Assembly: GCA_964016885.1 (NCBI GenBank)
Contig: OZ024745.1
Coordinates: 121,458,001-121,522,000, forward strand
Direction: 5' to 3'
DNA length: 64,000 nucleotides
From: Eledone cirrhosa
Taxonomy: Eukaryota
The translations under genes were made by a program, and so were the position numbers. The notes below the pieces were generated by a model that worked only from the letters and a program-made list of their open reading frames with translations, had not been told where the DNA came from and made no database searches. Positions 1 to 64,000 of this stretch are shown here, one piece after another (positions within the stretch are counted from its first letter, which is position 1; the number at the start of each line of letters is the position of its first letter).

Positions 1-94
1 ATCAGTGGCAAATACATTCTCGGAATACAGTTTATCACCAATTATTGCTTCACTGGTCTATCTCTCTTTCTTCTTACTGGCATTGCTCCATCAG
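1..94 (+). CDS. SLC6-like exon (TM8), 5' end outside the window
   Basis: Frame from nt 2 reads [31 protein letters not shown]; donor cag|gtaggt. Confidence 0.8.
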
Positions 95-343
95 GTAGGT
101 GTATTTCAACAATCACATCAAAGGAGAAAACACATTTAGATAAAAGTGTATTCAATTACTTAGTATTTTAATTAGGCCCAGTGATGTATGAGAAAAACAT
201 ATTGCTTTATATATCATCATCATCATTTAACGTCCGATTTCTTTGCTTGTAAAGGTTAGATGGGTTTGATCATCTCAGGCAGAGTCAGTACTTTGGCAGA
301 ACTACTCATATCTCTCTCTCCCTCTCTCTCTCTCTCCCTCTCC

Positions 344-381
<38 letters not shown>

Positions 382-3300
382 CTTCATATCTCCAAAATTA
401 TGTCAAATAGTATATGTAACAGCTTGAACGAAAGTGAAAGCTCTCACTTTTCGTAAAGATGGCTGTATTTGTTTATTTATATATGTGTGTGTATGTGACT
501 TAGAAACTGTGTTAAAATTCTATGTATCAGCCATTACGGTTCCCACTTCCCACCCCACCACATTCGGTATACATGCCCGACGCTGTATGCTAACCACTCC
601 CTCGTGAATATATCATAGAACAGACAAGGGGCGGACGGAGGCTCTGTAAACCGCAATGTAGGGCAACTCGTCTAGGAGAGCTACCACTCCGAATAAATTG
701 GTGCGGGGTAGAGAGGTCTCCTAAGTCCAATAAGACAAATTCCCTAGTGCTGGTGGCATGAATAAAAACACCCAGTCTATGCTGTAAAATGGAGGGGTGG
801 ATAGGGCCCCTGAATCCAGTAAGACGACCTCTCTAGTGCTGGTGGCACGAATAAAAGCACCCAGTCCATGCTGTAAAATGGAGGGGTGGATAGGGCCCCT
901 GAGTCTAGTAAGACAACGTCTCTAGTGCTGGTGGCACAAATAAAAGCACCCAGTCCATGCTGTAAAGTGGTGCTGGTGTTAGGAAGGGCATCCAACCAGT
1001 ATAATAAATGCCAAAATTATGAACACAACAAATAAGAATTGCAACAACTGCATCAACAGCAATAACACTAATCATGTTAGGGCTGCACACGGTAGTGGGG
1101 TGGCTGGTGAGGCCATGTGCGAGAACCCCCCGACCGTCATCAAGGAATTGCACAAAAACAACTGCGTAAATAGCAATAACACTAACCATGTTAGGGCTGC
1201 GCACGATAGTAGGGTGGCTAGTGAGGCAATGTGTGAGAACCCCAAGATCGTCATCAGGCAATCACATAACAGGAAAAAGAACAAGACATTGTATCTCAGA
1301 GTTGCCACACTTAATGTTGGCACTCTAACAGGTAGATCTGGTGAGATAGCAGAGATGCTGGAGAGAAAGCATGTGGATGTGTGCTGTGTGCAAGAGGTGA
1401 GATGGAGAGGTGCCTCTGCAAGACTAATTGCAGGCAAACATCGTAGTTATAAGCTTTTCTGGGTGGGTAAGGATGATGGTTTAGGTGGGGTGGGCATATT
1501 ACTGGCTGAAAGATGGATCAATAAGACAATTCCAGATACAAGTAGGTGTACATCAGGGTTCGGTCTTCAGCCCAGTCTTGTTCATTATAGTCCTCCAAGC
1601 CATAACAGAGGAGTTTAAGACTGGCTGCCCATGGGAACTTCTCTATGCTGATGATCTCGTTCTTATAGCAGAATCAGTAGAGGAGCTAGAGAATAAATTC
1701 TGGCTATGGAAACAGTAGTTGGAATCAAGAGGCCTGAGAGTGAACATAACTAAAACAAAAGTGTTTTACAACAGAAGTTCCTACCCCAAAATAAGCCATT
1801 TTATTTAGCCTGTGTTGGTCTAGAAAAGGCCTTTGACAGAGTACCTCAATCTATCATCTGGCAGTCCTTAAGGAAATTAGGTGTAGAAGAATGGCTTGTG
1901 GGAGCAGTGCAAGCAATGTAGAGAGGAGCTGTCAGTAAAGTGAGAGTATGAAGTGTTTTGTGAGGAATTTAGGGTACAGGTAGGACTTCATCAAGGTTTG
2001 GTTCTTAGCCCACTGTTCATCATAGTGCTCCTGGCCATAACAGAGGAGTTTAAAACTGGTTGTCCATGAGAACTTCTTTATGCAAATGATCTGGTCCTTA
2101 TAACTGAAACCATAAAAGAACAAGTTCCGACTATGGAAACAGAATTTGAAATCAAACAGTCTGAGAGTAAACTAGAGTGCTAGTAAGTAGAAAGGATAGG
2201 ACCCTGATTCCTTCAAGGAAGTGGCCCTGCTCAATATGTAAAAAAGGAGTAGGCATGGACTCCATACTATGTACATAATGTAAATTTTGGGTAGACAAGA
2301 GATGTAGTGGTAGACTAACAGGAAAAGCTGACAGGAAAGGAAACTGGGTTTAAGAGCAATCTGTGGTGGTGTGCAAGAGAGAAGACTGCATTGGTACAGA
2401 CATGTGATGCACATGGATGATGAACGCTGGGTCAGGAAATCCCAGTGGAAGGAAGCCATGGTAGGGGTAGACGAAGGAAGACCTGGGCAGATGTGAAGAG
2501 AACTGATCTCAAGATGCTGAGACTCACAGAGATGAGGGAGGAACACATAGCATGTGGAGAGATGGTGTGCTGAAAAGACATTAAAAATTATGATGATAAT
2601 GATGATGATTAGTAAAGGCATGCTGCTGGGCCAAGGTGTTGATTCTATAAGTTTCTGGAAGGTACTGTATTTCCTGGCGCCTAAGACGCTTCGTCCTCGA
2701 GGATGCACCCAAAATTTGACAACCAAAAATTTGAGAAAAAAATAATAAACAACCTTCGTCCTCCAGGAAAAAAGTAGCGCCTTTGGCGCCGGGAAATACA
2801 GTAAATAAAAAGTCAGTCCAACCACATTTGTGGATTTCCTATTGATCACCAAACCAAGGGACGTAACTCTAGCGATACTACTAAACCACCCCAGTTTTTA
2901 CTATTGAAATAATGCAACATCGTATCTGATTGATAACAAAACTCTAGTCATGTTATGTTATGTTTTTGTCCCATTATATTTTTAGATTATCCATTTAGAA
3001 GTGGTACTGGACAGCTTTCTACTCTCATTACCCACATCTCTCCACCGTTTCCTTAACAGACGAGAGTACACAATTGCCATTGTATGCTTTTTCTCACTGT
3101 TGGTCAGTTTAGCATGTGTGTGTCAAGTAAGTATTTCTCTATTATGTCTCTTGCTGTCATTGTTAAACACCCAATCAATTTTTAAGATTACCGTGGTCTA
3201 CTGGATTGGCAGTATTGGTAGAGCGTCAGACACCATGCTTTGCAGCATAGAGTTATGTCGCTTTACGGTTTGAGTTCAAATCCCGCTGGAGTTAATTTTG

Positions 3301-5541
3301 CCTTTCATCCTTACGTGGTTGATAAATTTGAGTACCAGTAATGCACTGGATAATTGCTGGCCTTGTGCCAAAAGTAGAAGCAATTATCATTCTAGCCCTT
3401 TCATTACCATATTTCTATGGAAATACACTGCCTATGATTTTCATTATTATGTAGGTATTTGTAACATAACAACGGTTCCTACATAAAATTATGAGGTGGC
3501 CTCTGTGTGGTCATTTAACCTGCTAAAAATAATAGCCAAACCTTACTCAAATAACACAACCCATTAACATCTTCAAAAAGGGCTGGATACTGCTATATAT
3601 TATAACTTTATTGTATATATTTTTTCAAATGTGTCACATCCAAATTAAACACCTTAGCGTCTGTCTTGGTTGGACAATCGTTATGCATTATTACTCTAGG
3701 GTTAATCATTATTACTCTAGGGTCAATCATTATTACTCTAGGGTCTATCATTATTACTGTAGGGTCTATCTGGACATCAAATCAGAAGACTACAACTGAT
3801 TAAAAAAACTATCATTATTATTATTGTGGATTGGCAGTATCAGTAGAGGGTCGGACGCCATGCTTTGACGCATAGAGTTACGGCCCTTCCCATTCTGAGT
3901 TCAAAGCCCGCCAAGGTTAACTTTGCCTTTCATCCTTATGGGGTCGATAAAATAAAGTACCAGCAATACACTGGGTAATTGCTGGCCTTGTGCCAAAAGT
4001 AGAAACAATTATTATTATTATGAAATAGGGCGGTGGATTAGCAGTATCAGTAGAGGGTCGGACGTCATGCTTTGCAGCATAGAGTTACGGCCCTTTGCGG
4101 TCTGAGTTCAAATTCCGCCAAGGTTAACTTTGCCTTTCATCCTTACGAGGTCGATAAAATAAAGTACCAGCAATGCACTGGGATAATTGCTGGCCTTGTG
4201 CCAAAAGTAGAAACAATTATTATTATTATGAAATCATCCTGCATGCAATCATCTAGTGTCCGAGCATTGCTGACTTTGTTGGTTTATGACAAATACCTGA
4301 TGTTACATGTAGGACAAATCCAGTTATCAACCGAGTCCATCATGAAGATTGTCCTGCCACCTTCTTTTAGTCAAGAAGGGCAGGCTGTTTTTATGTCTTG
4401 TGGCCATAGCAAAAGAGGTTGTATGGTGGACATGCTTGAAAAGCTTGAAGACGAACACTTCCCTCTTTGGCGAAGCTCTGATTAACTTCTTCAGGTTTCC
4501 CTTGAAAGTGGAAAGACAAGAGCTGCCTTCAAAGTAATTTGTTGAAAGGTGAGTAAGAGAAGCAAGCATGGCCCGAGTGAATGGGCTCACTCTGAGTATG
4601 AGCCTGTACATTGGAGGAATACAACTGGGACAGGGCACTTAGAAATCAGGGCATCCATGGTTTTATGGGGATTTTTCCACGAGTGACCCTCAAACATCTC
4701 CCTATTGAGGAACCTTCTTTGTTTTAATTCTATTATCTTCCTTTTTTTTAACATTGTTAAAATTTGTTTACATGCAAAACCCACACCCCAACACACACAC
4801 ATACACACACTATGTTTTCATCCTGTACTGTTTTAATGTTTTTCTTGGTGTAAACCCTTTGTGATTAATCAAGAAATCATTATTATTATTGTTGTTATTA
4901 TCTACTTCCAGGGAGGATTCCATCTGTACACTCTTGTCAATAACTACCTCGATAGATACTTATGTGTCCTCATTCTGATTACAACAGTTCCATTTATCAT
5001 TGCCTATAGTAAGTATCATACAGTCTCTTACATTTATACTCAACTTTCTAGAGCAGAGTTTCTCAAAGTGGGCACACCCCCTTGGGGAGGGAGGCATTGA
5101 GAAGGTCTAGGAGAGTGGTGGGGCCTATGGGGGTGGTAGGGGGTTGGGCGGTAGAAAGGATAATAGTTATTAAATATCAAATTATATATAAATATAGTAA
5201 AATAAATAATGTAAAACAAATGCTCTGAGATGAGGGACGGTGAGGCAAGGCAAAGGTGGTTATCACTATGTTGAGTCATGGTTAGTGTGCGGCCCTCGGC
5301 CGGATGTTTGTGCAGAGAAGGTGTTCAACCTGGTGTGTCTACAATTTATAATTATGTCTGATCTAGAGTTTATGGCAGATTTTAATTTTATATATATATA
5401 TATATATTTTAATTTAATATATATATATATATATTTTAATTTAATATATATATATATATATTTTAATTTTATATATATATATATATATTTTAATTTAATA
5501 TATATATATATATATTTTAATTTAATATATATATATATAGA

Positions 5542-5613
<72 letters not shown>

Positions 5614-7428
5614 AGTGTGACGTGCTGTTACTGTAGATTCACGTAGATTCACGTCTGTAAAGAGGTGTAGAACTAAAGAGAGTGTAAATATAATACTAAA
5701 AGGATGAATTGTTTTGCCTTCCTTACGTTTATTGAGTAGTGACGCACGTTTTTGCTATTGACTAGCTCAAAGTTTCGCTATTGATCAGTTCAAAGTTTGA
5801 TCTGTATCGATCTGGCCCGACTCAGGAATCAAAAATTTATCGGACCACGGCAGAGGTGTGACGAGCTTTTGATTCCTGATCGATACAGATCAAACCATGA
5901 ACTGATCAATAGCGAAACACGCGTCACTACTCAATAAACATAATGAAGACATAACAATTCATCCTTTTACTATTATATATATATATATTTATAGTAAGGG
6001 GTTAACTTTACTATATATATATCATCATCATCATTTTACGTCCGCTTTTCCCTGCTTGCAAGGGTTGGACGGGTCCTATTCAGCACAGCATCTCTCCACT
6101 TGTCACGGTCCTTCATCATCTCCTCGGTGAGCTTCAGCGATCTGAGGTCTGCTCTCACCACCTCCGCCCATGTTTTACGTGGTATACCTCTACTGCGTCT
6201 TCCTTCTACTGGGATTTCTTGGCACTTCTTTACCCAGCGGTTATCCTCCATGAGCATCACATGTCCATACTATCTCAGCCTTCTCTCCTGCACACCACAA
6301 CTTATCCCTCTTATACCAAGTTTCTTTCTCAACTCGTCCATGCTTGGTCATTCACACACATTTACATTGCACATCCAACGGAGCATACTTGTTTCATTTC
6401 TCTCCAGCCGTCGCATATCTTCTGCAGTTGCTGCCCATGTCTCACTACCATGCAAGCATCATATAACTGTCCTTTCGTACGCAGGGAGAAACCCTTCTTT
6501 GTCAACAAAGGAAGCAGCTCCCTAAACTTCTTCCAACCCATCCCTATTCTAGATACTATGGCCTCGGAACACGCCCCCTCCCATGCTAATCTGATCACCT
6601 AGGAACCGGAAGCTATCAACCACTTCTATAGAACCTACCTGCATTGGAAAAATGAGTATCACTGCGATTACTACTGCCAACTTTCCCTGTACATCTACTG
6701 CGTACGTAGTTTTCCCTACCTGTTAGTTTGCCTGCTATCCCACTATATCTCTTGTGTACCCAAGATCTGCATTGCATCCATTTTTGGAATTTATGCCAGT
6801 TCCTTTCCTACATATTGAACAAGGCCATTTCCCCGATGGAATCAGAGTATTGTCTTCTCTTCTACTCATCAACACTTTTGTCTTAGCTATGTTCACTCTC
6901 AGTCCTCTTGATTCCAACTGCTGTTTCCATAGCCAGAATTTATTCTCTAGCTCCTCTACTGATTCTGCTATAGTAAGGGGTTAACCTTACTATATATATA
7001 GTAAGGGGTTAACCGAACAAGGATGTGCGGACCACATAACGGTCTGTCGGAAGTGAAGTAGATAAAAGAATGCATTCAACGACCTGTATAAAGGTGCAAG
7101 CCGGAGCATTATATATCAATAAAAATTCGAGGCAATATTCATTTGGTTTTGGTTTATTAAAATCCATAATGTACTTCCACCAGTCTCCTTAGAGTCACAC
7201 AAGGGGCCGACCATTGTGGAAATAACATCACACGCCTGGTCGGCCCCTGTATCAAGACAAGACAAAAGTAAACCAATTCTGAATATAAAAGTTTTTTTAT
7301 AATATTTCATTGTATTTTAGGTTTACCATTTGAGAAGCTCCGGATGCCATAACTGACAAGACTCAGGGAAATATACATTACAGATTTTAATAAACCAAAA
7401 CCAAATGAATATGGCCTCGAATTTTTAT

Positions 7429-7485
<57 letters not shown>

Positions 7486-10400
7486 TAATTAGAAAGTGAA
7501 CAACACAGTATATAACTACTCCATTACCAAAGGTTTCAGGACACTAGACAATATTAACATATGTCTAGTTCGCTCATCAGATAGAGGGGTTATGAATAGC
7601 TCTGTTTTATATATAGAGCACTCTTTTTACCTTTGCTTTTTCTTCGGAAATACTTAACATATATATATATATCATCATCATCATCATCATCATTTTACAT
7701 CCGCTTTTCCCTGCTTGCAAGGGTTGGATGGGTCCTATTCAGCACAGCATCTCTCCACTTGTCACGGTCCTCCGTCATCTCCTCGGTGAGTCTCAGCGAT
7801 CTGAGGTCTGCTCTCACCACCTCCGCCCATGTCTTTCGTGGTCTACCTCTACTGCGTCTTCCTTCTACTGGGATTTCTTGGCACTTCTTTACCCAGCGGT
7901 CATCCTCCATGCGCATCACATGTCCATACCATCTCAGCCTTCTCTCCTGCACACCACAACTTATATATATACAGCATTTAAAATGTCATATTGATCTTTA
8001 ATACTCTGTGTTTGTTTCTAATTAAACTGAAAAATGTCTACAAGATCAGCTAATTATTAATATTATTATTATTATTGTTATTGTTATTAGTATTATAAGG
8101 CCGGTGGTTTGGCAGTAACGGTAGAGCATCAGACCCCATGCTTTGCAGCATAGGAGTTATGGCCCTTTACGTTCTGAGTCCCGCCAGGTTAACTTTGCCT
8201 TTCATCCTTACGGGGTCGATAAAATAAAGTACCAGTGATGCACTGGGGTAATTGCTGGTGTTGTACCAAAAATAGAAACATTATTATTATTATTATTATT
8301 ATTATAGGAATATTTATGCACTGATGGTATATTACTAACATTATTATATTTTAACTTATCTTTTCACAGTTAAACAAGAATCTCTCCATTTCCCAATTGA
8401 AAGGGCCTGCATGACTATGTGGTTTGGAATAGCACCTCTCAGTGCTGCCGTAAGTTCTCTTTCATCATTGCCATTTAATTATCTTCATCCTCATCACCAC
8501 CTTTCCCGTTTAACATCTATTTTCCATCCTTCCATAGGTTAGATGGGCTATCACATCATGAGGTTAGGCAGGTCGGATGACCACGTCTTGCTCAAACACT
8601 ACATTTTTGGCTTGGTTTTCCATGGCTAGATGCCCATCCTAATGCCAACCCCCTTACAAAATGGACTGGGTGTTTTTGTCGTAGAACTAGTGTGACCACT
8701 TTACAGAATGAATTAGGTGCTTTTTTCATAGCACCAGAACTACCACTTTACAGGATGGACTGGGTGCTTTTACTTTTTTTGTGACACCAGCACTACCACT
8801 TTACAAGGTAGAGTGGATGCTTTTATTTATAACACCAATACAACAACCTTACAGGGTTTATACAAGTTTATACAATATATATCCTGCTTCAGTTAGCTAT
8901 GTTGAAGCAAATATAACTCTTAGCAGAAATATGTATCTACATAAGAATTCATTATATTTTCTAAGATACAATAACATATATTAGATAAGAAAAGGCAAGC
9001 TCCCAGAAAACTGACTTTATAAACCAGCTTCAATTACAAGTTGGAGTTAATTTAACTCCCTTTATACTCTTAATGTCTATAAGAATGGCATTAACATCAC
9101 ATACTCCCATTTAGCACAACCATATATATGTAGATTTGTAGTTAAATAAGGTGAAGGTGCATGGCTTAGTGGTTAGGATGTTCGGCTTATGATTGTAAAG
9201 TTGTGAGTTTGATTCTTGCTGATGCATTGTGTGCTTGAGCAAGACACTTTATTTCACTTTGCTCTAGTCCACTCAGCTGACAATAGAGAGTTGTACCTGT
9301 AATTCAAAGGACCAACCTTGTCACACATTTTGTCATGCTGAATCTCCCTGAGAACTACGTTAAGGGTACATATACCTGTGAAATGTTCAGCCACATGCAT
9401 GTTAATTTCATGAACAGTCTGCTTCATTGTTCAAACAACTGCAACATTTATCGTTGAAACCAATGGAAGTCCTACATGGCTGAGAGTCAGTACAAGTTAG
9501 GAAATTGATAATATGATGGTGCTGGCCTCAGATCTGTGAGCAAGACGGTGACCCAAGCTAGAACTGACTTAGGTATACAGGTTATTAGGGCATCTATTCC
9601 AAACCATAGGAATTAACCCTCATCTGCCCTTAAGGGGTATGTCCAACACATCATCATTTCATTTTACGTCCGCTTTTTCCCTGCTTGCAAGGGTGGGACG
9701 GGAACTGATTCTGGCTTGATTTCTACAGCTGGATGCCCTTCCTAACACCAACCTCATTTACAGTGAGTGCTGGGTGCTTTTTTGCCGTGGCGCCTCCACG
9801 TGGAATGACAGGGACCCCAGTCCCTATCATCTCATTTCTACAGCTGAGTAAACTGGAGCAATGTGAAATAAAGTGTCTTACTCAAGGAAACAACACATCA
9901 CCCGGTCTGAGAATTGAACTCACAACCTTTCGATTGCAAGGCCAATGCTCTAACCACTAAGCCATGTGCCTCCAACACAATTTCATAAAAGACCATTTAC
10001 CTTTCCATGAAGCATACCAAACTCTTCTACTGAAGGTGCTATGGTGCCTCCATGTTTCCCTCCAACAGGTAAGATGTGTGGTTACACTGGGGATAAAGTA
10101 GGTACATGTAACCTCTTGGTGGTATTGGAGTGTCAATGAGTGACCTTCATCTGCCGGGTTAATTATTTACCAATATCTGGGACCGTAACAGATGCTACCA
10201 TCCTTGGTTAGGGTGGACCTGGGAACAACAGCTAAATTAGATGTGAATATTTTGTAAGAGAGATTTATATTTTGTTTCATTCCAGTGTCTGCTGACTTAC
10301 TTCATGATAAGGTATGTGTATGTCACACATGTGGTCAGCTATGATGAACGCTGGGCTAATGGTGTGGGCTGGGCTATTGCTGCTGGACCAATTGTACTTG

Positions 10401-12223
10401 GTATAGGACTTGGCACATTTTTTGTTCTCCACAAGCAGAAAGGAACATTAAAAGAAGTAAGTAATTCAGAGTTTATCTTACAATATTACTCATGACTGAA
10501 TTAAATTGTTTATTCATTCTTTTTCTCCTGCTGCAGAACCTGTATATACCATAAAGATAAAATAGGTTACACAAAACAAATTATACATGTATGCTGTATA
10601 CCATGCTTATATACATGTTGAAAAACCCACCTTTTGTACACATATTAATTTTTTTGTTTGCTGAAAAATATGCAAATGTATGCACATGACAGAGCTCAGT
10701 GTGAATAATAGTTGATGGAAACAATGCTGATGTATTTTGAACAGGCTGTATCTGTAATTTGAAGACTTAGTTATATCACCCACAATATAATGCTGAGTTT
10801 GTTTGAAGATTATGTTAACCTCTTGATATGCTGCGTATATTTTACACAGCTACAGTTACTGAGCTGGATTTTTTTTTTCAGTAAAATTACTATTTTGATT
10901 GACAAACATCATATCAATAAACTAGTAACCCCTTCTAGCTTTGAAGTTATGAACGAGTTCATAATTTTGAAGTTATGAACTGTTGGAAAGGAGTTCAAAC
11001 ATGTTAGGATGAGTTATCTCATCTACGACACTGAAGAAGTTAAGGATACAAGTGTCTGTGGAATGGTCAGATAACTACACTATAATTCAATGAGTTGGTA
11101 GTTCTGTTGATCAAACAGCTGGAACTCTAATTGTCAAACCTGGCATCAGCTGTTTATAACTATGGTCTGTTTCATGGGTATTCTTCTGAAAGCAATGAAT
11201 CTTGTTTTAGTTTTGAACTCATGAAGATGGGAAAAAAGACAAAATAACAATGCCATGAATTATCATCATCATTGTCGTCATCATCATCATCGTTTAACGT
11301 CTATCTTCCATGCTATTGAACAGAATGCTTTGAGACAATGTTTAACAGCAGGAGCCTCTCCCTTTTAGTTGCCTCTAACAACACACAAGGATGTGTTGTA
11401 CTTATTCTAAAAAACAGTATACACATGGGAGATACACCCAACACAGGTTCACAATCTCTTATCTGAAAACCTTGGGATCAAACACTTTGGATATCGGAAT
11501 GGAAAATTTTTAACGTAGATTTTAAAGTTTTTTAGATAAAACATTACAGGGGACAGAGTGGCTCAGTGGTAGAGCGCTCAGCTTGTGGCCGCAAGGTCAC
11601 AAGTTTGCGCCTCAAACCCGGCAGTTACTCGGTGAGGGAGGTAGCGCTCTCTTGTCAACAAAAAATAAACAAAATATCTGTGAACAGCAGAGGCGACGTG
11701 TGTCTGACTGGTAGGAGCACTGAGACACAACTGTGTGACCTGGGTTGACTGTGGGTCATTGCAGGTCAAGTTTGGCTCCAAACGTGAGCTTTGGTGTGTA
11801 GACAACATCCTGGAAAAAATGTTCGGTTTAGGAACTCTTCGGTTTTCAGAATTTCGACTAAAAGATTGTGAACATGTATATAGTTGCTGCATGTAGACAA
11901 TTTGTTTTAAATACTTCATATCACTGAATCATATTTGATCTAATCTTATTTTCTTTAATTTGTCAATTTTTTTATGACAGAGATTCCTGCAGTCACTTCG
12001 TATAGAAACAACCATATTGGAAAGCAACCAATCTGATTTTGACTCAGTGGAAACTGGAGATACACCATTAAACAGATCACCTCCAACAGAGATGAAGAAA
12101 AGACCTCTTGATTTCGACATTGAGACCGTCGATGATATATGTGCTGATGAAGAGATTAACACAGTGAAGATTGTTGAGGTCACTCTGCAGAGCAAAGACA
12201 AATCAAAGGCTGCAGATGTATGA
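1..12223 (+). CDS. Divergent SLC6 / NSS family transporter, 3' part (TM8-TM12 and C-tail); join(<2..94,2986..3126,4912..5008,8370..8449,10286..10456,11981..12223)
   Basis: Six GT-AG exons splice in frame (phases 0,0,1,0,0): [31 protein letters not shown]|[11 protein letters not shown]...[17 protein letters not shown]|[12 protein letters not shown]...IIAY|IKQE...[11 protein letters not shown]|[10 protein letters not shown]...[21 protein letters not shown]...KQKGTLKE|RFLQSLR...AADV*. This matches SLC6 hallmarks (SP-x-W/I before TM8, Q|GG-x-Y at TM10, WAxxxGW at TM12, KGTLKER). Confidence 0.85.
575..2610 (+). mobile_element. Degenerate RTE-clade LINE (5' UTR, AP endonuclease start, deleted and duplicated RT fragments, (ATG)n tail)
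   Basis: [39 protein letters not shown] (APE); [11 protein letters not shown]...LLYADDLVL (RT); stops and frameshifts; ~87 bp and 120 bp internal tandem duplications. Confidence 0.9.
2663..2803. mobile_element. Tc1/mariner-pogo type MITE
   Basis: TA-CTGTATTTCCTGGCGCC ... GGCGCCGGGAAATACAG-TA; related copy in the opposite orientation at 39770..39941. Confidence 0.8.
2986..3126 (+). CDS. SLC6-like exon (TM9)
   Basis: tttttag|att...caa|gtaagt, 141 nt. Confidence 0.85.
3203..4228 (+). mobile_element. Three copies of a tRNA-derived Nin-domain SINE (3203-3388, 3828-4020, 4035-4228)
   Basis: A box TGGCAGTATYRGTAG, B box GAGTTCAAATCC, core TTTGCCTTTCATCCTTACGGGGTCGATAAAATAAAGTACCAG, (ATT)n tail. 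Further copies near 8105, 23700, 25310(-), 27480, 28330, 32321, 34140(-), 37200(-), 40130, 41736, 42070, 44790, 62990, 63200(-). Confidence 0.9.
4912..5008 (+). CDS. SLC6-like exon (TM10)
   Basis: ttccag|gga...tata|gtaagt, 97 nt, [32 protein letters not shown]. Confidence 0.85.
5688..5978. mobile_element. Foldback / MITE-like element in a (TA)n tract
   Basis: Inverted arms over 100 bp, e.g. TAAAAGGATGAATTGTT / AACAATTCATCCTTTTA and TTTATTGAGTAGTGACGC / GCGTCACTACTCAATAAA. Confidence 0.7.
6021..6970 (-). mobile_element. 5'-truncated RTE LINE with a ~30 bp target-site duplication
   Basis: RT C-terminal peptides ([20 protein letters not shown]-like), (CAT)n tail; TATAGTAAGGGGTTAACYTTACTATATATAT on both sides. 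Confidence 0.9.
7117..7430. mobile_element. MITE with 57 bp TIRs inserted in (TA)n
   Basis: 7117-7173 is the reverse complement of 7374-7430 with 3 mismatches; inner inverted repeat AGGGGCCGACCA / TGGTCGGCCCCT. Confidence 0.8.
7512..7593 (-). ncRNA. Type I hammerhead ribozyme candidate
   Basis: Minus strand: CUCUAU-CUGAUGA-[stem II including ACUAGACA/UGUCUAGU]-GAA-ACC UUU GGU-A^AUGGAG. Stem I is 6 bp, a 2x2 loop, then 5 bp. Confidence 0.75.
7671..7963 (-). mobile_element. RTE LINE 3' fragment
   Basis: [22 protein letters not shown]...[11 protein letters not shown]; (CAT)n tail. Confidence 0.9.
8370..8449 (+). CDS. SLC6-like exon (IL5/TM11)
   Basis: ttttcacag|tt...gcc|gtaagt, 80 nt, restores the phase. 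Confidence 0.8.
8485..8830 (-). mobile_element. Non-autonomous RTE-related SINE-like element
   Basis: (CAT)n-TTTAACRTC tail plus the GGATGCCCTTCCTAA block shared with the RTE 5' UTR near 980; relatives at 9650, 20300, 26233-26420, 48615-48850, 55602-55850. Confidence 0.7.
9152..9475 (+). mobile_element. Second tRNA-derived SINE family
   Basis: TGGCTTAGTGGTTAG A box, GAGTTYRATTC B box, TTGAGCAAGACACTTTATTTCAC core; relatives at 9835-9972(-), 28863, 36843-37130, 57305-57830. Confidence 0.8.
10286..10456 (+). CDS. SLC6-like exon (TM12)
   Basis: ttccag|tgt...gaa|gtaagt, 171 nt, contains [10 protein letters not shown] and KGTLKE. Confidence 0.88.
10815..11043. mobile_element. piggyBac-like (TTAA) MITE
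   Basis: TTAACCTCTT...GAAGAAGTTAA ends; related copy at about 31727-32000. Confidence 0.5.
11443..11878. mobile_element. Tigger/pogo-like MITE containing a tRNA(His)-like SINE head (~11549-11760)
   Basis: CAGGTTCACAATCTCTTATCTGAAA / TTTCGACTAAAAGATTGTGAACATG-TA imperfect TIRs; internal GTGGCTCAGTGGTAGAGCG...TTGTGGCCGCA. Confidence 0.6.
11981..12223 (+). CDS. SLC6-like terminal exon (acidic cytoplasmic tail)
   Basis: tttatgacag|aga, [21 protein letters not shown]...AADV then TGA. Confidence 0.8.
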
Positions 12224-12323
12224 TTTGACTGCTGAAATAGCAGAAACTGAGTAGTAACAAACCACAAAGGAAGCATTGAAGGAAAGAACAATTGTGTTGA
12301 ATGATTTTAATCCATCAATATGG

Positions 12324-12332
12324 AATGTATAT

Positions 12333-12408
<76 letters not shown>

Positions 12409-12503
12409 ATATGTATATATGTATGTATGTACGTATGTATTTATATATATATATATATGTATGTATATATACGTATATGTATTTATACATATATCTATGT
12501 ATT

Positions 12504-12537
<34 letters not shown>

Positions 12538-13600
12538 TACATACATGCATACATACATACATACATACGTACATGTGTGTATGTATAATCTTCTGTGTAG
12601 AAGGTACAAATGCAACACTGTTGGTTTGAAGATGTCATTTGCTGTAAAATCTAAGTTGATTCAATTATGTCTTCAGAAGGGGTAAAGAAAAAATGAACAA
12701 CAATACCAAATATGTTATTTATGAAGAAAGAAAAAAAATATATATATATACACCTATGGTTTAGTTTAGTACTTTGTGTCAGTTGTTGTTTCAAGTAATA
12801 CAATACATTTGATTATATACATTGAATATACATACATGTATATTGTATAAACATATATAGTATATACACATACATACATGCATGCATACATGCATACATA
12901 CATACATACATACATACACATACATACATACATACATACATACATACATACAGGCATACATACATAATATATACATACATACATGCATACACACATACAT
13001 TCATAAATACATACATACATATTCACATACGTGCATGCATAAATACATACATACATTCATAGATACATAATATATACATACACACATGCATACATATACA
13101 CATACATACAAACACACATACGTGCATGCATAAATACATACATAGATACATAATATATACATACACACATGCATACATACATACACACATACATACAAAC
13201 ACACATACATACACGCACATACATACATACATACATACATACTTTCATATTGAATATGCGTGTGTTTGTATTTATACATATATACATATATATTTATATG
13301 ATATTTGCCTGACTTTGATACCTGTGTATTGAAATATTTGTACAAATGTAAGGTGAATATCACATGAATTACTATCACATTCTCTACAAACTCTAGTATT
13401 GAGTCCTTCCATTTTTTTTTTCCGTGGTCTACAAACAATAATGTGTATGTCTGTGTATATTCATATATATTATATATATATATATAAATATATGTATGTA
13501 TATGTATGTGTGTGTGTATGTGTGTATGTATGTATGTATGTATGTATGTATGTATGTATGTATGTATGTATGTATGTATGTATGTATATGTACTTACATG
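12324..13600. repeat. (TA)n/(TACA)n/(TATG)n microsatellite complex
   Basis: Seen directly; similar tracts at 5380-5610, 15000-15400, 16250-16645, 17770-18080, 19275-19620, 20990-21150, 21590-21830, 32165-32300, 33345-33500. Confidence 0.95.
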
Positions 13601-14231
13601 CACACAAACACGTATCAACTTCTTGTACATATAATGTGACTATGTTATTTCTATTGTTGTTGTTACTTGAATATTACTATTAATATTGTTAGCCATATGT
13701 ATTAACTCTTAACATCCTGTACCATACAAAACCAATATGGATCAACTCTTAACATTCTGCACCAAACAGCACTACAACTATATAACTCTTATAGCTTATA
13801 GCTTAATGAACACAACCACAAGGATATGGTCCGAACATGGAACAGTAAAATTGAAAGTCTTTGCTCTAATACTGCAAATTTTTACAATAAACTTTCCTCT
13901 AGTAAAAATACTATAAACATTTCAATTACCAGCCACATGAAACCACATTACATGACATTCTTGAAAATTACAAAACAACACTATGACTGCATCACATTGA
14001 AAATGAATGTCTTTACTTAGGTTTGCTGCAATTGTTCACAACAATCTGTCCAGGAAACATTTGTTTAAATAACAAATTAGTTTGGAAGTAACAAAGCAAT
14101 TTTTTTACCTAATTTTTGCTAAATTATTAGTGTGTTAGAAGTTAAGTACAGAATTGGTTTCACATAAATGATATGGATGCCTCAGTTGGGTTTTTTAAGG
14201 GTTTATGAACATATTTTTTTGTGATGTAGAG

Positions 14232-14920
14232 CAAAGGTCCCCAACCATTGGGCCTTGGACCGGTACCGGGCCACAAAGAAATAATTAACTTGTTTAAAAT
14301 TATATAATAGATAAATTGAATATTGGACTTTTAATTTAAAGAGATTTAAGTAATTTTGAAAACCATACGATGCAATAGAAAATCAAAAGTGCTAAGATAA
14401 CAAAAGAAACTTACTTCAGCAAATTTAATAATCCCAAATATTTTCGGGTTTAAAAACACACTTGTTAGGAAGGCAGATTTAAGTTAAATCTGCCTTCCTA
14501 ACAAGTCATCTCCGATCGATCCTTTCGATCCTTTAAGTCTCTCACAAGGATACTCCCTTGATAAGGGGTTTTTAAACCTGAAAATATTTGGGATTATTAA
14601 ATTTGCTAAAGTAGGATTCTATTGTTGTCTTGGCACTTTTGATTTTCTAATGCATTGTATGGTTTTCAAAATTATTTATATTTATCTTCCAATTTAACAT
14701 TGCTTCAAGCAAACTACAACACTCTGTTAAAAAGATTTGTTTAAATATTCAATATTCATATACTCAATACATTTTTTCTTCCCTTTAATAAATTGCTCTT
14801 TTTATTATTGCCCTCTTTATCGAACTGCACTTAAATAATACATATGTGCAACTACCGGTCCGTGGAAAGATTGTCCAGCATGAAGTCGGTCCTTGGTATA
14901 AAAAAGGTTGTAGACTGCTG
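14232..14920. mobile_element. hAT (Charlie-like) non-autonomous element with a nested palindrome
   Basis: Ends CAAAGGTCCCCAACC ... GGTTGTAGACTGCTG; perfect 8 bp TSD ATGTAGAG (14224-14231 and 14921-14928). Confidence 0.85.
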
Positions 14921-15052
14921 ATGTAGAGGAAACAAAATGAATTTGAAAGTAGCTATATTAAATTTTATCAAGAGAATGAATATAATCTGGTATTGACATA
15001 GAGGATTATATATGTATGTATGTGTGTACATATATCTTTAGCATTATATATA

Positions 15053-15088
<36 letters not shown>

Positions 15089-15180
15089 ATCTGGTATTGA
15101 CATAGAGGATTATATATGTATGTATGTGTGTACATATATCTTTAGCATTATATATATATATATGTGTATATATATATATA

Positions 15181-15221
<41 letters not shown>

Positions 15222-15368
15222 ATATATATATATATATATGTGTATATATATATAATCAGGATGAAACCAGTATTAAAATAGTTAGGTTATTATTCAACAG
15301 AGTACTCAAGTCAGGAATTAGCTGCCACGCGCCCCTCCCCCAACACTTTCTTATATATATATATATAC

Positions 15369-15406
<38 letters not shown>

Positions 15407-15523
15407 ATACTTTGGGAGGGTCATGCTGCCAATAAAAACACATGCACCTGTTGGTTTTCACTTCAATTTATTATAAGTTTCCTGTTGGCTGGTTGGTTTG
15501 ATAACCAGAAGGTTATTTATATA

Positions 15524-15571
15524 TTGTCAAAGCTCTTTCGTCACACATTCTGTGACCTCCTCAGTGACTAG
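15524..15571 (-). ncRNA. Minimal (Penelope-type) type I hammerhead ribozyme candidate
   Basis: Minus strand: GUCA-CUGAGGA-G-GUCACA gaaug UGUGAC-GAA-AGAGCU-U^UGAC. Confidence 0.6.
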
Positions 15572-16047
15572 GTTTTTATTTTGTGTCTTTCCTTCGTTCT
15601 GTCCTACACTATCTATAGGATAAGATCATTTGTTTTGTGGATTAGGTTTTTCATATATATATATATCTTAGTCTTAGGTTCTTCCACGCCTTTCAGCACA
15701 TCGGTCATTAAGTAATTGCCGATGATCACAATCAGCAGGAGCGTTTTCGCTTCCATGCCAAGTGATTTTGGCTGCCATCAGGCTTACACACACACACACA
15801 CACATACACACACACATACATATACTCACTCATGCATGCACACACACACACATATGGAAGATAAGAAAAATCAGTTGGAAATGATTTACAAGTGGTTGTG
15901 ATGTTAAGTTTTGATGTTATAGTAAATAGTTATGTTTTTACTTAGTATAATTTCTTACAGAGATGCAACATATGTATAGTTTCTTATTAGTGTGAGTGTG
16001 AGTGTGAGTGTGAGTGTTGGGAAGTGAAAGTGACTGTGGCTGTTATG

Positions 16048-16162
16048 TTAACCTTTAGTGTGTTAGTAATTTTCATGAGTTGCTTCCCTTGACTCTGCAT
16101 TATGTATTAAAGGGAGATTACTCTATGGTGCATTATGTCACCAACAGTGTGTTAAAGATTAT
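16048..16162. mobile_element. Short TTAA-flanked MITE
   Basis: TTAACCTTTAG...TTAAAGRTTA; copies at 40456-40589 and 50906-51020. Confidence 0.6.
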
Positions 16163-16249
16163 TAAAGGAAATTACATCAAATAATGTGAAGACAATTCAG
16201 CTTACTAATAGATAAATTATATGAGCATGTATATAGGTACATGTGTAAG

Positions 16250-16294
<45 letters not shown>

Positions 16295-17053
16295 ATATAT
16301 ATGTATATATATATATATGTGTGTGTATATATATATGTGTATAAATATATGTATATATATATATATATGAATATTTAACTGCACCAACCACAGGATACCA
16401 TATCTACAATGGATGATTTGCATAAATTTGAGTGCTTTAATTTATTGCATCATCGTTTATTAACCGAACTGACCAGTTCTACCCATTGGTAATCATGATA
16501 ATTTAAATGGTATATATATATATCTATATACATATATGTATATACATATATATATATATGTATATACATATATGTATATACATATATGTGTATATATATA
16601 TACATATATATATATATGTATACATATATGTGTATATATATATAATCATAACAGATATTTTAAATGATACTAGAGCAGATTCCATGCAACCCATTTGTGT
16701 GGTTAGAAATACAGATAGTTGCTTCTTGTGTAATATGTAAAACTAATCAAAGCTAATTACAGTTAATTAGAGTGTGAAGCAACAAGCTTTTATAAATACT
16801 CCAATAATTAAAACTGCTAGTGAAGAGACCTGCTCCTATTTTCTATTTTATCTGAGATGATATAATCAGAAATATCTGAAATCACCAAAGACATGTTCTT
16901 CTTGAAAAGCCTCCCTCCAATTTTCATATATAATATAAACATTCATACTTACACCACATCTGTTTTCTAAAGATTTTTTCACTTAAAACGACTGAAAAAT
17001 ATTTATTTATTTAAAACAGTGTTGTCTCGAAAATCAAGTTGAGTGTATTAGAG

Positions 17054-17549
17054 TTTATAGAATAATTTGAAACTCAAAGCAAAGAAAACTGCCAAAACAG
17101 CAAAATATCGTCAATGACGATGTTGGATAAAGACTTACCTCAAGGACAGGAATAAATGGCAGGAAGTGTGTTGGTCCAGAGAAGTGGTAGAGAGGAGCAG
17201 AGGGAGCAGATGGAAGAATGAAAATGAATGAGACAAAAGGACCATACATCATATTGCATCATCAGCCCCAGCACCAGCATGTAGTTTCATGTGAATTTAA
17301 GCTTAAATTTGAGTAAAACTACTTGCCGGTGCCGGGCTGATGACGCAATATGATGTTGTGTGTTTCTTTTGTCTCATTCATTTCCATTCTTCCATCTTCT
17401 CCCTCTTCTCCATATCAATTCTCTGGGCCCAAACACTTCCAGTCGTTTATTCCTGTCTTTGAGGTAAGTCTTTACCCAACATCGTCATTGACTGTATTTT
17501 ATTGTTTTGGCAGTTTTCCTTTGCATTGAGTTTCAAATTTTTCTATAAA
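17054..17549. repeat. ~496 bp spacer-less imperfect palindrome (foldback element)
   Basis: Arms are reverse complements centred on AATTTAAG|CTTAAATT at 17301/17302. Confidence 0.9.
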
Positions 17550-17899
17550 TTTATTTATTTATTTATTAATACATGTATTTGTTATCTGGCATTGATATGC
17601 CATGGATGTCTCCTCACCTTTTCAATATGTAATTAAATATGAAATATGAAATGTCGGTGTCCCAACACAAATAACCATAATAGTAGTTGATCACTATGAA
17701 TAATTGTTGAGAAAAAGTAGATGGAGGTGCCTGCAATATTTATATATGTGTATAATTGTAACTATCTTCTCCATCTATCTTTCTATCAATCTATCTATCT
17801 GTCTATCTATCGATCTATCTACTTATCTACCTACTTATCTATATGTGCACGAATACATACACACACACACACACATCTATATATGTATAAGTATATACA

Positions 17900-17975
<76 letters not shown>

Positions 17976-18514
17976 AGTGTGTGTATATATATATATATAT
18001 CATTTATCTGTTTGTCTCTCTCTCTAACTCCCCCCCCCCCCCCACACACACACACACACACATGCACATGCACATGCACACTAGCTGTTTGTATTTATTT
18101 CATGATCAGGCATAATTTGTAGTCACAACAAAAAATACAACATTTACAATATACGTTAGTCTATTATTATATTACACGTTCCAGCTGAAAGGCTGAGGAC
18201 ATGCTGGGACACTGCATTGTTATAATGAAAACAGAAACAATACCTATAATAATAGGTGCTCTGGGAATAATAAAAAAAACACAGACAAATACATAACGAT
18301 AGACTTACAAATATATACAGCATACAAAAGATAACACTACTAGGCACTGCACATATATTACTAAAAGTACTAGCAATACAATAGAAACAACATTAACAAA
18401 AACTACACTTCTCATACCCAAGGTGCACAGAGCTGTGCTCAGTAAAGCAGTAATGATGCACAATAAAAATAATAATGAAAATAATAATAATAATAACTAA
18501 ATAATTTACTACAT

Positions 18515-19015
18515 TCTGAGAAGTGGTATGAGCATAAGCCAGAGTAGGTGATAGAAAACGACCAGGTGAAGGTGCTGTGGGATATCAGGATACAGACAGA
18601 CAAGAAATTAGAACCCAATAGGTCTGACCTGGTGGTTTTGGTCAAGGAAAAAAATTGTGCCTGATTGTAGATGTAGCCTGCTCCTTTGACACGAGAGTGC
18701 AAGAAAAGGAGAGGGAGAAAATTAACTGATACCAGGACTTAAAATTGGGAGTTAAAAGGATTTGGGACTGTGATGAGATCAATGTTGTCCCAATTGCCAT
18801 AAGAGCACTAGGTACTATCTCAAAGAGTTTTCAAGGATGGTAAAAGAACATTAGTCCAGCCCCCATTTTTGGAACACCTCAAAAGCCATGCTTGTTGGGA
18901 ACAGCAAGAACCCTCCGATACGTCCTGAATATCTGAGGCTGCAGGTAGCGGCTTGATATTCATTTCAACAAACTTTCCAGTTAACTAACATCAATGACTG
19001 AGACTCCCAAGAATG

Positions 19016-19058
<43 letters not shown>
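18515..19058 (+). mobile_element. R4/Dong-clade non-LTR retrotransposon 3' fragment (restriction-like endonuclease)
   Basis: KWYEHKP..VIENDQVKVLWDIRIQTDKKLEPNRSDLVV...DVA...YQDLK...VVPIAIRALG...CLLGTARTLRYVL; flanked by (TAA)n on both sides. Confidence 0.85.
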
Positions 19059-19060
<2 letters not shown>

Positions 19061-21091
19061 CTTTCTTTATTAACCACAAGGGTTTACATAAAGTAGACAT
19101 TAAGGACAATACAGGACGGTACAAATGGGCATTTCTGCGTGTAAAAAAACAGAGGATAATAATAATAATAACAAATATGAGGACAGTGTTAACAACAACT
19201 ATAATAATCCAGATAAGATTAACAGAGGACAAATGCTCAAAAAGACATATCAAAAGATAGTATAATATATATATGTGGTGTGGTGTGTGGTGTGTGGTGT
19301 GGTGTGGTGTGGTGTGGTGTGGTGTGCATCTGTGTGTGTGTGCGAAAGAGAGAGAGAGACTCTCTTTCCTTGATTCTAACATTTCTATAGCCATTCTTCA
19401 AATTCCTTCTTGATCATTGCAACTACTCTCTCTCTCTCTCACCCCCTCTCTCTCTTTCTCTCATCCTCTCTTTCTTTCTCTCTAACTCTCTCTCTCCCTC
19501 CTCTCTCTCTCTCTCTCTCTCATCCTCTCACTCTTCCCCTTCTCCCCACGTCTCTCTCCCTCCCTCTCCCCACATCTCTCTCACCCCTCTCCCTCCCTCT
19601 CCCGCCCTCTCTCTCCTCTGCCAGTTCCCATAGACTTATCTATATGTCCAACTATCTCACTTATCTTTGCTCTCAGTCTCTCCTTTCTTGCTATATATCT
19701 CTTCTTATCTTTTAACAAAACTATAACTTCAATCAGTCCTCATTTTATATTTTTTTTCTTCCACATCTATATGTGTATTTTCACACTAATACCAGCAGTT
19801 ATCATACTTTTATACCTATCAATGTAAACCTTCTTTGATGTCTACTCCATTGCTAACATATTTTCTAATTCCCACTGATTACATTTTGTCAAGGTATTCA
19901 GTTTTGTGAAACAGCCAGCTGTGTATTCCAGTTGATTTTGTTAACCCTTAATTTGTTCGTTTTTAAAATATTTGTAACCTTAATTATTTAATATGAAGAA
20001 CTATTCAGTAATTATCCACTGAATTAATTGTTTAACTGAGCAACATGTAACTCCATGTCATAATGAATTGGTCATAGGGATGATTCATTTGCACACATGA
20101 ACATAAGAGCACATACATTGAATGTACATAACTGTATACATACATATATACATACTTATATATGAACACACATAAAAACATACATACACACACACACACT
20201 CATACACACATACATATAAATAGGTACAGAAGTGAAATCACAAACACACAAATGCATATAAATGTGTGTGTGTGTGTATGTGTGTACGTATGTATGTATG
20301 TAGAAATCAAGCCAGAATCAGTTCCAGTATGAGCAAGACAAGGCCAGCCGACTGGACACCACCTACAACAGGACAACCCGTCTAACCCATGCTAGCATAG
20401 AACAACAGACATAAAATGGTGAAAATGATGATGATATATATATATATATGTATGTACGTCGGGTCACTCTTGAATGCTACTGGTAACATGTAACCCAGTA
20501 CAACCTGTCGCATGGTCGGGTCGTCGGCGACTAAACCGGCAACCCCACCAAGTTTACTTGGTGAGGAGGGTGATTTTGGACACCCTGCAGGACAAAAAAC
20601 AAAACCTGACAAAGGGCGGAAGAACTCATAAGAGTCAACGGCCATCCAAAAGTGTGTAAATATGTATATACACATGTACCGCGCGGTTAAGCCGCTGGGA
20701 GTGAAGAACCCCTAGCCTTTGTCAGGGCATTCTTATAGAAGAAGGCATCTCAGGAAACTGGGATAACTCCGACATAAAACCTGCGGCTCAGTAGTTACCG
20801 ATGATGTTGATCTTTTCTTCCTTTCGGGTTATAGCTACTGTCACTCAGAGAGTGGGATTGGCTCAGTGCACAGTCTTTCCTCACTTTAAAGAATATCTTC
20901 ATGCACAGGCATTGCACGATAGAATTAATTAATAATTATTAATAAGGGTATATCGTGCAATGGCCATACTCGATAACGAGGGGGCAGCCATCATGTATGT
21001 ATACGTATGTATGTATGTATGTATATATATATGTATGTATCTATATCTATATATGTATGTATATATATATATATGCATATATATGTATGTA

Positions 21092-21148
<57 letters not shown>

Positions 21149-21663
21149 CCTTACCATGTGTGTATTCATACATTAATATAGACATATAAATGGGTTTGGA
21201 CATGGCTATAAGGTTAAGAAATCTGCTTCACAATTATGCGTTTTCAAGTTTGACTCCACTGCTTTGTTCTTTAGACAAGTGTCTTCTACCCTAGCTACAG
21301 GGTATTGAATTCACCAAAGCCTTGTATGTGAACTTTGGTAGACAGAAACTGTGTGGAAGCCTATTAGGGGTAAACATTCCTATTCTTTGGTGGTTGGCCT
21401 AGTCTGTCATCTAGTTTAATACCTCCATCTGGTCCTTGGGTGCTTTTAGCAGATTTGACTCTGTTGCAAGCATTGGGGTTGGGTCCCTGGTGTGAGCATA
21501 ACTTCCTCCTTCCCACCAGTTACAGAAACCCTGAAAAGGGGTCAAATTGTCATGAGCTCAGCCCTTCCTCATAGTCATACATACATGAGTGCACACACAT
21601 GTATATATATATATATATGTGTGTGTGTGTATATATATATATATATGTGTATATATATATATA

Positions 21664-21766
<103 letters not shown>

Positions 21767-22885
21767 ATGTATACATATATGTATATATATATATGTATAA
21801 ATATATACATATGTACACACACATACACTTACACAGAAATTACTCAGAATGAGATACATCCTCACACATTTACATATGAAGACAATCTGGTTTTGTGGGG
21901 GGGAAAGGTGTTAGAAAAACTATTTCACTTGTTCATTTGTATTTTTTTATTTATTTCCTGCCTCCACCACCAAACAAATCATTATTCACCCATTTTTGCC
22001 AATATTTGATACACAAACATACGTGCATGTTCCTGTCATTTTACTGAAAATTCTGTATCTTATATTTACCATTTCATCAAAGACTGAGATAATTTGTTTT
22101 GTTTCTTTTGAGAGGAAAACTTGCAGAATAGGTACATTTTCAATTGTTAATGTGTTGATATTCACCCAAACTAGGGGCAATAGATTGGCAGAATTGTTAG
22201 GGCATCCAATAAAATGTGGGTAGTATCTAGTTAACTCCCTTTAAATTCTGAATCCAAATTTTGCTGAAATTAACTTTACTGTTCAGTTTTCTAGAAGATC
22301 AATGAAATAAGAACCAATAATGTATTGAGCTTGAGTAAGGCAACTATAGCCTTCTTTTGTCCAGAAAATATGATCTTGTATCAATGTTATAAATGAATAA
22401 AAAGACACTGCCTATCATTTTAAATCATTTAAAAAATTATCAAGAATGCGGAATTTCTCATTATTTATCTGCTGTTTGAAGCATAACTTAGTTTCTTAGA
22501 TAAAATTACAATGGAAGGTTTTTAAATAAATATAAACACTTTGTATCATAGAACTAGAGGAAGTTTCAGGCAATTTTGTATCATAGAACTAGGGGATGTT
22601 TCGGGTTATTTGGTATAACAGAACTAGGGGAAGTTTCAGGCAATTTGGTATCATAGAACTAGGGGGAGTTTCAGTCAATTTGGTATGAAAATGGTTAAAG
22701 TGAAAGTTATTTAATGAAATTTTATGATAAGCAAGGAAGATGTCCCTGAGTATCTGCAATATTGGTTTCTAATTTAAGCACAAGGCTAGCAAATTTGAAA
22801 GAGACCAATGTCAATTGAATTAACATCAGTACTTGACTAGAATTTTATTTTCTTGACCCTGGAAGGATGAACGGTAAAGTTGACC

Positions 22886-23249
22886 TTAACCCTTTCATGA
22901 CCATATTTCTAATGAAATACACTCTGTTTCAATTAGTGATTGAAGAATTTTGAGGGATTTACTAAAATTATCAATTATTTCATTACTAAGATTGTAACTT
23001 AATGTAAGATTCTTATATAAAACTATGTTGGAAGATATAAATTTAAATTGGAAACCTCTAAAATGGGTGATTTTATTTCATAGTATCAGAACCAGTTTTG
23101 GCCGGGTTGGTGAGATAGTAACTTAATGTAAGGTTCTTACATAAAATTATTTTGGAAGATATAAATTTAAATTGGAAACCTTTAAAATGGGTGATTTTAT
23201 TTCATAGAATCAGAGCCAGTTTTAGCTGGGTTTGTAACAAAAGGGTTAA
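22886..23249. mobile_element. piggyBac-like MITE, second family
   Basis: TTAACCCTTTCATGAC...GTAACAAAAGGGTTAA with an internal ~117 bp duplication; relatives at about 51290-51640 and 62620-62868. Confidence 0.7.
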
Positions 23250-23898
23250 TGAGATTTGAATGAGCCTCTATAATATTGAAAATGTACCTATTCTACATTG
23301 TACCAAATACTCCCCTTGGGGTATTTTCCCCTCACTCATATTGTTGATATTCCACAGGATGATATTTTTTGTCAAAGAGAATTTGTTGAACTATTTACTT
23401 TTCTCTATGCTGTCGTATAAATAAAAAATATGGTCTTCTTGCCTATATACATATATATTTTGCTGTTTCACATTTTCTTTCTAATTCTTTTCCCTTTCTA
23501 CATGCTTTATTGTATTTAACTCTTTCATCACCATATTTCTAATAAAAGACACTGTCTATGATTTTTCAAATAATTTTGAAAATAACCAGAAATTTAACCC
23601 TTTAACATTTACATTACTCTATATATACTATTGTATTTTCATGGTAAACACTTTACCTTACATAATTATCTCACATAATATCAAATCTATGAGACTTTGA
23701 TTAACTTTGCCTTTCATCCTTACGGGGTCAATAAAATAAAGTTCCAGTAATACTCTGGGGTAATTGCTGACCTTGTGCCAAAAGTAGAAACAATTATTTA
23801 TTTTAAGAACAATACCTTAAAGTCAATTTGAGGGGCAAGTTACAGCTGATTTGAACAGAAAAAGGTGAGATAATTCTGGCCGGATATGGCCGGTTTAA

Positions 23899-25305
23899 TT
23901 GACAAAGAATGAATTCCAGCTTGGTTCCTTCATTAATACGGTGTATACATTTAGTGCTGACATCAGAATGGAGTTTGTATTAAAAAAGTGTGGTGTGTTA
24001 ATCTTGAACAGAGGCAAAATTAAAAACACTGAGGGGTTGGTGCTGCCATCAGGAAAGGTTTTGAAGGAAATAGAAGAGGAAGGTTATAAGTAGTTAGGGA
24101 TATTGGAAGTTGATCAGATAATTTAGGAGGAGATATATGAGTGGTATCACTCCTTAGATATTGGGTGGGGGTGATCACATGGACAGTGGAAGAGCTAAAC
24201 AGCTTAGACTGAAAAACAAGAAAGATGTTGACTAGATATGGGAGTATTTCACCCAAAGATCGACACAAACAAATTATATGAACCAAGAAAAAGAGGAGGA
24301 AGAGTATTGATAGGGTGTGAAGACAGCATTAGAACAGAAGAAAATAACATGGTGGGGTACATAAAATATTCCACAGAACCACTGTTGCTGGAAGTAAGAA
24401 GGTCAGAGAATGTGCAAAATAGAAGATTGAAGAAAAAACACAGTACAAACATTTGAAGATGGATGAAACTGAAAGTAGATGGATGTTGAAGATAGAACAG
24501 ACAGAGAAAAGGTGGTTATGGATGGCTAAAAGTGATATAAAACCAGAAACAGGAGCCTTAATCTGTGCTGCTCAACAACAAGCACTAAGAACTAACTACA
24601 TTAAGCATAGAGTAAACCACACAGCAGACAGTGATAAGTGAAGACTTTGTGGCATGAAACTGTATGGTATATTACCAGTCAATGTATGTCACTAGCTCTG
24701 AAGGAATATAAGAGATATCACGATAACATAGCAAGGATGGTCCATTGGGCACTTTGTGGCAAATATGTACTTGACAGAGCAGAAAAGTAGTACAAACATA
24801 ACCCTGAGGGCGTTATTGAAAATGATGATGCAAAGATCCTGTGGGACTTTGTGATACAGTGTGACCATGAGATTGAACATAGGAGACCAGATATTGAATT
24901 AATTGAAAAAGAAAGCAAACTCTTAGATCAGCTATAACCTCTCCAGCTGATAAAGTATGTGATAAAGATAGGGAAAAAATTGATATATACGACAGGTTAG
25001 CTTGGGTGGCTAAGCAGTTGTGATCACTGAAGAAGATGGTAGTAATACCAACAATAGTTGGAATCTTAGGAACAGTGGGTAAAGATCTTGATAAGTACAT
25101 TAAACAAATAGGGATTGCAATATGGATAAAACACTTACAGAAGACATCATTGCCTGTTGGAACAGCTTGAATACTCTGGAGGGTACTCAAAAAATAAGGG
25201 GTAGGGGGGGGGGGGGGGTACCTCAGTTCACTGGTAGTGCACCACTAACACTCTAATACATCTCCAGCATTAGAAGCTGAGAGAAAAAAACAATAATAAT
25301 AATAA
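23899..25305 (+). mobile_element. Degenerate R4/Dong-clade LINE (RT C-terminus, zinc knuckle, RLE)
   Basis: FSADIRMEFVLKKC, HPKIDTNKLYEPRKRGGRVL, ETGALICAAQQQALRTNY, ENDDAKILWDFVIQCDHEIEHRRPDI; (AAT)n tail. Confidence 0.85.
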
Positions 25306-25639
25306 TGGTGTCTACTATAGGCACAAGGCCAGCAATTTGGGGAGAGGGAAAAGTCGATTAAATCGACCCAGTGCATTACTGGTGCCTTATTTTATCGATC
25401 CTGTAAGGATGAAAGACAAAGCTAACCTCAACGGGATTTGAACTCAGAACGTAAAGGGACATAACTATGCTGCAAAGCATGCTATCTAACGCTCTACTGA
25501 TACTGCCAAAATAATAACAAAGCTGATGTACATAGGTTGTATATCTCAAGGTGGACGGGGGCCCCAACAACTAGAAACTGCATACAAAACAGCAACCATT
25601 GGATTGGATAGCTACCTCCACCACACCCAAGAAGATAAA

Positions 25640-26138
25640 AAAAAAGCTAAGCATGTTCTGCAACACAAGGACCAAAGGCATGAGGTGTTCAGGATTGCAA
25701 GACAATGTGTCAGGGAAAATTGTGATGTCATTGGGGAGATGTAATGGGATCCCAGGCTGGTTATCAAAGAATGTAGCTTTCATATGTAGCCAATGCAGAG
25801 GTGCAGTGAGTAGCAAGAACCCACAGGCTATGAGCTCCTTCAAATGCACAGACAGCTCTGTAGAAATAGTTGACAGTTATGTTACCTGGGTGGCCAAATC
25901 AGCAGTGGAGGAGAGTGTTCCAAAAGTACAGTAGCCAGAGTAAGAATAGGATGGAAAAAGTTCAAAAAGCTACTAGCACTGCTAACTACAAAAGGATTTT
26001 CCCTCAAAATGAAGCAAGGATTGCATGATGCATGTATATGAACAGCAATGTTGCATGGTAGTGAGACCTGCACGCTATGTATAGAGGACCTGGGAAGATT
26101 GAAAAGAAATGAAGCCTGCATTCTCCAATGGATATGTA
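25640..26138 (+). mobile_element. Degenerate RTE fragments
   Basis: DQRHEVFRIARQCVRENCDVIG; RIGWKKFKKLLALLTTKGF. Confidence 0.8.
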
Positions 26139-26139
26139 A

Positions 26140-26232
26140 TCTATATATATAAAACTGAGGATGTCTGTCTGTGTGTGTGTGTGAGTTTGAATCCCTAAAA
26201 CTAGAGAAGCACCCAACTGACTATTTTCAAAC
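26140..26232 (+). mobile_element. Helitron 5' fragment
   Basis: A|TCTATATATATAAAACTGAGGATGTCTGTCTGTG, nearly identical to the 5' end of the 46556-47182 element. Confidence 0.75.
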
Positions 26233-26389
26233 CTCCCAGTTCCACACTGTAAATGTGGTTGGTGTTAGAAAGGGCATCCAGCCGTAGAAAGTCCGCCAGA
26301 CAGTCCTATGCGAGCTAGACAACCACTCTTGCCTCAAGTGGGAAAACTCCCGTCCAAACCCATGCAAGCGTGGAATATGGACGTTAAAC

Positions 26390-26422
<33 letters not shown>

Positions 26423-26456
26423 TATAAGATCAAAAGATGGTTAAAAGAGTTCCATG

Positions 26457-26527
26457 TATTTTATTATGTGCATTTCAAAAACAAATATCATCATGGGATG
26501 ATACTTGCGTTCTCATCAGATAAAATA
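26457..26527 (-). ncRNA. Type I hammerhead ribozyme candidate
   Basis: Minus strand: UAUUUUAU-CUGAUGA-16 bp stem II (one mismatch, CCAU loop)-GAA-AUGCACAU-A^AUAAAAUA. Stem I is a perfect 8 bp. Confidence 0.78.
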
Positions 26528-26605
26528 GGGAGACATGATATGAAGTTTAAAAAACACTTGCGAGCAGTGAAGTGTTAAATCTACATATGAAAAATAAAAT
26601 AAGAT

Positions 26606-26648
<43 letters not shown>

Positions 26649-26769
26649 GTACAATGTCAAAATCGAAAGACAAACATGAAGAACAATTCACAAAATTCAT
26701 ACAAATGTATCCATATATATACATACCTCTCTCTCTCCTCCTCTCTCCCCCCCCCCTCTCTCTCTCTCT

Positions 26770-26800
<31 letters not shown>

Positions 26801-26981
26801 CCAAATACACATATATGACTATGACAGTCATTTAAGAGAAGGAGGGTAGTGGGGTTGTGTGAGAATGACAGGTGGTGAAGGAGGGAGAAAAGACGACACC
26901 CATATCATCTCTAATCATTTATGTATTGTTTCATTTACTTTACGGGGGTGAAATCATTTCCTTTGCTTTCCCTGTATTAAG

Positions 26982-27055
26982 ATGGAACCTCTGTGGCTCT
27001 TCTGCTGGACCCTTCTTCTCTTGGCCCCAATCTTGCTGGCCTTTTTCATCTACAA
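26982..27055 (+). CDS. FAXC: FAXC coding exon 1 (signal anchor)
   Basis: ATG directly after a pyrimidine tract and aag acceptor; donor aa|gtaag; phase 2 matches the next exon. Confidence 0.75.
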
Positions 27056-30000
27056 GTAAGAACACTTTCAGAATTATCAAATATTTCATGTGCATTCTAG
27101 TTTGTCTGTTTGTTTAATCTCCTGATCAACCCTGATCAAATAGACCTGCCATCAAAAGCATTCCAGCTGTGAATATACCGTGACTTTAGGTGTAGCTAGG
27201 ACTGCATTATCTAATATGTCTATTCCTTTTTCTAAGACAGTAATTTTTGATTTGAGGGAGAATTAGCTGCTATTTCTAGCATGTTGAGCGACGGCATTAA
27301 ACTCACCTGTTAGATTGTGATATTGTTATTGTTAATGATGACAGCGGTGGTGGTTGTGTTTTTGGTGGTGTTTATCATACTGAGTAATTGCCCTTCAGAG
27401 TATTTCAGCCCAGGCATAACTGATGAAACACATGCCCAGTAACCAGCATATGTATATTTATATAAGGTAATAAATTAGCAGAGTTTGGGATAGAATGTCT
27501 TACAGTATTTGAGTTCAAATCCTGTTGACGTCATCTTTGCTGTTCATCCTTTCAGGGGCAATAAACAATGTACCAGTCTAGCAAAGTGGATTTGCAGAAT
27601 TGCTAGAGCATCAGACAGAAGCCCTTGTACTGTCTGTTCTGACCTTTTGCTTTATAATGGTAACACATGTAACCTCACTGGTTCCATGTTGTACAGGTCT
27701 TTCCATTTCCCTTAGACAACATCAGTCGTCAGTGGTATAGAGAGGGGAAACTTGCATGCATAGGCAACTGCTGATCTTCAAAAAAACCTTGCCTAAGCCT
27801 GTGTCTTAACCCTTTACCATTTACATTACTCTATATTTACTATTATATTTTCATGGTAAACACTTTATCTCATAATTATCTTACATAATATCAAATCTAT
27901 GAGATTTTGATATTATTCATTTTGAGAACAATACCTTAATGTCAGTATGAGCAGCTGGTTACAACGGGTTTAAACAGAAAGGAGTGAGAGAATTCTGGCC
28001 AGATATGGCCAGTTTAAATGCTAAAGGGTTAAAGAGGAACTTTCCATGTACAGACCCATGATCTGATCATTGAGACAAATTCTAAGCTTAACTAATAAAA
28101 CGTTGCTGATACTAAATAGAAGTTGATAAAGATTTGTAATCCCACAAATACTTTATAGTTCACCGAAAACTAGTTCCAGTCCAGGTAATCAACAGATTAA
28201 GAACATTTTAGAGCAGTAGAGATGATATAATAGTATATTAAATATCAAATGATACATATTATATATAAATATAGTAAAATAAATATATAATATTTATTTA
28301 TACATAGTATATATTATATTATTTATATGTTGGCAGAATCGGTAGAGGGTCGGACGCCATGCTTTGATGCATAGAGTTACGGCCCTTGCCATTCTGAGTT
28401 CAAATCCTGCCGAGGTTAACTTTGCCTTTCATCCTTACGGGGGTCGATAAAATAAAGTACCAGTAATGCACTGGGTAATTGCTGGCCTTGTGCCAAAAGT
28501 AGAAACAATTATTTATATATATCAATTAATGATTTTATTTATTATATATTATTTACAATTTGCATGTAGGCAGGTCTCTCTGGAAATAGGGGTTGGGGGC
28601 AGTGAAGGTATTTTGTGGCCATGAGGGGGGGGGGGGGGGGGGGGGCACAAGTTTGAGAACTTCTATTTTAAAGCCTAAATACAAACTTACAATTTTTTTG
28701 ATGAGGCTTTATCGACTCAGTTATTGCAACAGTGTAAAGAATGATACTAAAGAAGAAATGATGAGTACTATCTTAAAAATGATCAATAAATACATACTAT
28801 AGCTTTTTGACTAAATAATACATACACAAATCGCAAACACAAGGTTCTAAAAACCTTCGCTAATGGCACGTGGCTTAGTGTTTAGGGAATTGAATTCACA
28901 ATCATGAGGTTATGAATTTGATTCCCAGACTGGGCAGTACATTATGTCCTTGAGCAAGAAACTTTATTTCAAGTGGCTCTTTCTTCCGGGAGTTGCTATC
29001 ATTAGATAGTATCAACAATGGAAAGACAAATGGAAACTTTGTTTCATTGGTCTGATTTGATGAGTTTCACCCAACTCTGTAAGCAAGTGAGGTCTGGGAT
29101 CTTGTCAATCATTTTCCTCGTCCATCATTGACCCAGAACATAGATGTATGTGTAGTAGCAAGTACTGTGAAATAAGAAGCAACTCCCAATAACTACTACA
29201 ACAATTCAGTTTTGATATTTTGTTACATATATTTTATATACACCACTCATATCATTGCTCAATAAATGAATATCATGTCATGCTATTTTCCTCTGTTGAA
29301 AATATATACCCTGTTAACCGATTAGTTTTAATGGATGGAATTACTTAGAAAACCCACTGTGAACTAACAGTTGTCAATGTAAAGTATCTTTAATTTCCTT
29401 TCATTCAGGATTGTACCCTACTTTAAATTTAGTGAAATTCTTTATTGACCATAACAAATTGAGTGTTTGTTATTACCTTGGGGCTGAAAAAAATTTCATT
29501 ATACTGAAAAATTTGTTATAATGGTATTCGTTATAACAGAATTTTACCTGTATAATCAAAAATTTCTAAGTTTTCTTTTCTATAATCTTAAAGTATCATG
29601 TTGATTATGCAGGTGTTTTAGAATCAGCGATGAAAAAGGAGGGGTGAGGTGGGGTCACTATAAACCCCTTCCTTCCCCTTGAAAGTGAAAAATAGAGGAA
29701 CACTCTTTTCTCCCAATCCCCACCCTACCCTCCATTATTGTCAAGTTTTGATACTTAATCCTTTAGCATTTAAACCAGCTATATCCAGCCAGAATTCTCT
29801 CACCTCTTTATCTTCAAACTGGCCACTCATACTAATGTTAAGGTATTGTTCTCAAAATAAATAATATCAAAATCTCATAGATTCGATAATATGTGAGATA
29901 ATTATGTGAGATAAAGCCCTTACCATGAAAATATAATAGTAAATATAGAGTAGTGTAAATGCTAGAGGGTTAATCTAATGCTGAAAATACTTGTCTGTCT

Positions 30001-33000
30001 CTATAAAACTGAGACTTTGTTTAAGAGTCAAAAGTAATGAATAGATTATTTCCCTTTAGAGGGTTGTGATAGTGTTGTAATACAGTAGATCTATGTTAGA
30101 TCAATGTGATACACAATATTGATAAATAGATCAATGTGGTAGACAATACAGTAAATCAATACAATAGATCAATAGATAAATCAATGTGGTAGAAAATACA
30201 GTAAATCAATACAGTCGATCAATAAGTAGATCAATTTGATAAACAATACAACATATCAATAATAGATCAATAGATAAATCAATATGATAGACATTACAAC
30301 AGATCAATAATAGATCAATAGATAAATCAATATTATTGACAATACAACAGATCAATAGTAGATCAAAATATGGATCAATATGATCGACAATACAACAGAT
30401 CAATAATAGATCAAAAGATAAATCAATATGATAGACAATACAACAGATCAATAATATATCCAAAGATAAATCAATATGATAGACAATACAACAGATCAAT
30501 AATAGATCAAAAGATAAATCAATATGATAGACAATACAACAGATCAATAATAGATCAAAAGATAAATCAATATGATAGACAATACAACAGATCAATAGTA
30601 GATCAAAAGATGGATCAATATGATAGACAATACAACAGATCAATAATAGATCAAAAGATGGGTCAATATAAGACTCAATGAATAGATCAATGTAAGACAA
30701 CATAGTAAACCAATGTATAATTGACAATACAGCAGATCAAAGAGGTATTTATACATATTAACAAGGTAAAAATATGGCAGTGACTATTTTAACTTTCAGT
30801 TGACAGCTACTTCTTGTAAATCTATTGGGTCATCAAGTAGGAAATTTCTAGAAATTTCTAGAAAAAAAACAAATTTCTACAAATTTCATACTTGACGACC
30901 CAATAATTTAGTAATATATACAGTTTATTATTTATGGAATATATCATATAAATAGTTTAATAGAATTAATAGAAAAAAGAGAATTTAGATTAAGAATGGA
31001 ATGTAAAATAGGAAAATATAGAGAAAAAGAAAAAAAAATGGAAAAGGAAGGGAATGACAAGGACTCTAGTGTCACAGAAAAATGGGGAGGATGATTTGAC
31101 TCTGGGCCTAGGACATGGCGGTAGAGGGGCTGCGCCCTGCAAACAAGACCGCAAAAGCATTCCTGCAGACAATGGCCAGCGACACCTGCTGCAACAGACA
31201 CCCAACCTCAGACGGGCCGCCGACATACTTCTTGTATGGTCCAAGTATGCCACTGTATTTACATGATATATTCCATAAATAATAAATTGTATATACTACA
31301 CAGTCATTTAGTAGTAAGAGTCTCAGTAAAATAAACTTGCTCTAACCCTGGTGAGCTCCATAGAAGTGGTTGATAGCTTTTCTTACTTAACTGACCTAAT
31401 TAAAAGTAAAGGTGGCTGCTCTGAAAACATAGTAACTAGAATAAAAACAGGCTAGAATAAGTAGAAGTTTCTCTTGACAACAAAGAGATTTCTCCCTACT
31501 AGAACTTGCAATGTATATGTAACAGCTATTTATAGCTATGGCCTGTCTCGTGGGTATTATTTGAAAGCTATCAAACTTGTTTTAGTTTTAGCAAGAAAAC
31601 TGTTGAACACACGTAGATGAAAAAAAATAATAAAATAGCTATGCCATAAATCATCATCATCATCATTTACAACCTGTTTCCCCTGCTAGCAAGGGTTGGA
31701 TGGATCATGAAAAACTAAATCAGTGCTTAACCTGTTGACGGCCGTGTATATTTTACACAGCTACAGTTGCTGTGCTAGCTGCTGCATATGTTTTACACAG
31801 CTACAGTTGCTGTGCCGGCTTTATTCAGAAAAATGACTATTTTTTTAAACAAACATTTATTTACAACTCATATCTGAATGATTGATAAAAGTCACATCAA
31901 TAAACTAGTAACCCCATCTAGCTTTGAAGTTATGAACTGTTGGAAACAATTTTAAACATGTTAGGATGAGTTATCTGGTCTACAGCACTGAAGAGGTACA
32001 GGCAGTGAGGCCACATCTCACTTACATACATCTCTGCACTCTACAAGATGCACATGGTGCATTTCATTGTGGCACCCGTACAAGAGAGCTTGTCATGTCT
32101 TTGACACAACTGAAGATACCTCTTAACTTTTTGTTTGAGGAGTTTTCTATGGCTGGATTCCCTATGTATATATAGGAATGTATGCATGTATGTATGTATT
32201 ATGTATGTATGCATGCATGTATGTATGTATGTGTATATGTATGTATGTATGTATGTATATATGTATGCAAGTATGTATGTATGTGTGTATGTATGTATTT
32301 CTGGTTTCATTATTTTAAATGATTGGCAGTATCGGTAGAGGGTCGGATGCCATGCTTTCCAGCATAGTTACATCCCTTAACAATCTGAGTGCAAATCCCG
32401 CTGAGGTTGACTTTGCCTTTCATCCTTACAGGGTCGATAAAATAAAGTACCAGTAATGCACTGGGTAATTGCTGGCCTTGTGCCAAAAAGTAGAAACAAT
32501 TATTTTATAAATTTTTACCAATAGAGAGAGTCAGTTTCTAACATAGACACAGGACTCTCTCATTGGAATATAAACAACAACTAAATAAATATGTCTGCAT
32601 GAATGCATGTGTGTGCAGGTATGGATGTTATTGTATGTGTGGAGTGTATGTTTTGAGTTGTATGTGTGCATGTGTATATGTTTTGTATCTGTACAAGTGT
32701 ACATGTAGTTCTTACATGCAGAATTTTTGGAATGTTTTACATATTTTTACTGTTCCATTAATGGATTGTACTTGTAATTTCCTAACTAGTCATGTTCTTT
32801 CTGGTTCTGTGAAGCCCAGCTTCTCAAGATTTGTACTGAGGCAGTTACTAACATACCCCAGTGCCCCAATGATCACAGGTATAAATCTGAAGGTATAGTC
32901 AGGGTGGAGTATCAGCAGATTCCTCATTAGTTCTGCATAGATGTTCTCCAGTTCACTGATCTTTGATATTATATTGGCATCTGCTGGTCAGCTAACTTCC

Positions 33001-33376
33001 ACTACTGTGCATGCCTTCTTTTCCCTGTCCCATATCATTATATCTGGTCTGTTATGCTTGCATTTTACTGGGGTTTTGACTAGAACATTTCACCAGTACC
33101 CTTTCATATTATGCGTGTATATATCCTCCACAATGCTGTAACTTATAATATATTTATTGTCAAAGCTATCTTTTCTGTGGATTGTATTGTACAGTCTTTT
33201 GGCCACTACCTCATGCCTCATAGGTTCAAGTCTCTAGCAGGCTTGAAAAGCCATATCCGAGCATTGCACATGTGAATTTAACAAGCAATTGCAATACTCT
33301 TAGCATGAGTTTGCAACCATCATGTATGTATGCAGGTATGCATGTATGTATATAAACATATATATATATATATAAG

Positions 33377-33427
<51 letters not shown>

Positions 33428-33466
33428 GCACACACACACACCCACACACACACACACATACACACG

Positions 33467-33502
<36 letters not shown>

Positions 33503-34060
33503 ATCTACACATGTTTGTGTGTGTATTTTGCTTGGCAATAGAGGGAAACCTCATCTTGATTAATTATTCTATATTTTGAGTACTTTCTTCTTCTCATTTA
33601 TAAATTATGAATTCAAATTTACATAATTATTTCACAGGAAATATTTCCAGAAAAAGCATGTAATTCCCAAAAATACTGTATTGCTGTATCAAATGGGACG
33701 TGGCCCTTATGCACCAAGTGTATCACCATTTCCATTGAAATTAGAGACATATTTACGGATGGCTAACATACCATATATGGTCTGTATGTTTTATTTTAAC
33801 TAATTTCTTTTTTCGGGGGGGGGGGGGGGGGGGGGGCTCTGGTAGCCATTACATGATCTCTCATCAACAGTATCTTGTTACAGTGTGTTTTTAACACTGT
33901 TTCCTGGTATCTAATGAAATATTTATGTGTCTCCATTGAACCCATAACTCCCGATGAAGTCGTAGAGGTTTTGTAGTAACTTACGCCGTACCTTAGGCAT
34001 TCTTTGAAACCTAACAGAGGAGCCCATCCCCTCTCCAGGTCCGAACACAACTGGTTTCTT

Positions 34061-34095
<35 letters not shown>

Positions 34096-37000
34096 TAGAG
34101 AGGAAATGGGAAAGAGATATTGAGGAAAAATCATCCCAGTACTGAACTGGTATTTTTTTATCAACCTCAAAAGGATGAAAGGCAAAGTTGACCTTAGTGG
34201 GATTTGAACTCAGAGAGCAGAGAGCCAGAATAAATACCACAAAGAATTCTATCTGACACTCTAATGACTGCCAATTCACCACCTCTAATCAAATATACCC
34301 ACTCCCTAAATATACCCACTTCCTCAGTATCATATCTCACTATGTCCTTCCTCTGTATCATATCTCACTATATCCTTCCTCTGTATCATATCTCACTATA
34401 TCCTTCCTCAGTATCATATCTCACTATATCCTTCCTCAGTATCATATCTCACTATATCCTTCCTCTGTATCATATCTCACTATATCCTTCCTCAGTATCA
34501 TATCTCACTATATCCTTCCTCTGTATCATATCTCACTATGTCCTTCCTCTATATCATATCTTACTATATCCTTCCTCAGTATCATATCTCACTGTATCCT
34601 TCCTCAGTATCATATCTCACTATATCCTTCCTCTGTATCATATCTTACTATATCCTTCCTCAGTATCATATCTCACTGTATCCTTCCTCAGTATCATATC
34701 TCACTATATCCTTCCTCTGTATCATATCTCACTATATCCTTCCTCAGTATCATATCTCACTATATCCTTCCTCAGTATCATATCTCACTATATCCTTCCT
34801 CTGTATCATATCTCACTATATCCTTTCTCAGTATCATATCTCACTATATCCTTCCTCTGTATCATATCTCACTATATCCTTCCTCAGTATCATATCTCAC
34901 TGTATCCTTCCTCAGTATCATATCTCACTATATCCTTCCTCTGTATCATATCTCACTATATCCTTCCTCAGTATCATATCTCACTATATCCTTCCTCAGT
35001 ATCATATCTCACTATATCCTTCCTCAGTATCATATCTCACTGTATCCTTCCTCAGTATCATATCTCACTATATCCTTCCTCTGTATCATATCTCACTATA
35101 TCCTTTCTCAGTATCATATCTCACTATATCCTTCCTCTGTATCATATCTCACTATATCCTTCCTCAGTATCATATCTCACTATATCCTTCCTCAGTATCA
35201 TATCTCACTATATCCTTCCTCTGTATCATATCTCACTATATCCTTCCTCAGTATCATATCTCACTATATCCTTCCTCAGTATCATATCTCACTATATCCT
35301 TCCTCTGTATCATATCTCACTATATCCTTCCTCAGTATCATATCTCACTATGTCCTTCCTCTGTATCATATCTCACTATGTCCTTCCTCTATATCATATC
35401 TCACTATGTCCTTCCTCTGTATCATATCTCACTATGTCCTTCCTCTGTATCATATCTTACTATATCCTTCCTGAGTATCATATCTCACTATATCCTTCCT
35501 CAGTATCATATCTCACTATATCCTTCCTCTGTATCATATCTTATTATATCCTTCCTCAGTATCATATCTCACTATATCCTTCCTCAGTATCATATCTCAC
35601 TATATCCTTCCTCTGTATCATATCTCACTATATCCTTCCTCAGTATCATATCTCACTATATCCTTCCTCTGTATCATATCTCACTATATCCTTCCTCTGT
35701 ATCATATCTCACTATATCCTTCCTCAGTATCATATCTCACTATATCCTTCCTCAGTATCATATCTCACTATATCCTTCCTCTGTATCATATCTCACTATA
35801 TCCTTCCTCTGTATCATATCTCACTATGTCCTTCCTCAGTATCAAATCTCACTATATCATTTCCTTCTTTCTATATCCTTCTATCATATCTCACTATATC
35901 ATTTCCTTCTTTCGACATCCTTGTATCATATCTCACTTTATCACTTATTCCTCTCAGATCAACAAAATACATAGCAATTAATAAACTGTCATTTATATAT
36001 TTCTTCACAGAATGACCAGAGTGCCACATTTTCATACAAAGGCAAAATTCCCTGGATGGTTTACAATGGTAAGCCAGTGGCAGATTCCCAGTTCTGTATA
36101 GAATACCTGAACAAGAAGTTGGGTATCAACTTGAATAAACAGTATAATGATCTTGATGTATCGGTGGGCAGAGCATTCCAGAAAATGGCTGAAGAAGAAT
36201 TATATTGGTTTGTATGAAAAGCAAATCATCATTGTCATCGTCGTTGTCGTCACCGTCGTCGTCGTTGTCATCGTCGTTGTCATCGTCGTTGTCATCGTCG
36301 TTGTCGTCATCGTCGTCGTCGTTGTCGTCATTGTCGTCGTCGTCGTTGTCGTTATCGTCGTCGTCGTTGTCGTCATCGTTATCGTTGTCGTTGTCGTCAT
36401 CGTTATCGTTGTCGTTGTCGTCGTCGTTGTCGTTGTCATCGTTATCGTTGTCGTCATCATCATCGTCATCGTCGTTGTCGTCGTTGTCGTCGTCGTCATC
36501 ATCATTACCATCGTCATCATCATCATCGACCTCCTCATCATCATCATTATCGTCTTCATCGTCGCCGTCGTTGTCGTCATCGACCTCCTCATCATCATCA
36601 TCATCAACATCGTCGTCATCATCATCAACATCGTCGTCGTCGTTGTCGTCTTCTTCGTCATCATCATCATCATTATCATCATCATCACCAGCAACAAAAT
36701 GGCGACTGTACAGAAAGAAAAACAACACAGAGTGGTCTTTACATTGAGTAAAGGAAAGGGAGACATTATCAACGGGAGTACCTTTTTCCTATGGTTTTCT
36801 TTCTACTCACCATCTTAAATCATGCTACATTAACTTCTCATGGTGAAGACACATAGCCTAATGATTAGGATACTTGCCGTACAATCGTAATATCATCAGT
36901 TCAATTCCTAGACAGGCTGCTGTGTTGTGTTTTGAGCAAAACACTTTATTTCACATTGCTCCAGTATATTCAGCTCTAGAGTGAGTACGAGAAATAGCTA

Positions 37001-40000
37001 GGAAGTTAATCCAGCGATAGACTGGCATCCTATTCAGGGAGAGTCTTGTCCTCTCAGTTGCTTTACGCCAAGGAAACCAGGGATAAGCACCGACCTGATG
37101 AGCCTTTGGCTTAGAACAGACTTTAACTATTTTTTAACTAACTTCTCACGTTTATAAATATATTGGAATCTGCCATATTGCAGAAAATATTTTTATTATA
37201 ATTGTTTCTACTTTTGGTACAAAGCCAGCAATTACCCAGTGCATTACTGGTACTTTATTTTATCGACTCCGTAAGGATGAAAGGCAAAGTTAACCTCGGC
37301 GGGATTTGAACTCAGAATGGAAAGGGTTATAATGAAGATTATTTTGTTCAATACACATTCCAAGCCTCTACGTAACCACCTGACCTGCTAGAAATACCAG
37401 TTGATAGTTGATGTCTTGAATAAAGAAAAAATACATACAATAACGTAGTCCTAAGCATGTGCCTAGACAAATGGGGTGGACGCAACTGGAAAATCTTTGA
37501 TCCCAAACTATCTAGGTCAGGTTGACCCGGGCTAAATTATGTTTTTTCTTGGAATTTGTATCAAGAATTCTGATTTTAGACAAAAAAAAATAATGATATG
37601 AAAAGCCTCTTTGAAATCGGATAGGGTGTATTAAACATTTTCTTTCTCCATATAAGTTTTTGGGGTATTTTTTTAAGGTAAGTTTTCCATACAAAGTTGT
37701 TCCCCTTTAATCAACTATCTCAATAGTATTTTGAATGAGTAAATAAGATGTTGCTATTTTGGTTTCCGGGAATAGGGAATTCTGGACAGCGGTAGTACCT
37801 TTGATGCCTGGCGCATTGCACCTTCGGGTGGATGGGAAGCACTGGACCTCATCTGTCCCCTAAATCTCTCATATGTTGGTCCAAGCGACATTCCCAGTAA
37901 ACCTCATCAGCTGGCGGATTAAACCATATGTGGGGGTGCTATTAACACGGCACCACTGGGAGAAGGACCTCCTGACACAGGTCACCAGCCAGGACTGATG
38001 AATTCACAAACGAACTACAACGGCCACGTGTTCGCGACCAGGGCATGTCACTAGTTGGAGGAAATTGACCGGGGAGGGATGGGTGCCGCCAGGCTCACAC
38101 TGCCCAAGACAGGAGTTACTTCCCTTAAACAGTTTGCAACTACGCTGTTTTGCCATTGCAGAAGCCACAGTTGAATGCTGCGGATGTATAATAACAATCA
38201 ACTGTTTCTTTTAAACGATGACTAGATAAGAAAAGCGTGAACGCTAAAACTTCCAATATTTTTTTTAACAATCTACACTTAACATTTTAGCCTACTCAAC
38301 CGGAAACACTATTTTCCCTTTAAATTTGTTAGGAATGTATAGAATTCATCCCCTCTGTCTACGACACCCTCCTCCTCCTCCTCTTCAACATTAACATAAC
38401 TAAACCCATTTTTTATTTTGCGAAATTTAGGTACATAGCATAGAACAATATCAATTCTAGCCAGTTAAAGTGGTTGGAAGATCAATGAAGGAACTTCTGT
38501 TTGATCACTTGACCTGCTTGAAATAAGAAACCTAAATTAAACCCATGTGTCTTAAAAAAACATTGAACGATGCAGACATTGTATAATGTAGATGATGTAG
38601 ACTTAGCTATGCTTTCTAACAAAGAGATGTGAGGGTTATAGCTGCAGCATATTTAATTATCAGTCGGTTGTTTGGAGGATCACTTGTGGGATAAACAAAC
38701 AACCATGTAGCTTTAAATAAGATGGTAATGTGTAATTTAACCCTTTAGCATTTAAAGTAGCTGTATCCAGCCAGAATTCTCTCACCTCTTTCTGTTCAAA
38801 CCAGTTGTAACCAGCCACTCATACCAACATTAAAGTATTGTTCTCAAAATAAATAACATCAAAATCGATTCGATATTATGTGAGATAAAGCCTTTACCGT
38901 AAAAATACAATAGTAAATATAGAGTAATGTAAATGTTAAAGGGTTAAGAGAAGTTTTGTTAATTTGAACAGGTCAAATGACAATATAGAGATCCTCTTGT
39001 TAACTCATGCAAGTATGTGTATATTAAACTAAATCATTATTTCATGTTCGCAATAAAAAATACATGATCTATAAAGTATGTAGCAGAATTATATTGGTAG
39101 TGAGCATTGATTCAGATCACCCTGAATCAATGTTCATTACAAATTGATCTTGTGATAATCTGTAAAGTGATTGACAATCAAAGAAAGACAATATAAGGTT
39201 TAATTAGTCATATCAAGGACTTTATAACCCCTCTAGTTTAGGTGTCTCGATAAAATACACTCAGAACATTTTATGATGACGATGATGATAACATAAATGA
39301 ATGTGTAAAATATATATAACTATTAAATTAAATTTAAACCTTTAAACTGTTAACCATTGATCTAACTCTTTTTTTATACTATCAGGACGATGTGTGCGGT
39401 GACATTTGGTGATGATTTAACTGAAGTTAAGAAGGTTTTACCCTACAAAGGTATTGAGCTTTGGATCAAACTAACAGCTATAAAGCATGTGGTTCAAAAG
39501 GAGATGTGGGGTCATGGAATTGGTAGACATAATTCAAAAGAAATTTGGTCCATTGGAGAAAAAGATTTACATGCTATTTCTACATTCTTAGGTAAGTAAT
39601 TTTATGTCTTTTCCTAATAACATAATTTGAAGTAAGATAGTAATTGTAAGGACTTTCGTCATAAAAGGGAAGGGCAAGATACATTTCACTTGTCATCTTT
39701 TTGTAGAAGGTTGGAGGTCTCTTCAGCACTATCAAAGACATGATAACCTCCCTAGTGCTGATGTGAACTTACCATATTTCCCGGCGTCAAAGACACTACT
39801 TTTTTCCTAAAATAAGTCTCAAAAATCTACCATGCGTCCTAGAGGCCAAAGGTTGTATATTATTTATTTCCAAATTTTTGGTTGTCAAAATTAGGGTGCA
39901 TCCTTGAGGATGAAGCGTCTTCAGCGCCAGGAAATATGGTAGTAGATTAGGGAATTGTATGTAAACAAAATGCAGACTCAGAGTCATCAATCTGTCTGAG

Positions 40001-43000
40001 CTCTTGGTCGGCTGCAGGAACGTAAGCAAGATGCAAGTCAAGAAAATAAAGTACCAGTCAAATACTGGGGTCAATGAAACCAACTTTCCCTTCCCTCCAA
40101 GATGCTGAAATTAGAAACTACTATCATTGATTAGCAGAATCATCAGCGCATTGGACAAAATGCTTTGCAGCATTTAGTCACAGCCCTTTATGTTCTGAGT
40201 TCAAATCTCACAGAGGTCAACTTTGCTTTTCATCATTCTGGGGTCGATGTAATCAACTTCCCCTCCCCTCAAATTGCTGGCCTTGTGCCAAAAAGTAGAA
40301 AGAATTATTATTATTATTATGATCATCATCATCATCACCCTTGTTGTTGTTGTTGTTGTTGTTTTTATTATTATTATTGGAGCATAAGCCACACAGCATC
40401 GGCTCCAGTTTCTTTCAAAGTATTTTAACCTTTTTTACCTTCTCTAGACTTTCATTTAACCTTTAGCACACTAGTAATTTTTATGAGTTGTTTCCCTTAA
40501 TACATAATGCAGTTGTTGACACTGCATTATGTATTAAGAGGAGATTACTCTATGGTGCATTATGTCGCCAACAGTGTGTTAAAGGTTAAGTTTTAAACTT
40601 AATAAAAGTTTAGATAAGTCTGCCTGCTTTCTGCAGTAGAATATTTTGTGTTGAAGGGGACCCTCTGCAGGGGCTGTCAAATTTGATTCTCTCCTCTAGA
40701 TATTTTATTTGATTGTATAAAACAATCATGACGGTGTCACAACATGTCTCTGAAACTGAGAGAGAGAGGCAGAGAGCAATATGCAGGCAGCCAACATGGA
40801 AAATAAACAAGAGGTTTTAAAATGCCCTACAAAAGGTTGTGTATCAATATGGTGCGTGCCCTTGTGACTCCCAAGTAGTTACCATTGTATAATATACTTG
40901 TCCCTATCATTGACCCTTTTCTGGGTATTGTTTCTACATACAGACAGAATACTGTCTATCCAAGAAATGACCCCAGTGAATATATTCTCTATCCAAGAAC
41001 TGACCCCAATGTATATATTGTCTACCCAAGAACTGACTCCAGTGAATATATTCTCTATCCAAGAACTGACCCCAATGTATATATTGTCTACCCAAGAACT
41101 AACCCCAGTGAATATATTGTACTGTTGTAGGTAAAAAGAAATATTTCCTTGGTGATGAACCTAGTGAGGTGGACTGTGCTATGTTTTCTATACTTACTAT
41201 GATAAAATGGAACATGACTAAGACACCACATGAAAATCTCATGAAAAGTAAGTGATATTACAATCCCTATTGCTGTTGTTGTTGATGCTGTTCTTTATAT
41301 TGATGATGATGTTGTTGTGTTATTATCATTCTCAATAATTTTCCTGCTCAAAGAATCAGTGTAATCCCATCTTTTTCAAAGCATCTGGATAGGAGCAAGT
41401 GACAAAGAAGAAATTTTATTTTGTAATAAATCTAAGCATGTGAAACTCTACAGTGTTCTTAATGAGTTATATGGCAGAATTATAAGTGCAAAGCTGTCAA
41501 CATTGATATCCACTTGTTGAAAGAAACTGCTACCTTTGGCTTTACAGCCTGTAACCTTGATATGGATGTGTATACTTTTCGTTTGTTCACACATTACACT
41601 ATAGTTAGTTAGAGAGAGGGGGAGGTGAAGTGAGTGTGAGGTGGAGTAGTATTCCCCCCACCCCTCTGTATAAAGAGCATGATGGATGTATGGACAGACA
41701 GACAATGCTCTTATTATAGTACAGATTAGGGCAATGGATTGGCAGTATTGGTAGAGTGCTGGACATGCTTTGCAATACATAGTTATGTTCTGAGTTCAAA
41801 TCCTACCAAGGTCAGCTTTGCCTTTCATCCTTGCATGGTCAATAAAATAAAGTACCAGTAATTTAATCGACTTTCCCCTCACCCAAAATTATTGGCCTTG
41901 AGCCTAAATCAGAAACAATTATCTATATATAATTCATGGGAAATGGATTGGCAGAATTCCTAGAATGTTAGCGTTTGTTCCTGCTTTTTTAAGTTGTGAG
42001 TTCAAACCCTGCCAAGGTCAGCTTTGAGGTTTTATTCGGGCTATATGTAAACTGTTACAAAGGCAATCAATTTGGCAGAGTCATTAGAGTGATATTTTTC
42101 CTAGGTCTCTGACTTCTGATTATCAAATCCTACCGAGGTCAACTTTGCTTTTTATCCTTTACAGATTGATAAATAAAGTACCAGTCCGGTGTTGGGGTAA
42201 CCCTCTCTCCTTCCCGCTGTCATATTTTGGATGTTCTGCTGGATTTAAGGGCTGAGAGCTACCTCATGACTGTTTGGGCCCCTAAAATTCTTAGCAAAAG
42301 TATGGTGTATATTACTTTAGTAGAAATTTTGGTGGTGATGCTGGTTGCCCTTATAGTGGTTGGTTGATGTGTTTGTTGTTGAATTATCAATTATTAACCC
42401 TTTAGCATTTAAACCAGCTGTATCCTGCCAGAATTCTCTCACCTCTTTCTGCTCAAACCAGCGATAACTGGCTGCTCATACTTATGTTAAGGTATTGTTC
42501 TCAAAATAAATAATATCAAAGCTTGTAGATTTGATATTATTAGTAATAATTATGAGATAAAGTGTTTACCGTGAAAATACAATAGTAAATATAGAATAAT
42601 GTAAATGCTAAAGGGTTAAAGTTGGTTGTTGAGTTGTAGTATGTTGTAGTTAGTTGTATGAGTTGATAGGTGTTGTTGAAATAAACTGAGATAGATAAAC
42701 GAGGAAAACAAAACTGCTAATTTTGATATTTTTATTTGTGGCATGGTGTATGACAATACCATGTAGCTAAAATACAACACAACCAGGATATGTAAAAGGT
42801 TTGATATAACAGAGAGTGTTTTGTCAACAGGCTATTAGATGTAGTGTTCACAGATAAAAGAATTTTGTTGTTATATGTGAGTGGATGTGGAAATGTTGGT
42901 TGAGATGAGATATTGCCATATGCGTGACAGATGTACTGGCTCAACTGCTTTAAAGATCTGTGACTGCTGCAGCTTGGCATTGACTGTGTACCAGAGATCT

Positions 43001-45561
43001 GGAGAGTAAGAAGAGAGTGAAGCCAGCTTAATTTGACATAACCCTTTAGATTACTCTATATTTACTTTATATTTATTTAAAAGCTTTATCTCACATACTT
43101 ATCTCACATAATGTCGAAGCTATGAGATTTTTATGTTATTTATTTTGAAAACAATATTTTTATGTCAGTATGAGTGACCGGTTACAACCAGTTTGAACAG
43201 AAAGAGGTGAGAGAATTCTGGCCATATATGGCCAGTTTAAATACTAAAGGGCTAAAGACCTGTGACTGCTACAGCTTGGCATTGACTGTGTACCAGAGAC
43301 CTGGAGAGTGAGAAGATAGTGGAGTCAGCTTAATTTGACTTAAATACCACTGAGCTTTCACAACAGCTATTTTTGGTTGTGATATTATAGCTATTTTGCT
43401 TGCCTGTATTTCATATCCACATATTTACCCATGATAATTTCACTATACTACCAAGTCATACTTGATTGCAAGTGGTGGCTGTTGTTCATAGGTTGGTCTG
43501 AAAAGTTCATAGGCTGACTATGAAAAGGAGTGATGCTAGAGATGTGAAATCGTGCATGCATTAATTTCAACTCTTCTTATTAATGTTTCTTTCCAGGTAA
43601 ACTGACATCTGACTATTCAAAAGTAACTAGTAGCAACTTCTCTTGAAAATGGACAAAATTTGGCATTGTGGTGTTATGAAATACCTGCAAAGAAATGGTT
43701 TAGCTTTCAAGGTTATTCATGCTGACATGGTTGCTACATTAGTGGATGACATTCCAGCTTTATCAACAGTGCAAATGGGGTCAGCTGAATTTAGGAGGGG
43801 AAAGGAGAGTCTTGAAGATGACTCAATGTCTAGATGTCCTGTAACTGCCACCACTGAGGAAAACATTGATAGTGTTCACCATATGGTGAGGGAAGACAAG
43901 CAATTGACTATAAATCAAATAACCAATGCTATTAGCATATCCCATGAGAGAGTTGAGAATATTCTGCACAATGAACTTGGCATGACGAAGATTTCTGCTC
44001 GGTGGGTGCCATATCTTGACATTGTTTGAGGCAGATCCAGCTGGTTTCCTTGAATGTTTCCTAACCCAGGATAAGTGTTGGGTTCATCACTTTGAGCCAG
44101 AGACAAAAAGAGAATCGACACAGTGGAAACACCCCTCCTCCCCTACTCCAAAGAAGGTCAAGGTCGTTTCATATGCAGGGAAGGTGATAGCCTCAGTTTT
44201 GGGGGATGCAAAAAGCATTGTTTTCAAAAAGGCCACACCAACAATGGAGAGTACTATGCCAGCTTGCTGAGACAGTTAAGAAAGGCTATCAAGACCAAAC
44301 ACCCAGGAAAACTGACAAAAGGGGTATTGTTTCACCAGAATAATGCTCCAGCACATGAATCCATAGTTTCAATTGCCATGACTGGCTTTGAACTGGTTGA
44401 TCACCCTCCCTATTTTTCTGATTTGATCCCATCTGACTAACATCTGTTCCCCAACATAAAACCACTTGGCTGGGAACCAGTATCACAGTGATGATGTTGT
44501 CATATCTACTGTTGATGACATTTTTTGACCAACAGAATGAAAGCTTCTTCTTCATCATCATCATCATCATCGTTTAACGTCCATCTTCCACACTAGCAAT
44601 GGGATCCAATCACTGCAACACCGAAGGAAGAAGTGTGTGGGCTGCAAGGGAAACTATGTTGAAAAATAAACCTCATTTCGTCACATTCCATGAGAGTATC
44701 TTGTTCAGCCTATGAACTTTTCAACCAACCATCGTATATTATAATATAATGTATATTATAATATATTATTAATCTACAAATTGGCATTGGTGGCAGTATA
44801 GGTAGAGAGTCGGACGCCATGCTTTCCAGCATAGTTATGTCCCTTTAGGATCTGAGTTCAAATCCCGCCGAGGTTAACTTTGCCTTTCATCCTTACGGGG
44901 TCGATAAAATAAAGTACCAGTAATGTGTTGCTGGCCTTGTGCCAAATATAGAAACAATTATTAATCTACAAATTTTGGTCATTTGTCAACAAATTGGAAG
45001 AGTCATTAGAGAGTTAGATTAAATGCCTCTCTAATTGTTCTGGCTGTCTGCATTCTGAGATCAAATCTTGCCATGGTCTTGCCCTTCGTCCTTATGGCAT
45101 TGATTTAAAAAAACACCAAACTGGGTGTGAAGGATTGGCAGAATTATTAAAGAATTGAATAGGATGCTTTTCAGTATTTGATTTAGCTGTATATATTCTG
45201 AGTTCAAATTTTATCTACTTTTTCCAGGAGTTGCAACTGATATCATCATTATCATCATCGTCGTTTTTTCATCCGTTTTTCCATGCTTGCATGGGTCAAA
45301 CAGTGTCACTAATAGAAAGACTAGAAGAAACATAGTTTCCTCCATTCAGTCTGATGGTTGACTCCTTCTCTTTTATTGTTCCTATTTATCTAATATTTTC
45401 TTTAATTTCTTCTATGTTTTATTTCAGAATTGAGCAACCTGGGAGCCTACTGTCAACGTATGAAGGAGCGCTATTGGCCCGACTGGGAAGAGTGTTCTCG
45501 CACAAGTAAAAAATTTAAAGATGATAGCTATGTTTTGAGGAACCCCCAAAAAACAAAATAA
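26982..45561 (+). CDS. FAXC: Failed axon connections homolog (metaxin-like GST-fold protein), 289 aa; join(26982..27055,33638..33779,36011..36207,39386..39591,41131..41247,45428..45561)
   Basis: 870 nt in-frame splice. N-terminal hydrophobic anchor [24 protein letters not shown], then [34 protein letters not shown]...[75 protein letters not shown]. These are diagnostic FAX-family motifs. It may be one of several paralogs. Confidence 0.93.
27806..28032. mobile_element. piggyBac-like ~220 bp MITE (abundant family)
   Basis: TTAA-CCCTTTASCATTTA ... TAAATGCTAAAGGG-TTAA; copies at 23594-23898, 29755-29973, 38737-38947, 42394-42619, 43038-43255, 57324-57539, 58493-58692 plus 61454-61481, 63488-63705. 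Confidence 0.88.
30085..30740. repeat. 48 bp minisatellite built from GATCAATA submotifs
   Basis: ATAAATCAATATGATAGACAATACAACAGATCAATAATAGATCAAAAG repeated, degenerate at the edges. Confidence 0.9.
30915..31295. mobile_element. MITE with ~40 bp TIRs and a GC-rich interior
   Basis: TATATACAGTTTATTATTTATGGAATATATCATATAAATA / TATTTACATGATATATTCCATAAATAATAAATTGTATATA. Confidence 0.75.
32745..33262 (-). mobile_element. R4/Dong-clade RLE fragment
   Basis: Minus strand encodes [24 protein letters not shown] and [10 protein letters not shown]-like motifs. Confidence 0.75.
33638..33779 (+). CDS. FAXC: FAXC coding exon 2
   Basis: ttcacag|g...atg|gtctgt; [19 protein letters not shown]. Confidence 0.93.
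34318..35945. repeat. 28 bp minisatellite, more than 50 copies
   Basis: Unit TATCATATCTCACTATATCCTTCCTC(A/T)G. Confidence 0.97.
36011..36207 (+). CDS. FAXC: FAXC coding exon 3
   Basis: cttcacag|aat...tg|gtttgt; [16 protein letters not shown]. Confidence 0.93.
36226..36688. repeat. (RTC/GTT)n compound trinucleotide repeat
   Basis: Mixed GTC/ATC/GTT run beginning about 18 nt after the FAXC exon 3 donor. Confidence 0.95.
39386..39591 (+). CDS. FAXC: FAXC coding exon 4
   Basis: tatcag|g...ttag|gtaagt; [16 protein letters not shown]. Confidence 0.93.
40945..41122. repeat. 33 bp tandem repeat with alternating A/B variants (66 bp higher order)
   Basis: AGTGAATATATTCTCTATCCAAGAACTGACCCC / AATGTATATATTGTCTACCCAAGAACTGACTCC. 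Confidence 0.9.
41131..41247 (+). CDS. FAXC: FAXC coding exon 5
   Basis: ttgtag|gt...aaaa|gtaagt; [15 protein letters not shown]. Confidence 0.93.
43489..44736 (+). mobile_element. Decayed near full-length mariner transposon (pseudogenised DD34D transposase)
   Basis: TIRs GGTTGGT(C)TGAAAAGTTCATAGGCTGA / TCAGCCTATGAACTTTTCAACCAACC...TA; [48 protein letters not shown]; frameshifts and stops. Confidence 0.93.
45428..45561 (+). CDS. FAXC: FAXC terminal coding exon
   Basis: atttcag|aa; [17 protein letters not shown]...QKTK then TAA. Confidence 0.93.
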
Positions 45562-46086
45562 GAACAAAATAAATATTTTTTTTCTTTCATATATTAAAAG
45601 AATGATTTTTTTTTATTGAGCACCATATCATTTTTATATGTTGGGTTTGTTTGGCAGAAAAAATTGATATCTAATATTGTTATCCTTGTAAAGATGAATA
45701 ACAATGTTGACAATGGTCAGATTTGAACACAGTGAGGATATAAAAGATAGAAAGAGGCTGTGTAGCCGGTAAGAGTGTCAGATACCATCAGTTGTGGTCC
45801 AAATTTAGACAATTGTTAAGACAATTTGAAATCTTTTCCACCATCAATTGCTAAAAAACAAGTTAAAATCATTTTGTCGTCCATTCGTAATGTACGTTAC
45901 ATTTTAGTTCCATACACACATATCTACACATACATACATAAACAGATACATACAACTGAAGGGAGGGTGAAACACTATAGTGATGTGTGTTGCGTCCCTT
46001 TAGGGTTTACTGGCTATATAGCCTGTTCGTAAAAGATACAGTTTCTTAATATACTGAACCAGTTACAACATAAAACATCTTATTCT

Positions 46087-46520
46087 TTACCCACTTATTC
46101 CTGAGAGGGCCGTGGAGGCAAAGTCCTCAAACAACCCCTTCCAGCAGGTCCTGTCAGAAGCAACTGTTTCCAATTGATCCAGCTGGATCTCTAAGCAAGA
46201 CCAGTCGAGGTAATGGATGTTATTCAACCATCTTGTCCAGTATCTACCCTTGGTTCTCCTGTCATTTAGTTTTGCCTGCAAAATCTGTCCAGTAATTCTT
46301 TCCTGGGTCATTCTAACCACAAGCCCATAATAGCAATGCTGTGATCTGTCAATTTGGAGAAGTAGTGGATCTACCTGGAGTGACTCTCTGATAGAGTTAT
46401 TACTTCTCCAAATTGAGAGATCACAGCTCCAAGATTATGGGCATGGGGTTAGAATGTCTCAGGAAAGAATCACTGGAAAGATTTTATCAGCAAATTCAAC
46501 TGGCAGGAGACCCAATGTTA
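46087..46520. mobile_element. Head-to-head pair of 3' fragments of a second RTE family
   Basis: 46250-46365 and 46400-46495 are diverged reverse complements; same family as 61680-62370 and 63750-64000. Confidence 0.7.
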
Positions 46521-46555
46521 AATGTCCATAGTGTAGAACTTTGCTCTATAATATA

Positions 46556-47182
46556 CTAGCAGTTGTACCTGGCGTTGCACGGGATAAGGTATTTTGGAAC
46601 GCGGTCCGCCAACAGACCTAATCGTGGAAAAACTGCATGCCTGGACAATATGTAAAGAAAATAAACCAAATACTCTGATGGCTGGATAATCTTTAAGATT
46701 TTCCTCGATGAAGCAGGAAAAATTCAGGTTTTCACCTAATGCAGGCCCTAGGGGATCAAGAAAATGAATTTATTTTATGTGCATAATATGCCTTGAAATT
46801 TCGGGACAAAAAAGCCCTAAAAAGCTGAAAAAATGAAGTTTTTCACCTAATGCGGGCTCTGGATCGTAAAAAAGTTGGATTTTCTTTGCTCATGGTATGA
46901 AGAAGAGACTGACTAATACATAGTTACAATTTCAAGGAAATCGGTCTGACGTAACGCCTCAAAAAACCCCTAAAAAGCTGAAAAAAACGCAGTTTTTCAC
47001 CTAATGCGGGCCCTAGGAGATAAAAAAAATTGAATTGTATGTGCATAACACTCCCTGAAACATAAGTAATACACATGCAAAGTTTGAAAAAAATCGGTTG
47101 GGTACTTCTCGAGTTTTAGGGATTCAAACTCACAGACACACACATACACACAGACAGACATCCTCAGTTTTATATATATAGA
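46556..47182 (-). mobile_element. Non-autonomous Helitron
   Basis: Minus strand A|TCTATATATATAAAA ... CCGTGCAACGCCAGG hairpin, then TACAACTGCTAG|T; no TSD; three internal subrepeats containing TTTTCACCTAATGCRGGC. Confidence 0.85.
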
Positions 47183-47255
47183 TATTAATAAGTCTAACAG
47201 TTTCCTTAAAAACTTTGCTGTTAAACATTTTTTTTTATTATCATTTACATCATAT

Positions 47256-47793
47256 ACAGTTGTCCCCAGGTATTTGCAAGGATTATGTTCCTAGAGCACC
47301 CAAAAAGAGTGAAAAACCGCGAATATTGGACGTGGTCCATAAAAATGCCTATAAACATCAAAATAAAACGTAAAATATAATAAAAAAAGGGAGCGACTTA
47401 GGCGAAAAGGCATCCAATAGGCCAGCAAATATGGTATCATCATCATTTTACGTCCACTTTTCCCTGCTTGCAAGGGTGGGATGGGTCCTATTCAGCATCT
47501 CTCCATTTGTCACGGTCCTTCGTCATCTCCTCCATGAGCTTCAGCGATCTGAGATCAGCTCTCACCACCTCTGCCCATGTCTTTCGTGGTCTTCCTCTAC
47601 TATGTCTTCCCTATATTGTTATTAATAATTTAGCGTTTAAAAAATATATATATTGCCACGAAAAAAGCCAAAAAATTGCATAAAATATTTACGATTCTGC
47701 AAATATGCGGTGGTTTCCACAAGCAATTATGAGTTAGATTCTATGGAAAATTCCATGAATAACCGGGAACGCGAATGCTAGGATTACACTGTA
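47256..47793. mobile_element. Tigger-like MITE with a nested RTE 3' fragment (~47436-47612)
   Basis: TA-CAGTTGTCCCC...GGATTACACTG-TA ends; nested (CAT)n-tailed RTE piece. Confidence 0.6.
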
Positions 47794-48923
47794 TATATAT
47801 ATATAGTTGATGAATTAAACATAACAAACACAAGGATACAAAATTACAAAATCATATTAGGTTCAAGCTTGGAGGAAGTTGTACGTTTCGGATGGAAGTT
47901 CTTCATCGGGAAAGTTAGATAAGGAGAGAAAAGGTAGGTACATGAAAGTAGTGTGTGAAAGTTAGGAAAAGGGTGTTGGAAGGAGATTGATAGGTGAGAG
48001 GTCTGGCATTTGGTGGTGGGGTCGAAGTGGAGGGTCCAGGTGTGTCGTGGGCGTGGTTGTGTGTGTGTGCTGAAGGAATGAAGTTGGTAGGTGTGCATTG
48101 CTTCAGTCTGTGTGTGTGAACATGTGGGTGTCTCAGAGTCTTATATTGTTTGTGTGTGCACACTGGTGTGTATGTGTGTGTGTGTATGTCATGACTTTGT
48201 GTATTTATGTTCCCCTGTTTGCATTGTGGCTATGTGTATTGTCAGTAGTGGAAAAATTGTGTGCGCATGTATGTAAGAATGAATGCGTGTGTGTGTGTGT
48301 CTGTGTGTCTGTCTGTCGGAATATTCACGTGTAATCTGGTCGGTCCAAAGAGATGTTGTATGATGTCCAGAGGGCTTGTGGTCAGAGCAAAAGTGGGGGA
48401 GGGGGAGTGAAAGGTGGTGGCGCATGCAGAATGGAAGTGATTTGGGGGGGGAGCTGTGGTGGTAGCGTGTATTCGTGTGTGTGTCTGTGTGTGTAGTAGG
48501 TACAAAGGTGGTAGTAGAGGTTGTTGGGAGTGCTAGGTATGTCTGTGTTGGTGGAACAAAGGTAGATGGTCGATAAGGTGGAGGTAGATAGGGGTTAGTG
48601 GTAATACATATATATCATCATCCTCATCATCATCATCATCATCGTTTTACCTCCATTTTTCCATGCTGGCATGGGTTAGACAAGTTGTCCTGTTGTGGGC
48701 AATGTTAATTCAGGTGACCATGTCTTGCTCATATAGAACTGATTTGGGGTTGTTTTCTACAGCTGGATGCCCTTCCTAATGCCAACCTCATTTACAGTGT
48801 GTACTGGGTGCTTTTTGTTGTGACACCTACACAACCACTTTACAGTGTTTCGGCCTGTCCTCATATGTATGTGTGTGTGTGTGTGTGTGTGTGCATATCT
48901 GTGTGTGAGTGTGTGTGTGTGTG

Positions 48924-50430
48924 TCACTGGAAATGTTACTATGAGAGACTGATGAATGTAGAAAATAAATGGGAGGAAGAGAAACTACTCCCAACCCAGC
49001 CAACAGAAGTACCAGTCATTAAAGTTATCTGTTATAGGGTTAAAAAAAAGCAATCAAAGAGATGAAAGATGGTAAAGCTTTGGGACCATCAGAAATAGTA
49101 ACCTGTATAGTAAATCAAATAATACATGACGGAGTCATATCCAATGTCAGATGCAGCAGTAAATCATTAATTGTTACAAGGGAGCAACTATAGAGGAATA
49201 AAATTAAAAGGCCAAGTTATGAAAGAGACAGAAAGAGTTATAGTGCAACTAATTAGGGAAAGAGTCAAAATAGATGAGGTGTAGTTTGGTTTCATGCTTG
49301 GGAAAAGTACTACAGATGCCCTCTCCCTGAGACAACTACAAGAGAAGTCCTTAGTCAAAAATAATCCACAATATTTAGCTTATTTTGATCTAGAGAAGGC
49401 TTTGACAGAGTACCTCAATCTATTATCTGGTGGTCCTTAAGGAAATTAGGTGTAAAAGAATGGCTTGTGAGTGCAAGTCATGTACAGAGGATTTTGCCAG
49501 CAAAGTGAGAGTAGAAAATGAGTTTTGTGAGGGATTCAAGATACAAGTAGGGGTTCATCAGGGTTCAGTTCTTAGTCCACTACTATTCATTATAGTTCTC
49601 CAGGCTATAACAGAGCAGTTTATGACTGGCTGTCTATGGGAACTTCTCTGTGCAGATGATCTGATATGTATAGTCAAACCCATTAAAGTACTATGGAAAC
49701 AGAATTTGGAATCAAAAGGTCTGAGAGTAAACTTAACCAAAACAAAAGTGCTAGTGAGTAGGAGAGAAGATAGGACTCTGACTCCTTCAGGGGAGTGGAC
49801 CTGCTCAATATGTAGTAAGGGAGTAGGCATAAACTCCATATGATTTAAATCTTGGGTATACAAGAGATATAGTGAGATAACGAGTATACTAGCAGAAAGA
49901 GAAGACTTTGTATGTAGAAGATGCACAGGGGTAATCCAAGAGAAAAAGTGCTAATGATGTAAACATTTTCCAGTCACAGGAAGGATCCATAGACGTGGTT
50001 GATAGCTTCTCTTATCTAGGTGATCTAATTAGCAGAGGAGGTAGGTGAGCCAAGAGTATAACAGCTAGAATAAAGATAGGATGGAAGAATTTTAGAGAAC
50101 TACTCCCACTGCTTACAACAAAATGTTTCTCTCTAGGTACAAAAGGAAGTCTGCATGACACCTGTGTGTGATGTGCCATGCCGCATGGTAGAGAAACAAG
50201 GGTTGTGACTGCAGAAGACATGCATAGACTGCACATCCTTGTTTCATTGGATGTACAATGTAAATTTGAGAGAAAGGCAGAGCTTGGTTGAGCTGAGGGA
50301 GAAGCTGGGTTTAAGGGGAATCCGAGACAGTGTGCAGGAGAGAACACTGTGTTAGTAGGGACATGTGATGCACATGGATAATGGCCAATGGGTGAAAAAT
50401 GCCAGGAAATCCCAGTGAAAGGAAATGTAG
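48924..50430 (+). mobile_element. Degenerate RTE LINE (RT region)
   Basis: DLEKAxDRVP, [32 protein letters not shown]; many stops. Confidence 0.9.
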
Positions 50431-52059
50431 CAGAAAAACTGAATATTATGTTGTTTAGGGGTCAGTATATGTGGAGAGATTTTGCTACAAGGTAATGATG
50501 TTAAACTAGGTGACTCACCTCACAGTGAGATCCTAGACAAAGATGACCCTGCTGCTCCCCTGCCCCCACCTTACACACACAACAAAATTTGAGCTTAAAA
50601 TCTTGCATGCAAATAAAAACAGCAAAGTACTTAGTACAGTGTTCTACTACTGAGGAGTGAAGAAGTTTACTTCCCAATCATGAAATTCTGGGTTTGATCC
50701 CATTGTGTAGCATAACTGTGGTTGACCCAAGCCTTGTGAGGGAAATTAGGTAGACAGAAAATGTGTAGAAGTCCCATTATGTTCACTCTTCCAGGGGATT
50801 ACATTAAGGGTATACTCAGCCACTTACATTATTTTAATGAGCAGGCAGTTCATTTGATCGAACAACTGATGTACTCGTCATCAAAACTGACAGACACTTA
50901 TTTATTTAATCTTTAGCATGCTAGTAATTTTTATGAGTTGTTTCCCTTGATACTGCATTATGTATTGGGGGGAGATTACTCTATGGTGCATTATGTTGCC
51001 AACAGCATGTTAAAGATTAATGTTTTCTTACAGTAACACAAGACTAGATTTAACCCTTTCATGACTATTTTTAAGGCAAAACCAAAATTTCTCTAATATC
51101 CCTTACTAAATAATAAGACTATATAGCCCGTCCTTGTTTAGCCTAATAAATGCTACCAGTGCTCAATAGGCAAATTCCTCATTCTTTTGTGGAGGATGAG
51201 GTGGGTTAATGTCAGCAGTGTGCAGTTTAGTGTGTTTGGGATGGGGGAAAAAAAACATTAACTAAGAATAAAAGATTGGAATGATCTTATTAAACTCTTT
51301 TGTGACTGTATTTCTAATGAAATACACTGTTTCAATTAATTAATGAAGAATTTTGAGGGATTTATTTCATTACTAAACCAATAACTTAACTGATTTTTAT
51401 ATAAATTATGTTGGGATATTTTAATTTAAATAGAATACCTTTAACGCTTTTGTGACTCTACCCTCACGACCTTCTCATGAATAAATGGGCAAGGAAGAAT
51501 TTTGAGGAATTCATTACTAAGATCTCAACATATGGTTCTATAAGAAAATTATGTGGAAATATTTTAATCTGAAAGAAACACTTTGGGTCGTTTTATTTCG
51601 TAGAATTAGAGGCAAGTTATGGTGGGGTGGGCTTAAAATTAATTTTTAATCTTAAGGGTTGTTATTTGATATATTTTGAAGATGAAATTTGTTTCCCTTT
51701 TTAAATCTTGTTTTTAAACAAATATGGATTTCAAAACCATCGTAAATTACTGATTCTCCTACCCAAGACCTTCATTAAAATCCGTCATAGATATAGGTAC
51801 AATAATAATTTACCGTATTTTCTAAATAATATACATTTTGCAACTTTCGCGTTTTTACTTCTACCCTTCCGCTACAAAGTGTTTCATGTTGTATTAATTA
51901 TAATTTATTAATATATATGTAATTAATCCATTCTTTTAATATATAATTAATATTTTTATAAAGTATAGAATATTTTGCAACATATTTTACTCATCACAAA
52001 ACTATTACCAGTTACGAATCTAATAATATTCGACTAAATACATTTTTACTAACAATTGG

Positions 52060-52132
52060 TTGAGATGCGATAATTTCCGAAAACAACCGGAATTTACCGA
52101 TCGACTCCTTTGTCGATTGTCGCAAAAACGCC
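52060..52132 (+). promoter_or_regulatory. Probable promoter / 5' UTR of the zinc-finger gene
   Basis: Local CpG-rich patch in very AT-rich DNA, with an ETS-like accggaat, just before the ATG. Confidence 0.4.
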
Positions 52133-52190
52133 ATGACTGAAAGTTGCGACAAACCTCGGATTTCCTGTACGGCACCTTTACCATCTAGTC
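52133..52190 (+). CDS. Zinc-finger gene, probable first coding exon
   Basis: acgccATG in a CpG-enriched patch, donor c|gtaagt, phase 1 fits the 56946 exon. Confidence 0.6.
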
Positions 52191-52403
52191 GTAAGTCCTG
52201 CTAGTATATTATCTCTTAAATTGTTCGTGTATCTTTTAAATATTCTCATGGTATATACTCTTCTACCGTAAAAATAAATAAGAAAATTAAACCTTATAAT
52301 TTTTTTTAGTGGGAAAAGCTCTCTGGCAATCATTTCTATATTTATCCTTATAATGAAATTGATTCATTTTCATATACATAGATACACATCTCTATATATA
52401 TAT

Positions 52404-52440
<37 letters not shown>

Positions 52441-55400
52441 TTATGTGTATAATTAAACTAGCTCTTAATACTTTTTTGTGTTCTGTAAATCTTTATCTAT
52501 TGTACCTTCTTAACCGTTGCTATATTCACATCAGTAATTCATGTTTTTACTTTTACTCTCGCGCTATATTATTGTTTAGCTTTTAACTTATTATTGAAAC
52601 ATTATTTATTATTGATGTAGTATTTACATGGTTAGTATTTCGTATTTCTTTCTATTCAGCAGAAACGATAGATCACTGGACTAGATCTTCATAATGGTGT
52701 TTTATTTGCTTCATCTCCACGTTTTTAGTTCAAATCCTGCTGTATCAACTCTTTCATTCCATCGGAATCGTTAAATACACACACATATAGTAATAATAAT
52801 TATGGAGACCAAAATCGAAGAGGGCTCGATAAGGATTATATATATATATATATAGATATATAATATATCTATATATATATAAAACCCGTAAAAGCAGCGA
52901 TTCTTTGCTTCAACTTTAATCTGTACTAATAATATATATATACTAGAGATGCACTGACGTCTGTTCAATCAGACATACATATTTCACTAGAAATGTATAG
53001 AACTCACTATTGCTTATATTTATGGATATATCTTCAGCCATTCTCTGCTTATGGGGATCTCTAACTGAAATAGTGTTATTAATATTTCTCTTGTCCGAAT
53101 GATGTTGATGTGTCCCTAATATAACATAATAATATCATACAACTGAGTCATATTTACAAGATTAATCATTTAGGTTCAGTAATATTTACTTCATCACCTT
53201 AGCTCTGGTGCAGTACTGCAATGTCTAAAAGTGCTTGTCAGTTTTACATCCTTTACCCTAGCGTAACATCGCTCACTCGAAGAATTATTGTAAACTAGAA
53301 TGATTTCTACGGTCTCTTCGTAGGTTATCGATGTCAAATGCTAGTATATTGCCAACCACCCTAAAGATTCAGTGATGTACAAATTGCTCTGTTTTCAATG
53401 TTCACCTGTATTATTTTGTAACTGTACAGGAGACAAAATCAGACTTTAGTGAAGTTTGTTGTTTAGACATAAGTTAGTGACAAGCAGTGAAAGGAGATCC
53501 ATTTGTGGTCGTCCTGTCTTTTATTTAGCACCATATCAGCCAATGTATACTTTTGTTATTATGATAGTAGGGCGTTATTTAAGAGTTTGGCTGCTATTTA
53601 TACAGAGGAGTGTTCATTTAGAAGACTCCTTCTAACCGAACCAACTACTTAAAGCCTTTCTCCCTTCCCCTAAACCTTTTCCTTACTTTTGTTATTTAAT
53701 TTTTTCCCTCTTTCTTTTTCTTTTTGTTATTGCAAACATTATATAACGGAATTGAAATTTGTCGAATAAATAAAAGTCCTTTTATGGTTTCAAGTAAAAT
53801 AGTTCAAATTCTGAAACTATTCATGTTAGGGACACTTTGATGTATAACACCGGTACCGTTCAGTCAAGTCAACGACACTTGTTTCGTCTAAAGCCTATCC
53901 CACAGCAGGAGAACCTCATTAATAATATTTTAAACCTAACTAGCATGTATGAATTAATCAATTAATCGAAACACATGGCTTGTGCGTTCATTGTCTTTAA
54001 CAGTCGGCAGCGTTGAAGATTTTCCTTACAAAATGGGTTCGTTATCGGGAAAACCTTTTAGTCCTTTGCAACTGTGTATGGGAGATTTTCCGCAATATTA
54101 ACGATTAGAACCAATAAGCAAAGGCGCCTCTACTTAATCTCTCGACCTTCTAAAAAGATAGGTAACCGAACTCTCTCGGTGAATTAATTGTTAAGAATTA
54201 CATCTATATTTAAAATGCCTGCTTCATAAATAATTTTCAGCACTAGTCCATATAACATTCGGGGAAATGATTCTGTAATATTTTGCACATGGTTCTTTTC
54301 ACAAATTGATTGAGTTACCCCGAGTATATTACTGGGATCAGCAAGAGGAAGAAGCAGAAAGTAGGATATTTGTCAATGTTTTCTGGAGTGTGATGTTTCA
54401 GATTGCAAAGCTGTATAACAGTGTTTATCAGAATATTGGTGAAAAGGGTGTACAGAATAATGGTAGTATGTTTACTCTTGTTGACACTGAAATGCTGCTA
54501 AAAGAGGTTGCTGAATGAAGAGAATGCATGAAAGAAGAAGGGAAGACCACAATAAGTAGATCTAACATAAAGATAAGTCCTTGAAATTTGCAGCTATACT
54601 GCTGAAAGAACATGAAGTCAGAGAGAGAATCTGGAGCATCAGAGATAGTTGCTGAGATGTTGAAAATATCCAGCAATGTAGGACATGTTAGTAGGCAGTC
54701 ATATAGTACATGGAGGTTTCACCCCCTATGACTGGCATATCATCGTCAAATGCTACAAGGACAAAGGCAATGTTCTAGGTAGCAGCAGCAGCAGAAGCAT
54801 TCATTTAACGGACCAACTTATGAAAGTTACACAATGAATTATCTTTATCCGACGGCGTCAGCCAAAGTTGACTCAACAATTGATCTCCATGTGGGTCTGT
54901 CGTTCATTGCCAAGTTCTTGATTTCAATACCAGAATCTCTGGAGTTGACATCAGGATAGGAGAGCTTGTGCTCCCTGTTATTAGTGACTGCTTGTGGTTT
55001 AAAGAGCACTAGTGGGGGCACAGCCTCAGAGGTGGCACGATGGCAGTGGCCAGCAAATCTTACTCTCCTTTTACGTACCACGATAGCTATGTGTGGGAGG
55101 CAGGCATATATTTCTTTTAAAGTCAGATGTCGCCAGCTTATGTTCTGAATGTGTTGAAGTAGGTGCCATCAAGCTGCTTTTGTTGTTTGGATGAAAGCGT
55201 CCATATTTCCCTTCCATATAGTAAGATTGGTTGAATTATAGTACAGCTAATGAGAAAGTATTAGCTTAGACAAGATTCACTTTGGGTTTGTGCCGACAGA
55301 TTACCACCTATGTCTTTTTTCTGTATACCTAACATTCAATGATCTGGAAAAGGCTTTTGACTCTCTTGTCTGCTAAGAAAACTAAATGTAGATGAATGGC

Positions 55401-58400
55401 TTGTGAGAGCCATGCAAACATGTACAAAAGTACTGTCAGCAAAGTAAAAGTTAACAATGAGTTCAATAAGGAATTTAGTATGCAAGTAGGTGTTAAGGTC
55501 TTGGTTCTCAGCCCCTATTGTTTAGCATAGTTCTCCTGTTCATAACAGATAAGGTTATGACTGGGTGTCGATAGGAACTCCTCGATGCTAATGACCTAAT
55601 TTCATCATCATCATCATCTTCGTTTAACGTCCATCTTCCACGCTAGCATGGGTTAGACGGGAGTTGTCCCACTTGAGGCAAGGTTGGTTGAGTGGCCGTG
55701 TCTCACTCATATAGGACTATCTGGCAGGTTTTCTACGGCTGGATGCCCTTCCTAACACCAACCACATTTACAGTGTGGAACTGGATACTTTTTACTGTGT
55801 TACCTACACGGCCACATTACAGCGTGGACTGTGTGTTTTTTTGTTGTGAGACCTACACAATCTCGATCTCATTATCTCGACTGGATGTTGTGGTACCAAC
55901 TTTACAGAGAGAGGGTGGTGTTGGTGGGAGTTGGAGGATAGGGTAGGGGTAGTAGATTGGGGTGAATATTTGGTTAAGAGGTGCCTACTGACTGTAGGTT
56001 TCGCTTTGTAAATAGGCAAGGCGAGTCTTCTGTATTACTGTGTAGCGCCAAAGATCTCAGTCCAGTGACATTGTCTTAGAGAGGTGCAAAGTGTGTAAGG
56101 TCGGAATGTATCAGATCATCCCAGGTTTTTTCTGGGTCTACCTACTCCGTAACTACCATCAAGTTTGAAGCATAATTCGTCAAATAATTGAAAGAAAAGC
56201 TCTAAACTTGTAAGCAGGACCTTGAATCAAGTAAACATAATAAAGAAAAAAGTTTTAACAGAAAAAAATAGAAAAACTCTGTTGTCATCTGAAAAGTGGC
56301 CATGCTCAGTATGCAGAGTATGTATACATAGAAATGCTATACTGTGTATTCAATGTAAACTATGCATATGTCAGAGATGCAGTGGGATTGCAGACAGGCT
56401 AACAGGAATAGTTAGTAGTAAGAACACTCTTGAAATGATTTCTTTCAGATGTATGGGAGATTCAATTGTAGTAGTTGACAGGTTATGTTATCTAGGTAAC
56501 CAAATAAACAGCAAGAGTAGGAGTTCTAAACATATTGTAACCACAGTGAGAATGGAGTAGGAAAAATGAAAAGGAAGTTGGAGAAATAATATTTTAGCAT
56601 GAGAAAAGTTAATGTGGTCTAAAATTGTTCCATAAACTTACCCACATGTTTACAATGATATATTACTTATTTTGGAACAAGATAGTTTTGTTGGTGAGAA
56701 TTGTTGCTTGAATTTACCCCTGTATTATACTGTTGCTTATTTTTACCAGCCCCAGAAAAATGGAAGTCTTTTAATTTTGGCAAGATTTGAACTGTACTAT
56801 TTACTCTACCTTTTCTATTGTTTTTGTGAAATTGCAGTTAAAAATAGGAAATGATCGTTTTGCAAGACTTTATGATGAAAAAGTTCAGTGTAGATTACAA
56901 TGTATATTAGAGAGCCTAAAAATGAAATGATTTTATTGTTTTCAGTTGACTTAATTGGTGATGGTGAAGATGTCCATTATTGTAAGCGGTGCAAGCAGGA
57001 GTTTACAAGTCTCCATTACTATCTTGAACACAAGATTCAACACGACAATTTCAAAGTGATATATGCAAGATCTACTTATGACCGACGTGTGATTGTTCCA
57101 AAACTAGTACCAAAGGAAAGCAAAGTCAATAATCAACAATCTACGAACCAAAAGATTGATGGGAAAGAGAATCAACAACAGAAACTTCCCAGAAGAGGTA
57201 AGAAGTGGTTTACCATATTTGAACTCCCTCCAAACTTATGCTAATATGTATGGGACCCCTGCCCCCTCTGGCAAATTTCTGTAGCAATTGTCTTTTTATT
57301 TGTGAAGGAACATAGCTTAGTGTTTAACCCTTTAGCATTTAAACCGGCTGTATCCAGCCAGAATTCTCCCACCTCTTTCTGTTCAAACTGGCCATAACCG
57401 TTTGTTCATACTTATGTTATGGTATTGTTCTGAAAATAAATAATATCAAAATCTCGTAAATTCGATATTATGTGAGATAAAGTATTTACTATGAAAATAC
57501 AATAGTAAATATTGAGTAATGTAAATTCTAAAGGGTTAAGGTGTTTGGCTTGACCTAAAGTTCATGAGTTCAATTGCCCAATCAGGTGTTGCATTGTTTC
57601 TTTGAGCAAGACACTTCATTTCATGTTGCTCCAGCCCGCTCAGCTGGAAAATATTAGTTGCACCTGTAATTCAAAAGACCAACCTTGTTACACACTGTCA
57701 TGCTGAATCTCCCTGAGAATTACATCAAGGGTACACATATTTGGGGAATGTTCAGCCACTTGCTCGTTAATTTCATGAGCAGGCAGTTCCTTGATTGAAT
57801 TAACTAGAACACTCATCAGGGGTATTGATGGAGGTTCAATGTAAAGCTCGGTATCTTTCTTACTACAAACCTTTCAACTGTGATCCTAAGAGCAGTGAAG
57901 GTGCAAAATTATGTAGCCTGTCCAAAAACATGGCCTCCAGTAGTGATAGTAGTAAAACTTGAACTTATGACCATACAAGCAGTTGTCCAGCTTCTTAAAA
58001 CCTTTCGTAACTATATTCCCAATGAAAGACATTGCCATTAATTTTAATCTTTGCTGGCACACTTTGAGCAAGATGGCTGGATAACATCCATGAGCTCGGC
58101 TGGTCTCAACTGCATGGGGTAGATGTGGGCTCTTTAAGTCACGGTGAAGGCAACCTGTCTAGGAAGGCAGTGACTGATTAAAAACATCTCCACTGGGCAG
58201 ATGTGGGCTCTGTAAGTGAAGGCTATCCGTCTAGGAGAGTAAAAATGTGGTAACAAATGGGTAAAAAAAATCCTGGATTCTAAAATTTATATTGATGTTA
58301 ATGTTTGTTTTCCAAATGTAGGCATTTTATTTATTTATTTATTTATTTTTTCTATAGGTGGTCGAGGACGGCAAAAAGTTCCAGATGTTGATGAAAAATT

Positions 58401-58454
58401 GATAACTGAGAAAACTACATATACATGTGACAAGTGTGATAAAACATTTCATAG
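52133..58454 (+). CDS. C2H2 zinc-finger transcription factor, E4F1/ZNF341-like N-terminus, 3' incomplete; join(52133..52190,56946..57197,58358..58454>)
   Basis: In-frame splice (phases 1,1): MTESCDKPRISCTAPLPSS|LDLIGDGEDVHYCKRCKQEFTSLHYYLEHKIQHD...LPRR|GGRGRQK...YTCDKCDKTFHR. The EDVHxCxRCxxEFTxLxxxxxHKIQ motif recalls the atypical N-terminal finger of E4F1. A second finger is split by the next intron. Confidence 0.8.
54310..56560 (+). mobile_element. Old RTE remnants interrupted by an antisense LINE 3' fragment (54845-55235) and an RTE-SINE
   Basis: SGASEIVAEMLK, DLEKAFD, KWPCSVCR; minus strand RKRRVRFAGHCHR. Confidence 0.7.
56946..57197 (+). CDS. Zinc-finger gene exon 2
   Basis: ttttcag|tt...ag|gtaaga; CKRC-x12-HKIQH. 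Confidence 0.88.
58358..58454 (+). CDS. Zinc-finger gene exon 3
   Basis: tttttctatag|gt...ag|gtatgt; YTCDKCDKTFHR. Confidence 0.85.
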
Positions 58455-58690
58455 GTATGTTATAGTGTTTGGCAATTCGAAAATCTTGACATTTAACCCT
58501 TTAGCATTTACATTACTCTATATATACTATTATATTGTTGTGGTAAAGGCTTTACTTCACATAATTATCTCACATGATATTGAATTTATGAGATTTGATA
58601 TTATTTATTTTGAGAACAATACCTTAACATAAATATGAGTGGCCAGTTACAGCCAGTTTTAAATGAAAGAGGTGAGAGAATCCTGGCCGG

Positions 58691-61452
58691 ATCATCATCA
58701 TCATCATTTTTCGTCCACTTTTCCCTGCTTGCAAGGGTGGGACGGGTCTTATTCAGCACAGCATCTCTCCACTTGTCACGGTCCTTCGTCATCTCCACCG
58801 TGAGCTTCAGCGATCTGAGGTCTGTTCTCACCACCTCCGCCCATGTTTTTTGTGGTCTACTTCTACCATGTCTTCCTTCAACTGGCATTTCCTGGCACTT
58901 CTTCACCCATCGGTCATCCTCCATGCGCATCACATGTCCATACCACCTGTCTCCTCTCTTGCACACTACATTCTATCCCTCTCAGACACAGTTTCTCTCT
59001 CAACACATCCATGCTGGGTCGTTCACGCACATTGACATTGCACATCCAACGGAGCATGCTTGCCTCATTTCTCTCCAGCCGTCGCATATCCTCTAGTTGC
59101 TGCCCATGTCTCACTACCATGCAGCATTGCGCTCCTCACACAGGCATCATATAACCGGCCTTTTGTACGCAGGGAGAAAACCTTCTTCGTCAGCAGAGGA
59201 AGCAGCTCCCTAAACTTCTTCCAACCCGTCATTATTCTAGATACTATGGCCTCGGAACACCCTCCTCCAATACTAATCTGATCACCTAGGTACCGGAAGC
59301 TATCCACCACTTCTATAACACCTGCCTGTGTATAAAATGTGTCTATCAATGCGACTTCTACTGTCTAATTTCCCTGTACATCTACTGCATACGTATTTCT
59401 CCCTACCTGTTAGTTTGCTTGCTATCCCACTACATCTCTTGTGTACCCAGGATCTGCATTGTGTGTATTTTATAGAATTTATGCCAGTTCCTTTTCTACA
59501 TATTGAACATGGCCATTTCCCTGGCGGAATCAGAGTTTTGTGCTCTTTTCTACTCATCAACACTTTTGTCTTAGCTAGGTTCACTCTCAGTCCTCTTGCT
59601 TCCATCTGCTGTTTCCATAGCCAGAATTTATTCTCTAGCTCCTCTACTGATTCTGCTATAAGAACCAGATCGTCAGCAGAGAGAAGTTCCCATGGATAGC
59701 CAGTCTTAAACTCCTCTATTATGGCTTGGAGGACTATAATGAACAAGAGCGGGCTGTGGACCGAACCTTGATGTACTCCTACTTGTATCTGGAATTCCTC
59801 ACTAAATTCCATTCCTACCCTCACTTTACTGACAACACCTCTACAAAGTTTGCACTGTCCTCACAAGCCATTCCTCAACACCTAGTTTCCTTAGGGACCA
59901 CCAGATGACAGATCGAAGTACCCTATCAAAGGCCTTCTCTAGGTCAACAAAGGCTAAGTATAGTGGCTTATTCTTCTCTAAGAACCTCTCTTGTAATTGT
60001 CTCACCAAGAAGAGGGCATCTGTTGTACTTTTCCCAGGTACAAAACCAAACTGCATCTCATCTAGTTTGACCCTTTCTCTAATTAGTTGTGCTAATATCC
60101 TTTCTGCCACTTTCATAACCTGATCCATCAGTTTTATACCCCTATAATTGCTCCTCTCCAGAGCATCACCTTTACCTTTGTAGCAATTTATGAGAATACT
60201 GCTGCACCAGTCTTTTGGTATGACACCACCATATATAGCCTAATTGATGATGCGTGCAACCAGTTTAGTGCCTACGTCCCCTGATGCCTTCAGCATCTCA
60301 GCAACTATCCCCGACAGTCCAGCAGCCTTACCATTTTCCATTTCCTTAATCGGCTCTTGTACCCTATATTCATCAATCTCAATAGCTGGTCCCTCTGTTG
60401 GATCTACTGAGGGTAATTTCTTTCTCTCCCATTCTTTCTCCACATCCATCAGTCTCTCATAATGACATTTCCAGGCCCCCTTTTTCTGATCATTCGTGAC
60501 ACTAAGCACATCATTCCGGACACATTTATCTCCAACAACATCCTGATTTGCATTGACACACTGCCTTGCAATGTGGAACACCGCACGCCTCTGATCTTCC
60601 CATCGCAGAACATTAGCAAACCTCCTACTCTCAGGCTCCCTGCGTGCTAAGTACACCTGACGTCTAGCTTCTCTCTTAGCGGCTGTATATCCTTCTCTAC
60701 TCCCACCCTTTTTCCAAGCCTTCCATGCTCGTCTTTTGTCTCTAATGGCCCTATCTACTGTGCTGTTCCACCACCAGGTCAATCTCTGTCTGTTTGTAGC
60801 TCTGCTCCAGCCACAAGTTTCATCAGTAGAAGTTGTCACGTAAGAAATTCCAGTTATTATCTATGTCATACGATTCTAAATCGTCTTCTTTTTTATCATA
60901 CACATCTTGAAGGGCTTTCCTAAATTTGCATTTTAGTGAAAGGTCTTTTAGCTTCCAGACCTTTCTTCTCCACACCTTCCTGTATGTCTCATTCCATCTC
61001 TTGCTTACTGAAATATCACTAATAACTAACCTCTGCTGTGGGGTACATTCTTCCCTGGAGTATGCCTTAGTATTTGACACCGCTGTCTAACTAGCAGGAA
61101 GTCAATCTGGCTTATGTGCTCGCCTGATTTGTAGGTTATTAGGTGGTTGGCAGATTTCTGGAAGTTTGTGTTGCAAATAGTCAGTGTACTTGCATCACAA
61201 AATTCAAGAAGTCTCACTCCTTCTTTATTTCTTGAGCCGTAACCGTGCCCACCATGTACCCCAGTGTAACCATCCTGGAGCTGTCCAACATGTCCATTGA
61301 AGTCCCCTGCTAGCATAACGATGTCTTTGTCTTCTGTCATTGCGGCTGTTTGTAAAAGTTGATCGTAAAAGCAGTCTTTCTCTTCTTTGCCTAGGCCTGC
61401 TTGGGGAGCATAGTCAGAGTGTCAGTAGTCTCCTGCCTATAACTAATCTAAG
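58691..61452 (-). mobile_element. 2.76 kb RTE LINE (APE C-half, RT, PHD-like finger, 3' tail) inserted into a piggyBac-like MITE
   Basis: [53 protein letters not shown] (YADD mutated), FRYLG, RWYGHV; the MITE sequence resumes at 61454. Confidence 0.95.
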
Positions 61453-61669
61453 CTTGGCCAGTTTAAATGCTAAAGGGTTAATATTATCACCTTGCAGTGT
61501 CAGTCTCAAATTACAGTATTTCAATATAACCTTTTTTTAAATTTTAACAATTGTATAAGTTTATGTGAGAGTACTTTAATATAACTTATTGCTGTTCTCT
61601 CTCTCCTGTTTACCCTTGTGTTAAGAAGGGCATCCATCTAAAATTGGAATGTGGAAGTAAGATGTCTTC

Positions 61670-62465
61670 TTCTCCTCCTTCTAAGAAGGTTGTTGGGGCA
61701 GAGTCCTCAAACACTCCTTCCAGCTGGTCCTGTCAGAAGCAACCGTCTCCAACTGATCCAGCTGGATCCCCAAGCTAGACCAGCCAAGCTCATGTATGTT
61801 GTCAAACCATCTTGCTCAGGGTCTACCTCTGGGTCTCCTGCTGTCCAGCAATTCTTTCCTAAGACATTCTAACCACATGCCCGTAGTATCAGAGCTGTGA
61901 TCTCTCTATTCAGAGAAGTAGCGGCTCTACCTGGAGTGACTCTGATCACGAGTTACATGCTCTATTGAGAAATGTTACTCCAAAGACGCTTCGTAGGAAC
62001 CATATTTCGGCCGCTTGTATTCACAATCATATTCTTTCAGTCATTACCCAAGATTCATGAATACCGAATTGAAGATAGTGAGTTTGTCTTTTACACCTAC
62101 CTTCCTTCCTTCTGATTACTGAATGCTGAAGCTGGCACATTACTGCACCAGATCCTGCAATTCTTGCACTTAATTCAGCCTCCTACCTTCCATTACTCGT
62201 GAACATAGCACCAAGATATTTGAACTTCTCCACCTGCTTCAGTGGAGCTTCATTCACATGTACAGTGCACTGTGCGGGCTTCCTTGAGAGGACGAGTGTC
62301 TCAGTTTTCGCAACACTGATTTTCATTCCAGCCATGCAGCACTTGGCATCAAAACTATCGAGTGCAAGTCGGAAATCTAAATTGAAACCATTCAATGTGG
62401 GAGTCGGACTCCGCCAAGGGAGCATACTGTCACCTCTCCTGTTCATTATTTACATGAACAGGATT
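61670..62465 (-). mobile_element. RTE (second family) fragment with an inverted 5' segment
   Basis: Minus strand GMKISVAKTETLV...QVEKFKYLG; plus strand PFNVGVGLRQGSILSPLLFIIYMNRI at about 62375-62465. Confidence 0.8.
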
Positions 62466-64000
62466 GTGCAGCTGGATTGGAAGTGGTATCATGACTGGCA
62501 GGTGTAAAATCAGTCAGAAGCAAGATATGTTTTTCCAAGTAAAATTTATCTCATGGTGACCTGTCCACTGCATGCCTGCATGGAAAGTACACAAAATTAT
62601 AAAGAATGACTGGTGATATTTAACCTTTTTGATACCAACCCACGAAAACCAGCTCTGGTTCCATGAAATAAAACCACCCATTTTATAGAGCTCCTTCTTA
62701 AATTAAAATCTTCCAACATAGTTTAATATAAGAACCTTTTATTAAGTTAAAATTACTTAAATAATCTTAATATTAAAACTATTAATCATTCTAGTAAAAC
62801 CCTCAATGTTTTTCACTAATTAATTCAAATAGTGTATCTCATTAAATATACAATAAGGAAAAGGTTAATTTGAGTTTGTGTTCAAACCAAAATATGTCGT
62901 AAAAATCCTGTTGGTATCTGTATGGTATTTGCTCATTGATTTACAACAAAAAACTTTAATACTTAATAACATGTTATTATTACAGGTGGAGTGCCGGACA
63001 ACATGCTTTGCAGCATAGAGTTACGGCCCTTTGCGTTCTGAGTTCAAGTTTCGCAAAGGTTAGCTTTGCCTTTCATCCTTACGGGGTCAATAAAATAATG
63101 TACCAGTCACATACTGGGGTCGATTTAATCGACTTTTCCATCACCCCCACCAAAAGAATTGCTGGCCTTGTGCCTAAATCAGAAACCATTATTACAGGTT
63201 TCTAATTTAGGCAAAAGGACAGTCATTTTACAAGGAAAGAAAAGTTGATTATATCGACCCTAGTGCTTGGCTGGTACTTTATTTTATCAACCTCAAAAGA
63301 ATGAAAGACTAAGTTTAAGTTGACCTTGGTGGGATTTGAACTCAGAATATAAATATTTATCGTAGCTAAATGTCATAAACATTTTGTCTTCTCATCTACC
63401 AATACTGTATATCAGCTACTCTATCGCAGCCAAATAAAACAGTAGTGGATATATCAGTGTTTCTGAGTTTAAATCACTAATGCACAATTAACCCTTTAGC
63501 ATTCACATTACTCTATAAATACTATTATATTTTCATGGTAAAGGCTTTACCTCATATAATTATCTCACATATATCGAATCTATGATATTTTGAAAGTATT
63601 TATTTTGAGAACAATACCTTAACATCAGTTTGAGTGACCAGTTAAAGCCAGTTTCAACAGAAAAAACTAGAGAATTCTGGCCGGTTTTGGCTGGTTTGAA
63701 CATTAATATATCATCATCCCATTATTTTAAATCCATTTTTTCCGTGTGTGTGTGATTCTGAGCTAGGTGTAAAATCTTCAATTCTGTGTTCATGCCTGCC
63801 CTTACCTATGATCATGAAGCTTGTGTAATGACTGAATGAATACGATCACAAATACAAGTGGTCAAAATGGGTTTCCTCTGAAGGATCTTTGGAATAATGT
63901 TACTCAATATGGTGCGTAACTTGAAGATCAGAAAGTCACTCCAGGTAGAGCCACTACTTTTCTACGTCTAGAGATCACAGCTAGGGTACTACAAACATAT

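What the first reader, a model, noticed from the sequence alone, without database searches (positions are those of the whole stretch)
7512..7593. Hammerhead 1: extended stem I with internal loop, GUA site, inside an SLC6 intron
The minus strand has a real 3 bp stem III (ACC-UUU-GGU), a long stem II and a 6+5 bp stem I with a 2x2 internal loop, the geometry that allows loop 1-loop 2 tertiary contacts. Predicted cleavage is between 7525 and 7524. The stem II closing pair is G-U rather than G-C and is followed by a C-C mismatch, which suggests some decay.
Basis: partly seen in the sequence, partly recalled or inferred. Interest (0 to 1): 0.72.

Follow-up and report, generated by a model that had tools for sequence, protein, structure and literature searches.

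The report
Hammerhead from a Penelope-like retrotransposon end
This is a leftover end-piece of a jumping gene (a Penelope-like retrotransposon, likely of the Hydra group) that carries a hammerhead ribozyme sequence predicted to cut the element's own RNA; near-identical pieces occur at about 1,900 places in this genome, and this one lies backwards in an intron, so it would not cut the host gene's message.

Summary
The motif is real and the coordinates are right: type I hammerhead on the minus strand, core intact, 3-bp stem III, predicted cut at 7525/7524. It is not a one-off intronic ribozyme. It is one of at least 1,688-1,877 dispersed copies. In 8 of 30 fetched ORF loci the same segment runs into a decayed reverse transcriptase/endonuclease ORF with Hydra-clade Penelope marks (RWK, DKT, CxCX5C). 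The window copy (7482-7659) is a 5'-truncated pseudo-LTR with an inverted 65-nt tail, inserted in (TA)n, antisense in an intron of a divergent SLC6-like gene. The 'decay' reading is wrong: no copy has G10.1-C11.1 (0 of 113; no C11.1 in 100 more), C-C is the family norm, and this copy differs from its subfamily majority at only two stem-compatible sites. A loop 1-loop 2 contact is unsupported, because stem II is about 13 bp. Hydra-clade hammerheads with a real stem III and a mismatched first stem II pair are already listed (PMC8557442, File S2). The only unusual part is the 2x2 mismatch at the foot of stem II. Cleavage is untested. Known kind; low interest.

The parts
7482..7659 (-). Whole insertion: 5'-truncated pseudo-LTR of a Penelope-like element with an inverted tail at its 5' end
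   Evidence: Matches both arms of the ORF-bearing copy L236 at 84-91%; copy anatomy
7482..7598 (-). Pseudo-LTR fragment: hammerhead plus 44 nt to the 'short' 3' end
   Evidence: 49 of 132 copies end exactly 44 nt after the cut site, 70 of 132 within 25-55 nt
7512..7593 (-). Type I hammerhead motif; predicted cleavage 7525/7524 after GUA
7574..7580 (-). Core strand C3-A9 (CUGAUGA)
   Evidence: Intact (U or C at position 7) in 100 of 113 copies
7538..7573 (-). Stem II, about 13 bp with a bulge, opening with G-U and C-C; first firm pair G7571-C7540
   Evidence: pair 27-49 is U-A in 37 and C-G in 23 of 66 rows
7525..7537 (-). G12-A15.1, 3-bp stem III with UUU loop, U16.1 and A17
7595..7659 (+). 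65-nt tail, here inverted; in full elements it follows the short end and precedes the ORF; 4 nt (7595-7598) are shared with the forward arm at the junction
   Evidence: long ends at +109/+113 in 31 of 132 copies
7421..7481 (.). (TA)n target, 3' side of the element
   Evidence: Sequence
7659..7672 (.). (TA)n target, 5' side of the element
   Evidence: Sequence
5009..8369 (+). Host intron of a divergent SLC6-like gene (exons 2986-3126, 4912-5008, 8370-8449, 10286-10456); the element is antisense

Best explanation
The motif is the hammerhead carried in the pseudo-LTR of a Penelope-like retrotransposon family, likely of the Hydra clade, and this copy is a short, promoter-less dead insertion lying antisense in an intron. 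Shown: about 1,700-1,900 copies; the order upstream AT-rich stretch, hammerhead, short end, tail, ATG, RT, linker, endonuclease in longer copies; two fixed 3' ends; inverted partial arms; (TA)n flanks. Inferred from known PLE biology: in the parent element the ribozyme would cut tandem or read-through precursor RNA after GUA, perhaps only with help from the element's protein. The protein would nick (TA)n DNA and start reverse transcription at either of two sites, 44 and about 109 nt after the cut site. One start at the long site, stopped at a 4-nt microhomology, and one at the short site, stopped 5 nt above stem I, would give exactly this insertion. The odd stem II foot was inherited from the active master copies and is not damage.
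For: Copy number: 1,688 and 1,877 exact pattern matches, controls 0. ORF linkage: L050 and L111 run from hammerhead segment and tail into an RT ORF and are 80% identical over 1.58 kb. 8 of the 30 fetched ORF loci carry the segment in sense just upstream, 81-91% identical to the window. L236 shows inverted tail+pLTR, pLTR, ORF; L241 has a pLTR on both sides of the ORF. Motifs RWK, SDKTK, FDIVDFY, YRDDG and CSCRNAGEC (read) are the Hydra marks of PMC8557442 section 11. Eleven divergent pairs within 300 nt among the first 100 listed matches and no convergent pair (by eye). Tail on one arm only in 20 of 26 arm pairs (loose match, one locus twice). Two sister families with intact 712-719-aa frames (60-66% aa identity to this family's frame) carry homologous hammerheads in their pLTRs. 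Between subfamilies the core changes only at position 7, and one stem II pair switches U-A to C-G.
Against: No cleavage or RNA data. No intact ORF of this family among 126 scored matches (longest open frame 350 aa). No tree with reference Hydra sequences was built. Pfam gave no RT or GIY-YIG hit for the sister and distant Hydra-type frames. The tail is about 65 nt against the 30-40 nt described, and sister units are 4.1-4.6 kb against 'generally <3 kb'. Covariation is thin: 3 of 28 pairs change on both sides, no more than shuffles (382 of 500 as high), and the 30 doubly changed cells come mostly from one inherited event. ViennaRNA puts the hammerhead fold 1.8 kcal/mol above the minimum, 2.4% of the ensemble, with stem III pairs at 0.34-0.37.
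Confidence: 0.9

Rival explanations
1. The family's hammerhead is a vestige: the 2x2 mismatch under the core killed or crippled it, and the element spread without needing cleavage.
For: No G10.1-C11.1 in any copy and C-C next to it. This pair is called the most conserved after A15.1-U16.1 (PMC3088659). In the anole PLE, ribozyme mutants did not affect insertion in vitro, and Naiad PLEs lack hammerheads. A huge Hydra-type family in this genome has no recognisable hammerhead in its unit.
Against: Subfamily majorities differ at up to 12 of 83 sites, yet only position 7 of the core changes; the core and a G at the third stem II position also hold in two sister families 60-66% identical in protein. 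Mismatched first pairs are usual in Hydra hammerheads (U-U in 14 of 26 rows of File S2).
Confidence: 0.3
2. A non-autonomous retrozyme: short tandem units with one hammerhead each that give circular RNAs.
For: Most copies are short and ORF-less; animal retrozymes carry type I hammerheads and are argued to derive from PLE pLTRs (bioRxiv 2026.07.22.740005, abstract and introduction).
Against: No short head-to-tail arrays in the first 100 listed matches; near neighbours are inverted. The three same-strand repeats checked (3.5-5.5 kb) are duplications of mixed repeat DNA without a PLE ORF. 5' ends vary and long copies run into an ORF.
Confidence: 0.04
3. A domesticated intronic ribozyme that regulates the SLC6-like gene.
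For: It is intronic, complete, and only two changes from its subfamily majority.
Against: It is on the strand opposite the gene, so it is absent from the pre-mRNA. It is one of about 1,900 copies, in a (TA)n target. Copies of its subfamily average 4.3 changes in 83 nt, so two is unremarkable.
Confidence: 0.03

Closest known systems
Hydra-clade Penelope-like elements and their hammerheads (Craig et al. 2021, PMC8557442; closest listed family Hydra-1_Obim)
   Same: C-terminal endonuclease PLE with RWK, DKT, CxCX5C; (TA)n targets; type I hammerhead near the 3' end with a real 3-4 bp stem III (3 bp + UUU loop in Penelope-2_HM and -5_HM); first stem II pair often not G-C (U-U in 14 of 26 rows, G-U in 3). 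The ORF start resembles Hydra-1_Obim (by eye).
   Different: A different family: stem II is about 13 bp against 3-7 bp; the second position is also mismatched (C-C); stem I is 6+5 bp with a 2x2 loop; tail about 65 nt; long low-complexity 3' region. The Hydra-1_Obim hammerhead has another sequence.
Minimal PLE hammerheads of metazoans (Cervera and de la Pena 2014, PMC4209133)
   Same: Located in pLTRs; thousands of solo copies and opposite-strand pairs 100-700 bp apart; long helix II.
   Different: Those have no or a palindromic helix III, are thought to work as dimers, and keep G10.1-C11.1 with one extra nucleotide before it. This one has a monomer-type 3-bp stem III and no G10.1-C11.1.
Poseidon_Ac of the green anole (Frangieh et al. 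2024, PMC11167929)
   Same: Two reverse-transcription start sites define an optional tail; AT-rich targets; hammerhead upstream of the start sites.
   Different: Other clade. There the ORF starts inside the hammerhead and the tail lies in the ORF; here the ATG lies about 220 nt after the cut site. That ribozyme cleaved only with protein; here untested.
Canonical type I hammerheads (Schistosoma type) and non-LTR retrozymes
   Same: Topology, core, 6-bp stem I followed by an internal loop.
   Different: Helix II is 4 bp there and its loop docks on loop 1; here loop 2 is far out. No tandem arrangement. No Rfam match.

Membership tests
Type I hammerhead ribozyme | Core CUGANGA, GAA, A15.1-U16.1, H17 | tested here: met
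   Window intact. Copies: 5' core 100 of 113, GAAA 110, UA 109 (part of the set was picked on an exact 3' half).
Type I hammerhead ribozyme | Three helices, stem I open | tested here: met
   89% of cells paired against 29-53% for slid registers; one clear compensated pair; rows were pre-selected for an intact core and stem III.
Type I hammerhead ribozyme | G10.1-C11.1 pair (consensus, not absolute) | tested here: not met
   0 of 113; no C at 11.1 in 100 listed matches. Natural U-U exceptions are known.
Type I hammerhead ribozyme | Self-cleavage after H17 | not testable with these tools
   Needs an in vitro assay or RNA ends.
Canonical (Schistosoma-like) extended type I hammerhead | 4-bp helix II whose loop docks on loop 1 | tested here: not met
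   Stem II about 13 bp. The 2x2 stem I loop stays unpaired in all five subfamily majorities but is not kept in the sister families.
Hydra-clade PLE | Single ORF, RT then C-terminal GIY-YIG-type endonuclease, downstream of the pLTR | tested here: met
   Decayed ORF in L234-L242 aligns in pieces along the intact sister frame at mostly 47-79%. Domains were read from motifs; Pfam gave no hit.
Hydra-clade PLE | RWK, DKT and CxCX5C motifs | tested here: met
   RWK, DKT in L050; CSCRNAGEC in L236; all three in 11 of 11 sister frames of 700 aa or more.
Hydra-clade PLE | No CCHH motif in the endonuclease | not tested
   No alignment to reference endonucleases was made.
Hydra-clade PLE | Insertion in (TA)n | tested here: met
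   Window flanks and most copies printed.
Hydra-clade PLE | Hammerhead in the pLTR; inverted 5'-truncated arm; tail at one end | tested here: met
   The tail is about 65 nt, longer than the 30-40 nt described.
Hydra-clade PLE | Generally shorter than 3 kb | tested here: inconclusive
   No clean full unit of this family; sister units are 4.1-4.6 kb from hammerhead to hammerhead.
Hydra-clade PLE | RT phylogeny within the clade | not tested
   Reference sequences were seen only as supplement text; no tree.
Non-LTR retrozyme | Short tandem units, each with a hammerhead, no ORF | tested here: not met

The most novel reading that the evidence does not exclude
A natural hammerhead lineage in which the foot of stem II is a free 2x2 internal loop (N-C opposite C-W) that drifted through C-A, A-A, A-U and G-U while the core, stem III and a G-C pair two steps out stayed fixed, and which still cleaves, alone or with the Penelope protein. 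That would widen the hammerhead consensus at its most conserved pair, give a natural mutational series at the G10.1 position, and mean that Rfam-type searches miss thousands of working ribozymes in such genomes.
Probability: 0.3. Interest if true: 0.5.

Novelty: new member of a known kind. Interest (0 to 1): 0.25.

Why it matters
For the host gene it probably does not matter: the copy is antisense and one of about 1,900. For ribozyme work the family is a modest resource: successive subfamilies and two intact-looking sister families give a ready series of natural stem II junctions (G-U, A-U, A-A, C-A, U-A, A-G), and the intact sister ORFs allow a test of the open question whether PLE hammerheads need the element's protein. 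It also shows that a missing G10.1-C11.1 pair should not be read as decay in Hydra-clade elements.

Tried and rejected
Rfam: no hammerhead family at gathering score or at E<=10. Two giant PLE families first met beside copies were tested as partners and rejected: the 784-aa Hydra-type family (neighbour by nesting in the same TA tract) and a family of about 1,155 aa with a Neptune-like linker; neither carries this hammerhead. Same-strand repeats at C1:52.92 Mb, C1:157.49 Mb and C28:37.02 Mb are not PLE tandems. Walking upstream through the low-complexity region gave no ORF; the ORF was found downstream of the tail. Pfam on single host exons and on two PLE frames gave nothing over cut-off; PF00209 listed no match at this locus. 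Earlier findings: none. The constrained fold of the second window hammerhead used the wrong stem III spacing and is disregarded. Paper searches: searches listed no paper on this family or on a C-C second pair; subscription journals are not covered. Passages of PMC11300833, PMC2837043 and PMC11014351 gave nothing on activity of 10.1/11.1 variants. No large protein search, fold or complex job was run, as motif and linkage evidence settled the origin.

Full report
1. Observation. My descriptor finds 2 motifs in the window against 0.02 per shuffle (100 shuffles). Rfam does not detect it. ViennaRNA supports stem I (pair probabilities 0.75-0.98 for 7593-7512) but puts the full hammerhead fold 1.8 kcal/mol above the minimum, at 2.4% of the ensemble; with flanks it falls to 0.8%. 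Such models ignore core and tertiary contacts (own knowledge), so this neither shows nor excludes activity.

2. It is a repeat. The window lies in a 3.0-Gb animal genome. A DNA search gave 1,083 candidates, 40 scored, with matches 86-97% identical. Exact patterns from the 3' half match 1,688 and 1,877 times, reversed controls 0; these are lower bounds and include 5'-truncated copies and both arms of inverted pairs. Copies share a plan: a variable length of AT-rich upstream sequence, the hammerhead, then one of two 3' ends, then mostly (TA)n or (CA)n. Of 132 copies aligned (134 given), 70 end 25-55 nt after the cut site (49 at exactly 44), 44 end at 100-135 nt (31 at 109 or 113), 8 run on and 10 end elsewhere. 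Among the first 100 listed matches, 11 pairs lie within 300 nt, all divergent (by eye). The extra 65 nt sit on one arm only in 20 of 26 arm pairs (loose match). This is the pseudo-LTR, inverted-arm and tail signature of Penelope-like elements (PMC8557442 passages; PMC11167929 main text).

3. The parent element. Two giant PLE families met beside copies proved to be neighbours, not partners. Two copies, L050 and L111, continue past the tail into the same decayed ORF, 80% identical over 1.58 kb, with RWK, DKT, FDIVDFY and YRDDG. Of the 30 best ORF loci fetched (43 matches), 8 carry the hammerhead segment in sense just upstream, 81-91% identical to the window; several more have an inverted arm or only the tail. 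L236 reads inverted tail+pLTR, pLTR, ATG, RT, CSCRNAGEC linker, endonuclease; L241 has a pLTR on both sides. RWK, DKT, CxCX5C and (TA)n targets are the marks given for the Hydra clade (PMC8557442 section 11). No intact frame of this family was among 126 scored matches; intact 708-719-aa frames belong to two sister families at 60-66% identity, whose pLTRs carry homologous hammerheads. The family looks extinct, with copies about 4-6 changes per 83 nt from their subfamily majority. The ORF start resembles Hydra-1_Obim by eye, so the host is likely a cephalopod; this was not tested.

4. The window copy. 7482-7598 (minus) is the pLTR from 5 nt above stem I to the short end; 7595-7659 is the tail in inverted orientation, sharing 4 nt at the junction; both flanks are (TA)n. 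It lies in intron 5009-8369 of a plus-strand gene whose exons splice in frame and weakly match SLC6 transporters in order (PF00209 listed no match here). The ribozyme strand is therefore not in the pre-mRNA. Its upstream neighbour on the minus strand is a truncated LINE 3' end (7680-7964; family label from my reading of the sequence).

5. Not decay. In 113 copies reaching the 5' core (BLAST-picked; a few are duplicates or inversion junctions, not removed) the first stem II position is G-U 44, C-A 32, A-U 23, A-A 8, C-U 3, G-A 3, G-C 0, and the next is C-C in 99. In 100 genome matches taken in order along one chromosome, 11.1 is A 73, U 27, C 0, and 11.2 is C in 94. The third position is G-C in 71 of 88 core-intact copies. 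The window copy differs from the G-U subfamily majority at 2 of 83 sites, both compatible with stem II. Sister families open stem II with U-A (C-A in two older copies) or A-G, also with G at the third position. File S2 of PMC8557442 (read) lists 26 Hydra rows: U-U in 14 and G-U in 3, all with stem III of 3 bp or more. PMC3088659 (passages) notes a natural U10.1-U11.1 start and calls this the most conserved pair after A15.1-U16.1. A mismatched first pair is thus a known clade habit; the added C-C is what I did not find listed.

6. Structure support and its limits. On 68 aligned copies of modal length (66 distinct; 68 of the 88 core-intact hits, so selected for core and stem III) 89% of cells pair, against 29-53% in slid registers. 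One stem II pair is U-A in 37 and C-G in 23. Only 3 of 28 pairs change on both sides, no more than shuffles give. The better sign of selection is that subfamily majorities differ at up to 12 of 83 sites while the core changes only at position 7. The 2x2 stem I loop stays unpaired in all five majorities but is not kept in the sisters. Canonical type I docking uses a 4-bp helix II (PMC4209133, parts 1-2 of 4 read); here loop 2 is about 13 bp out, so any contact would have to use the stem II bulge. Untested.

7. Mechanism. Shown: anatomy, linkage, two ends, target, orientation. Inferred from the anole element: nicking of AT-rich DNA and reverse transcription from two internal start sites, which would give the short and long ends and, with one aborted product inverted, this insertion. 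Inferred from PMC4209133: the hammerhead processes precursor RNA of the parent. With a real stem III it could act as a monomer; with the weak stem II foot it may be slow or need the element's protein. I put origin at 0.9; activity of the RNA alone at about even odds.

8. Verdict. A real hammerhead, rightly drawn, wrongly read as decayed and as a feature of the SLC6 intron. It is a new family member of a known kind, with one small structural oddity worth a cheap assay. Papers seen: PMC4209133 (parts 1-2), PMC11167929 (parts 1-2), PMC8557442 (passages, section 11, supplement parts 1-2 and search hits; 1 of 9 figure pages held no text, and the HHR alignment figures of PMC4209133 were not seen and may list similar junctions), bioRxiv 2026.07.22.740005 (part 1; supplements closed), PMC3088659, PMC11300833, PMC2837043, PMC11014351 (passages).

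Noticed in passing
window 26421-26545 (minus; core at 26519): A second type I hammerhead of another dispersed family, 88% identical to copies in L261 and similar to ones in L208 and L232. Those have a palindromic stem III; the window copy has one change that breaks the palindrome, so this one may really be decayed.
   Followed up: partly
L092 3256-6787; G000 C1:437.20 Mb: A very large Hydra-type PLE family (61,334 first-look candidates, shared in part with relatives; intact 784-aa frames in 3,531-bp tandem arrays; RWR, DKT, CxCX5C) shows no hammerhead in its unit by relaxed scan or Rfam, although PMC8557442 says hammerheads are universal in Hydra elements.
   Followed up: partly
L198; G000 C1:86.06 Mb: Another very large PLE family (25,786 candidates) with frames of about 1,155 aa and a Neptune-like cysteine linker; my strict scan found no convincing hammerhead in 36 loci.
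   Followed up: partly
L261-L270: Two sister Hydra families with intact 712-719-aa frames and near-identical hammerheads between copies, so probably recently active; 70% identical to each other.
   Followed up: partly
L216 44-700: Three copies of another hammerhead-like motif at 310-nt spacing, a retrozyme-like tandem.
   Followed up: no
window 5640-5990: Long imperfect inverted repeat between (TA)n tracts (weak Rfam hairpin hit at 5776-5914); may be another inverted PLE end or a MITE.
   Followed up: no
window 6021-6972 and 7680-7964: Two 3' ends of the same LINE, 96% identical over 285 nt, both on the minus strand and ending in (GAT)n.
   Followed up: no
window 2664-2802: Short element with terminal inverted repeats of about 18 nt, MITE-like (sequence).
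   Followed up: no
window 1-10456 and 36 kb upstream: The host SLC6-like gene is very divergent: the motifs read in its exons depart from typical family members and the Pfam genome search missed it.
   Followed up: partly

What the first reader, a model, noticed from the sequence alone, without database searches (positions are those of the whole stretch)
26457..26527. Hammerhead 2: perfect 8 bp stem I and 16 bp stem II, about 450 bp upstream of the FAXC ATG
Stem III AUGCACAU is one transition from the palindromes AUGCGCAU or AUGUACAU, typical of dimer-dependent minimal hammerheads. The site is AUA, with cleavage predicted between 26465 and 26464. Stem II is unusually long. It probably lies antisense within the FAXC 5' UTR intron (inference).
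Basis: partly seen in the sequence, partly recalled or inferred. Interest (0 to 1): 0.72.

Follow-up and report, generated by a model that had tools for sequence, protein, structure and literature searches.

The report
Hammerhead from truncated Penelope retrotransposon end
This self-cutting-RNA motif is the leftover tail end of a very common jumping gene of a known kind, one of more than 17,000 near-identical copies in the genome, and this copy is likely an inert, mutated passenger beside the neighbouring gene.

Summary
The type I hammerhead is real: minus strand 26527-26457, intact core, 8-bp stem I, AUA site, predicted cut 26465/26464. Stem II has 15 pairs plus a C·U mismatch, not 16 pairs. 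The motif lies in a 193-bp remnant (26421-26613) of the 3' pseudo-LTR of a Penelope-like retrotransposon. Longer copies carry a reverse transcriptase plus GIY-YIG-type ORF with Hydra-clade motifs between two such repeats, and they insert in (TA)n. This copy is solo, has no partner in the window and is antisense to the FAXC-like gene, so it cannot cut that gene's RNA in cis. A spliced contig runs unbroken from 26860 through the ATG, which argues weakly against a 5' UTR intron. Hydra-clade hammerheads, including an octopus one, are published (PMC8557442). This scan noted Hydra-clade hammerheads before on other DNA of this genome. Cleavage was not tested. Verdict: new family member of a known kind, low interest.

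The parts
26421..26613 (-). 5'-truncated remnant of the 3' pseudo-LTR of a Hydra-type Penelope-like element; ends at the family's short 3' end, no 85-nt tail, no ORF
   Evidence: 97-99% matches end at these coordinates; other copies continue upstream into 3' UTR and ORF; no other piece of the pLTR or ORF found in the window
26520..26527 (-). Hammerhead stem I, 5' strand
   Evidence: each pair kept in 82-86 of 86 distinct copies
26513..26519 (-). Catalytic core CUGAUGA (3-9)
   Evidence: among 115 distinct copies the only frequent core variant is at free position 7
26477..26512 (-). Stem II: 15 pairs, a C·U mismatch at position 4, G·U closing pair, 4-nt loop (26496-26493)
   Evidence: mismatch is C·U in 85 of 86 distinct copies
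26474..26476 (-). Core GAA (12-14)
26466..26473 (-). Stem III octamer AUGCACAU; family form is the palindrome AUGCGCAU; this copy differs at 26469
26464..26465 (-). A17 and predicted scissile bond after the AUA triplet
   Evidence: sequence; cleavage untested
26457..26464 (-). Hammerhead stem I, 3' strand
26608..26645 (.). (TA)n run at the truncated 5' end; its first six bases also match an internal ATATAT of the element (microhomology)
26229..26420 (+). Unrelated repeat with an (ATG)n tail abutting the remnant's 3' end
   Evidence: matches in L012 and L025; a similar junction in L086
26860..27055 (+). First coding exon of the FAXC-like (GST-fold) gene, ATG at 26982; 5' edge is only the start of one contig
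33638..33779 (+). Next exon of the FAXC-like gene, joined to exon 1 in frame

Best explanation
The motif is the hammerhead of the 3' pseudo-LTR of a high-copy Penelope-like retrotransposon with Hydra-clade motifs, left here as a 193-bp truncated solo copy that is likely an inert passenger. Shown: sequence, family, flanking ORF in longer copies, tandem layout, (TA)n flanks, variant counts. Inferred for the parent element: a transcript spanning pLTR-ORF-pLTR holds two hammerheads 3.3-4.4 kb apart; their AUGCGCAU palindromes would pair into an 8-bp intermolecular stem III, so the pair would cut after AUA, probably slowly and perhaps helped by the element's own protein. Inferred for this copy: reverse transcription primed at a nick in a TA run started at the short 3' site and stopped after about 190 nt at an ATATAT microhomology (a later deletion between that ATATAT and the TA run would look the same). 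A CpG transition then, most likely after insertion, broke the palindrome. With no partner, a weakened stem III and the wrong strand for the neighbouring gene, it is predicted not to cut.
For: Family: 42 scored matches, 41 of them at other places, at 97-99% from 1610 candidates; exact 30-mer counts 16,733 AUGCGCAU, 399 AUGCACAU, 421 AUGUGCAU, 171 and 176 for two non-CpG transitions, 6 double. CpG rate is 2.4 times non-CpG and symmetric. AUGCACAU sits on several different subfamily backgrounds. Parent ORF up to 760 aa with RT-type and GIY-YIG-type motifs; 204 homologues, of which five were scanned: two hit GIY-YIG and one RVT_1. Direct pLTR-ORF-pLTR in 5 of 8 loci examined (loci chosen for long ORFs or same-strand pairs). 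Hydra motifs DKT, CxCX5C, no cysteine pair inside GIY-YIG, CxxC and CxH near the end, (TA)n flanks (against PMC8557442 section 11). All 9 frequent changes in stems I and II toggle Watson-Crick and G·U pairs. Rare changes per site are similar in core (1.45), stem II (1.62) and flanks (1.67), as neutral decay predicts. Predicted homodimer energy -10.5 against -0.3 kcal/mol.
Against: No cleavage or locus-specific RNA data. Pfam gave no hit on the parent ORF itself and Rfam none on the motif. Clade is from motifs and by-eye comparison, not a tree; RWK reads RWI here. Almost no two-sided covariation; related copies are not independent, and A/G toggles could also come from RNA editing of a hairpin. 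This copy could still pair in trans with a majority copy at -5.1 kcal/mol. Some published Hydra hammerheads have a mismatched centre in stem III. Opposed arms share the same rare stem III change more often than chance (10, 18, 6 and 8 of 100 listed sites against about 1.1, 1.1, 0.5 and 0.5), so some broken palindromes were copied or converted, and this change may predate insertion.
Confidence: 0.86

Rival explanations
1. The remnant has been co-opted at the FAXC-like promoter: an upstream antisense transcript is cut here (alone or paired in trans with an abundant family RNA) and this tunes the gene.
For: It lies about 330 bases from the start of the exon-1 contig; core and stems I and II are intact; family sequence is present in run X4, which behaves like RNA (155 records); heterodimer energy -5.1 kcal/mol.
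Against: With more than 17,000 copies, one per about 170 kb, some will lie near promoters. The copy is 97-99% like others, so it is young. Its one clearly non-subfamily change is the palindrome-breaking one. The X4 records cannot be assigned to this locus or strand.
Confidence: 0.05
2. One reading: the hammerhead sits in a 5' UTR intron of the FAXC-like gene and bears on its pre-mRNA.
For: A pyrimidine tract and AG precede the ATG at 26982, so a minor upstream exon is possible in other tissues.
Against: The only X4 record on exon 1 (1 of 5 laid) runs unspliced from 26860 to the donor and on into exon 2, with no loose end before 26982. The ribozyme is on the other strand, so it is not formed in the pre-mRNA.
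Confidence: 0.04
3. It is a monomer of a non-autonomous retrozyme or of the family's two-armed miniature element rather than a truncated autonomous copy.
For: A miniature palindromic derivative of the same pLTR exists (L085-L098), and animal retrozymes are proposed to derive from pLTRs (10.64898/2026.07.22.740005, abstract and introduction).
Against: No tandem unit here. The miniature copies are only 85-93% like the long-tailed reference copy L013 and start about 25 nt inside the window copy's 5' end, whereas the window copy is 97-99% like ORF-linked copies.
Confidence: 0.04
4. Chance match in AT-rich DNA.
For: No Rfam hit; modest fold z-scores.
Against: 0.055 looser hits per shuffled window; fixed position at the end of an RT-endonuclease element; pair-preserving subfamily changes; variation at core position 7 only.
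Confidence: 0.01

Closest known systems
Hydra clade of C-terminal-endonuclease Penelope-like elements, including Hydra-1_Obim of Octopus bimaculoides (Craig et al. 2021, PMC8557442; passages, section 11 and parts of the supplement read)
   Same: Single RT plus C-terminal GIY-YIG ORF, DKT, CxCX5C linker, no internal CCHH, (TA)n target, sense-strand type I hammerhead near the 3' end, tandem and inverted copies, optional tail.
   Different: A different family: neither its hammerhead motifs nor its C-terminal peptide motif were found in the supplement. Stem II is 15 pairs against 3-7 in the 26 Hydra rows of File S2; the triplet is AUA whereas all 26 rows have GUH; unit 3.3-4.4 kb against mostly under 3 kb; tail 85 nt against 30-40.
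Minimal and palindromic-helix-III hammerheads of metazoan PLE pLTRs (Cervera and de la Pena 2014, PMC4209133; parts 1-2 of 4 read)
   Same: Type I, in pLTRs, mostly solo genomic copies from truncated elements, palindromic helix III, larger than usual helix II; monomers inactive and dimers weak in their tests.
   Different: Helix II about twice their 7-8 bp; helix I 8 bp against 4-5; G·U or A-U in place of the usual G10.1-C11.1; no extra base after position 9.
Poseidon element PAc of Anolis (Frangieh et al. 2024, PMC11167929; parts 1-2 of 4 read)
   Same: Two fixed 3' ends separated by a tail, AT-rich targets, pLTR hammerhead.
   Different: Other clade. There the ribozyme needed the element's protein and was dispensable for insertion in vitro; neither is tested here.
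Metazoan non-LTR retrozymes (PMC7229834, passages)
   Same: Type I hammerhead, dimer-assisted cleavage when helix III is weak.
   Different: Retrozymes are tandem 170-400 nt non-coding units; this is a solo end of a coding element.

Membership tests
Type I hammerhead ribozyme | Core CUGANGA ... GAAA ... UH | tested here: met
   AUA is a natural though slower triplet (PMC1636495 abstract)
Type I hammerhead ribozyme | Stems I and II paired, open at stem I | tested here: met
   pairs kept in 80-86 of 86 distinct copies, one fixed mismatch
Type I hammerhead ribozyme | Stem III able to form (stable hairpin or palindromic dimer) | tested here: inconclusive
   family -10.5 kcal/mol as dimer; window copy -0.3 as homodimer, -5.1 as heterodimer, +4.7 as 2-bp hairpin
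Type I hammerhead ribozyme | G10.1-C11.1 closing pair (usual, not obligatory) | tested here: not met
   G·U in 51 and A-U in 35 of 86; natural departures exist (PMC3088659 passage)
Type I hammerhead ribozyme | Self-cleavage at the predicted bond | not testable with these tools
   no assay; only contigs were available
Penelope-like element (endonuclease-positive) | RT plus C-terminal GIY-YIG-type endonuclease in one ORF | tested here: met
   in longer copies; motifs read directly, Pfam hits only on homologues, none on the ORF itself; the window copy has no ORF
Penelope-like element (endonuclease-positive) | Direct pLTRs flanking the ORF, inverted truncated copies, optional tail | tested here: met
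   5 of 8 loci with pLTR-ORF-pLTR; 24 divergent inverted pairs within 5 kb among 100 listed sites (counted by hand); 44 long-tail, 60 TA-run and 10 other ends among 114, overlapping loci counted twice
Hydra clade | DKT in place of DKG | tested here: met
   HSDKTN in L058, L059, L105
Hydra clade | CxCX5C linker, no CCHH cysteines inside GIY-YIG, CxxC and CxH around the conserved E and N | tested here: met
   read in L036, L058, L059
Hydra clade | RWK motif near the N-terminus | tested here: inconclusive
   RWI at the matching place
Hydra clade | Insertion in (TA)n | tested here: met
Hydra clade | Groups with Hydra in an RT tree | not tested
   no labelled reference proteins were available to the tools; by-eye comparison with the supplement alignment only
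Neptune / Nematis clades | CX2-5CxxC linker and CCHH in the endonuclease | tested here: not met
Non-LTR retrozyme | Tandem non-coding units each with a hammerhead | tested here: not met
   solo copy; family is ORF-linked

The most novel reading that the evidence does not exclude
This family's hammerhead is a distinct architecture: the fixed C·U mismatch four pairs up the very long stem II replaces the loop as the docking or protein-binding site, so the element's own RT-endonuclease can activate it without a perfect palindrome. The frequent sharing of palindrome-breaking changes by both arms of one insertion would then record RNAs that were copied despite a broken stem III, making this 17,000-copy family a natural test of whether Penelope hammerheads matter for transposition in vivo.
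Probability: 0.12. Interest if true: 0.5.

Novelty: new member of a known kind. Interest (0 to 1): 0.17.

Why it matters
As a single locus it matters little: solo pLTR hammerheads are the commonest form of these motifs in animal genomes (PMC4209133), and an octopus Hydra element with a hammerhead is in print (PMC8557442). What hammerheads do for Penelope elements is still called unclear in that paper. This large, young family, with counted stem III variants and two-armed insertions, would be good material for that question, but the family offers this, not the window copy.

Tried and rejected
Rfam at gathering and at E<=10: no hammerhead. Neptune assignment, my first guess from the linker cysteines: dropped after the Hydra definition. 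AUGUACAU as a compensated subfamily: 6 seen against about 10 expected, rejected. L068 as a pLTR-ORF-pLTR example: its upstream hammerhead belongs to a separate miniature insertion, dropped. A bulged distal extension of stem I: one of its five pairs is broken in 28 of 86 copies, not claimed. Pfam on the parent ORF: no useful hit. Sequencing runs: no RNA holder listed. X1 has no cover over most of exon 1, uninformative. No contig ends listed at the predicted cut, uninformative because contigs cannot show ends. Earlier findings near this place and by sequence: none. Lunse et al. on dimer-cleaving PLE hammerheads is not held; seen only as a reference in a review. Searches for octopus or cephalopod with hammerhead, Penelope or ribozyme returned PMC8557442 as the only relevant paper; this family may be in Repbase or Dfam, which could not be searched.

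Full report
Observation. The minus strand reads stem I 5' (26527-26520), CUGAUGA (26519-26513), stem II (26512-26477), GAA (26476-26474), AUGCACAU (26473-26466), A17 (26465) and stem I 3' (26464-26457). Stem I is 8 perfect pairs. It was the only hit of a strict descriptor in the window, against 0.055 looser hits per shuffled window (200 shuffles). The 71-mer folds at z -2.72. Rfam does not detect it.

It is a repeat. A search of the own genome (about 3.0 Gb; octopus-like by inference from the element's relatives and its microsatellites) gave 1610 candidates and 42 matches, the 41 at other places 97-99% identical. Homology to the window stops at 26421 and 26613. Other copies continue upstream through about 1 kb of non-coding sequence into an ORF end. 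Exact 30-mer counts are 16,733 for stem III AUGCGCAU, 399 for the window's AUGCACAU, 421 for the mirror CpG change, 171 and 176 for two non-CpG transitions and 6 for AUGUACAU. These six total 17,906, a lower bound for the family.

The parent element. A search with the ORF end gave 124 scored matches at 79-100%. Longer loci hold ORFs of up to 760 aa with RT-type motifs (FDIASYY, ITMGASDS, YRDD; motif labels recalled) followed by a GIY-YIG-type end. Pfam did not hit this ORF; of five homologues scanned from 204 found, two hit GIY-YIG and one RVT_1. Five of eight loci examined (L058, L104, L106, L107, L108; chosen for long ORFs or same-strand pairs) show pLTR-ORF-pLTR in direct orientation, 3.3-4.4 kb apart; the upstream pLTR carries an 85-nt tail that leads into the ORF start. 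Among the first 100 listed majority sites I counted 24 divergent inverted pairs and 4 same-strand pairs within 5 kb. Copies end either at the short site, mostly in a TA run, or after the tail. This is the layout described for Penelope-like elements (PMC8557442, Fig. 2 legend).

Clade. Craig et al. define Hydra by DKT, RWK, a CxCX5C linker, no CCHH, CxxC and CxH near the end, a canonical hammerhead and (TA)n targets. All are met here except RWK, which reads RWI. Their supplement lists Hydra-1_Obim with a hammerhead. By eye that protein aligns with this one but is a different family, and motif searches for this family in the supplement found nothing. No tree was built. Against the 26 Hydra hammerhead rows, this family differs in its long stem II (15 against 3-7 pairs) and its AUA triplet (all 26 are GUH). 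AUA occurs in a natural viroid hammerhead and was the slowest of four triplets there (PMC1636495 abstract).

Is the fold selected? In 86 distinct copies (134 hits, anchored on the core) each stem I and II pair holds in 80-86 copies and the mismatch is C·U in 85. In 115 distinct BLAST-collected copies, nine stem positions vary in five or more copies, and all nine switch between a Watson-Crick and a G·U pair on the ORF-sense strand; the only frequent core change is at free position 7. A coin-flip null gives about 0.002, but the copies are related, two-sided changes are almost absent, and RNA editing of the hairpin could give A/G toggles too (a lead from an earlier scan note). Rare changes are as dense in the core as in the flanks. 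So source lineages appear to keep the fold and inserted copies decay freely. Stem III counts are biased by my choice of loci; the genome-wide counts are the ones to use.

Mechanism. Inferred from published work: PLE hammerheads with palindromic helix III were inactive as monomers and weak as dimers (PMC4209133), and the Anolis PAc hammerhead cut only with the element's protein and was dispensable for insertion in vitro (PMC11167929). Here two AUGCGCAU copies would form an 8-bp duplex at -10.5 kcal/mol; the window's octamer gives -0.3 with itself and -5.1 with a majority copy. The change is a CpG transition, 2.4 times commoner than non-CpG ones and found on several subfamily backgrounds, so it is recurrent. 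No second piece of the pLTR or ORF was found in the 64 kb. The copy is therefore predicted not to cut. Against this: opposed arms of one insertion often share a rare stem III change (10, 18, 6 and 8 of 100 listed sites against about 1.1, 1.1, 0.5 and 0.5 by chance; hand counts), so such changes are sometimes copied or converted, and the window's may predate insertion.

The neighbouring gene. The ATG is at 26982 and exon 1 joins exon 2 in frame. No run is on record as RNA, but one contig of X4 covers 26860-27056 unbroken and continues into exon 2, so it behaves as spliced RNA; it is 1 of 5 X4 records laid, and none enters at the candidate acceptor before the ATG. This suggests the remnant lies upstream of the transcript, though a contig cannot fix a start and one sample cannot exclude a minor exon. 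Being antisense, the ribozyme would not form in the gene's RNA anyway. Family sequence is present in X4 (155 records), without locus or strand.

Verdict. A real hammerhead motif, explained as the truncated end of a Hydra-type Penelope-like element: a new family of a known kind, with a longer stem II than the listed relatives. The Hydra reading was set before the scan's notes were opened; later notes on other DNA of this genome agree. Interest 0.17.

Noticed in passing
L085-L098 (e.g. G000:C1:5077300-5078300): A miniature two-armed palindromic derivative of this family, about 430 bp in (TA)n: two pLTR arms meet about 75 nt upstream of stem I, one ending at the short site and the other after the 85-nt tail; 85-93% like the reference copy L013, with its own stem II variants.
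   Followed up: partly
G000 listings: Both arms of an inverted pair often carry the same rare stem III change (5, 9, 3 and 4 pairs per 100 listed sites), about ten times chance or more: either both arms were copied from one RNA or they were converted.
   Followed up: partly
window 15510-15575, minus strand: Another type I hammerhead-like motif (core at 15564, 6-bp stem II after one extra base) of a different family; a relative sits in L031 at 3758.
   Followed up: partly
window about 14550-14595, plus strand: Minimal hammerhead-like motif with the U3/A8 core variant and a 6-nt palindromic stem III.
   Followed up: no
L036 (1700, 1807, 6450), L049, L051, L061: Other hammerhead families in flanking DNA, some also with stem II of 11-12 pairs and self-complementary stem III, so long stem II is not unique to this family in this genome.
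   Followed up: no
window 26229-26420 and L086: An (ATG)n-tailed repeat abuts the short 3' end of the pLTR here and at a second locus, suggesting shared microsatellite targets.
   Followed up: no
window 24020-26140: Decayed fragments that translate like non-LTR retrotransposon reverse transcriptase ends (recalled resemblance).
   Followed up: no
L031 and L034: Endonuclease ORF ends of other Penelope-like families lie next to copies of this family, one in L031 joined directly to its 3' UTR.
   Followed up: no
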